From Vermamoeba vermiformis (Eukaryota), in NCBI GenBank assembly GCA_045837725.1, contig JBEWZL010000198.1:62001-126000 (forward strand): DNA of 64,000 nt, given 5' to 3'. A program made the position numbers and the translations under genes. Numbering within the stretch: the stretch's first letter is position 1; every line of letters begins with the position of its first letter. Positions 1 to 64,000 of the stretch are shown one piece after another. The notes under the pieces are model-generated. The model ran no database searches and was not told the origin of the DNA. It worked only from the letters and a program-made list of their open reading frames with translations.

Positions 1-3000
1 GCGTGCTTCTCTCCAACCAGCTCGCACATCATTATTTCGAGCAATCTAGTGTACGTATACATACTCATTGGTAATTTTACTGATATTGTTTAGTGGTGAG
101 CTAATCAAGTGGGACATTCGTAACAAAAACAAACAGACTAAGTTTGCCAATGGCCACTCTCGGCCAATCTTTAACATCGCCACGTGCTTACATAATGGCT
201 TCTCAAATCTATATACTGTCTCAATGGATCGAGCTGTAAGTGTGCTTTCGGCACAACACGCACAGCTAACATTCACTATAGATCATCATGTGGGACGAGA
301 AGTCTCGACAAAAAGTCTGGGACGTGAGTTCTATGGGTGGATTCGTGTACTCCATTGACATCAACCCAACGGATCCAGCCCGGCTAGTCGCAGCAATCGG
401 CGACAACACGATCAGAGTGTGCAATCTGAATTACACCGAGAAGTACGTTTAAACGGTAAATATAACGGACTACTAACACTAGTTTAGAACAGAACACATG
501 CGCGAACCTCACCAAACGCACACAATATGGAAAGGTCTACAATCAAAGGTCACGGTTGTAAGTTAAACTGAGGCCTTATTTTGTGCGTTGTCTGATTCAA
601 TTATCAAAGGTGCGGTGGCATCCCGAGGATATGAGCACGTTTGCTTACGGCACAGACGATGGACGCATTGGCTTGTGCAAGATAGACACCAATCAGCCAA
701 TGTTGTTCCAGAGCTATCACAAGCGCACTGTCTATGAAATCGAGTTTGGACCTGCCCCTCCTGCACACGTGTTAGAAGCTCTCAAGACCAAGTCAGGATT
801 CTATGTCCGATTGTTGGACTGTTACTAACTGCTGTTACTTAGAGAGAAGAAGCAACAAGACACGTCAAGTGAAGCTGAACCTGAAAAGCCGGCAAATTAC
901 AGTCACTTGTACACATGTGGAGGTGATGGTCAAATACTGGTGTTCAACAACAAGAACTCGCGAGGAAACCCGATTAACATTAACGACATTATAACGCGCG
1001 TCAACCCAAACATTGGCGAGGTGTTGTCGAAGAACAAGAGCGAAAAGATACAATTTCCACAACGCAGCGAGTTTGCGTGGAAGAAAGACTTCTCATTGTT
1101 AGCCATTGGCAACGTTGACGGCTCCGTTGAGTTGTACGACGGACAGTTCAAATTTCTGAAGCAATTCAAAGACCACATCAAACTTATCAATCGTATTCGG
1201 TGGCACGAGCCTATTGAAGGAGAAGGTACTAACATCACTTTAACACCGGCATATTGTTAACTTTCACTAGGCAATGCTCGCTGGTCGCACGTCTTCGCAT
1301 CAGCCTCCAGTGACTTTACAGTGCAAGTGTACGATGTGACCTCGTTAACGAGCGCACAAGGTGAGTCTTACACAAAGACTGAACACATCGGTGCTGCAAG
1401 TAGTGAGATCCTCGCAACTCTTAAGGGGCACAAGAACAGCGTCGTCGATCTATCGTGGAGTATTCATGAGCCACATTTATTAGCCTCATGCTCATACGAT
1501 GGTTCTATTCAAGTTTGGGACGTACTCCAAGCCAAGCCATTGCACATTATGCGTGGTCATTTTGGCAAAGCACTGACAATTTCGTGGAGTCACGTCAAAG
1601 CACCAATCATTTACTCGGGTGGTGAAGATCAAACAATACGCAGGTGGAACATCCTGCAATTCAACGCTGAAGTTGATACAACTCCGTCGACCAAAGCCAA
1701 AGTTAAGCCTAAAAGTGCAAAGGCACATCAAGCTGCACAAGAGAGCCAACCTCAAGAAGTCGAGCAGACCAACTCAACTCCAAGCACACCGACTAAAGTT
1801 GTGGCGCAGCAACAACAAGAGCCCATCAGTATTGTATCGACGAGCAAGACCACCAAGAAGACGAAGAGCAAGTCACTGTTCACCAGCTTTGATCCAAATC
1901 ACGACACGAGGCTGCAAGCGCACTCAAGCACACTATTGTTCGCACAAAATCTCGCGGGTGACACTGAGCACAATATTGAGCTGCACGGCTTGACTCAAGA
2001 GCACGTGGCCACAGTTAATGGACTCTTCGAGACAACCAAGAACATTGAGTCCTTTGTACATAGTGAAGGTAACGTCCATGCCAAATATGCAGCCAGTATT
2101 AACTGTTAACATTAATAGAAAAGACACATCAACAAGCTAGTAACTGGGATCCATATCTCGTGCTCGAGTTGTGGCAAGGCAACAGTGTCGAAGCATTCAA
2201 AACAGTTGTGCAGCAGAATATCCTCAACGAGTCGTGGCTGGCCCTCAGTCCTATGAGTACGCACTACCTATATAGTCCGATACAACCTATTAACAAGCGA
2301 TGAATAGGTGGTGCTGAAGTGTGGCGACAAATGAACGTCGTGTTCGCCAAGCACTTGGAAGCAGAAGGTGAAATTCATCGTGCCGTGCTTCATTTACTCG
2401 CGATCAATCACATCGAGGAGGCCATTAAGACCTATCAACGAAACGCCTTATTTGCGTAAGTCGAGCATTCTCCTCATAGCTATATCTAACGTCAATAGTG
2501 ACGCGATTGCCCTCGCTCGATTGAGACTTCATTCCCAACATCCACTGATAACAACCATTTACTTGGACTGGGCCCGGCATTTGGAAGAGAGAATCATGTT
2601 TGAACACGCTGCTAAATGGTAAATATTGATTGAATGAAAATGCACCTCTAACAGCTGTACAGTTATCTCGCCATCAACGAGTGGTCTAAGGCCGTTCAAG
2701 CCATGGCACGACGAGGTGACCTGCTTGCAATCAAAGGTGCGTGGCAGTTGTGTCGCTATTTGCTGCAAATTAACGAGTCTGATGAACTGCAACAAATCGA
2801 ACACGATCTGCGCGAGAAACTGTTCTTGTTGTACATCACCTCGGAGTTTGAAGGCAACCTTGACTTCGTGCTACTCAAGGCCTTGTTGCTAGAAAATGAT
2901 CGACTGCAATACGGTCTAATTGTATTGATTACTTGGTTGGCACTACTGCGGTCTATTGTAAGTATTAAGCGTCGTGAACTGCTTGTTAACGATTGTGTAG

Positions 3001-4139
3001 AACGAAGACTATGGAGTCGGTCAGATTGGAGCATTTTTTGAAGTCTTTGGTGTATCTGATGAGGCACTCCAACTGGACAAACATCACCCGACACGTAAGT
3101 CAAGCCTCATCCGTACTTAAAAGGAACTAATCCTCGTTAGTGTTTAAATTCTTAAATGACTACACTGGCCCTGAAGCCGTGTCAATCGCTTCAGAACTCA
3201 CCAACGCAAAATTGCCGACAAACAGTCTAGTCAACAACGTGAACTTCGTCTCTTTGTTTGACTCTGTCGACCCCTTCACTGATGTGAATAGAGCTGCTGC
3301 TGCGGGAAAGTTCTATGGCACGTGGTGCAGTCTGTACAGCGCACTTGTCAAGGGCAAGCTGATCGATCTTTCGTTGCTTCAAGCCACGCACATGAATATA
3401 TCTAACGCTAATGACACGTTGAGTAGATTGCAAGGCTCTGCTAAGGTAATAGTATTATTCAAATCAATCATTCTCTGCTAACAATCTTCTTTAGAAAGGT
3501 GATGAGATGCTGCTCTTCGCACAATTCGTGCTGTCATTGGTGACGAATGACGTGCCCGAGAACAAGCACATACCACAGGCCTATAAGGCGTGTTCAGTCG
3601 CTGTACAAGCACTAGTTTTAGCGCTTCACGCACTGTATTACACGTCGCTCAACAAGAGGTCTTACCGCTTATCAGCTTTGACACGTGTCATCATGCCAAC
3701 ACTGTCACTCGACGCCCAAAAGATATCACAGAATGAACAGTGCAACGTGGCACTAGCTCAAGATCTAGTCGACAGTCTAATGGCCTATTCGTGCTTCAAT
3801 CAACTGTTCTGGATCGTGCATCAGTTCCGAGAGCGCAAGACAGAGCCCGAACAGAAAGAACTATTAGAAGAATACAAGGAAAAGTTAGATGCAATCAAGC
3901 TAAAGCTACTCAGCGATCATCACAATCAAGTGTCTGCCTTGGATTCGCAGATGGGTGAGCTGTTGAAGTCGATTCGTCTGGCAGAGGAGCAACAAGACGC
4001 AGAACGAGTTGAAACACTGAAAGTGCAAGAGAAATTACTCGAAAAGAAGTTGTCGCTAATCAAACAACACGTACTTTTGCTGCCGTTCCCGGATTGGACA
4101 GACACAAACAAATTGCTCGCTGTACTTGTGACGAAATAA
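1..4139 (+). CDS. GEMIN5: Gemin5-like WD40-repeat protein (5'-partial, multi-exon)
   Basis: Many WD repeats across exons (GHSRPIFNI, IWKGLQSKVT, VRWHPEDMSTFAYGTDDGRIG, GHKNSVVDLSWS...ASCSYDGSIQVWD). These are followed by a TPR-like segment (DAIALARLRL, FEHAAKCYLA) typical of Gemin5, then a coiled-coil C-terminus. Stop at 4137-4139. Confidence 0.75.
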
Positions 4140-4315
4140 ACAACTCCATTGTATTAATATGTCGTATTATATTATTTGAACCTTTGTTCGTGTTGAAGAG
4201 TTTATCCGCGTGTTAAGAAGTAATTTTCCATTTTTAGTGCGTGCTCTTGCAACAACCACAAGACGAGATTATCATTGTAACACGTCTTGATTTATTATTG
4301 TATATACAACCAAAT

Positions 4316-5908
4316 ATGTCCAATTTTAAACCAGCCACAGTTGTATTCTCGTTGCCTGGCTCGTCGTCAAGCAATAAATTTGACAAACCACTAGGTAACC
4401 GTTTGGCACAAGAAATTAGCCAAATCAAATCTGATAATAAATTCTAATAAAAGATATTAGTTAATAACGCTAAATAATTAATAAAATAACTTCAGGAATA
4501 ATTTATTATTTTTTGCTAATTTTTTTTATTTTCCCAGATGAGCTGATAAAACAGGACGGCAATAGACCTGCTGATATTAAAGTAAAAAAACAGGTAAAAT
4601 ATATTTGCAGTTTAAGAAGTTTTAGCTCCATTTCTACACGAAGATCCACGTTATGAAAAATACCGAATTTTTATTTATCTCGCCTATTGTCACCTCCATC
4701 AAATCTGATTATATTCGCTGCCACTAGAACAAACGATTGGACCTTAAAGGAGTAGTCCAAAAGAACGTCAAAGAGAACACAAAGAGCAAACCAGCGCGAG
4801 CACTCAATGCGACGAAGAGCGAGAACAATCCACGACTGAACAAACGCGCGGAGGACAAAAAAGGACGACCAAGACCCGTGTTGTATGTATTAGAGACATA
4901 GTGGTAGACTTATATGAGTACGTGTTATTAATATAACGTTGTAGTATCGTGCCTCCTCAGAAAGACGAGCCACACAACAAAGGCGGAGTGAAATTTAACA
5001 GACCGAACAACAACAACAATCACACTGACGAGAAGGTCAAAATTGTCGTCAAGAACGATCAGTTTGGCAAACAAAAAGAAACTAAAAAGAAGTACGTCAA
5101 CCTCGACACTTTCGAGTAATTTTTTCACGGTGTCAAACCAAGATATTTTTCACGGGTACTAATGACACTGGCAACAGGGACACTGAACCTAAAGAGCGCA
5201 TTCGAATCAGAGTGAATCGAACGGACGATGAGATGGTGGACAGCGATGGAGACCGCGACAATGGCTCACCACTGCGAGCACGACACAGCGACAAAAAACG
5301 ACGTCGATCACGTGACCGCAGCGAGAGTGACAGCGACGAGGAGCACAGACATCGTCGACGACCGTATTCAGTGAACCAAGTGCAGCCCTCGCCGATGTAC
5401 ATGCAGCCGCAGTACAGTGTGCCCATGGCCCCCGCACCTGTCGCACCAATGCCGCGCATGTACGGCGCACCTGCTCCTGGTCCTCAGGGCGTGTTTCAGA
5501 ACATTTTGCACTCTATTCTCAAACAAAATATTGATGAGCGACTTAACGTAAGCCAAACCACAAGCAATTGCTTTATTTTGAAATTTCAGACCGGATCTGT
5601 TTTTATTTGATCCGAATTACTCCGCAGAATGAGAGTGAATTTCTATCCATAATGAATCATATTATTAATCGCCTTCTTGCCAGCAAACTGGTCTGCCTCC
5701 CCCACCACAGCCGACAATGCCAGTGCGCACTTACGGCTACAATTACCCAGCCGCCGCTCAGCCTGTCATGGAAGAGCCCATGCAGCCTTTGTTCGCGGAC
5801 AATGACCGGTCTGGTGGCTTGACATTGAGTCAGAGGTTCGGCTCTTCATCGTCTAGCAAGTCTTCTTCGTCTTCGGGCACCTCAAAGATTACGGTCCGTT
5901 TACACTAA
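4316..5908 (+). CDS. Basic/low-complexity protein with UAP56-binding-motif-like N-terminus (possible mRNA export adaptor)
   Basis: Exon 1 (4316-4394) spliced to the exon near 4538 gives FDKPLDELIK. Later exons encode Lys-rich, RS/RD-rich and Pro/Met/Tyr-rich tracts and a C-terminal GLTLSQRFG motif. Confidence 0.5.
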
Positions 5909-6250
5909 CGCGATCTCGAAATAAAAAGAATAGGTTGAGGAAGAATAGACGAAGCACTGTACCTTGTAGAATTATTAAATGTAATTGATCAAGCGCTTGA
6001 AGCCGGAAATAGAAAACAATTTGGATCACATCTCTTTCTTTGGACAACTATTTGAGTATCTCGAGTCAATTCTGGAATTAAAGAGATGATGGAATGTTTG
6101 AACGAATCATGATAGAAAGAGCACTCTATTATGCGAACTCTGAGCCCTGGTTCATGAACAAATATCGTTTCCAGGTCTGATCTTCGAATTTTCTTTTGTT
6201 ATTATTGCTAGCGCCGTTGAAACAACACACGAGGACGTTAAAGCAAGCCC

Positions 6251-7547
6251 ATGATGAGCAAGGTAAAGGGCGTTAATGCTGGAACAGCAGCCAACGAATT
6301 CATGAATTTGAACAACCCCGAAGAAAGGAAGCTCAAGAAAGATCTGCTCAAATCTAAATACACCAAAGCCAAACGTGTGCAAGAAGTGCTCTCGCTGATT
6401 GGTTTTGTCATAATATTTGGCATTTGTGTCTATAGAATCATTGTGCATTACCCGACTCAAGATTGGTGGTTATTGCCTGCGAGTCTATTAGTCGGCACGC
6501 TTGGCGCTGATTTCTTCTCGGGTCTTGTTCATTGGCTGGCTGATACTTGGGGCACGCTCGAGACACCAATATTCGGTACGTTTGAATAATTTATTTTTTG
6601 GATCTTACGCTGGATGTTTAAATTGAAAAATTTCTCAAAACCAACCTTTTCTTCAAATATGATTCGCCCTCGTTTATATAAAATATTTACTAATTTCGGT
6701 TATGTTGATTAAATATTTCTAAAATTCGATTATGGAACGGTTTGCTCGCGTGGGCAAACGCGCCCAATCCGAACCAATTTTCACGACTTTATAATATTGG
6801 TGAAATAATTATTGCGGCTAATAATTAATTATAAAGGTCCGACCTTTATTCGATCATTCCGAGAACATCACATTGAACCCACGGAAATGACTCGACATGA
6901 TCTGATCGAAACCAACGGAGATAATGCTTTGGTGACATTAGGCATTTTATATTTATGCTCTGTTAAAGGTAATCATAATCTCATTCTCAGATTTGCTTAA
7001 ATAACAGAGGAATTAATACTTTTACCAGAACTGTATCACGAAGATGGATCGAGGAATTTGTTGCACTATTTTACTATGACCTCGTGGACTGTTATTTGTT
7101 TCTGGACACTGCTCACCAATCAAATTCACAAATGGTCTCATACTTACAAGCCGCCAGCACTTGTCATTATGGCTCAAAATTGCGGTCTGATCTTGTCTCG
7201 CAAGAACCACGGTGTCCACCACAGACCTCCTTTTGACAAGTACTACTGCATCACTAATGGCTGGCTCAACCCTGTACTCGCGTACATTGTAAGTACTCGT
7301 GGCAAACAATATTCAGCAGCCGTGCCGTTGTGTTTTATGACCGTGTCACCGCGTGTCAAATGCCCGATTGTGTTGCTAACGGAGGTTCAAACAGGACTTT
7401 TGGCGTCGTCTTGAAGCCGTAGTGACATTCGTGACAGGCTACGTGCCGCGCGAAGACGATCACCGCTGGACTGGTCTGTTGCCGAGTCCTGAAGTGGTTG
7501 TTAAAGCAGCGAAAGAGCGTGGCACATCACTCAGCGGCCATCAGTAA
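6251..7547 (+). CDS. PEDS1: Plasmanylethanolamine desaturase (TMEM189/CarF family)
   Basis: ADFFSGLVHWLADTWG, FIRSFREHH, TNQIHKWSH and HGVHHRPPFDKYYCITNGWLN motifs; three GT-AG introns; TAA at 7545-7547. Confidence 0.92.
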
Positions 7548-7746
7548 AGTGACTTGACACTCACAACACGTGTAATGTATTTATGTTTATATTTCCTTTT
7601 CAAAGATAAAGTTGTATGCTATTAACCAAGTTGACACTTGGCCGGACAGATCCGCTCCCCTTGAAGCGGATGGAAAAATATGTTTTGCGCAAGGTCGTAG
7701 TTCTTTTAACTATGACTTTATTTATACATTAGTAACCACTTTTGGC

Positions 7747-10458
7747 TTAATCATCTTCTCCATTGACGTGATTCTTGATCAACTCTACCAGCTCTTGTTT
7801 CTTCAACTTTGACGTGCCTTTAATACCTTTCCACGCAATGTAGTCTTTAAGTTCATCAATCTTCAGCGAGGAGATCTGTGCAAAGAGGTAAGCTTTGGGA
7901 ACGTAATAACGAAGAAGAATTGCACGTACATCACCACTAGCGACCAATTGTTGCCAATTTCGTTCAGCAGCACCACTGCCGTCACGTTTTTGTCTCTTAG
8001 GCGAGGGACCTGTTTCATCATCGTCCTCCTGCGATAGAATTTTAGCAACATGAAGCAAGACATCGATTTCAACACGTACTCTTGGTCGTTTGCGTGACAC
8101 TTTAGGCGTCTTTTGTTTGGGTGTCTTCTTCGGGTCTGGATCGTAGCCGTCAGGCAGCACAGAGGTCTTGAAGTCTGTAATCAACTCTTCGTACTAGATA
8201 GAGACGTCATTAGATTTGATTTCGACATGTGACACGTGTCAAACAGCGTACCTTGGACATGCCTTCCTCGTCAGGCACGACGTAATCAGGTGTCTCTTCA
8301 GTGGTCTCGCGGTCGAGTGCCAAGGCCTGCAAGTTGGCGTAATGGCGCTGCAGTGACGGGTTCTCAAAGTTTCTGCTGTCAAATCGAATGCGCAATGTCT
8401 TCACGAGTCTCTTTGCCTTGCCAATCTGATCGTTGTCGGCTTTAGGCTGCGCTTCGAATCGCAGTGATCGAATGTCATCTGCAAATGGCAACAAAATCAC
8501 GTGCATGCCTGGCGGCGTGACTTGAATGCCTTCTTTGTCCAGCTCTTCTTTTTGCGGCAACAACGCGATGAACTTTGGTGGACTGCTCGTCTTGGTCATG
8601 CGACAAATGGCGATTTTATCCGCGGCCAACATGCGGTCGAGCAACGCTGAGAACGCGACAGTACTGCCTTTGATTGCCTAAAAAGGAAATATTTAGCGCC
8701 GAGCTGACACGTGCTAACAGTTATCAATGACCGTACGTATTCATCGGGGTAAATAAAGCTGGCGTGTTTGATGTTGTAGTAGTCTTTGATCGTGCTGCGC
8801 GGCTTGAAGCCCATCAAATGGAACGACGACTTCTCGCACAGTTTGATCTTTTGAATCTCTTCTTTGTCGAAGAAGACACGCTCCCCTCCGTACGTGTATG
8901 AATTGCGGATCTGCGTGTCGAGCAACATGCTGCCAGTGTCCTCGCAGATGTACTTGGTCATCACTTTCAACTGCTGATTGGTCCGCGAGTCCAGCCACAC
9001 GTACCCGCCCTTCTTGGTCTCTTGCACTAAATTGTATCTGGTTTCCAAATATGGTAAGTCACGTGACTGACGATCAACAGGGACCAATTCTTTTGACTTA
9101 CAATCTGACAGCAATCTCGATGTCTTTGCCGATCATCATTGACATGCGACCGATCGATCTCTTTTTGAATTCTTTTCTTCGGACACGTGCGCGCAATTCT
9201 TCGAATTTGGCTGCAGCATCGAAGTTAGGCTTGCCTGTGTCATCTTCTTCAGCAACTGTAATAATGTCCTAATGTCGTATAATATTTATTATATTGTCTT
9301 ATATGAATACTATTATGTATACTCACGTGATAGAACAATGTCGGGTCAAATTGACTGTTCACTTTGTTCATTGAAAACAACTCAATTTCAATGCCCAACT
9401 CGGCCAAGTCCTAAAAAGGAAATATCACATTAACCAATTGCAAACATTACCGATAACTTTGCAATAATTTTTACCTTAGCTCGTTGAATGCTCTGATTTC
9501 TTAAGTGAGCATTGGCCACGTTTGGATTGTCATCATTCGTGAACAAGAAAATACGTTTGTGACCGACTTTAACGGTACTATTCGATAGTTAGTGATGCTA
9601 TTATACTAATTATAACGTCTATGATCGATGACTAACCAATTCGAGAACATGGTCGAACAGGCCCACAACGCGTCACAAAATGGAAATTCTTCGTCAGTGT
9701 GGCCAAAGTCTTTGCTGAAATCATTGTCTAATGGCATTATTAGAATATACTATATATGTATAATTAGATGTTTCGTACTTAGTAGTGTTTCTAAGTCTAT
9801 AATCTTCTGCGCGTCAGGTACATCCAGATCTGAAAACACGAACACGTGGTTGAAATCGTTCGAATTATTTTTCTCGCGCTATTAATGATAAAATTAATAT
9901 ACTAGTACCACATATTATTGCTAGTGTTCGCTTACGGTTCCATAAAAGGCAATACCGAGCAAATCACTGTCGCTCGAAATGATCTTATCTGTTAATGTTG
10001 CAATGGCGCACTTGACCGCGTTAACGAATGGAATTTCACCCGAATCATTTTCTTCGAACATGGACTTCTGCGCATCGATCAAGAAGATGATGCTGTCTCT
10101 GTTCATCCAGTAGGGAAACTACAAACGCGAAGAAAATAAGGTTAATATTACCGTGTGCATGGTTATTTGTATTTGAGTTATATTATTCGTAGAATTTAAG
10201 TGTTAGTAAAGCGTGAGTATTTTGGCGGTAAAGTAAAATTCGAGAAAATTACGAAATTAAATAGAGAAAAAATAGGAGGCTGCTAATTATGAAATCCTCG
10301 ATAGATATTTATAAAATAAAATAGGGGAATTAAAGTAATTAAATTTAGTCGATGTCGTTGGTAAAGGATCAACCGCGTAAAAATCATACCTCTGAATCTT
10401 CTTCATTCGCTTCAAAGTTGCCTTCATTATCATCGTCCTCGAATAGATTATCCCACAT
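7747..10458 (-). CDS. XRCC6: Ku70 DNA end-binding subunit
   Basis: vWA start RDSIIFLIDA, KRIFLFTNDDNP, core HLMGFKP/FIYPDE/FENPSLQRHY and a C-terminal SAP domain (LKIDELKDYI...KKQELVELIK). ATG at 10458. Confidence 0.95.
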
Positions 10459-10562
10459 TTTGATTATAGACTTTTAAACTGATTTGTGGTTGCAGATCGA
10501 GCACAAAAAATAAAATAAGGAAGTTTCTTTGGATCTGTTCATTTGCACTGACATCAACACGA

Positions 10563-12071
<1,509 letters not shown>

Positions 12072-12140
12072 AAATAAACCAAAATTTTTAATAATTTATT
12101 ATGTACAATTATCGCATTAATATTAAGAGTAGACTTTGTC

Positions 12141-13773
12141 TTATTCCAAAACCTCGAAGTAATGTCTTCGAGACCAATAATAATAATAGAAAGAATAAAT
12201 AATCGCTGTTATTAACAAGATGGCCATTGCGGTCGCACAAGCCGTCAAAAGAATGATAGAAATTCTCTAAAATAACAATAAATATGAGTACGATACTATA
12301 GAAATTAACATCAAATGTCAGCTTACGATGAACAGTGGATACTGGGCTCGATTAAATCTGCACGGAGAACACGTGGTGCAACATTGATCGTTCTGTAATT
12401 AAGAGGTTCATTAATATACCTCTTAATATAGGTATGATAGGCCCTCGAGTACGTACACTTTGCGATGAACATCCAATGTTAGCACACCAATAGCAGCCTT
12501 GTTGGGCCAAGCAATCTGAGCACCCAACTAATTGTTCACATTTGGGCTCTGAAAACAACAGTAAGAACAATAATAATACTAATATAGTACGATTATATAC
12601 GTACGTTCAGTGCACGTGACTTGCTTCCAATCAGCAGCGTGACACGTGTCAGTGTTGTTCAGATAAGTTGGACCGGCAACACTGCCCTTCAAACAGCTCG
12701 ACATTGATGGACACCAGCCACAGTTCTTTTGCAGCAAACAAGCTTGACAGTCCGTGCCGAGCTCATAGCAAGTATCTACATCACAGTGAATAGATTGTCT
12801 TCACAAACATGTTTGAGTTGGCTTACCTTCACACGTCGCAAGTTTCAGTTTTGGACATTCACTCGTAGAGGCCAGATTTTGTCCCAATTCAACGGCGCGT
12901 TGTTTGCGGTCACCAGTGACACGTGTACATGTGCTGGTAGTGTCGCACCAGCCACACATCAGACTTTTGTCTTGCAAACAGTCGCGACAAGTGGTGTGTT
13001 CCGCGCACTCAAGCACACCTAGACCACACGACATTAGCATATGAATAATATAATACTAGTGTAGGTGCTTACTATTGCACAGATCAGCACTCCAAGTCCA
13101 GGTTGAGCATTGTCCTGTGCTAGGACCGTTGACACCACCACCGACACAACTCTGCATTGTACTTCAGTTAGATACCACCTTATTGAAATTATGTTTATAA
13201 TAAAATATGTACGTACAGTCACGCCGCCCATTTTGCACCAGCCGCAGCCTGGTTGTTTGGTGCAGGCATAACAGTCGCTAAATTTAGGGCACGCAGTTCC
13301 AGGCGCTATAGTAACAAGTTTAATTAGCGTCGGTTGAGGGAATTCTTTTAATTAAATTGCATTACCAGCACACGTGGTATTAGTGCCATAAAGCCAAATT
13401 GGGCACGATAGTGTATCGCCTTTAGGACCGGTCTGGAATAAAAATGGTGTAAGGATCAATAACTGCCAAAAAAAAGGAATAAAATTGTAATAATTTATAT
13501 TATTATATGCAGTAGATATTGATTGTATAAGACCTTAATAATACTAAATACGAAAAATAGAAATTAAATATCCAAAATATTCGAATGCAGGTATGTTACC
13601 GTAGTGCCAGACAAACAATAGCCATCACACCAACCACATCCATCAACAGCTAGGCATTGCTCGCAATTTGTGTGAAACAAACAACGATCTTGATCGGCTG
13701 CGATCAGGTGTGCCAATCCGAGGCACAGCGTTAAAAATAATACAATCTTCTGCTCGTAACGATATACAACCAT
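12141..13773 (-). CDS. Type I membrane protein with tandem cysteine-rich PSI-like repeats
   Basis: Signal peptide, repeated C-x2-C-x5-CGWC units (CEQCLAVDGCGWC, CRDCLQDKSLMCGWC, CSDCLAQQGCYWC), C-terminal TM helix and short tail ending RHYFEVLE*. Confidence 0.75.
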
Positions 13774-13906
13774 GATCTCTAGTACATTTGTGGTGTTTCG
13801 TTTAGATCTAACAGACGTGATTATCAAAGCACGGAAAATTAGACCGAAAACTGTCATGGTCAATATTAATTATTTATACCAGCCCTAGCAACACAGCTCG
13901 CACATC

Positions 13907-15876
13907 ATGGCCGATATAGAAATCACGGCCCGTGACTTGAAGAATCCGGGTAAGTCCCGAACTCTTCAGGTCAACAAATCTATGGCTATGGAGGATCTGC
14001 GAAATCTTGTCAGGCAAGCAGATCCTGCGTGGAACCAAGAGTACCTTAGTCTTTATTTGGAAGATGAACAACAGCGCCTTCCTTTATCATTCGTTAGCGA
14101 GCTTAAAGACGGAGATTTGCTTATGGTCGAAGCGATCAACAAAGACGCGGCACCAAGTATGTTTATGGATTGTGCACGATATATTTTAATATTTTGGCAC
14201 TACATTATGCGAAATTATCACTTAAATCGCTCAAATACTGCATTATTTAATATTGATTTTATTTTCAACGTTTATTTTTTTGTCGGTCAAAAATTTCAGC
14301 AACGAGGTCGATTATCCATTAGTTATTGAATACTTTCATTGCTAATATATTCAGAAATATTAATTATTATCCGAACGCACGGGATCTGACCAAAATTTCA
14401 AAATCCGTCATAATGCGGAAATCACAATCAAAATCTCGCTCATACGCATTCATTTACTAACCACTACATTATCTATAGTTGTTGTTGATGAATTCTGGCC
14501 CTACAGACACCGCCATCAAACTGTGGGCTCGCTGCTGATTGTGATCGGCACTCTGCTGCTGGTCGGCGGCCTGTTGTGGGCCTACAAAGCCACGAACAAC
14601 ACTTGGTGGATTCTCGGCAACCCTCCTGAGCGCAATCCTACCGACTATCCCTATCCATTCTGGGTGTTCATGGGCACTTATTTCGCTATTGGTTATTTAT
14701 GTACGTGATCCAAACACGACTCGAAATTGCAACAACTATTTCTTAAATTTAATTAATATAACGATTAACGTAATTATGCTAATAACATTATATTATAGCC
14801 ATTATGGTTGTTGTAAATAGAACTTTGCCGTGGATCCGCGTGCTGTATTTCACTTTTGTCATTTCATTGGCTGGCTGGTTAGCACGTAAGTTATAGCAAC
14901 AATATTCGTACTCAACAATAGTATAATTAACGAGAAACACCACTTAGTAATGGTTATTGTAATTATCAACTATTGGACAACCGATCCTGTCGTTGGCATT
15001 ACAGATCCGTTAGAACAATGCAAAAAAGAGTTTGCAGTCTACAAGAACTTTATCTTTGCAGTCATGTTGTTCCCGATGCATTTAGTCATTGGCTCAGCTC
15101 TGTATTTCCCTCTCTTGGGCTTCTACTTGCACGACACGCAGATGCACCAGAAGCTCGTGCAGGACAAGCAGTCCAATGCTGACTTGAACAGAGATCGCAT
15201 CAAGCGTTACAAGGCCGTGTTGATGGTCTTCAGCATTCTCTGCTTGCTCGCGGCCATTGTCTTCTTGGCTGTCGCTCTCGGTCTCTACTACTATTTCATC
15301 GCTGAGCCCTACAACATGTGGTACCAGCCGTGGATCTATTGGGTCAATGCCGGTGCCTTCTTGCTCTTGGGCATATTTGGCGTCGTTAATTTTGCCAAGT
15401 CTACTCCCGCTTGGGCTCGTACTTGGATCGGTATCATCATCGGTTTCGCTTGCTTGCAAGTCGGATGTAAGCCTCCGTTAGAGGATATAATAGTGCACAT
15501 ATATTAACCTTGTCGTCCTCACAGGCATGGTCGGTCTTGTGGCCCAGTTCTCATCTGGCTATTCTGACGTGCCCGATGACAAGTTGACACTTTACAACAA
15601 CTCGTTCATCGTCACCGTGCTCGGCTTCCCCATCATCATTTTGATTGTTGGCCCTATGTTGTTCACTATTGGCTTTATGTTCTTCCGTGAAGTGAAGGAA
15701 TTCACTCGTGCTGGATCCGGTTACGGTACGCACTTAAGATATTCAACCACTTGTTCTCTGATACTAACATATCTCTAGGCGAGGAATTGACTGTCTACGG
15801 AAATCCTGATGAGCCCGTCAGACCTCGTCGTGAGCGCGAGATTGTGTCGCCTTGGAAGATTATGAAGATCATCTAA
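13907..15876 (+). CDS. Multi-pass membrane protein with N-terminal ubiquitin-like/PB1-like domain
   Basis: Exon 1 encodes a small beta-grasp-like soluble domain. Later exons encode roughly 7-8 hydrophobic helices. Canonical introns; TAA at 15874-15876. Confidence 0.6.
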
Positions 15877-16386
15877 AATACTCGTGACTAACGAATCGAA
15901 TCTTTATTTATTGTTCACTTAGCTCTCGTAGCAAGTGATGTTTAATATATTGATAACAATATTAATAAATTATAATTAGTTTGAACGCTTGTTGAAGAAT
16001 TCATTTCAACGGTTTCCCGAGCATATAAGCACAGGTTATCAGAACTTAAACGAGATTCTGCTTGCACCTTTTTCGAATTTACAGACTGGTTTGTTATCAC
16101 ATTACGTATTTGTGAGTTCAGTTGCTGTTCGGGTACGAATCCGGTATCGTCACTTTTGGAAGGTAGATTTCCCGCTAATTACCCAGCTTCGCTCAGTTAA
16201 TTTCGCAGTTTTTCTCGAGAAATTGTACGGGCATGAAATTTTTATGTGACCTGGCGTCACCTAGTGTTCCTCTTTTTTTAAGGTTCCCAAGTTCTGAAGA
16301 GAGAACCCTATTTAGGCTAGAAGACCGTTGATTTTCTTTTTTAATTTCCGAATAGAACAGACAACAACAGAACCCTCGAATAGAAG

Positions 16387-16671
16387 ATGAAAGCTTACCT
16401 CCTATTAATCGTCATTTCAGCCGTCGTAGCGTACTGCTTGGCCAATCAAAACTCCGTGTCGGCATCCAAGAGCGAGTTGGGCGGTGTAACTAACTGCACT
16501 GCAGTGCAGCAGATCTGTTGCAATTACAAGAGCTGCCCTAAGCCTAACCCCACCTATATGGGCATCTGCATTGCCTCGGGCACTTGCCCGAAGAGTTGGA
16601 AGGGTTGCTACTTCGATACCCAATTCTTCGTCTATGACTGCACCAAGTGCGAGTCTAATTGCAACTTTTAA
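16387..16671 (+). CDS. Small secreted cysteine-rich protein (94 aa, intronless)
   Basis: Signal peptide MKAYLLLIVISAVVAYCLA, 10 Cys in the mature region, AATAAA just after the stop. Confidence 0.7.
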   Translation: MKAYLLLIVISAVVAYCLANQNSVSASKSELGGVTNCTAVQQICCNYKSCPKPNPTYMGICIASGTCPKSWKGCYFDTQFFVYDCTKCESNCNF

Positions 16672-17043
16672 AAGAGATTATGTAATAAAAATGGGGTTAT
16701 GAACCCTAAGCCAAATAAATAGGTATTATTTTCGGTACACTAGTTTGTGCACTTGTTGGTCAAACTTATGCTCATACGGCATAACATACAATGATTATTA
16801 GTAGCAGAAAAAAATTAATCGAGGAACACTATAAACACTTTTAAGAAGAGGATCCACCTACATTCTTCTACTTTTCTACTTTCTATTTATCGCTATTCTT
16901 CGTTTCATGTTGCTCGTTAAGGTAATGGAGCGATTTATGATAGGATGAAATTAGTTCTTTTTCGGTCTCCAGCTCAGTAAAACTGACTGAAAAATTAGTG
17001 TCAGAGTTATTTTCGAGGTTCTGATCGGAGATCCTCAACGGAG

Positions 17044-20000
17044 ATGATCAACATGAAGAACAAGGACTTTCTCGAGAATGAACCGTTGATTAATGAAGAT
17101 GAAGCCGATGCAGCATTCGAGAAAAAGATCCCGTCAACATCCGTACTTGGCAATCTTAACGTAGCCTTCCGTTACGTGCTTGCTGAGACGGCTAAAAATA
17201 AGAGGAATTTTTTCGTGGGTGTCATCACCGTATTTATTGTAGTATTTTCTATCAGGTAATATTTTTAATATTTAGGGAAAATTGAAAAAAACCGCTGTTA
17301 AATCTCTAACTTAGTATTTACTCGAGATATTATGTTATCATCATTAATGTTACTATAATATTCATCAAGTTATCATAAATTTAATTAAACAAGTATGGCA
17401 TACTGATCCCCTTTTTTATGACAGTTTATTGCAAAATACAGTTGTAAATAGTCCTGTACTGTTTCTTAAATTATCGGAAGATACTGTCGGTGAGTTTGAC
17501 TTGGTTATGACGCCAAAGTCAACCGCCGAGTCTCAAAGGTAAGCGAAAATTACGGAATAATTTAGTAGATCTGTCATTAATCCAAATATCACTGTTTAGC
17601 TTCTTCCTTAATGCTACGGACGTTGGATTAAGATTAGAAAAAGAGCCAACAGTTGTGGGAACAGCTCCACGCTGGTTATTTTTATCAAAAATTGTAAATA
17701 CCATTAGTCAATCCAACAGCACGACGATTCTATTGATTATCGACTCTATTCGTGAAAAGGTACGTATTAACTGTAATTATAGTAAATTAAATTGCGCTTG
17801 AGTTATGAAAATCCACAACATTTTTCTAATTTCCTTTTTAGGAAATTGGCTTGGGTCGAGGCTGGAATCATCCACCACTCGAGGGCTTTCAAACGCACGT
17901 GTCAAAGAACTTGTTGAAGCAAATTGGCGTGGCTCCAAATAAGGACGAAACGGCAGCACTTCGCTTTGACGCAATTTCAATCTTGCATGTACGTCACTTG
18001 ACAGGTTATAGCTAAGATTAGTATATTGACTATTATTATAGACCTTTTCAGGCTCGAAGCAGAATGAGGACGACTTTGTCAATTCGTACTTGAAGAGCAC
18101 TATGGTTGGCTCGACATTGAATGAAATCGTCACAAAGTACACAGGTCTCAATGTGTCAATTCCATTTTTGGATCAGTTGACTGTCATTGACGCCCTCAAG
18201 TTTTTGAATATTGGTAAGTATTAACGAGTTCATATCAAGCTTGCGTTTATTGACACGTTATAACAGGTGGCTTGGGCAATGCAACTTTCAACGGCTCGTT
18301 GTCCTACGATCAAGTTCAAGCCCTCAAAAATCAGTTCTCCGTCGATGTCAATTTGACTGTTGTCGATGAAATTGACGAGCCTCACGGCAAGTACCCGAAG
18401 GCTCTTGGTAACGTTGCAGTGCTCGAACAGTCTCTCGTGAACGAGTTGTTGATTGACGCCATGACTTACGTGCTGGAACTGGTCGACAACGAGACTATTT
18501 GGAACACGACTTGGGCAAAGGACTTGCCTTTTGAACAGCGAGAACTGCTCAAATTCTTGTTGCCCTTCGCCAAGCAATACACGTACATTCTCAGAGACTT
18601 CAGAGACCACTTCGTGTTGACCGTAAGTGAAGCTCATAAATTATTAAGATGATCATACTAATGATGTGCATAGGACTATGCATTGACTTCCATTGCCATG
18701 TATCGAGATCGTTTTGCAGCGTACATGAAGACCGCACAACAATTGAACGCAGACATCATCAAGTGGAGCAACAAAGTGTCACTGGCGTTGGGCCTGAACT
18801 ACCCCGCTAATTTTGACACCCCGCTGATTGACACGCTGTCCGTGGTCTATTACTTGCGTCTGTTCTTGGATCAGCTTTTGCTCATCGTCGAGCTGTTCTT
18901 GGTCGGTGTTGGCATGTTCTTGATCTACGCGCTGTTGCTCTCAGACGTCGAGTCCAAGGTGTATGAGTGCGGCATGTTGCGTGCGTTGGGCATGGAACAG
19001 TACACGCTCATCGAGCTCCTGGCCATTCAATCACTCTTGTTCTCCATTCCCGCTATTGCTGTCGGTCTCTTGGCCTCATGGCTAGCCTTCATCCCTGTGC
19101 GCAGCGAGCTCGTCTCCTTCACTAACGCGCCTATTCCACTGGGTCTCACTGCTGAGGCAGCTGGCTTGGCGACTGCTATTGGTTTCATCATGCCCCTCAT
19201 TGCGCTGATTGGTCCGATTCAATCAGCACTCAGCAAGACTCTTCGTGACGCATTGGATCTCTACCACTCGTCCGTGAATGACACGCAAGTCACCTTCACT
19301 AAACTCGCCAACTTGGGTCTCAGCCCTGTGCAAACCAACGCCTCACTGTTGATGGTGGTCTTTGGCTTTGTCATCTACTACTTGATCCCCTACTCATTCA
19401 TCTTCCAACAATTCGCGCTCTTCTTTGACATCTTCGTGCTCATCCTCTTGGGCATGTTGTTCGGTCTGTCACTGTTGGCCATGACTATTCACGGCTTCGT
19501 GCAAAAGCTCAGTGTGAACATGATCATGTGGGGCAAGGACCGTCGTGTGTTGAAGACACTCGTCACCAAGAACTTGTGGGGCCACTCGCGCCGTAACACT
19601 AAGACCGCTGTCTTGTTCACCACGTGCATTGCCTTCATGTAAGTCGCGCGTCTTATTATAGTCCTACTTATCTAACATATTTGTAGTATCTTTGCTGGCA
19701 GCATCTTCTTATTGCAAAGTCAAAATCTTGTTGACAACGTCAAGGCAGGCCTTGGATCAGATATCAACGTGATGACATTCTATCCTGAACTCGCACTCGA
19801 TGAAGACAACATTCGCAGCTACTTGAATCAACAGATGGCTAAGCCTAACAGCCCTGTCGTTGGCTTCACTTGTAAGTCAAGCACCGACCTCTCTCAATTA
19901 ATGTACTAATATTGTGCTCAGTCTACACGTTCTATTTGAGTGACTTCCAATTCATGAGGGAGACGAGAATAACTAACTTGGCAGACTTCCCGACAACCAA

Positions 20001-21496
20001 GATTGTAAGTTCATATCATAACGACTACACTAAGCATATCTGACACCTGTTATTTAGTTCTTGTTCGCAGCTGAAGAAAACTATTTGAGTTATGCCTACG
20101 ACCGGTACTTGGTCATCAGTGAATTGGACAACTCGTACACGTACCCCAAGACCCCTAACGGCCGTCCAGACATCATTAAGAGCTTATACGTCGATCCTTA
20201 TGGTACGTCCCTAGTCAATTTATTATCGATAATATTGTTTCTAATGGCCACCCAGATCACTCTCAATCGAACAACACATTCATTCCGCCCGTCATTGGCA
20301 CAGACCCTGTGCCGAGAGTAGGTGTCAAAGTTGTTGTGATTGTTGCACGAGATTAACTGTTTCATTAGGCCACGCAATGGATTCTTGACGTTAGCAACAA
20401 CGAGACTTACACTGAAGTGATTGACATGCTCATCTCTGAGTCCAATGTAAGTGTAGCATTTAAGTGGCAAAGCTCTTATTAACATCATCTTATCAGCGTT
20501 TGCCATTGAGTGTTGACACCAAGACCCCTATGATTCTCACATTGGAGTACTACACCGTCAAGACTATTCGTCGCTGGGAATCTACTAAGCTGTACCTCTT
20601 GACTAAACCTCGTGCCCTCGTCACTAAGATGCCTGGCTTCTTCTTCAGCTCGTACTCACAGACCTCGAAGAACTCGCCAGTGCTCATCTCTATGGACAAC
20701 TATTACAAGTTGATGTTCAGAGCCTTCAACAGCTCTTACATGCGCAATGAAGACTTCCCTGACAAGCCACCCAAGCGCACCTTGTTGGTCAAAGTACGTA
20801 GCAGCATATTCTTTGCGAGATAGCGCTTTAACCTTTGACTATTATAGTTGAAAGATGACGTGAGCACTGAGGACCGCGAGTACATTGTGAACGGCATCAG
20901 AAACTTCTTGCAGTCCGATCAAATCATCGTGTCTGACACGAGCGAACTCGTCAAATCAACTGACATTGCCGTGCTCGTGCTGAACTTGTTCTTCGATTTG
21001 AGTACGTACACGTGTTAGTCCTCACACCTATTCTCCATTACTAACACCTTGTTCAGTCGCTGTGATTGTCATCACGATCTGTTTCTTCGTCTTGTTGGTC
21101 TCGTTCACTTCAAACATCACGGAAAATGCGTGGGAGTTTGGTGTCTTGCGTGCTGTTGGTTTGACTGTACGTACTTTAGTTCTTGTATACTTAGCAGTGC
21201 CCTAATATTGCTTGCACTATTCTTAGTCCTTCCAAGTCATTCGCGTCTACATCTACGAAGCCATGTCCATCATTTTGTCCTCGCTGATACTGGGTACTGG
21301 TCTCGGCATGATGGTGTCAGCTACTTTGACTCTGCAAGCCGATTTGTTCACTGAACTCGCTTTTGAAATGCGATTCCCGCACTTGTTGTTCTGGTCTATT
21401 GTCGTCATGTCGCTCGCTGTAGCTGTCTTGGGCTCGTGGTTGCCAGCCAGAAAATTAGCTAAGAAGAAGATCGCAGCTGCTTTGAAGAACAAATAA
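17044..21496 (+). CDS. FtsX/MacB-type (ABC3) permease domain protein with two FtsX repeats
   Basis: Two permease signature repeats (SDVESKVYECGMLRALGM and ITENAWEFGVLRAVGL), many TM segments, large extracytoplasmic loops and no nucleotide-binding domain seen. About 14 introns. Confidence 0.85.
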
Positions 21497-21667
21497 GACC
21501 TAGACGTTACTTATGAGTTAATTTTTTTAGCAACGATCTGTGTCTGCAAATTAGTACTGTAATAAATAGTTATCGCCCGTTATCAAACGATAGGACTTCG
21601 TGGATCCGACTGCGGCCTGCACACACAGCAAGAAAAAAAAAGGAAGGGGGGGGGGGGGGAGAGGAGG

Positions 21668-21958
21668 ATGAAGGACTATGACTCAGTCAAGCAGACCGTC
21701 CAAGTGATGAACTTCGTGAAGGGAAACGAGTTTGGAGATCCAGCCAAGTTCGCTGTGGCCATTGAAAAGATTCTGGCACTGGAAAAGCCACCTGTTTGCA
21801 TTCCTATTGGCAACGACTCCATTTCTATCGTTCGTGCACGTGTTGCTAAGCATCTCGAAGAGATCGATGCCTACAAACACGTTGGATCTGGCACTGACTT
21901 CGATACGCTAGATGAAGGACAACTCGCAGTACTCAAAATGTTTTCTCAACAACAGTAA
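21668..21958 (+). pseudogene. C-terminal fragment of short-chain dehydrogenase/reductase
   Basis: GDPAKFAVAI...PPVCIPIGNDS...TDFD resembles the tail of classical SDRs. No Rossmann GxxxGxG or YxxxK upstream. Preceded by poly-A/poly-G runs only about 170 nt after the previous gene's stop. Confidence 0.6.
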
Positions 21959-22036
21959 AATAAAATAAATTAAACGGTTGCTGCACTCCACGGCGCTTTC
22001 CGTTGTCCATGGTGCTTTGGCGTAGCACGTCGCCGT

Positions 22037-22390
22037 TTACAATCGATGTTTACACGGACAGTTGTTCGCGTGCAAGTACTGCAAGATGTGCTCTTGATGG
22101 TTGGTCGTGACTACTAGGCACACATCAACGCTCCACGGTGCGCCGTGATCGTGCACGTATTTCAAAGCCCCGAGAAAGCCACATTGAGCAGCTTTGTAAC
22201 ACGTCAGTTATAATGCGCGATAGACCACTCGGCACCCTGTTGGTGCAGGTACTGCAAGCGCGGCACATTGCTGTGTTGTGCGGCGCAGGCGTCAGAACCC
22301 TGGTTGCTCGTCTCTTCCACTTTTGGCATGCCAATTTTTCGTACAGAAATCATTCACACAAAGTCCAGATGTATATTCCACAAAACATTT
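22037..22390 (-). pseudogene. Decayed ankyrin-like repeats (3' part of F-box/ankyrin gene)
   Basis: Minus-strand frames give FLYEKLACQKW, LQYLHQQGAEWS, LKYVHDHGAPWSVDVC and LQYLHANNCPC, broken by stops and frameshifts. Confidence 0.7.
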
Positions 22391-22424
22391 AATTTTAATA
22401 TTATATTATATTAGCAGGCATTTT

Positions 22425-24451
22425 ATGTTGCGACAAAGTGCCCGTTTTTTTACCGCGCGATCCGAAAGTTTGCAGCTTGCTTCAGCACAAGGTAAACCAA
22501 CGCCAACCCCTGTTATATTTAGGGACACTTTTTAGGAAATATAATCTATTGCTAAATTGACTGAATCTAGTGCTACAGTATTTTTAAAATTATTATTATT
22601 ATTAATTTTGTTGCAGCGGCAGCCATTCATCTGTTTTCAGCCGCAACACAAAGAACTGGGAGTGCTTCGAGAAGAAAAATCAAATTATTACCCTTCGGCG
22701 GTTAGTGTGTTGAGAGGACGAGCAAATTTTTAATCAACTCTTCAGGTGGTTGCAAAGATCACTCCAACACCAACTTATTTCCTCTACAGTGCAATCGATA
22801 TTTCTCCCACTACCAACCAAACAAAAGATTTACAATCAACGGTGCAATAACGTCATTAACGCACCCTGGTTATTATTTTGTTGATCCGGCTGAAGCGAAC
22901 AGCAGAGACCTTCTCCCTGGCATTTACAGTGGCTCTTACATTATGCTTCACGGTTCTCGAGGTTCTGGAAAGTCGACACGAATGTACAGAGCTTTAGAAC
23001 AATTACAAGAGGATTTTCTTTGCTTGACAATCACTTTCCAAGCAAGTGTGGATTTTAGAAGCCTTGATTCATTTTGGACCTCATTTGGACGTCAGTTGTG
23101 CTCTGACAATAAGCATGTCAACTTACCGAACATCACCTCAGCAGCAGATTTTGCCGATTTACTTTCTAAAGCGAACAAGGAGAAGTTGTTTAAAGGGAAA
23201 AACGTTGTGCTCTTTGTTGATGAATATGATTTACTTTACCAAGCACAACAAGAAGTCTTAGATTCTTTTCTCAACACACTTCGAGGCATAAAGCAACAAA
23301 AAGCAGCATACTGTTTGCAGTCTTTTATCGGAATTGGACCATTTAGTATCCTTGCTTTGTCTGCAAAATCAAGCATTCCATTCAACGTGCAAACTGCAGT
23401 TCAAGTACTGTATTGGACAAGAGAAGAAGTGCATCAATTATTTTCACAGCATTCAACTACAATTGATAGCAGGATAGTGGATGACATTTATGAACGAACT
23501 GCAGGCTACCCTGGACTTGTCTGTCTTTGTGGCAAAATTATCGATGAAAAGCAGCATGTATTAGCAGAACGTTACGATTCATGGCTACAATATGTGACAA
23601 AGAGTTTGGAAAAAGCTATTATTGAATGGCCAACTATGCAAAAGATGGTGGAAACACTTTCAAGCTCATTAGAGCCTATAAAATCAGCAAGAATCCTCCT
23701 TCGACAACGTTTTATACCGAACACAATCTCACCAATTGTTCTGAATACACAAGAAGAACTCAATTGTGGCAAATTTTTAGCAGCTGAAGGAGCTTTAGTA
23801 CCGGTAGATTTATCAACTTTTCGTATTCCATCACCTTTCATGCATTGCTTGTTATTGGAAAGAGTTCTTACAGTAGACAAAAGAGCAAAAATACCCTCGG
23901 AGGCTGTTCCATTTATCACTTCTATGCATGGCACTACAATAGACGTCCAAAAACTTATCACACTGACAATTGCTTGCATTGAGCCCTCAATCATCCAATC
24001 AGCCTTTCATAGGGCACACAAGAAATCAAGGCTTCCTGGCATGAAGAGTGATTCATTTGTACCACAAGAAGCTGTTTATCATGCAGAGCTATTTGCTATA
24101 CTTCGAGACTGGCTACCATCTGATGTAACCCTACTGACACAAGTCACCTTGCCATCGTTAGATTCAAATAGTAGATGCAACTTGTTTATGGAAGTGTCCC
24201 CATCAAGCAGGATTGTCATTGAATTAGTTGCCAATGCACCAATTTCTATTATAGAGGAGCACTATGATCATGCACTGGAATATGGCAAACACTTGGATGC
24301 AACAGAAGTTTGGGTCTTGCATTTTACTTTAAAAGAGGAAGGAGATGATTTCCACTATCCAGTGCCAAAGGATAAATCGTTGAACGTAATGCATATCTGG
24401 CACAAAGCAGACTTTTCATCGTATAATGTGGTTTGTATGACTAGAGAGTAG
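22425..24451 (+). CDS. P-loop NTPase + restriction-endonuclease-fold protein (Crinkler-associated NTPase/REase architecture) with putative mitochondrial presequence
   Basis: Exons 22425-22491, about 22617-22700 and about 22747-24451 splice in frame. Walker A HGSRGSGKST, Walker B VLFVDEYD, TAGYPGLVCLCG. C-terminal EAVYHAEL...WL...IVIELVA...H...Y...EVWVLHFT pattern. Confidence 0.8.
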
Positions 24452-24479
24452 TGGCTTGTTTGAAGCAAATAAAAACCCA

Positions 24480-25074
24480 GGTTCGAAGGAATCTAGCAGT
24501 TTCTCATAACTAGCAGCGTTGCGTGCCATTTCTACGTCTCTCCAATTGTCACAGATCGCTGACAAAAAGTATTTCGTGGACGACTGAAAATTTGAAGCAA
24601 GTGTCCTCCGAGCGCTGCCTTAGTGACCACTGCTTTGAATTACACACGCAGTAGTGTGTTTGTACGTGCTGAAGACACCTGAGTGAGCTGCACAGCTATG
24701 CAGCATTTTCGATCGAGGCAGATTCGCGTGACATGACAATTTTAGCACTTGTGAGTCTCAATAAGGACGATAAATATTCCATTCTTAGCTGCGACGGTGC
24801 TGTAAAGAATCTTCTGGTTGTGCGTTCGTGAATCTGGTTGGAAGATGTCTTTGCCTTTAAATTTAATATCAGATAAATGCAATTAAGGTTAAAATAATTT
24901 TAAAAATTACCTTTTGATATATGCAAGTGTTCTCTTGCCTTAAGTGCTTGGAAACTAGTTTGACAACGAAATCTGGATGCGCTTGATGAATTGCGGGGCC
25001 ATTTTTCTCAATCGTTCGTCATCTTTAATGTTTTTAAATATTTCTGTTAATATGTCGATAGGGAGAGATTCCAT
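24480..25074 (-). pseudogene. Decayed F-box + ankyrin-like gene (5' part)
   Basis: ATG 25074: MESLPIDILTEIFKNI (F-box start), with FVVKLVSKHLRQ in a shifted frame. After an intron come LRCLQHVQTHYC, VVTKAALGGHL and WRDVEMARNAASYEKL fragments with stops and frameshifts. Confidence 0.65.
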
Positions 25075-25508
25075 AAAGTGCACTAATCTACCGTTTGTTG
25101 TAGTCCGTTGTCAACAAAATAAGATAAGTATTGGGAAGGCAAACAAGCGAGATACACCCCCTAATTCTTTCCAATAAATTATAATAATTTGAGGCAGGAT
25201 TTAGTAAGTCAATTTGCGCGTATACCATGGTTGAGTTAACATTCGGAAATAGACTACGAGTTAGCTGAGATGCGTTACATCTCCTGTCAAAAAAGTCCAT
25301 TAACTTGTCCAAGCAGACTCAAGACTGAGATCTCTTTTATTACATACTACCTACTGATAATTAACACAACTGAAAGCGACAGGAAACTTTCCGCGGCAAT
25401 TTCGATCTAAATACTTTCAGAGAAGATCAGATGCACCACAACACATTGTAAATTAATGTAATTGAACTTATTTATTATTTATTAGCCACAGTCGTAGTTT
25501 TATAATCG

Positions 25509-28500
25509 ATGGAATCAGAAGAATCGAAGATCTGGTTCAAACATCGACATGCCTCAATGATATTGCAAAGAGATCTATTGGATCGAGAGTTGATTACATA
25601 TTATGAAGGAGAAAATTTAATACAGCATAATAGAAATCAGGTATACATAGCAAATTAAATCAAAATTACGTAATCAAATAAAATAAATTTATTAACGATT
25701 TAAATTGCAAAATTATCGCATCGGTCATAGAAATAATTATGGTGGCTATTTATGATAATTATAGCTTGGCGGAATTTTCCTATTCATTTGCTTGATCTGA
25801 CATTTTTATCAATATTTAGTTCTCGGCCTATCTTTTGGATCCAAGTGGCAACTCACAATCAATTTTGATTTCAATAACGAACTTTAGAATAATCGTAAAA
25901 TCGTTTGAAAATGCGGACGCAGTCTGGGTAAGATCTAAATTTGAAAAATCAAGATCCAACTCTAACGACCTTGTATTTCAATAGGTCCCTATAATGACCG
26001 TCGACTCTATCAAAAGAGACGGCAACGTCTGCGTATTAAATTGCAAGGACGTCAGGACATTGAAATTTGTTTTCGATTCGAATGATGACTCGAGTTTATG
26101 GTTTTATAATTATTTAAAGCCGCTCTTGGAGGTGCAAAATTTGGAAGATTTATTTGCCTTCCATTATAGGCCATTTAAAATCGAAACGAATGGCTGGGAG
26201 GTTTGGAACCCCGTGGAGGTAAGTCCATCTGTCTGGATGTCGTTACACGCCATTACAAAAAATTATATAATGGCTTAATATCCTTACATTAATAATGTTG
26301 ATTATGTTCATTAATAATACGAGGTAATTGGATAACACTAATTTTTATAATTTTGTTTTAGTATTGGCGAACGCTGATCGCGCCAGTGTCGGATTACTGG
26401 TGCATAACAGATGCTAATATACAATACGGCATATGTCCTACGTACTCGAAATATCTTGTCGTGCCTAGACAATGCAACACGAAGAAAATTCTGCGCGAGA
26501 GTGCGCTCTTCAGAACAAAACGGAGGTCTGTAATTAAATTTACTATAAATGGTAATAGGTGGTTTTAATCGTACTCGGCTATACTTAGGTTTCCGGTATT
26601 AAACTGGCGTCATCCAACAAAAATCAGCATTACCTTGTCGCGCTGTTCGCAGCCCAAGACAGGCATTGCAGGCAAACAAAGCAAGTCAGACGAGGCCCTC
26701 ATTCAAGCGATCAGACTCAGCAACAAATTGTCGAATTATTTGTACATCGTTGATTGCAGACCTAAAGCTAACGCGCTCGGTACGTGACTCGATGCGAGAG
26801 TGACACTTTGAATGACACTTTTGACACGTGCTGACACCTCATGGTACTATCTAGGCAACACGATTGCAAAGGGTGGCTACGAGTCTTCAAATGTCTATTA
26901 CAACTGTCGCGTCGAGTTCATGAACATTGGCAACATTCACACAATGCGAGACTCGTGGCAACGATTGATGTCTATTGCCAAGTCATCCTATGAAGGTGGT
27001 GACGATTATAGGTGGTGCAGTGACCTCGAAAACACTGGCTGGTTGAAGGTAAGAATGACACGTGTCACTCATCTCCACCTTCTGGAAACCGACTCACGCC
27101 CACTTCTTTAAAGCACATCAAATTGATTCTTAAAGCCACGCTAGAAATGGTTAAATATATGGAAATTAATAACAGCTCCGTCGTGGTGCATTGGTACGTA
27201 CTTAAATATTTGACACGCGTCACTTTTGACACTTCGAGTTTGACACGTGTCATTTTGTTAGCTCCGACGGATGGGACCGTACCTCACAACTGTGCAGTCT
27301 AGTGCAACTATTGATCGATCCGTTCTTCAGAACAATTAGAGGCTTTGAAATACTCATTGAAAAGGAGTGGTGTTCGTTTGGTTACAAATTTGGATCTCGA
27401 ACAGGTACGCTTGAAACCTTCTGTTTATCGCACGATATTAATAATTTGTATAGGACATGCTAAGAACCAGCCTAGCGATGAAAGATCACCTGTCTTTGTG
27501 CAATTTTTAGACTGTGTTTGGCAGGTCATTCAACAGTTCCCAACAGCTTTTGAATTCAACGAAGAACTGTTGATTTTCATCGCAGATTCGTTATATAATT
27601 GTCAATATGGAACCTTCTTGGGAGATTGCGAGCTAGCACGAATGGATTATAGAAATGTAAGTGTGACTTCTATGAATCGTTTGGAGCACATCCGATCGGA
27701 TCTGCCGTTACACGAGCCATCTCGATCAATCTAACCACTATCATTCCTTTAATATAGAAGACTCAGTCATTGTGGTCATTTGTAAATACAAGAGATAATA
27801 CTGCGAGATTCTCTAACCCTCTTTACGCTCCACGAAGTGACGTGTTATGGATCTCAACTTCATCTAAAGTAATTCGGTTCTGGGAGGTACTCATACATAT
27901 AATATTACTACGAATATATTTACTTAATTTTCTTAGAATTATTGGCTGCGGTGGGATCAAGATTATCGAGTGGTTACTAAAGCGAATGAATATCATAAGA
28001 ACCACGTACAAGACTTGAAGAAAAGAATTAAAGAGTTAGAAAAGCAGCTAAATAATCAAATGATGAATCAATTCAAGAACTTAACGACCATTGCTGAAGC
28101 AGAAGCGACCACATCCACATCCACAAAACGAAACTCGTTGGGACCGAAGAATCCGTTAGCTGCCTCAGCGACTATCATCAACGACGATGCGTTAGTGCAT
28201 GCTCAAGACGATGACAACAATATTACTGGCGCAGATGATGGGCCAGGCTCGAGTAACAACCGAGCAGATCTGCAAGAAAGTGACGACAGCATCAGCAGCT
28301 CTAGCAACAATAATAGTCCTAAGAGCACCTCGCAGCGGAACAGTTTAGAGGAGTTTGTAAATATGCGCAGCTACAATAACGATGGCCCGAACAACAAGAT
28401 GAATGATAGCGGCGGGATCCAGATGCAAGACATGAGTCCGAAGCCTGAAGAAATAACAGAAGTACCTCCATTAGAAAATAGTAACAATAGTGTCGCCCCC

Positions 28501-28641
28501 AATAGGAACCCTTTGCACTCGTTTGGAAGTGTGGGCAATTCATTTGCGCGGAAAGTCAATTTGAATCAGTTCTTGGTCGGCGATGATTATCAAGCACCGC
28601 CCAATTACACCAACAATGCGCCCAATAACAATAAAAGCTAA
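25509..28641 (+). CDS. Myotubularin-family phosphoinositide 3-phosphatase (active-site motif intact)
   Basis: [27 protein letters not shown], spliced [37 protein letters not shown], coiled coil and Asn/Ser-rich tail. Confidence 0.93.
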
Positions 28642-29023
28642 TTGCTCACTGGCACTACCGTCATAAGCGTTACTCGCTTGACATTTGTTGAGGCGACAAA
28701 TCTTTGATCGCCACTCAATATGCTTCTGTTAACACTGCGTACGCCTCATACTCCACTACTGTTGTAGACGAATATTCCAAGCCAAAGTGCGCTACAGGTT
28801 GCTTCTCCATCCGCATGTGGTAAGTTCGACCTCAAGTCAGAAATCCAACTCCATTCACTGTACCTCAGGCAGGATTGCTTTGCTTGCCACCTCTTAAGTT
28901 GAATATCGACTTTAATGCACGAGTTTCAAGTACTCAGACTGAAATTTCGTAAGTGCGCGTCAAAGATTTAAATCAGTGACACAACCTGTTGCATGTTTCT
29001 GTTATACCATTAAGAACAACACG

Positions 29024-29760
29024 ATGGCGAGACCAGCAGCTGTTCGGCGATTAATTAAAGAATATACCTGCATGGCTAAAGGAACCAATCGAGGGCGTAT
29101 TTCTCAAGCCAAATCCGAGTGACCTCCGTACTTGGGAGGGAGTCTTCGAAGGGCCAAAAGGCACTCCTTATGAAGGAGGTGTATATTTGTTGGAAATTAA
29201 ATTTCCTGAGGATTATCCGTTCAAAGTAAGTCAGTTTACCCGAAAGACTTTTACTACATCCAAATAAATTATTAATTAAATTCGTAAGTCTCTAATACAT
29301 TTTTTATAGATGCATTCTATTACGGTCAAAACAAAAATTCATCATATCAATATTAACGACAAAGGAAAAGCGTGGTTGATTTCTCCAGGTATGATCCAGA
29401 TCTGTGTGGGCTCCTGTACACGAGAATAATATTTAATACCAAAGATAACTGGTCTCCTGCACTGACTGCGGCAAAAAGTCTGCAGATATTGATGAATCTG
29501 GTAAACACGCCAGATGAGGAGGTTGCAATGGTAGTTCTCCGCTATAATTGCAATGCGATCGATTTATTAATATGATTTAATATATATTAGAGCCAAGCTA
29601 CGTATGATGAATGGGCTGAGGACCGCGCTGCATTCAATGAAAAGGCGCGAATGATGCGAGACATGTACGCAGTGGGTGACATTAGAGATTGGTACCATTT
29701 GCATCAAGATCCTGATTGGGAGAAGAATTACGCTGCCGTAAGTAATATTTATAAGGCTTT
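29024..29760 (+). pseudogene. Ubiquitin-conjugating (E2) fold gene lacking catalytic Cys, with a frameshift near the start
   Basis: MARPAAVRRLIKEY, then a frame change near 29078-29080 to KEPIEGVFLKP...GPKGTPYEGG...FPEDYPFK. The active-site region reads HHININDKGKAWLISP with no Cys. 3' end approximate. Confidence 0.7.
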
Positions 29761-29872
29761 TTTAAGCGAAATCGACTTGAACTTTAGCAACAGAATTCTC
29801 GAACTTTTCTTCGCGGTTATTTATCGCCTTTAAAATATCATATTCAGTCGTATTTTCTATCGTATATACCTA

Positions 29873-30581
29873 ATGAGCTTTACTCCTTTCTCATTCTCAT
29901 CGCCATTTGGTTTTCAGCCTCGGCCTCAGCCTCAGCCTCAACCAGCAACCACATCCACGCAAATCCAGCCAACGCCGTCGTTTTCTTTTGGCATAACACC
30001 TTCTGCTACTACTACCAATCCAAGTACTACTTCTCTATTTAGTGCTCCTGCGCCAGAAACAGCTCAAAAACAATTATTTGCAGCAAAACAACAACTACGA
30101 CATGAATACGAAGAATTAGTGGCGCATCCGATTCCATCTATCGTTGCTGCACCCGATCCTGAGAATCCAATGCATTGGACAGGTATGATCTCTATTATAA
30201 GCAATTAATTAGTCGATTTTACTGACCTGGATCAGGCGTCATCGATGAACTTTCTGGAACTCCTTATGGAAATGACTTATTCAAGTTTGAAATCGTGTTT
30301 TCGTCTGGAGGTACAGCAGTAAGTAATATTTTAATTATATTTTTCTCGAATACACTCATTTACGTCCTTTCAAAGCCGACGATCAAAGTTACCACGCCGA
30401 TCAAGCACCCGTTTATCACTACAGATGCCCCTATAGACATCTATCAAGTACTTAATGGTAAGATATACAGAAAATAGCATTACAAAGACTAATCGGCATT
30501 ATTTAAGGATATTACAATCCAACCACGACAGTTTCAGATCTGTTACGCGGCTTGGTCGCCTTAATGAAGAGGCTAAAGTGA
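29873..30581 (+). CDS. E2 variant (UEV-like) with Phe/Ser/Thr/Pro low-complexity N-terminus
   Basis: QQLRHEYEEL, PENPMHWTG, GTPYGNDLFKFEI, KPTIKVTTPIKHPFI. No Cys at the active-site position. Ends YYNPTTTVSDLLRGLVALMKRLK*. Confidence 0.65.
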
Positions 30582-31045
30582 TCCTATATTAATGTAAATA
30601 GTGTAAATGCAATTTTATACTTCTTTCTGCATGTTTCGTTGATGTACAAGGTAGATTTGGCTGGTCTTTAAACTCGATCTCCTCACATACGGTAATCACA
30701 GGCCTTAATACCGAGTGCAACTGCATCGCTAAGTTTATTAATGATGAAAATATAATACTTTCATCAATCGATAGCTAAGTAATTGATTTCTTATTTACTT
30801 CTCAATCCTAACTCGATCGCGCACCGTTCAGTGAACAAAAAGTGCTGACTGTAGCGCCCTGATTGATGACGATGCAACACGACAGTCACGTGATCGAAAT
30901 TTGAGCTGCCGACCAAACTTTTGTCACAACATTTTTTTGATAAATTTAAAAACAAGATTTTTGTTTGAATGTTTTTCAATCCGTTTGTGAAAACACTACT
31001 ACACAGCTCATATAGAGCATTCATATACATCATACACACCCTACT

Positions 31046-31756
<711 letters not shown>

Positions 31757-32008
31757 TATCACCTATTCTGTTAATTATACTGCTCTTGTATTATTATTAT
31801 CCTCTATTAAGCAATAAATCTCGCCTGAGATTGATGCGGCGAATATTTTTCGGTTAAAAACCGACCAGCGACAAATTTTCATTAATTTGACGCTGTATAT
31901 TATTCTCCCTATTATTAACTATTTTGAATATAACAAATTTATTATTTTAAAATGGCCCTCAAAAAAATGAGGGTTGAAATTTTCAAAATTTTTTGTATGG
32001 CAATAATT

Positions 32009-35699
<3,691 letters not shown>

Positions 35700-36118
35700 A
35701 CTTGTTAAATGTGTTATATTAGGGCCTGATGGATAAGAATAACTATTTTTTGGCCGTTGGAAATCTTACTAGTAAAAAATTTCCGCTTAGTTTTCATGGC
35801 CTGAACGAACCATTACCAGATATGTGCCTAATTGTACCTCAATTTAAGGCTCCTACATCAATAATTCGATTTGTAGTCAATCTACGGACAGATCGTCAAA
35901 TGCCAAAGTTCGATCAAGGGACTTGGGCCCAGTAATAAGAACAGAATGTATTTGACTTAAGTATAGGACCGTGTTTTTCTCCTATTGTCGTTCGTTGGGT
36001 TGCTTTCACATCACGTTCGACAAAGTTCTTGTGAAGTCACGAGTTCTCGCGCCACAAAACTATTTTCAATATCAATTTGTTAACAGTAGAACAGACTGCA
36101 TTAACAATATTAAGCACC

Positions 36119-38095
36119 ATGGCTTCTAGAATTAGTGCTTTCGCAGCACGTCAATTGGCCAGATCCACTCGGGTAAGTGCATCCAAGCCTGACAGCTCCC
36201 TACATTGGCGAGCTTGTACTCATCAATTATTGTATAATAATTATTAGTATTTTTTTAGGTGGTCTCGGCCTCGAAAAACTTTTCACAATCTTTCAAGCGA
36301 CAAATGTCGCAGATCTCTTCAAAAAAGCCCTCTAGCAAAATTGCATTTGCTGGCATATCCGCAATAAGCACGATAGGTAATATATCGAGATTATATTTGA
36401 TATTTATTAATTTTGTCACCATTCTAAATTCAATTTCAATTTGTTTAGGTTTCAGTGCTTGGTTATTCGGATCCAGAGCACCGAAAGAGGAACAAGTCAA
36501 TGAAAAGCAGGCCCCTACACATAATGGAAACAATTCTACGTAAGAATTCATTCGATTTTGCTGTGGATCTCGCGTAGCTAATTGCCTTTCAAGCCCTAAA
36601 TTCACGACTCCGCTTCAGAAAGATACGCTGTATGGTTGGGGCGCCAATAACCTGCTATTGGAGTCGTCTGATAGTAATATGCATTTTACTCCGATTCAAG
36701 TAAGTTTACAGAATTTTTTCCAAAAGTGGATACTAAAGTACAATTTTATTGTGTAGCTACAAAATATTGAAAACAAATTAAAACAAAAATTCGAGTCCAT
36801 TGCATTAGGAAAGAGCATTGCCGCTGGTATAGGTACGATCAAGAAAAAATTGTAGTCTATTTCCTGATTAGTACGAGTCGATCTGACTGCAATTTAAATA
36901 GGCAAAGACAAGAAGCTCTATATCTGGGGCGACAAAACTGAACCTCAAGTCGTTTCGAAAAATCAGTTCAATCAAGTAAGTTCAAGTCCAGATCGAGAAA
37001 CAAGCGTACTGACTTGTTTTGCTTCTCAGGTCGCTATAGGCAGCAATGACTTGGTCGTAGTCGTCGACAGTCACGGTGCAGCTCACATTCTCGATGTTCC
37101 GAGCAAACAATTCGTGCAGATTGGCGGTGAAGTGTCGAAGAAAAAGATTGATCAAGGTAAGATCTGACGCACAAGATGAATACTGCTAGAGGCCTTTACT
37201 AACTATTTTTATCTTCTAGTTGCTGTCGGTGCCAATCACGTGGCATTATTGACTACGGACGGGCTCGTGTACACTTACGGCAATAATTTGTTGGGTCAAC
37301 TTGGCACGGGTGACACCAATACTGTAACGGATTCGGTTCAAGTAACCAAATTCAGACGTACGTTGGTCACTTTTGAAGTACACTAACAATGGCTAAATTA
37401 ATTGTTCTTGCAGCCACTGACCCCGTAGTGAGTTTGGCTTGTGGATCCAATCACACGGTTGCAGTGACGCGCAAAGGCAAGGTCTATGCGTTCGGTGACA
37501 ACAAGTCAATGCAGTGCGGTCACGACATCCAAACTGAATCGGTCAAATTGGACAACAGCGATATGAGCAGCGGCTCACCAGAGAGAATTCATCTCTTCGA
37601 GAAAAAACGAGTAAGTGACAACCTCATTTCCTTATTCGGCAATTCAATAACTGACTTCTTTCATCAGATTAAGATGACTAAAGCCATGTGCGGCGACAAT
37701 TTTACCTATTTGGTAGGCAGAACGGGCTCGTTGTGGGCATTTGGCAACAGCCAGTACGGTCAGATCTGCGACGGTCAGCCGAAGCACGTGACAACTCCAC
37801 GTGAGATCAAAAGGGCTCCTTTTGCTGAAGGTGGCGCTGCTAACATCAAGTCATTCTCTTGCGGCTCAAAACATTGTGCTGCTGTAAGTACCACGTTGAC
37901 TTTTTTGACCCGAGCTCGAAACTTACAAGCATTTAGTTGATGAACAACGGTGATTTGTGGAGTTGGGGCTGGAACAATGCTGGTCAGTGCGGCACTGGTG
38001 ACAGAGCAATGACTATGACACCGAAATTGGTGCTGAATGACGCGAATATTAAGCAAGTCAGTTGTGGTGGCGACACGACAGTTGTTTTGACTTAA
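36119..38095 (+). CDS. RCC1-repeat protein with mitochondrial-type presequence and TM segment (RCC1L/Fmp25-like)
   Basis: MASRISAFAARQLARSTR N-terminus. Repeats VAVGANH...VYTYGNNLLGQLG, LACGSNH...VYAFGDN, LWAFGNSQYGQ and LWSWGWNNAGQCG. Confidence 0.8.
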
Positions 38096-38485
38096 GTCCA
38101 GGTTAATTATTTTTGTACGGCACTCAGTCGTACATAATCCGCACCATTAGTAACTTCATTGTCATTTTTCTTTAATTAAAGTCTCAAAGTACCGTTTAAA
38201 ATTTCTATTTTTGGTACAACTTGCGCAACTCTTCTTAGGAACTTTCGACTTTTACTTAAGTTATCGATAACGTTTCGATTTGCAGATAGAATTGCCAAGT
38301 TCTTTGCCCGCTTTATTGACGCTCTGTAATAGTATTAGTGCAATAGGTAATGCAAAATCCGCCGGCGCACGCTGCGACAAAAGAATACGAAGGACCAGAA
38401 ATATCTAGGAATCCCAACTTCGTAGGAACCGCAAAAGATACTTTCTTTAATTTTGTGCCACATTTGCCGTTAACACCAATTCACG

Positions 38486-40906
38486 ATGAACATAAACTGC
38501 ACATTAATTTGCGCGTTGTTACTGTGCTCTGTACGAGCCTTTGAAATACAAGATCGATTCACCCTGCCGCCAAATGAAGAAATTAACCAATTAATCGTGA
38601 ATAATGACCACGCATATGCTTTGATTCGTTCATCCAATCCAGGTAGATTTTATGCTCTATTTCACCGCAGTATCGGAAATTGATATTTAATTTTTTATTA
38701 ATTTATTCCAGCAACGCTTTATAATATCGACCTGGGCTCAATGAAGATCATCAATAAGCTACAAATGCCCAATTTTATGGCATCCAAGTCACCCAATCCA
38801 CGACAAAGCTGAAAACAATCTCTACATTATTGCCCGCAACGCATCCTCAAGCACAATCACCAAAAATCTGCTGACAATTGATCTTAATACATTCCAAGTA
38901 AAATCAATATCGATCGCATCTTTTGGGGTGAGTGCTGTTGTAATTTAATCCAGTAGAAAATTTCTTACCGTTTGAGTCAACAGTGCGATCAGTTGTTCAA
39001 AGCAGGCCCTAAATTCTATTGCATCAATCAAGATCAACAAACCTGTACCATCATTCGCATTGACGCCAAGACCTTTACGCCCGAAGGTAATCGGATCCTA
39101 CCACGAAATACAATACTTACGCTCTCTTATAGCTGAGAAACAGCAATATTGCCAGCCTGACCCAAGAGGGTAAGTCTTGTATATCTTAGAGCGGTACAGT
39201 CGTCTCTAACTTCTTTTCGAATAGAACGCCCCCGTCGTTAGTCACGCCTGACAATCAATACGCATACCTTGCATATGATATTGCACCATATATTGTTAGT
39301 CTAGCCAACATGGCCATGCAACCTCTACCATATGCCCCCTTCCAGCCTTATCTCAATCAGAAAAAGTCACCCGCGAACATGCAGATTTGCGCTACTCCGG
39401 ATATGACGACTTTGTTTATGAAAGGCTATGAAGCAGCAAGTTTTGTCCGCGTCAATGTTACATCAAAATCAGGCAATGGAAGGTACTATGTTGAGCAAGG
39501 GCGTAGTCTCACTTCTTGCCTTGTGTCACCGGACTCGAAGTACGTCTTTAGCGGTTATTCTGACGGATCCATTCGTCGAGCCGATGCACTCGCACCTTCA
39601 TTTGGAAATGGCTATACTGGTGTCCTATATCAGCTCGATAGCTCAGTTTTAGGTAATTGAATTTTAGTCGCTGCGGATTTCAGGTCTAACTTTATTTCCT
39701 TTTAAGGAATGAAAATACTGGACGATCAACGAACAGTACTCGTCTGGACTATGCATCAAATGCTCAAATTTGATTACAACAATAATATGCAGCCAGACTC
39801 TCCACAAAGACTCGCTCTTCAGCAGAATTTTAGAAACGTTGTTGGAATGACCGTGGATCGCGAAGAAAGATTTGCTTACCTTTACGCGTATGCTCCAATT
39901 ACGACGCCCAACTCGTTGAACTATGTCATCAAGTACGACTTGCAGCAGCGAACGATCGTACAAGTGGCCAATACAACGGGCCTAATTTACACCACTTCAA
40001 CTGCTCAGATCTTCTTAAACGCGAATCAAAATCGACTGCTGATTATCACCGAATATGCTCATATATTAAATCCTGACGATCTCTCCGTGATGTATACCAA
40101 TAGGAACATCTATGTTGGCGATTCTGACGTTTTCCAAGATCCGATAACGAGCGACATCGTAATCGCAGTAAGTAACATACTTCCATATTTGGTAATTTTC
40201 TTCTAAACTATATTGCAGCGGCCAACAGGAACTCTGACGTACAATATTGACACGAACACTACCATGGAGTGCAATGTCTCTCCTCCCCAGTGGCCCCAAT
40301 GGAAGCATTTGATTCGTGGTCCAGACAACCAAGTATTTTTCAGCACTGAGGAAAACTATCCTAAAATGGCCCTGGTAGATCGCACGACTTGTGCCACGAA
40401 AAACTTGAACTTTACATTCGCTCCAGTTAATATATAGAGGCCTAGGTAAAGAATTGCAGCAAGTTTTGTCGGTATTGTTGACACGTGTCATTTAGGGTCG
40501 TACTACAACGGTCAGTATTATCTGCTGGCATATGATTGGGCAAGCAAAGCCAATCTTCTCGCCTACAACCTGGCATCTGGAAATTTCAACCAAGTGGCCA
40601 ATTTTCCCTTTTTTGGTATCATGAGCTCGCAGCTGTCATTCGAAGCAGGTGACAGTTACGTGTTGTTGCCAGCCTTGTTGATAGATGGCTATATTTGGAA
40701 GTTGAACTTGCAAACCAACGGGATGGAGCAATTGCGGCTGCTTTGCTCCTCCGACGGCAAGCTATTATAGTTACAAGTACGTTAATGCTATTTGATAATG
40801 ATTCATGCGAATTTACCCGAAATTAATACTTGTTATGGTTAGAACGAACACTGCTTATATTTTATCCAACACTGAGCCTCCCTCGATTGTGAAGATTAGC
40901 GTTTAA
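38486..40906 (+). pseudogene. Secreted beta-propeller-like protein gene with three frameshifts
   Basis: Signal peptide, beta-strand-rich repeats (SCLVSPDSKYVFSG, MTVDREERFAYLY) and intact splice sites. In-frame stops at 38810-38812, 40435-40437 and 40768-40770 are each rescued by shifting +1. Confidence 0.6.
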
Positions 40907-41046
40907 TACCATACTACTAATAATAAATATGCACCCTCGTGATTAATGATATCACTTACTACGTTCAATTTCGCTCCTTTAGTGGTATTTTTCCTTCACA
41001 ACATTGTACGTCATTATTTTCGTGCATTAAGTCAAACGTAACACAA

Positions 41047-41916
41047 ATGAGCAGCAAAAAAGGAGGCGCAGCGAAGAAAGGAGGTGGTAATAACAACAAT
41101 AACAAGGAGACTAAGATGGCTCCTGCCAACAAGGTCAAAGTTCGACACATCTTGTGCGAAAAGGTAAGGAAAATCATCGTGGTTGTCTAGGCCTTATGGA
41201 TGGAAAATTTGCTTTTATTTCTGTAATAATTTTGCAATTAAACTCTCATTAATAGCCAATCAGCAGTCTGAACAAAATAATTAAAAATAAAATAATTTCA
41301 AATATTATCTCTTTCGTCTACGTTCCCTCGAATAACGTTATTAGTCGAAACAATATGCACAATAATTATTATTTATTTTTTATCGCTTTCAGTAAGCTAA
41401 TATCGTTTGTTCACAGTTGTCAAAAATCACCGAAGCTCAAACCAAGCTACAAGAAGGAATGGCATTTGCTGAGGTGAATGTTACCATAAAATACATCTAT
41501 TATACGCACTTATTACGAATTTAAGCCGTAAAATCACGTTGTAGGCAAGATCTAACTCCCATTTGTTTAGGTCGCTAAAACTTACTCAGAAGACAAAGCA
41601 CGTAACGGAGGTGACTTAGGATGGATGGTGCGCGGCTCTATGGCGTAAGTATTCGTTAATAGATCAGTGTCTATGAGCTATAAAAGCCGTTACACAGATC
41701 AACTTGACAAGGTCACTTTATAACCCTTCCAAATACTACAGTGGTCCTTTCCAAGAAAAAGCGTTCGAACAGCCCATCGGAGTGCCTTCTGAGATTGTTA
41801 AGACCAAGTACGGGTAAGTACTGTTGATCTCGAGATGGAGCACATCTCTCATCGAAGAACCTTTACTAATACTTGATTATAGCTACCATATTATTCTTGT
41901 TGAAGGCCGTCAATAA
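41047..41916 (+). CDS. PIN4: Parvulin-14 type peptidyl-prolyl isomerase
   Basis: Basic KKGG N-terminus, VKVRHILCEK, YSEDKARNGGDLGWM, GPFQEKAF, KTKYGYHIILVEGR. Confidence 0.93.
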
Positions 41917-42210
41917 GCTTGCCGTATAGCCATTAAAACAATCCCGGCTCGTGTTGAAGAAAACCACTTGTGACATACCCTTGTAATTAGAATAATAACT
42001 CTTATTAATTAATGTCGCATTGTTCGTCGCTTTTTTAATGTTACATTACGAAATAATTACCTATCATTAGACCAGCAATGTTATTAATGGTGCCTGCCGG
42101 AGCACGAAAAGTCGCGAGGAAATTTTGTTGTTTAAGAAAAGGCCCAAAATATTCCATGGATTTAAGTTTATTTATTGTAGTTAGATTAACACAATAGATC
42201 GCCATTCATA

Positions 42211-45200
42211 ATGGACGCAGAGCTTCTTAAGAAAGTTCTGGCTGATAGATCTGGCAAGGTTATTGGTGCTCAAACGATTTTAAAATCTGATCATTATGGC
42301 GCAGCCGCAAGTAAAAAGATCACTTCATCCCGCGTAGCTGGTGCTCCTAACTTCAGATGCGTTAATTACCCGGATACGAAAATACCTGTTTTCGCTGTTG
42401 GCCAACCAACGGCATTTGGCATTAGAGCCGTTATGAACGTAATTCAAGGTAATTATTAAAAATATTGTGCGATTATTTCTTTAGACTCTAACCGAATTCC
42501 TCATCCGAAATTTATTCCCGTTTGTAACCTCTCGAGACGTTTATTTACCACATTATTTCAACAAAAATCGTAAAAATATATTACATTTGATTTATGCGCC
42601 ATTACTTTATGATTTTCAAAGCATATGGAGCTAATTTTTTCTACAGTTGACCACGGCAAGGATCGTCCTATTCTTTGGATCAATTTGCGTGAAGGTACGT
42701 TCTTAATGACTTCGCAGTATCAAATTTTATCGTAAATCGTTTGTTGTCGACGTCAGATCTGACACCCTAATTTAGAACCCGTCATTTACATCAACAAGCG
42801 CCCTTATGTTCTTAGAGAATCTGATTTTCCGCTAAGAAATATGGCTATTTATTCTGGTGTAGCCAGTAGTAGCTTAGAAAATATGGAGAGTCGAATTAAA
42901 GTATGATCGATTGTTGCGAGTGGTTTGTACTAACGGATGTGATCTGCCTTGTTAGGAAGATATCTTGCATGAGGCTAGCAAATACGGAGGAAATATTATC
43001 ATCCACGAGGAAGAAGATGGGGAAGTTATTCCGTGCTGGGAAGCTGTTACAAGTGATAACGTGCAGACACCACGCGAGGTCTATGACTCACTTACTAAGG
43101 CCGAATACGAGTACGTAATGATCTATTGACTGCGCTATTACATTGACTAACAATGCTTGACAGGGTAACTTATGCACGCTTGCCGCTGACTCCTGAAGGA
43201 CCTATCAAGCGCAAGAAGGCGGACACTTTGTTAGGCCTCATCAAGACATACGCGAGCACTCACAGCATTATCTTTAACTGTCAGATGGGTATGTCTAAAA
43301 CAACACTACAGTAACGCTTGCTAATGAGTTGTGGACTAGGTCTCGGTCGCTCAACACTAGGCATGATCATTGCTTGTTTGTACCACGTCAATGCGCATAG
43401 ACTTAAAGTCGATTACGTCACTAACCACGATGAAAAACACGGGGAACTCGCTCCTTACTACAAGTACGTCCCATATTCTAACTATAATGCATAAGTAGTG
43501 CTTAATGGAGTATTCTAGGGGAGAGTACGCGATGGTATTGAGTTTGACGCGGTTGATGGAAGAAGGCAAAGACATCAAGTCAGACGTTGATTATTGTGTC
43601 GATCATTGCGGTCTCTTGCACAACATTCGTGAAACAATCTTCCTCATTCGTGAGCAAGCTGAGACGTCACGTACCACTCTTGACACTCAAGCCCTGTTGA
43701 GCAGTGGTGCTAATTACTTGGCCCGTTACGTGCACTTAATAGCGCTCAACAACTACTTGCGCGAACAGGCACCAAAGCTCGAAATGACTTTCAATGAATG
43801 GACTGCCCAACACCACGAGTTCTGTAAGCACTTGCCATACTTCATCTAAAATTCTCAGAATCTGATATTTGCATCCAGATACGGTTATTAAGACTATCAC
43901 TTCGCATCCTGAACGTGCACTCAGACTTAACCTTGAGAGATTGGACACGACACAAGAACGATTCATTAAAGCCAGAAAAGGCAATGTGCTGGGCCCTGGA
44001 TCGATCATCAAGAGCGATGTGTTCCCTGGTCTGTACAAGAAAGACATCAATCAAGTCGCGACTGGTGCACCGAACTTCAGAAAAGCCATCAACAGAGATA
44101 TTTTTGCATGTGCCGCTCCGACAGCTGAAGGCATTGTTAATGCTGTCAAGTACATCTTGAGCACTTCCAAAAATAGTAAGTCTATTGTCAGCCATACTAG
44201 CGCTAGTATCTCATGCAAAACAAACAGAAAAAATCATCTGGATCAATCTCCGAGAAGAGCCTGTGTGCTACATCAACGGCAATCCCTACGTGAGTCCAAT
44301 CATATTTTTTATTTAATTTTATTACTAATCAACTTGCAGTCCCTTCGCCAAGCCGAATTCCCGATGAGAAACTTCAGTATTTACACGTAAGTCAAATTTT
44401 TTTCGCGGTAATGCCACATACTTACGCTGGTGCCAGTGGTATCTCAGCAGATCACGTGGACAAGATGGAACGAAGATTGAAGCAAGATGTGTTGACTGAA
44501 GCTGGAGAAAATGGACAAAGACTGTACACGCACGAAGAGAACGAGTCAATGGAAGTCAATCCTGTCTGGTGCGATGTTCACTCGGTCCAAACACCGCGCG
44601 AAGTTTTCACTGAAATGCAGCCACAATTCACCGTTGAATTGAAGTACACTAGACTGCCAATCACTACTGAACAGCCTCCTGAGATCAAAGTAAGAAAAAA
44701 ATATCTTGGTACATCACGCGAAATTTTTATTGATCGGAATGACAGGACTTTGACGATTTGTTGACTATTCTCGAAGAATGCGATGACAACACCAGTGTGA
44801 TTATGAACTGTCAAATTGGCGTTGGACGAAGTACGACAGGCATGGTCATGTGCTACTTGGTCGATTACTGGAAGAAAAACTCGGTCAATGCACTCGCTGT
44901 AAGTGTCAACTACGTGTCATACCCGACAACTCCTTTAACATCACTCATTAGGCCGAGCAATTCAAGCACTATTATCCCTCCGAAAAGACTGACTTCCCGA
45001 TCACGAGCTCGTTGGTCAGACTGTTGAGTCATGGTCACCGCACTAAGATGCAAGTTGATTGGGCAATTGACAACTGTGGCGAAACACAGGTACGTACTAT
45101 TTATGCCCTTCTTAATACTAGACTTATGTAACGCCTACATTCTGCAAAACTTTTACTGGATCCACCCTTTTATCATTTTCGCCAGATTTAAAATTCTACT

Positions 45201-47115
45201 TGCAAATAATATGACATTCGAGTGTGTTAATAATGCTTGTTAGAACTTGCGTTTGAGCATCAACGACATCTTGAAGAAGAGTGAAGGCGCGCGTAGAAAA
45301 GAGGATGTGAGAGCATTCACAAAACGAGCGGCCAAATACGCAGAACGATACTTCTATTTGATCGCTTTCAACGCTTATCTCGCTGAATCTTTTGAATCCA
45401 AGTTCAAACCTTCGTTCACTGAATGGATGGAGAATCGCCGTGAAATTACAACGCTTTTGCAAGAGTTGTTCCACGACCCTGAAAAGGCTTTGATTGACTC
45501 CGTGCACATTGAAGAAGAAAATGTCTCGACGTTCATTGCTAACAGGTACTGATATAGTGACACTAGAGTATACAAGAGCTTTAAATATTTATCGTATTTT
45601 TTTGTGCAGATCTGGCAATGTTTTGTCCTCGGGCACGTTGCTCAAAGCAGATCATTTCCCAGGCTGTCAAAACAATTCATTGCCAATTTCAATCAACGGC
45701 GCACCAAACTTCCGTCAAGTCTCGCCTGACATTCACGTGTACGGTGTCGCTATTCCCACCGAAGATGGCATCAAGAACGTGCTGCACCATTTGAACGCTG
45801 GTCCAACTGGTGTCAACAACGTCGTGTGGATCAACTTGCGTGAAGGTACATCCTCACACTAATAAGTCTCCAATGTGTTAATGTTGCCGTATTTAACAGA
45901 GCCTGTAACCTACGTGAACGGCCGTCCTTACGTCGTTCGCAGCGTGAATGCGCCGTACGAGAACTTGGCGCACACAGGCATCACTGTGAGTCGTGTGGAA
46001 GAGATGGAAGTGCGGCTCAAAGAAGACATCAAGCAAGAACTGGCCATTCCCGAGCACTGTAAGTTAATAGTGTGGTTACTGCATGCTAGTAGGCCTTGCT
46101 AATGGTGCGTCATAGACAACAAGGTGTTGTTGCACGATGAAGCAGGCGCCGGTCATTTGTTGGCCAAGTTTGAAGAAATTCTCGACTTTGACACGAACAT
46201 TATGACACCGAAAGAATACTACGCGAGGTATATATAACACACTTTTAATATGACCTTCGTACTAATGCTTGTGCAGTATTGTTAAAGACGGCTATCGTGT
46301 CAAATATTATCGCATTGCCATCACCGACGAACAAGCGCCCAAGATGACAGTACGTACTAACATATGCATATTGTTAACTACTATCATGTTATAGCCACTG
46401 TTATCTATTGTGAGACTAACGTGCATTTGCATCGCTAGGACTTTGATGATTTGTTCGCGGTACTTAAGACGCTGTCACCCGAGACACATGTGATTTTCAA
46501 CTGTCAAATGGGCCGAGGCCGTACTACGACTGGCACTGTCATTGCAACTATGTTAGCGGCATCGAAATTACATGTCAATTTGGGCCCTGCACCGAAGAGC
46601 CGATGGGAGTACAAGACTATTGTCCGATTGACGCGCATGTTGACTAACGGCACTGAAGACAAGCAATTCGCTGATAAGGTCATTGATATGTGCAGGTATG
46701 TTATTAAAATTAATTCCCTATATTGATAATTTTATTAATAATTTTATTAGTGCCATGCAAAATCTTCGCGAGGCAATTAAAACGTTGAAAAATCAAGAGG
46801 AGGCAGCTACCGACCCAGCCAAGAAAGATGGGGCTCATATCCGTGCGGTTAATTATCTCAAGCGCTATTTCCACTTGATTTTGTTCGCTTCATACGTCAA
46901 AGAACAGGCAAGTCGAATCTGTTGTGGATTTGAATCCAGATCGTACTAACAGATTATTTTAATAGGAAGTATTACCTGCTAACGAAGCATATAAGATACC
47001 ATTTGGTGAATGGTTCGCTCAAAGACCCGAATATGAATCATTGCTGCACAAAAATGACATTTCAGAAGTGGATCCCGATCATCCCGCAAAAAGTCCTTCG
47101 ATGGTGTCTCTTTAA
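42211..47115 (+). CDS. Paladin-like protein with three PTP-like (inositol phosphatase) repeats
   Basis: Three repeats of R-x-G-x-V...K[SA]D...GAPNFR...WINLREEP...YVNG-x-PY, each with a CX5R loop (NCQMGLGRST, NCQIGVGRST, NCQMGRGRTT). Confidence 0.88.
46908..46965 (+). other. GC-AG intron (last intron of paladin-like gene)
   Basis: CAG|GCAAGT donor, TACTAAC branch point and TAG acceptor. Removal gives YVKEQ-EVLPANEAYKIPFGEWF, matching the F-x-EW motif of the other repeats. Confidence 0.8.
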
Positions 47116-47651
47116 ACCTGCGATAAATATGAAGATATTATATAGACCCTAAGCATTCGAAATTTTGTTATATTTTGTGTATTACCTCATTCAGGTCCCG
47201 TCATACTAAATCGGTACATTTGAGCCACGTGCTACTGACAGCTTGCAAGTCGGTTGCGCAAGAAAACAGAATCTTCGTTCATCTTGCGAGACTTGTCAAA
47301 ACCGAATCATAGATATTTGCAATTTTGCATAGTCGACGTCAGCAGATTAGTGTAAGTGAAATTCTAGCGAGTTTGTTTTTTGTTTTCATGAACGAAAAAA
47401 TCTGTAATTGAACACCACAAATCCTACGATTAATGTTTATATCAAATTAGTGGTGCTATAATATATATAATCCGATGAGCAGCTTTGTACGTATTTGACA
47501 CGCATCTAATTCCTTTTTTCAGACGTTACTTTATTTTTCCATAATTAATTTCTAAAATTACTATAATGCTCAAATTCCGTTAGATTATATTCACATCGAT
47601 ATATTACACCCAAATTAATTTTTGGATTGCTAATAGGAACACGCAATAAGA

Positions 47652-48419
47652 ATGCCCCCGATGGATGGCCGCAGAGACAGAGACAACTCTTTGTCAAAGT
47701 TTTTACACAAATTAGAGCTTCACAAATACGTGCGAGGCATAGTATATGGTGGAACTGATGGAATTATCACGATTTTTGCTGTCGTTGCTGGTGTTTCAGG
47801 TGCATCTCTTTCCACGAGCATTTTGCTGATCTTAGGCGTGTCGACCTTGGTCTCAGATGCTTTGTCTATGGCTGTATCAGATTACCTTAGTGCGACTGCA
47901 GAGAATGATATGAAGCACGATCAAGAGCGAGAAATAGGACGTGAATACGATGTTGATATTTCGCGGATCAGACAAAAGTTGGTCAAGATCTTCCATTCGC
48001 GTGGATTCAAACCAGAAGACGTAGAACTGCTTGCAAATACCATCGTCAAGGACAGAAAGACGACGATCGATTTCATATTGGCCGATCAAGACGAAGACGA
48101 AGAAAGTCCGCTCAAATCTGGCTGCTACACGTTCATCTCGTTCATGTTTTTCGGTTTTATCCCGCTAATGGCCGATATTATCATCGCTAATGCTGGATAT
48201 AGCCTCGTCTCATCGAACGACACCTTTTTGACTGCTTGTTTCTTCTCTTTTGTGACTCTCTTCATGCTTGGTGCGATCAAGGCCAAATTTACCAATCAGA
48301 ACCCGACATGGAGTGGATTGCAAATGGTAGCTATCGGTGGTGTGGCCTCGATCGTGGCATACGTGATTGCCTTTGGTTTGTCGGGCTACGATCCAGAGAG
48401 CGCCAAAGTTGCTGAATAA
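47652..48419 (+). CDS. VIT1/CCC1 family iron/manganese transporter
   Basis: YVRGIVYGGTDGIITIFAVVAG, DALSMAVSDYLS, SPLKSG...FISFMFFGFIPL, LFMLGAIKA. Confidence 0.92.
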   Translation: MPPMDGRRDRDNSLSKFLHKLELHKYVRGIVYGGTDGIITIFAVVAGVSGASLSTSILLILGVSTLVSDALSMAVSDYLSATAENDMKHDQEREIGREYDVDISRIRQKLVKIFHSRGFKPEDVELLANTIVKDRKTTIDFILADQDEDEESPLKSGCYTFISFMFFGFIPLMADIIIANAGYSLVSSNDTFLTACFFSFVTLFMLGAIKAKFTNQNPTWSGLQMVAIGGVASIVAYVIAFGLSGYDPESAKVAE

Positions 48420-48840
48420 TACATTGCGCGGCGGTGGATGCAGCGCGAAATCAATATCAACGCGGTATCTGCTGTCATAATACAATTTTGTACTAAACTC
48501 CGCCGATATTTTTATCGGTAATTGTACTGGAACGGAAATTGAACACTGCATCCAGTCTTTGTAAATAAAATTTATTCGTCATTTCCAACCGACCGACCAC
48601 ATCCACAATCCAAACCCTCTTTTACATAAAACCCGTTCTTCACCGACTTACGATAACCTTGTTCGCTACGATTTTACTTGAAAACCCTTGTGTGGTGGGT
48701 TATTTCCCGGTTATTTTTAGCGAGATTGCACGGGAGATTCTGAGCGAAAAAACCAACGAGGTTTCATTTCAGCTGCCTGTAAAGCCTCAGCGAGCACAAC
48801 TGACAAATTTTAATAAGAAAGTTTATATTAAACCAACAAT

Positions 48841-50093
48841 ATGCCTACTGAAATCAAGTTAGTCGTTATGGGTTCCGGTGGTGTCGGCAAATCAGCCATC
48901 ACGGTACGCGAGCTTGGTCTTTTCTCTTTGCTCGAGCGATAGGTGCCAAAGGGTCCGCACTGCATCGAGTTGGTGCGGTACTCATAGGCAAATCACTTAG
49001 AGCTAATTATAAAAACCTTCTAATTGTAAAATTAATATCAACTAATTAAATCTTAACTGTTAGGTCCAATTTATTCAAGGCATCTTCATTAAGAAGGTAT
49101 GTGCGATGTAGAATATGAATACTTGCTAATGTGGATATTTTCCGACCATTTGTTGCAATACGTTCAATTAATCTTGATCGAAAATTGAATTCGTTTCTTT
49201 ACCCGCGCTTAATCGCGTCTTCAGCTGTTATTTTGACATAGTATCGTGCACAGAGACTAACGTATGTTATATTTACAATAGTACGACCCTACTATTGAAG
49301 AAAGCTACCGCAAAACAGTAGACGTGGATGGAAAACAATTTATGTTGGAAATTCTCGATACAGCCGGAACAGTAAGTCATTTATACACTATTTATATGGA
49401 CTATAGAGCTGTATTATAATTTATTTAGGAGTTTTTTTAATTTTTCTGGTGACCGTTACACGACCGCGCATCAGATTGAAATTTTCGGTTACAATATCTT
49501 AGCGCTTTCACCTGCATTATATTTGATTATTAACACGCGTATTAATATGATCTTAATAGGAACAATTCACTGCCATGAGAGATCTTTACATGAAGAACGG
49601 TCAAGTAAGTCTGACAATCCAGAGCTGCGCGATTATCCCGAGCTCAAATTATTGGCTTTATCGTGCAATATTATTTATAATAATATTTATGTCGATATTT
49701 ATGCTAATTGATGCTCTAATAGGGTTTTGCTCTTGTTTACTCGCTCATCTCCGAGTCAACTTTCCAAGATCTCAAACTCATTCGCAATCAAATTGTTAAA
49801 GTCAAGGATACTGAGGATGTAAGTAATATAATACTATTTTACTATTATTCTTAATATATGCTAATTCGGAGCAGATCCCGATGGTGTTGGTTGGCAACAA
49901 GTGCGATCTTGAAGAGAAGCGAGTGGTGACCAAAGAACAGGGTCAAGAGCTCGCCAAAGAGTTTAACAACTGCCACTTTTACGAGTCATCGGCCAAGACC
50001 CGAGTCAACATTGATGAAATCTTTTATGATCTCGTCAGACAAGTTATTTCAAAGGGCGGCGTTGCTAAGAAGAAGCGATGCATCATCTTGTAA
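48841..50093 (+). CDS. Rap1-like small GTPase
   Basis: [39 protein letters not shown] (Rap-type Thr61), NKCD, SAK and CAAX box CIIL. Confidence 0.93.
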
Positions 50094-50317
50094 AGAAGAA
50101 CAGGGCTAGTTAAGTGAGATATAGCACTAGTAATATATTTATAATTTATTATGCGATTATTGCAATTATTTATTAGATCCGGAAAAAGATCTGATAATTA
50201 AAATTCGATGTAAAAAGCAGATTTTTTTTTAATCTAAAGTGTATTGTTAATAATAAAATTATTTAAACGAAGAAAGCATCGTTTATACTTTAAATTAATA
50301 ATACAACGGTTATATTT

Positions 50318-52474
50318 TTATTTCAACAAAGGTTTCAAATTTTGTTTCAATCGTTCACCGCCAGCACGAATGGTCTCGTCTTTTTTGCAGAAAGCAAAGC
50401 GCGCGAAGTTAGCAGCGAGTGATTGGTGCTCGGTGGAATAGAAGGCTGAGGGAGGAATGGCTGCAACACCAATGTCACGTGTCAACCAGCGACACAACTG
50501 CCAGTCACGCGGCACGGTGCTCGACTTGTCGTAGAACCTAACGGAGGTGTGATTAGGAGACGTGCTAGTGACTATATTTGCAATGAGATTGGCGCTTACA
50601 ATCGATCAGGCACGCTGCTGGTGTCAGCGAGAACAAAGTAGGAGCCTTCAGGCACGACAGTCTTCAAGCCACTCTCTTGCAACAGACCAACGAGCAGTTC
50701 TCGCTTCTTCAAGAACATCTCGTGCAGGTTAGCCCAATAGTTGCGTGAGTCTGATTGTTCCTATAAGGAGCGAATACCATCTTAGTCAAAAGTGGATCTC
50801 GATCTGATCAAACCGAAAACTTACGAGAGCTCGAGCAATGCCTTCTTGCATAGGAGTAGCGACGGAGAAAGTGAGTTGTTGATGAATTTTGAACATGGCT
50901 TCGACGAACCAAGCAGGACCAATCGCCCAACCGACTTTGTAACCCGTGACTGAGTACGACTTGCCCGCACTGCCGATGGAAATGCATCGATCGAACATGT
51001 CTGGGAATGTAGCCATGCGAGGATACTCGGGAGTATAGACCATCCATTCATATACCTGCGTTAGTAAAACCAGATTAGGGACTTGTATAGGTACGAGAAG
51101 TGCGTGACGTACCTGATCCATAATCACCAAGAAATCATGTTTTTTCGCTAAAGCAGCAATTGCTTCGAGTTCAGCTCTTTCAGGTTGTTAATGTCAATCA
51201 GATTTGCACGTGAATAAGTAATGAGGTACCTTGTGTAGACTTTGCCGGGCACGTTTTGAGGAGTGTTAATCAGAATAGCTTTAGTCTTCTTAGTGATAGC
51301 CTTTTGAAGTTCGTTCATGTCCAACTTCCAATCAGCTGATGATTTGTTGTCGCCGCTGGGTCTGTTGATGACACGTGTTTGTGAGTACATAATGCTCTAT
51401 TGCTATTATCCCATATGACACCTTACCTCAATGGTACATAGACGCACTTGCCTCCTGCAACTTGCTATAATAGGGGTACTATTAGTACTGATGATATGGA
51501 GTACGAGTTGCGTGAACATGCAGATCCAGGGACTTTTTAATTTGACTTGTGAATGGATGTGGGCAATACTTACAACGCAGTGAGGATATGAGTCGTAAAA
51601 AGGCTCTATTAAAATGACCTCGTCGCCAGGCTTGACAATGGCTTGCATCGCTACGAAGAGTGCTTCAGTCGCACCAACTGTCACTACAATTTCTTTGAGC
51701 GGATCAATTTGTCTGTTAATTCTCTTCGAATATGTCGCGGCCAATGCATTTACCAAGCGAACATCTATAATATTGAGAGTTGTTTAATTATTAGGTCTCC
51801 AGCGCAGATCCCAATGGAGATCAGATCGAAAAATTGAGAAGTTCCAGATCGGTACTTACGACCAGGACTGCGTGCATATTGTACTATATTTTCTTCAACA
51901 GCAGAAGCCGTTTCTTTTAATAACCAATCTTCCGCTGGAAAGTCTGTGGATCGCATCCTTAGTTAATATCACTCATTTAATAAGAGTAATGATTCCAATT
52001 ATTACCAGGAAATCCTTGACCCAAATTAACTGCCTTGTGCTGTTGAGCGAGTGGTGTAAACTCGGTCCAGACTGTTTGAAGTGGGATGGAATCCAGTCTT
52101 TGAGTTGCTAAGTATTTTCTAGGGCCCTAATGGTTATGGGTATTATTAAATATTTTTTCTTAAAATATTATGAGGTATTGATGCCTTGTAGTAATTAAAG
52201 ATATTTCAGAATACCAGATCTGAAAAAATATCCCGGGATATCTCGCTTAAATTAATTTGTAAAATCGTAATTCAGCATATACAAATATTAATATTACCTC
52301 TTCAGTCGATAATTGACGCTTGGTATTTTTTCTGGCTTGATTCAAGCTCACAGCCGTAGTTGGCAACAATTTGCTCTAATCATTGGCAGTTAAGATACTA
52401 ATCGGAGCATAGTTACGATTATTATTGATAGCATTACATACCTTAAATAACAATCGAGTAGTTTGTCCAAGCAT
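50318..52474 (-). CDS. Kynurenine--oxoglutarate/glutamine transaminase (class I PLP aminotransferase), probably mitochondrial
   Basis: VWTEFTPLA...AVNLGQGFPDF, TVGATEAL, EPFYDSY, NTPQNVPGK, GSAGKSYSVTGYKVGW, GVAAIPPSAFY, RFAFCK. Confidence 0.9.
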
Positions 52475-52708
52475 GGTTGTTACTTTCGGATTAGCGTTTG
52501 AAAATAAGAACTGTTCCGCACTTCATTTGTTATGCAGACGGTTAGGATGAGTTCTTATAATACTAGAAATTCTTTTTTACTTGCTCGCAATAAAGCTTAC
52601 CATAGCAGCAGTTGAGGCGGAGATGGATCCACCTTCAGATCAAGCATCATTCTTAATCCAAAAAACCTATTTACTATCGTATTTACAAATCATACATTGG
52701 ATTATTAT

Positions 52709-55700
52709 TTACATAAAATCATCAGACGAGGGCATATATATCGCATAACTCGACTCCAAGTCACTCAGATCCACCGACTTGCCGTTACTTTTTTGACTCT
52801 TATCTTCATCGCTGCTTTGACTAATTAAAAGTTTCAAATTTTGATTTTCTTGCGATGAAGATCTTGAGGCCTTATTCTTCTTCTTATTATCTTTCTTATT
52901 ATTAATCGCGTTCTTAGAATTATTTTTCTTTTTCTTATTCTTGTCGGCACCAATCACAATGGTCTTATTACTATCACTACTACTACCACTGCTATTGTTA
53001 TTATGATGTTGTTTAGTCTCTTTCGTCTTTTTCGTTGATTTTTGAAGTTGTTTTTTGACGCTTCTTGGCGCCACGTCAAAATCATCCAAACTGTCGTCAA
53101 ACAACAACAGCTCATTTTCTTCCGCCGACTTTTTATTCTTCTTGTCTTTGTTCTTGTCTGTATTATCGCCCGAGCTCAATTCAATCACATCTTTCGGCTT
53201 AGTTTTGGTGCTGCCATTGCTCTTACTATGGCTGTCATGATTGTTCTTGATTGTCAGTGACACGAAGGTGTACGCATTGGCCGCTTGTTTCTGCGTCTCA
53301 GATTCCTTGTGATTGTTGCTGTGATAGCTTAACGTGGCCGGCACGTCGTCTTGTTGCGTGCTCAGCGGAATTTCAACGTCTTTCGTTACCTCCGTCGGAG
53401 TTTTTTTCTTCGTACTGAGCATCAATGAGTTTTTCCGCTTCAAGCTGAGCAAGTTCTCCTTCAGTACTTCCGCATCATCGTCATAACTATCTTGCAGTAG
53501 TTTGTTATTAGTGCCCTGCTGCGACTCTAACTCCGATTCTTCAATGCTCATGTGCTCGTGTTCGGGCAGTGATTGTTGCGAGTCCACGTAAGTCAGCTCG
53601 ACTCGTCTATTGTTCACATTGCGACTAACATTTGACGGGTGACTAATACTGTCACTAATATGGCTCATATTGCCAAAGCTAGTTGAGGACCGTTGATTCA
53701 TTGTGCTCGGTTGACTCGGGATCAGCTGCACTTTCTGCGACAAAAGGTGTTCTTCAATGCCAGTATTCAACACCAGAGACAAATGAGGACCTATATAATA
53801 TTAATATTAGTATTTTAGTATTATAGTAGATTGTTAGACGTACTTGGTGTGGGTGCATCCGGTTGAAGTGGTTGCGAGTCTTTAGCTAATATGACATCAG
53901 CGAGTGAGTCGGGGACTCGTGACATTTCGCTGTAAATTTCATGCCTCTTATGCACATCACTATTATTAGTGTTTGTATTGTTATTGTTGGACAACGAGTG
54001 GATGTTGGTGGTTGGATGTGGTTCGTCTTTGATTTTCACTTGCTCGACGTTTGTATTATATACAGGTTCTATATTATGCAAGTTGATGTCATCGTATGAA
54101 TAAGCGTACATAACACTATCAGAAATATCGTAGTCATCGAGAACACTGTCGGTGTAGATCTCCATGATCTGTTCGGATCGTTTTCGTTTCTTGCCAATAT
54201 TAGTATTATCATTTGATATAGAGGTCCTAGTATTGCTCTTCTTCAATATTGATTTTTGAGGTGTTCGTTCCTTCTTTACAAGCAGTGGTCTGTGAGATGT
54301 AGATCCGGATGGAGTCGATCGGACTTCTGCGGCAAAAGAAACATGCATTTGATTGACACTAGGATCATTTTTAATATGGATGTTCTTGTGCGTGGGTCGT
54401 TCAGTCGTTGGGAGAGGGTGATTGCGGTCTTCTGAAAAATCTTCAATGTCATCCAGCCGCAAAACAGATGGAAGAAAGGTAATCTAATATTAAGGATTAT
54501 TAATCTATAATATAAATGGTATTTATAAAGAATACTTGAATAAAAGAGAATAATCAACAAGATCTGGAGCCGAGAAATTATTAGAATTAAATTTAGAAAT
54601 ATTGAAAATAATAATTAATCAATAGTAGGGTCAAATATTATATACGTACTGTTTTGGTAACGGCTGCTCTATTTTTTAATAAGAATTTAATTTTTTGACC
54701 TGTGCCAGAGCAGATTTGACTTAATTCTTTCCAATCCGTAACAGTTTTCAACTTCTTTCGTGGTCTGCTTCTAAAATTACAACTTTCATCGTAAGGATCT
54801 CGAAAGAATGAATTTTCTTGCTTCCACTGTTGCATTCTGTGCTGGATGTTCTGCAAAAGAAATTCTGAGAAAAATTTTGATACAGACAAGGCCGAGCCAA
54901 TAAAATAAATAGCTAATTAAATTCCGCCGTTTATTTACAATTAAATTATTTTAGGGCCTATTTGACGATCAGATCTACACAGCCAAGATCCGTTTCATTT
55001 CGTTAAATGTCCCTTCTAAGCGTGGGTACAAATCAAACGACAAGAAATTCGTCTTATTTAGCTGCACCAACTCTTCTAAATCGTCTTTGGTGTAAGAAGA
55101 GCACAGAGCCACGAGTAACTACAAATCAAACGAATTAGATCCGGATCAGGGTTATAAATCCTTCGCGTCTTTACCTTCAACTCTTCACTACTTTTCAGCG
55201 CACTTTTGACTTGGTCCATATTTATCATTCGTTTCAAGCGTACTCGGTCATCTAGCGACAAAAACGGATCAGATCAAGTTTATCAAAAGTTACTAGGACT
55301 TCAACGGCTTACCTAAGTCTATTGCGGCATATAGAGCATCTAATATATAAATTTCATTCTTTACGACGTTATAGCCATCGAGTAAATAGTCAATGGAGAG
55401 CCAATTCACCTCTAAACCATTGATCACTTTAACCAGCCTTCGGAGTGAGTCTACGTATCTAACGTCCCTATAATACATATGTGAGCATATATAGATGGGC
55501 ATGATATAAATATTCGATAAAAGTAGGAATGAAAAATATTGATTATCTGATCCGTACCAATTCTTTCTCTTAGCGATCTCTATTGCTATGGCATATAGCA
55601 CTACGCCTAATGTATTCGATATTATTTCGCACGAGTAGCCTGCGAATTCGTTCATAAACGTGTAAACATGTAAACTGAAGCCTTCATCATTTGGCTGAAA

Positions 55701-57247
55701 TTAGAAAAGAGTTAGATCCGATGATAATTATTAGAATACGGATAATTTTCTTACATCATCAGATTTTCCATCGATTATACTCGCAGCAGCTAATATTGAA
55801 GTCGTTACGTTTGAAATTTCTTCGCTTAAAATTTTGTAATTGCCCAATAAGACAATCTAAAGCGTTGTTTAGACCTTATACGATATAAAGGTATTATATT
55901 CACGTACTTGTTCGAGGTTATCGATGATTGGCTCGTTAATTAAGCTCAGTAAAGACTCGTAACAGAACTCCAGTACGAGATCTTTGTCAAAGTCTCTGTA
56001 AGCTCTGGCCAGATATAAGACTCGCCTTATGTAGCACCACTACGCTCTCTAGCCTATATAGGCGGTTATAATCGTACGAAACACGAGAAGAATTTACGGC
56101 AGGATCTAGATCGAGCTTGTGAATCCACAACCTCGAACTATTACTACAATATAGGACGTACTTACCAAGAAGTCTTATCTTTGGCGTCTATAATACATAG
56201 TTCGTCGTTCTTTTCTTTGCTGAGTTGCGTTCTAACCACCGTAATTAACTTCTCTAAACAAAACGCGCCATCTTTCAAATAGTAGTTCTTGCAGAATACT
56301 AATCATAATATTAATACCATATATACGAACCCTATAATGTATAATCAAGGTTAAGCATCGCGGATCTACTTACGTTGACCAGCCATCATGAGCAATCGAA
56401 ATAACTTATCGTATTGGTCGTTTGGAAGTTGTTTAATGAGCTGCAGCATTTGACTAGCCTTCAATACCTCAGTATCATTCACGCCTGGCAATGGCTCTTT
56501 GCTTGCTCTCGGATCTAACGAAACAAAATTAACTCCAGTACGCGATGGTCAGATCTCGTTAATAACGGAATAATAGACAGTAAAAAGGTATGATAAAGAA
56601 ATTTAACGTACTGGGTATACTTTGAGAGGACTTTGGACTGATATTTGGCGTAGTTAGAGTTGAGCTCGATCTGGATTTGTCTGGACTAATCGTGTTTTGC
56701 GCTGAACTAGGGCCTTTCTGTACTCGCGCCATTTCTTTTAAATGTTTAGCGCTGTTTTGATGTGCTTGCCACGTGTTGACACTCGAGAATGACTTGTTAC
56801 AATATGAACAAAAAAACTGAGCTGCATCTGGTGACTTAGGACTAGCATCTAATATTTATTTGATATTAAAATTATTATAATTATTTATCGGCTTATTTGG
56901 TTACTAACATACCTGCAGGAGCTAATACAATTTTTTGGGCAAGTGGATCCAGCACGATTGCTTCATAGACTGTAAATTAAATGATTATTAATTTAATACT
57001 TCGAGTATTATGATTAATTCAGAGTAGTATCAATAGTTGTCGTCAGATCGAGTCAAAAAATCAAAAAAAAAGCAAAACAAAAATTCTAAAAATGGTAGAA
57101 TCATTATTAGAATAACAATACATCAATCGAGCATGTATAATACTTGTTGTTGCTGTATGAATAATATTCCACGACTTTTCTCAACGATACGATCCACTTA
57201 CCATTATGAGCGCTAGAGGGTGGTGCGTAAATTGGTAATTCGCCCAT
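52709..57247 (-). CDS. Large uncharacterised protein with C2H2 (jazz/matrin-like) zinc finger, helical mid-region and disordered Lys/Asn/Ser-rich C-terminus
   Basis: ATG 57247 (MGELPIYAPP). FFCSYCNKSFSSVNTWQAHQNSAKH near 56750-56820. Multiple GT-AG exons down to the long ORFs 53821-54462 and 52709-53782. Not every junction was resolved, so it could be two genes. Confidence 0.5.
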
Positions 57248-57766
57248 TTATATTCTAAACTAGATCTATAACATCAATTTAATAACTTGTTGGCTCTTGA
57301 CTTACTCTTAACAAAAAATAAACAGGTACATCTGTATGATTCTTCGGGACCTCGTGCTCTCGAAGGAATAACTAAGCAATTAACGCACCAAAAGAATGAA
57401 TTTTCTTTTAGTATTTCACTGCGTAACCTTTCTATGAAGCAGCCCATCTGAACCGCTTCCCGCATAGTACTGAACAAGTACCGTGGTTCTCGGGGGGACA
57501 TCGTTCGACGGCTGTAACGGCAATAAAAGCTAATCTTTCACTGTTTAGGCAATAATTTCTAGCAACAAATACCCGTAGAAGCTTAATGGTGCAATTATAC
57601 CGGGTAAATGTTTTAAGGAGGCCTGATTATGAACTAAACCCAAAGATGACTTTATCAATAGTACGATTAGAATCTCTCGTCGAATATGGTTGAATTGCAA
57701 CTTCGAATCTTCGGAGGTCGTTAAATCACTCTAATTTTAGCTTGTTTAACGAACGCAATACCAGAA

Positions 57767-58643
57767 ATGATAGCCAAATTGGTAATCGTTGCGTTGATCG
57801 TAATCTCCTACATCGTAGTAACCGAGGCTACTATCTCAATCACCACTTACTCTGACAACGCATGCACTAATCCGATCGGTTTTTATTCCGTAGGTTACAT
57901 CCGTTAATACTATTTCAAGGCCTTAAATCAATAGATTGATAGGGAACTCCTGCCTGCCAATTGGCCAAGCGTTCCGTTGACGAAGCTGAGGGCACTAATG
58001 TCTGCACTCCAGCCTCGGTTAATGGTCCGTGGTCAATCGTACACGAGTGCATCAACAACGTCGCAGCTCCTTCATTCACCGTTCCTACAGGCCATACTTT
58101 AAAGTACAGCACGATAGCGGATTGTGGTTTTAGCCAATATGAAATTACTGCTTGTAGGTTCTCGAATTTCGATACTTAGATCAATAACTGAAAATCTTTA
58201 AATTCGTAGCTGCTTCGCAGGAGCCGACTACGATCGTTATATACAGTCCGGATTTATTCAGCTATATTCCCATCAACGTGACAATGGTATGCGACGGCTC
58301 AACAGGAATTTTAAGTCTTGAAAGCTGCATCCCGACGGTCGGCTGCACCAGCTTTGATGCTGTTCCGAATAATATCTGCACGAATATTACTACTACCATC
58401 ATGAACCGGTTTTATAACGGAATTCAAACTTCTTGCAGTGATGCTCCTCCTCAAGGCATGAATCCGATCCCAGAAGGGCCACTCGCTGCTCCTGTTGAAG
58501 TTCCTGTCGCATCTCCAGCTTCAATTCCTGTTGCTTCCCCTAAGGCTTCTACCACTCCAGTCAAGAAGTCGTCTGAAGCTATTTCGATCGCCGCTGGATC
58601 CGCTGTTGTTTTCATCGCTACTGCTTCTACTTTGCTCTGGTAA
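57767..58643 (+). CDS. Secreted/GPI-anchor-like cysteine-containing surface protein, paralog A
   Basis: Signal peptide, TTYSDNACT, Cys-rich domain, Pro/Ala/Ser stalk and hydrophobic C-terminus. Confidence 0.75.
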
Positions 58644-58810
58644 ACGTACAACTTTTGATTGCACATATCTTACCTCCCTTACAAGAATAAAAATCATAAA
58701 GGTATGTGTAAGCAATAGGCAACGTTCATGAAATAACCGCAACGGTTCGGTTGGCCAAAATTTTTTTTTTTGTACCGAACTTTTTATTCTTGCGTAACAG
58801 ACTACCACAA

Positions 58811-59854
58811 ATGATCGCCAAGTTGTTAACTATCGCGGTAGCTATTGCTATTGCTTTTGTTGCCTACTCCGAAGCTACTGTTTCCGTCACCACCTACTCC
58901 GATAGCGGTTGCACTACGGCAGTCGGTTTTTACGCGGTAAGTGCATCTCTTCGATAAAATTGGTAATTCATCTCATTAATATCTCGCCATTCATATTTTT
59001 ATGTATTATAATCAGATCAATCTCATGCGTATCTAATTTTATCGTAAATTGTAATCTTCCATTTTTGGAAAAGGATAAAATACGCTCAAAACGAAAATAT
59101 TAAAACAGACTTAATTTGACCTTGTAATTAGTCCAACGAAGCTTGCGTGCTTATCTCAAAGCGGGCTACCGAAGGATTAACTTGCACGGCTGCTTCGGCC
59201 GATGGTCCTTGGTACAGTGTTGGACAATGCAGCGTTGGTAGTGGTGACCCTACTGCGACTGTTCCTAATGGCATGCAATCGTTCAAGTATGGCGCCTTCT
59301 CCCCTTGCGATTTTTCGTCGAATTACGAAATTATTGCGTGTAGGTTTCAGTCTGATCTTAACTCTGACCCGTAATTAACCACAATAAGCAGCTGGTACTT
59401 CGCAGACTATCCCTATCGTGGTGTACTTTGTTGGTGGTTTTTCATTTGCTTCCTACAACACCACTATCTCCTGCGATAGTATTACCGGCACCATGAGCAT
59501 CGAAGCTTGTCCACCTAGCCTTGGTTGCGCCAGTTTCGACTCTGTTCCCAACAATGTCTGCACGAACATTACTACTCGCATCCAGGACCAGTTCTCTAAC
59601 GGAATTCAAACTTCTTGCGTTGCCGTTCCTCAAGGTACGAGCCTTCATCCAATCAAAAGCGAAACGTTAATTTTGTATCTTTAGCTGCTCCAATTGCACC
59701 TATGGCTGCTCCCATGTCTGCTCCCACAAATGCTCCCATGGCAACTCCAGTTGCTGCACCGAAAGCTGCGACCCCAGCTAGAAAGTCTGCTGCTGTTTCC
59801 GTAGCTGTCGGATCTGTTGTTGCTTTGGCTAGTGCTGCTACTTTGCTTTTGTAA
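58811..59854 (+). CDS. Secreted/GPI-anchor-like cysteine-containing surface protein, paralog B
   Basis: Colinear with paralog A (MIAKL, TTYSD-x2-C, GPW, GC-x-SFD-x-VPNN-x-CTNITT, NGIQTSC), with AP(M/K)A stalk and hydrophobic tail. Confidence 0.75.
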
Positions 59855-60125
59855 TTCGGATCGGAACTGACTTGTTCACGAACGACAATAAACAGGACTT
59901 TAGTTCTAGATATCTCAATGGGCTATGGCTATACTTCACTTGTTTTCTCGCTCGAAAGCATTAAAAACATGGTTAAACCTTACCTCCACTACCACGGTAT
60001 TTTTTGATCACGCGTGATACATGCAGCTATTGCTCTTTGTTTCATTGCCTGAAAATTAAACGAAGATTAATGTTATATGAGTACTAGGCTTAAGTCAGAG
60101 CGACCTTGATATTTATAACGGATCC

Positions 60126-60397
60126 GAGTCAAAGAAGAAAAATGAAAGAAAAAATTCTAAAAATGAAAAGAGCTGATAATACTGATGCTAGAATCATTTA
60201 TTAACATGAAAATACATCAATTGAATGCACAATATTTTTTGATGATGCAGGAAGAATGTTCCACGACTTTTCTCAACAGATCCGCTTACCAATATGAGTT
60301 CTAGAGGGTGGTGACGTAAATTGGTAAATCGCCCATTAATATTCTACAATATTTGCAACATTACTATAATAAGTTGTTGGCTCTTGTCTTACTATTG
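60126..60397 (-). repeat. Diverged direct copy of about 57050-57310 (5' end and upstream flank of the zinc-finger gene)
   Basis: Shared blocks GAGTCAAA, AAAATTCTAAAAATG, TTCCACGACTTT, CTAGAGGGTGGTG, CGTAAATTGGTAA, CGCCCATT and TTGTTGGCTCTTG in the same order. The copy has a 1-nt insertion that truncates exon 1. Confidence 0.85.
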
Positions 60398-60745
60398 TCT
60401 TAATATCAAAAAAATATCATCCGTCAGTTTTCCTTGCGGCTGCCGAATCAAACTCTTAGTCATAAACATAAATATATATTATCCTCGATTATTTGGATGC
60501 GGGGTCGAGCGTTTGCAAGCGGATCTACCAAAGATCCCGCGTCTTTACTGACGTGCCTTTGACATCTAGCCGTTGTAACTAATAAGATAATCAAAATCAA
60601 ACATGTTGACTCATTCCTTGTATATTCTGTGATATGCTGGTGACGTGTAGCGATTTCTAGGAAAAGTTTATAACCCTTCTTGTCCTGCCGTAGAAAAAAC
60701 TTCAATTTTCGCATTAAAAAATCATTGACACCACAGCTCTCTACG

Positions 60746-61495
60746 ATGAAAAGAAGATTTGAAGATAGCGAGGACTCTTCGCGTAGTGAGGAGGCTATGG
60801 TGGACGATGAGACAATCGAGAGCTCCGTCGACGAAAGCAACATCTGCGTCGAAGATCGAAGGAAGAAAAAGAAATCTGCTTTGAATGAACCCGAAGTCGC
60901 AGCCAAGTTCGAGCTAGAGACTCAGCTAGTGATGGCTAAGCTCATTGAGTATTTAATGCTCAATCAACAAGCGCTTCCGACGACCAAAACAGATTTGCTC
61001 AGTTTGATCGCCAAGTGCTGTTCAGCCACGTTTACTGTGGACGTCAAAGTGGTGTTCTATCACTTGCTACTTAATGGCGTGATAATTCTATCGGACAGCG
61101 ACGCAAGTATCAAAGCAAACCCGAATTGGGACCAGTCCCGCCCTTTGCTCGGATTTCTCCCCATCCGCGACGGCTTGCAAAATCAAGAGCAGTTTGCTGG
61201 CGATTTTAAGAGGACATTGGCTAGATGCATCGAGTGGGTTCGCAACTCGGTCTTCTTGCCAACAGATCAAGCCTTCTTCCTTCAAAGTCTCAAAAAACAC
61301 TGCACGTTTACACGCACCGCGCCTTCGTCGCTCGTTGTTCAACGATTGCTTCAAAATAATTATATACAGCTCGCTGAGGATGCAGACACAATTGTCTATC
61401 ACCTGCCAGCTGCACATCCCGTGGCTGAAGAATACGGCCATTACATGTCGTCCTGTATTTTTAAGGGCTTGCAGTCAATTAATGCCCAGTGTTAA
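60746..61495 (+). CDS. Intronless uncharacterised protein with NLS-like basic patch and two winged-helix-like repeats
   Basis: RRKKKK patch. Internal repeat LPTTKTDLLSLIAKCC...VVFYHLLLNGVI / LPTDQAFFLQSLKKHC...LVVQRLLQNNYI. Fold assignment is tentative. Confidence 0.65.
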   Translation: MKRRFEDSEDSSRSEEAMVDDETIESSVDESNICVEDRRKKKKSALNEPEVAAKFELETQLVMAKLIEYLMLNQQALPTTKTDLLSLIAKCCSATFTVDVKVVFYHLLLNGVIILSDSDASIKANPNWDQSRPLLGFLPIRDGLQNQEQFAGDFKRTLARCIEWVRNSVFLPTDQAFFLQSLKKHCTFTRTAPSSLVVQRLLQNNYIQLAEDADTIVYHLPAAHPVAEEYGHYMSSCIFKGLQSINAQC

Positions 61496-61917
61496 TAATA
61501 ATCCGTATTATTTTGTGAATTAATATCAATATTATGTTTGTAATCCTTGTATTTTTCAATACAAACGAGTTTGTAAATAAAATTTGACCGTTATGCGATC
61601 TGCTCTACCTTATTAAGCCTACAAAATAATTCTTTCCGATATAATATTGGGCAAATCTACCTGCCCTCGTTCTTTTCTAGGAATTTAGTGGACACAACGT
61701 GTGCGGATCAGATCCGAAAAAAACTCGGTATTGAAATTTCCTTAATTGAACCCTAATGTACTGAGACCTAACTTTAGCAGTCATCACTTCGATTATGACA
61801 GCTTCCCGAAGGCTCCAGAGATATTTTCGTTGTGTTCTGTTCTCGATTATTTACCAAAGTGCGGTTTATCGGAGCAACAATCTCTTTATTATTACTATTA
61901 TTTTCACTATAACAGAC

Positions 61918-63779
61918 ATGGCAACAATCAAAGACACGATCAAAAAGCTCACAGCCGAGCGAGATGTAACCGCCGAACAGTTGGCAAAGTGTTTTCAAGA
62001 GATCATGAACACCGAGGCGACTCCTGCGCAAGTGGGTGCATTCTTAGTATTACTGAAGTACGTAGAATACGTTTTATATGGTATTAAGCTGCTTTCCTAT
62101 CCGAATTTTCTAGCCAATTTTCAGCTTCGAGAAGAAATTTTTAGATAATTTTAAAAATTACAAAATATACCTATAATACTATAATATGCTTTTAAAATAG
62201 TTAAACATTATTCTAATAATTATAAATAAATATCAAATTTTATGCCAATAAGTTTACGCTCCAGCCGCTCCGTATTCGTTACGCTTTGTTCTAATAGCGT
62301 CATATTATATTAGATCACATTACATATCCCCGCAAGTCCTTCACGAGTGTTCGCAAGTCCTCCTCGGCTACGCTATGCGTTGTCACGTGGAGTCCAATGA
62401 ACCTGTGCTGGACATTGTAGGCACAGGCGGTGACTCGTCATCGATTGATACATTCAACGTCAGTACTGCTGCTGCTATTGTTTGTGCAGCCGCGGGGCTA
62501 AGGATATCCTTAACAACTTATAACTACAAAATGAACTTTCAGACCATTTTTATTCTCGTTCAAAATTTTTCAATATCCGTAATTCAAATTAGCCGCTAAT
62601 ACCTTATATTTATCGATACTATAAGAGTATATAATACAATGTATATTAAAGCAAGTATCTCCTTAACTGACGATCACGTGGCCAAACACGGCAACAGATC
62701 TAACTCCGGCAAATGTGGCAGCGCTGATTTTGTCGAGGCTTTAGGTACGATAATATACTATGTAGGTACCGTAATAACAATATATTATAGGTGCAAATAT
62801 TGCAGCGGATTGCTCAGTGGCACAAGAGGCGTTGAACAAAACTGGCTTCTCGTTCTTGTTCTCGCAGAAATTTCATCCGACAATGAAATCAGTTGCGCAA
62901 ATTAGACGAGAATTAGGCGTGAGGACGATATTTAACATATTAGGACCGTTAGTCAATCCTGTCAGGCCTGCTTATATTGTTGCTGGTACGTACGGATCCA
63001 ACAACCAGTTCAAATTTCTCAGAATCAATCCACATATTATTTACAAATATAACATTGTTAATCTTGCTTAATTATGCTAATGAGGCAGCAGTTTGTCGTC
63101 AAACATTTATTCTAATGAATGGTTTGTTATTGATGCAGGTGTGGGTACCAAAGAACTAGGTCCGCAATACGCCAAGACGTTAGCGCTGAACACAGATCTC
63201 AAGCGCGGCATTGTCATTCACAGTTCACTCGGAGTCGATGAGTTGTGCACGCAGGGTGAGACGCACGTGTGGGTCGTGGAGAACGGGCAGATTGAAGAGA
63301 CGACTTGGAGCCCAAAGGACTTTGGCTTGCAAGAACATCCTATTGAGGCTTGTGCTGGTACGTTTGTTCGTTACAAACCCGATCTGTTTTTTCATTTTTT
63401 TATGGTTACAAATTTATTTGCATTTCATGAACTCTTTGAAGCCCAAATAGCGTCCATACCGTATTATAGACTAATACCATTCATTATCATTATTAATGTG
63501 ATGATTTTTGATGAAGTTATATGTCGCTAACGGGTGTATTAATATACAGGTTCCACGGCACCAGAGAACGCAGAAATGTTCCGACGAATCTTGCGCGGTG
63601 AAGACAAAGGCGCCGTACTGGACTTCTTATTGATGAATTGTGCAGCGGCGTTGTGGTTATGTAAAAAAGTGACGAGTTTGGTTGAAGGCGTGGATCTGGC
63701 ACGAAAGACGATTGAGAACGGCAAAGTTACAGCGTTATTGGATCAGTACATTAGTATCACGAACACGTGTAGCAATTAA
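61918..63779 (+). CDS. TRP4: Anthranilate phosphoribosyltransferase
   Basis: TPAQVGAFL, DIVGTGGD, TFNVST, VAKHGNRS, GSADFVEALG, RRELGVRTIFNILGPLVNP, GVDE. Confidence 0.95.
62504..62677 (+). other. U12-type (minor spliceosome) AT-AC intron in TRP4
   Basis: 5' end ATATCCTT, branch site TCCTTAAC at 62660-62667, 3' end CAC. Removal joins AAAGLR to VAKHGNRS in frame. Confidence 0.95.
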
Positions 63780-64000
63780 AAGTTCAACGTCTTTTCAGAT
63801 CTTATGAAATTTCGGGGTTTTTATTTGGCTCAAAACAGGTCGTCTGTTGCTGCCCAGATTGTATATTTATTTATTTTATTTGATTGTAGTACCACACGAG
63901 AAATATTTTATCGATGGAGCATAAGCCAGTTTATACACCAAAGCAAGCTGTAAATTTTAAAGGTGCCCTTCATTCGGATCTGACGTGCGTTGAAGACAAA

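Follow-up and report, generated by a model that had tools for sequence, protein, structure and literature searches.

A header-less NTPase-REase gene of a Crinkler-related family lies between decayed ankyrin-like repeats in Vermamoeba vermiformis

The stretch of Vermamoeba vermiformis DNA that was analysed (64 kb, "the window") contains a header-less member of an NTPase-helical/winged-helix-REase protein family, which is known as the Crinkler C-terminus in some of its relatives. It does not appear to be a transposon that is still active. Its reading frame is the longest ORF of the window, which otherwise contains intron-rich housekeeping genes, and it is situated within an accessory island of about 4 kb that has a permease gene on one side and a myotubularin gene on the other. 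Besides the NTPase-REase gene, the island comprises the 3′ fragment of a dehydrogenase gene and, on both sides of the gene, remains of ankyrin repeats that run along the opposite strand, with a weak signal on the right (Table 1). The explanation that is favored here combines a resident gene at a single locus, a functional reading of the encoded protein and an old insertion into an F-box/ankyrin gene, and the combination as a whole is given an even chance of being correct.

Results

The NTPase-REase gene and its conservation

In the original prediction an intact NTPase-REase gene had been described on the plus strand. The gene, the folds and the open frame were all recovered, but the word "intact" has to be qualified on account of the 5′ exons and of an Asn and a Tyr residue at two conserved positions. 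The frame is open from stop to stop between positions 22706 and 24451 (581 codons), and it encodes a P-loop ATPase of the ORC/STAND type that is connected through a helical part to a restriction-endonuclease fold at the C-terminus. Because the first in-frame ATG (22943) is located directly before the P-loop, the 40 conserved residues further upstream require small 5′ exons. From the sequence, a three-exon model with GT..AG introns is proposed that would start with the ATG at 22425, and its spliced frame would be open over 618 codons. The hexamer AATAAA functions as a polyadenylation signal, and one copy of it follows the stop codon.

Only two of the 72 highly conserved columns of the family alignment deviate in the window copy. 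At the conserved nuclease position, an Asp is present in ten of the 11 aligned C-terminal domains, and an Asn as in the window copy was also found in the relatives P0001 and P0004. As judged from codon comparison, the whole protein appears to be still under purifying selection; the dN/dS value versus the relative L001 was 0.27 over about 448 codons. Two raw RNA runs with the same species label did not contain any read with a likeness of at least 90% over positions 21724-25524. This says little about the expression of the gene, because the strain used for the RNA runs is 5-10% diverged (99 of 105 and 96 of 103 placed reads were only 90-95% alike).

Table 1. Positions of the NTPase-REase gene, its motifs and the flanking remnants in the window
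Feature	Position	Strand	Remark
Short-chain-dehydrogenase-like gene, 3′ fragment	21668-21955	+	last ~75 residues only
Decayed ankyrin repeats, LKYxHxxGCPW type, 3-4 units	21930-22305	-	frameshift near 22207; stop 22037-22039, similarity continues past it
AT-rich spacer, GC 0.31	22306-22424	.	between ankyrin remnant and putative NTPase gene start; holds the left border of any insert
Predicted 5′ part of NTPase gene	22425-22745	+	exon 1 22425-22491 (ATG), intron 22492-22616, exon 2 22617-22700, intron 22701-22745
Main exon of NTPase-wH-REase gene	22746-24451	+	ATPase ~22880-23575; helical/winged-helix ~23576-23900; REase 23903-24448
Walker A GSRGSGKST	22952-22978	+	family alignment
Walker B VLFVDEYD	23207-23230	+	D172, E173, D175 conserved in family alignment
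Tyr instead of His	23507-23509	+	motif T-x-G-H-x-G-L-V-C; His in 14/14 other family members
Asn (AAC) instead of conserved nuclease Asp	24179-24181	+	strand beta-2 of C-terminal model
Stop TAG of NTPase-REase gene	24449-24451	+	
Right border of any insert	~24452-24480		
AATAAA, likely polyadenylation signal	24468-24473	+	17 nt past stop
Strongly decayed ankyrin-type units, shifting frames	24480-24798	-	e.g. SSLRCLQHVQTHYCVC, AALGGHLLQIF
Putative 56-nt GT..AG intron of decayed minus-strand gene	24855-24910	-	sequence only
F-box-like first ORF MESLPIDILTEIF... ending in stop	24955-25074	-	Pfam F-box E 0.065

Fold and domain assignment

The gene product matched the Pfam family AAA_22 with 28.7 bits (cut-off 27). 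The predicted structure of the full protein had a pLDDT of 80 and a pTM of 0.77, and its best Foldseek matches, at E values of about 1e-7, were Sso1545, ORC/Cdc6, CED-4/Apaf-1 and plant NLRs. The C-terminal 182 residues were predicted to adopt an alpha-beta-beta-beta-alpha-beta fold (pLDDT 84), and the best VIA-align matches of this model were BamHI (Z 8.2, rmsd 3.8, 128 residues aligned), OkrAI (8.2) and BglII (8.0), Z values near 8 being middling by the tool's own scale. Among the 50 VIA-align entries listed, the majority were nucleases with the REase fold. A Foldseek search with the same model yielded no rows at E<=0.001, and the weak rows also pointed to nucleases, while ESM features gave a value of 0.95 to the PDDEXK_3 and DUF8371 clusters. 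At the sequence level, no nuclease family of Pfam matched the C-terminal domain of the window copy, one weak PDDEXK_3 row (E 0.033, locus L009) was obtained with the respective domains of the relatives, and a PDB sequence-profile search with the family retrieved P-loop matches only and left the C-terminus without a match.

Relatives and the Crinkler header

A word-indexed search in a collection of 5.8 billion proteins, in which 8000 candidates were scored, revealed 14 proteins at E<=1e-3. The closest relatives shared 71-93% identity with the window gene, and the named homologs belong to the Glomeromycota (Paraglomus, Gigaspora, Cetraspora and Ambispora). Pfam matches to AAA_35, AAA_16 and ATPase_2 were found across the family. 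Pattern-limited scans of prokaryote genome contigs and viral contigs did not retrieve any relatives.

The connection to Crinklers came from metagenome loci. In two of them the Pfam Crinkler header is encoded directly upstream of a homologous module (L015, 4.4e-16; L024, 1.3e-16), and across the set of 30 metagenome loci the module was combined with a Crinkler header or a SAM domain, or else Pfam recognized no head domain upstream of it. In the window, the header (LFLAK/DWL, Pfam PF20147) was found in none of seven plus-strand ORF pieces upstream of the gene, and it was absent from the 502-aa portion of the frame that starts with an ATG. Also among the relatives P0002-P0013, no Crinkler header was detected by Pfam at E<=0.1.

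The island and the decayed minus-strand repeats

The minus-strand ankyrin repeats that had been noticed left of the gene proved to be real, and the similarity could be extended to about 22305 and past the stop codon to about 21930. A 56-aa piece of this remnant (22040-22207, minus strand) had 6679 relatives at E<=1e-3 in a phmmer search, and its 18 top relatives that were tested all contained Pfam ankyrin repeats, two of them together with an F-box. The internal repeat of the left flank had an E value of 0.03. The GC content was 0.505 over 21930-22305 and reached 0.54 in the core at 22040-22305. A contig of sequencing run X1 lacks 11 nt at 22164, within this remnant. The dehydrogenase fragment could be aligned with the putative dehydrogenase 3m1a (281 aa) over residues 207-280 of the latter (E 4.5e-7), and the permease gene ends at 21496, which leaves no room for the remainder of the dehydrogenase gene. 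In run X1, position 21601 is joined to 21710, and loose ends were observed at 21609-21668 in X1 as well as in X5, a water metagenome with a related strain.

To the right of the gene the signals were much fainter. An F-box start had been proposed at 25074; an F-box-like ORF does begin there, but its Pfam score of 13.6 bits remained below the cut-off of 20.5. A second frame (…VVKLVSKHLRQ…) runs on to the putative splice donor, which suggests a frameshift in the F-box-like ORF. The contigs of both X1 and X5 lack 6 nt at 24856. A crude F-box motif count, which was positive for seven of 150 ankyrin relatives, missed both Pfam-positive proteins and was not relied on.

Was one F-box/ankyrin gene split?

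The original prediction had proposed that an insertion of the NTPase-REase gene killed an F-box/ankyrin gene. The geometry fits this proposal: read along the minus strand, the order is an F-box-like start, ankyrin remnants, the plus-strand gene unit, better-kept ankyrin units and a stop codon, and the plus-strand unit between the remnants is compact (about 2.1 kb), with an AT-rich 5′ region of its own and an AATAAA at 24468. The split of a single gene is plausible, but it is not provable, since ankyrin repeats always look colinear and a colinearity comparison with paralogs has little power. A word-index search retrieved no close paralog for either the ankyrin or the F-box piece.

A rather unlikely, though the strongest, alternative is that no gene was split, and that the ankyrin patches on the two sides derive from separate paralogs or result from unrelated decay in an island of dying genes. 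The unequal decay is in accord with this: the left flank matched the repeat profile with 79.1 bits (the query itself) and 19.8 bits, while no match in the right flank exceeded 5.6 bits, and such a difference is not what the simultaneous inactivation of one gene predicts. In addition, the dehydrogenase fragment is a third decayed gene in the island, both haplotypes carry structural variants across it (indels of 11, 6 and 13 nt and a skip of 108 nt), the ankyrin similarity runs past the left stop codon, and an F-box is rare among the tested relatives (2/18). On the other hand, this alternative requires two independent truncations that both stopped precisely where the NTPase unit begins or ends, the pieces have the strand and the order of one gene, and an F-box with about seven repeat units corresponds to the typical size of the relatives (250-500 aa).

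Clearly less probable is a chance origin of the F-box/ankyrin signal in the right flank, which would leave a pseudogene fragment in the left flank only. It is true that no Pfam Ank family matched any of the ten minus-strand fragments tested from both flanks, that the F-box E value was 0.065, that one of 1489 tblastn HSPs fell into the right flank, that the similarity between the two flanks comprised 15 aa at an E value of 2.7, and that no relatives of the F-box piece were retrieved by word index. Nevertheless, the ankyrin-like fragments that had been reported for the right flank stood out from the window background in their summed profile score. Four colinear matches of 5.6, 3.4, 2.6 and 1.0 bits were found at 24798-24598, on the correct (minus) strand, in repeat order and with about repeat-length spacing, and their sum of 12.6, a statistic that was picked post hoc, was higher than that of all 2478 background windows (maximum 9.8). 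Furthermore, ten of 20 residues were identical to P0159 in the LxCLQYxHxxGCPW core, and the GC content rises locally to 0.49, as it does in the left remnant.

Absence of signs of mobility

The view that this locus provides evidence for mobility was not supported. A repeat search of 22000-24900 (seed 7) did not reveal any terminal repeats or target duplication pairing 22306-22424 with 24452-24480, in agreement with the original prediction, which had seen neither terminal inverted repeats nor a target-site duplication. By eye, no convincing hairpin or CTRR end as in Helitrons was recognized. In the contigs of run X1 no more than two variants were present, and each of them went together with its own flank variant. 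The variant with 93% identity looks allelic, because it goes along with a matching flank variant (25307-25550) and the depth ratios of the two agree (0.69 and 0.66). A 948-nt contig of X5 bridges positions 24330-25253, and thus the right junction is the same in the related strain. An empty site, which had been suggested as a signature of insertion, was not seen in relatives with a divergence of up to about 9%, in that none of the X1 and X5 contigs runs across the site without the gene. For relatives within that range, the gene comes close to being single-copy and syntenic, a state that, according to the original prediction, would refute its proposal.

That the gene acts, or acted until recently, as an autonomous mobile element that inserted itself with its own nuclease and ATPase and thereby killed the F-box/ankyrin gene is very improbable: its gene-sized unit between ankyrin remnants, its atypically low GC3 (0.33, the lowest among 15 in-frame coding segments measured), its long intron-poor exon among intron-rich neighbors, the mobile-type genes beside some relatives (a DNA_pol_B_2 ORF in L014, a D5_N ORF in L010) and the connection that Zhang et al. 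(2016) drew between transposable elements and prokaryotic NTPase+REase pairs (according to the available part of PMC5289972) are opposed by the missing terminal repeats and target duplication, the lack of a second copy in the 64-kb window, the small number of relatives (14 proteins among 8000 candidates scored), the allele-like behavior of the variant, the conserved junction and the contigs mentioned above, the Asn at the conserved nuclease position, the absence of a transposase or integrase domain from the 57 ORF pieces scanned in the flanks within the island, the lack of ankyrin remnants in the neighborhood of the 30 metagenome relatives (best E 0.41), and paralogs in other organisms that are similar over the coding part only or are tandem duplicates.

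Discussion

Comparison with known systems

Crinkler C-termini that consist of an NTPase, an HTH and a REase domain have been described by Zhang et al. (2016), according to the available part of PMC5289972. The window gene has the three-part build of these CRN/CR effector C-termini, in which a P-loop NTPase is followed by a helical/winged-helix part and the fold of a PD-(D/E)XK nuclease; it differs from the effectors in that no header was found and that the nuclease Asp is replaced by Asn. CRN-like proteins without the LFLAK domain have been reported for Rhizophagus irregularis, with the domains DC, DN17, REase5/6/8 and NTPase4 (PMC6131194, available part). They resemble the window gene in being header-less and in their CRN C-terminal domains, the likeness being one of domain names, and they occur in early-diverging fungi, as do the named homologs of the window gene. 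Another header-degenerate Crinkler-type gene is AACRNL, which has a degenerated N-terminus, is spread through teleost genomes by the hAT and mariner elements that flank it and has been discussed as a selfish passenger of genomes in eukaryotes that are free-living (PMC12957317, available part). In contrast to the window gene, AACRNL has an ADP-ribosyltransferase as its toxin domain, multiple copies and recognizable terminal inverted repeats, while the window gene is of the NTPase-REase type, was seen at one locus and had no such repeats or nearby transposase found. None of the papers listed in the literature searches described a Crinkler-type gene with NTPase and REase domains as a eukaryotic transposon, Zhang et al. 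(2016) being possibly relevant.

With regard to structure, the N-terminal 350-400 residues share their fold with ORC/Cdc6, with STAND proteins (Apaf-1/CED-4/NLR, Avs4) and with the archaeal AAA+ protein Sso1545 (2fna), but the identity is only 11-16%, and the window protein has a REase domain where the sensor repeat domain of those proteins is located. The C-terminal domain has the alpha-beta-beta-beta-alpha-beta core in common with BamHI/OkrAI/BglII/BstYI, McrC, Can2, NucC and CdiA-CT (Z 7.4-8.2 over 121-135 residues), and an E...D...E-x-hydrophobic pattern is conserved. In contrast to such nucleases, the third motif is devoid of Lys and the Asp is an Asn in the window copy, and the identity is 7-11%.

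A resident gene with a possible insertion history

The explanation of a resident, header-less gene of a single locus would work as follows. Based on the structural models, a switch like that of ORC/Cdc6 and STAND proteins may respond to ATP and control a nuclease domain of the PD-(D/E)XK type that is similar to BamHI/BglII. Because neither a header nor a secretion signal was found, the protein probably acts inside the cell, as far as its predicted N-terminus indicates, and the fold would be compatible with an intracellular role as a conflict or immune-type protein. As the key Asp is an Asn in this lineage, cutting has probably been weakened or lost, while the Asn may still allow activity. Within this explanation, the chances are about equal that a gene-bearing segment of about 2.1 kb did or did not land inside the F-box/ankyrin gene. 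Such an insertion would predate the divergence of about 7% between the two haplotypes or strains that were seen, and it could have occurred by a route that leaves no recognizable ends, e.g., break-repair capture, ectopic recombination, or a carrier element that has eroded since.

It is tempting to speculate much further, that Crinkler-type NTPase-REase modules without a header are mobile agents of eukaryotes, with the REase as cutter and the ORC/STAND-like ATPase as target chooser, and that the locus is a fossil insertion by which an F-box/ankyrin gene was split, the element having later been disarmed by the Asp-to-Asn exchange and kept by the host. A division of labor between a cutter and a target chooser is known from Tn7 TnsA/TnsC or MuB, which form a loose parallel. 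The idea has to be regarded as the least probable of all readings considered here.

If the split-gene history were true and an empty site were found, the region would represent locus-level evidence for the spread of a Crinkler-type toxin module in eukaryotic genomes. Up to now, the arguments on the spread of Crinkler-type modules have come from comparisons of domains (Zhang et al., 2016, according to the available part of PMC5289972), and spread on flanking transposons has been shown for a different Crinkler-like gene (PMC12957317, available part). The locus adds a header-less family member with a probably attenuated nuclease, and its models lend structural support to the view that the module may combine an ATPase of the ORC/STAND type with a BamHI-like nuclease. 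In addition, the analysis contributes 30 metagenome loci in which one module is found with different head domains or with none detected by Pfam.

The NTPase-REase gene and its state

The plus-strand NTPase-REase gene is a new member of a known module family. The gene lacks the Crinkler header (the N-terminal ubiquitin-like LFLAK/DWL domain, Pfam PF20147), probably has an attenuated nuclease, and lies at one locus common to the available haplotypes and strains. The original prediction of an NTPase joined to an endonuclease fold was confirmed. Pfam AAA_22 was matched above cut-off (AAA_35 and AAA_16 below it), and a Walker A motif was present. A full AlphaFold model from 15 input sequences reached a pLDDT of 80.4 and a pTM of 0.77, and its first ~400 residues matched Sso1545, ORC/Cdc6, CED-4/Apaf-1 and plant NLRs in Foldseek (E about 1e-7). 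The last 182 residues, modelled separately from 11 sequences (pLDDT 84.1), form an alpha-beta-beta-beta-alpha-beta core. Among 48,161 chains, VIA-align placed BamHI at the top (Z 8.2, rmsd 3.8, 128 aligned), together with OkrAI (8.2), BglII (8.0) and BstYI (7.4), and PD-(D/E)XK nucleases made up most of the best 50 entries. By the tool's own note a Z near 8 is middling, and therefore the weight rests on the uniformity of this list. Weak Foldseek rows (SfsA, McrC, NucC, Bax1) and language-model features (0.95 to the PDDEXK_3 'GxxExxY' and DUF8371 clusters) concurred; the conserved pattern of the domain is VP-x-E-x-x-Y…D…E-L-(V/L)-A.

The frame, open from 22706, closes at a TAG (24449-24451). 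Its earliest ATG (22943) is directly 5' of Walker A, but the 40 preceding residues (…KRFTINGAI…YFVDP…) are kept in relatives, and therefore the true start is further upstream. If translation began at the ATG at 22425 and GT..AG introns of 125 and 45 nt were spliced out, 618 codons would be open. Two RNA runs of the same species label, from a strain 5-10% diverged from the window, contained no reads over the gene. The gene had been called intact. Its frame is open over 581 codons, and dN/dS is 0.27 (dS 0.76) against L001, the closest relative with DNA (77% nucleotide identity), but the start, the nuclease Asp and one conserved His qualify that call. At the nuclease Asp the window copy has Asn (AAC, 24179-24181), in common with the protein relatives P0001 and P0004. 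Of 11 C-termini aligned, 10 keep the Asp, and L001 (79% identical) is one of them. Only 2 of 72 highly conserved columns deviate, Ser to Ile and His to Tyr (23507-23509; His in all 14 other family members). Thus the gene is conserved, but its cutting is probably attenuated. L001 itself has at least one in-frame stop (566-661) between same-frame ORFs 2-565 and 662-1369, and may be a pseudogene or intron-bearing.

Selected features of the locus (window positions)
Feature	Position	Strand	Remark
Walker A GSRGSGKST	22952-22978	+	
Left ankyrin remnant, 56-aa piece	22040-22207	-	6679 proteins at E<=1e-3
Dehydrogenase-like 3' gene fragment, 96-aa ORF	21566-21958	+	match to 3m1a, E 4.5e-7

Relatives and Crinkler membership

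A word-indexed search of a 5.8-billion-protein collection (8000 candidates scored) yielded only 14 proteins at E<=1e-3, the closest with 93, 76, 71, 44 and 39% identity; later matches include the Glomeromycota Paraglomus, Gigaspora, Cetraspora and Ambispora (31-39%). A metagenome scan added 30 loci. In two of them, L015 (4.4e-16) and L024 (1.3e-16), a Pfam Crinkler header is directly upstream on the same strand, and therefore the window module belongs to a family used by Crinklers. Although this is so, the window gene itself lacks the header, which was absent from seven ORF pieces upstream of it. Header-less CRN-like proteins have already been published for Rhizophagus (PMC6131194), and resemble the window gene in this respect. 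Most loci had nothing recognisable upstream. A SAM domain (Pfam SAM_1, 1e-4) replaces the header in L012 (1-240) and at the N-termini of P0010 and P0014, so the head domain is swappable.

Several loci showed features of their own. L019:2658-2952 and L024:1-296, from one soil sample, overlap at 99%, and the joined contigs hold two head-to-tail copies ~91% alike, the second with the Crinkler header; L021 is a third copy (92-94% alike). This is a tandem family expansion in a different organism. L014 has a 544-codon ORF (3-1634; Pfam DNA_pol_B_2, 9.3e-9) 1.8 kb upstream of its NTPase homolog. It is 99% identical to L013, from another sample, from L013:123 (L014:2556) onward and unlike it before (L013:1-123, L014:2434-2556), a breakpoint that reflects either the edge of an element or an artefact of assembly. 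In L010 (GC 0.57) the NTPase homolog is broken over three frames, and the 6 kb on its upstream side include a D5_N primase-helicase-like ORF (5.1e-5) as well as one for a 2OG-Fe(II) oxygenase (stretches 1-1650 and 4727-5473). The distant matches L029 and L030 (24% identity) have three consecutive overlapping ORFs, all AAA/STAND-type NTPases (nSTAND2, ATPase_2, AAA_35), in a layout that looks prokaryotic.

The island and its ankyrin and F-box remnants

The window is eukaryotic DNA. RNA reads confirmed a 60-nt GT..AG intron at 21167-21226. Housekeeping domains are spread over short exons among the ORFs of >=95 codons: WD40/Gemin5, lipid desaturase, Ku, PRMT, FtsX permease, myotubularin, biotin carboxylase, RCC1, PTP-like phytase, VIT1, aminotransferase and TrpD-type glycosyl transferase. 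A scan of 75 ORFs showed no transposase, F-box or ankyrin domain. The second-longest open frame (52712-53800, minus strand, 363 codons) matched no Pfam family at E<=1e-4. The NTPase-REase gene shares a small island with decaying accessory genes. One is dehydrogenase-like, and as only the last ~75 residues of the 281-aa putative dehydrogenase 3m1a were matched, it is a 3' gene fragment. A variant diverging from the window at 21609-21621 occurs in the sequencing runs X1 and X5, and X1 also has a record departing before 21668 and a contig without 108 nt (joint 21601-21710); therefore the island is structurally polymorphic.

The predicted minus-strand ankyrin repeats to the left were clearly recovered. 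The matching proteins were hit over many stretches each, all 18 top matches tested were Pfam ankyrin proteins (two also with an N-terminal F-box), and with the 150 best matches as queries 1457 of 1489 tblastn HSPs fell at 21900-22300. The similarity runs across a frameshift near 22207 and a stop at 22037, and an X1 contig lacks 11 nt at 22164, as expected for neutral decay. For the right flank the prediction was only partly borne out: there was a single tblastn HSP (E 0.38), and none of 10 minus-strand fragments from both flanks matched Pfam Ank. A profile of 954 repeat domains gave four matches (1.0-5.6 bits) in repeat order on the minus strand (24798-24598), whose summed score of 12.6, a statistic chosen post hoc, exceeded all 2478 background windows (maximum 9.8). 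The right remnants are probably real, but much more decayed than the left ones. The proposed F-box start at 25074 is F-box-like, but scored 13.6 bits against a Pfam cut-off of 20.5.

It had been proposed that the NTPase unit split one F-box/ankyrin gene. The unit is compact, with a spacer of GC 0.31 (22306-22424) on its 5' side, an AATAAA at 24468, and ankyrin remnants restarting within about 30 nt; strand, order and size of the remnants fit one split gene. However, any two ankyrin patches would look colinear, no close paralog of either piece was found in the databases searched, and the unequal decay argues against simultaneous death of one gene. An old insertion is plausible, and the chances of the split-gene history are about even.

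Mobility

Self-mobility of the gene, also proposed, was unsupported. With a GC3 of 0.33 it ranks lowest among the 15 in-frame coding segments measured, its long exon stands amid intron-rich neighbours, and pPolB (L014) and D5_N (L010) ORFs are close to two relatives. PMC5289972 describes a link between transposons and the NTPase+REase pairs of prokaryotes, and according to PMC12957317 another Crinkler-like gene is carried along by hAT and mariner elements. These points are weak. Against them, terminal inverted repeats and target-site duplications were absent at the borders, as originally noted, and the 64-kb window contains no further copy. A 93%-type gene variant in X1 (23414-23648, 17 differences, depth 62.6 versus 91) is mirrored by a flank variant (25307-25550, 14 differences, 58.1 versus 88.3). 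The two depth ratios agree, which makes the pair a second haplotype or strain arranged in the same way. The suggested empty site in related strains did not appear: the only joints in X1, X5 and RNA reads mapped around the locus were the intron and the 108-nt skip, and a 948-nt X5 contig (water metagenome, 91-97% alike) spans the right junction (24330-25253). Pattern-limited scans of prokaryote and viral collections found no relatives, and none of the 30 metagenome loci has ankyrin remnants beside it. In other organisms the relatives are either diverged paralogs, whose similarity is confined to the coding part, or tandem duplicates, as in the adjoining L019 and L024. In the RNA runs X9 and X11, the window exons at 21000-21723 and 25525-26250 were matched at 90-95% only (99 of 105 and 96 of 103 reads), with many fixed differences, and the species label seems to span clearly diverged lineages.
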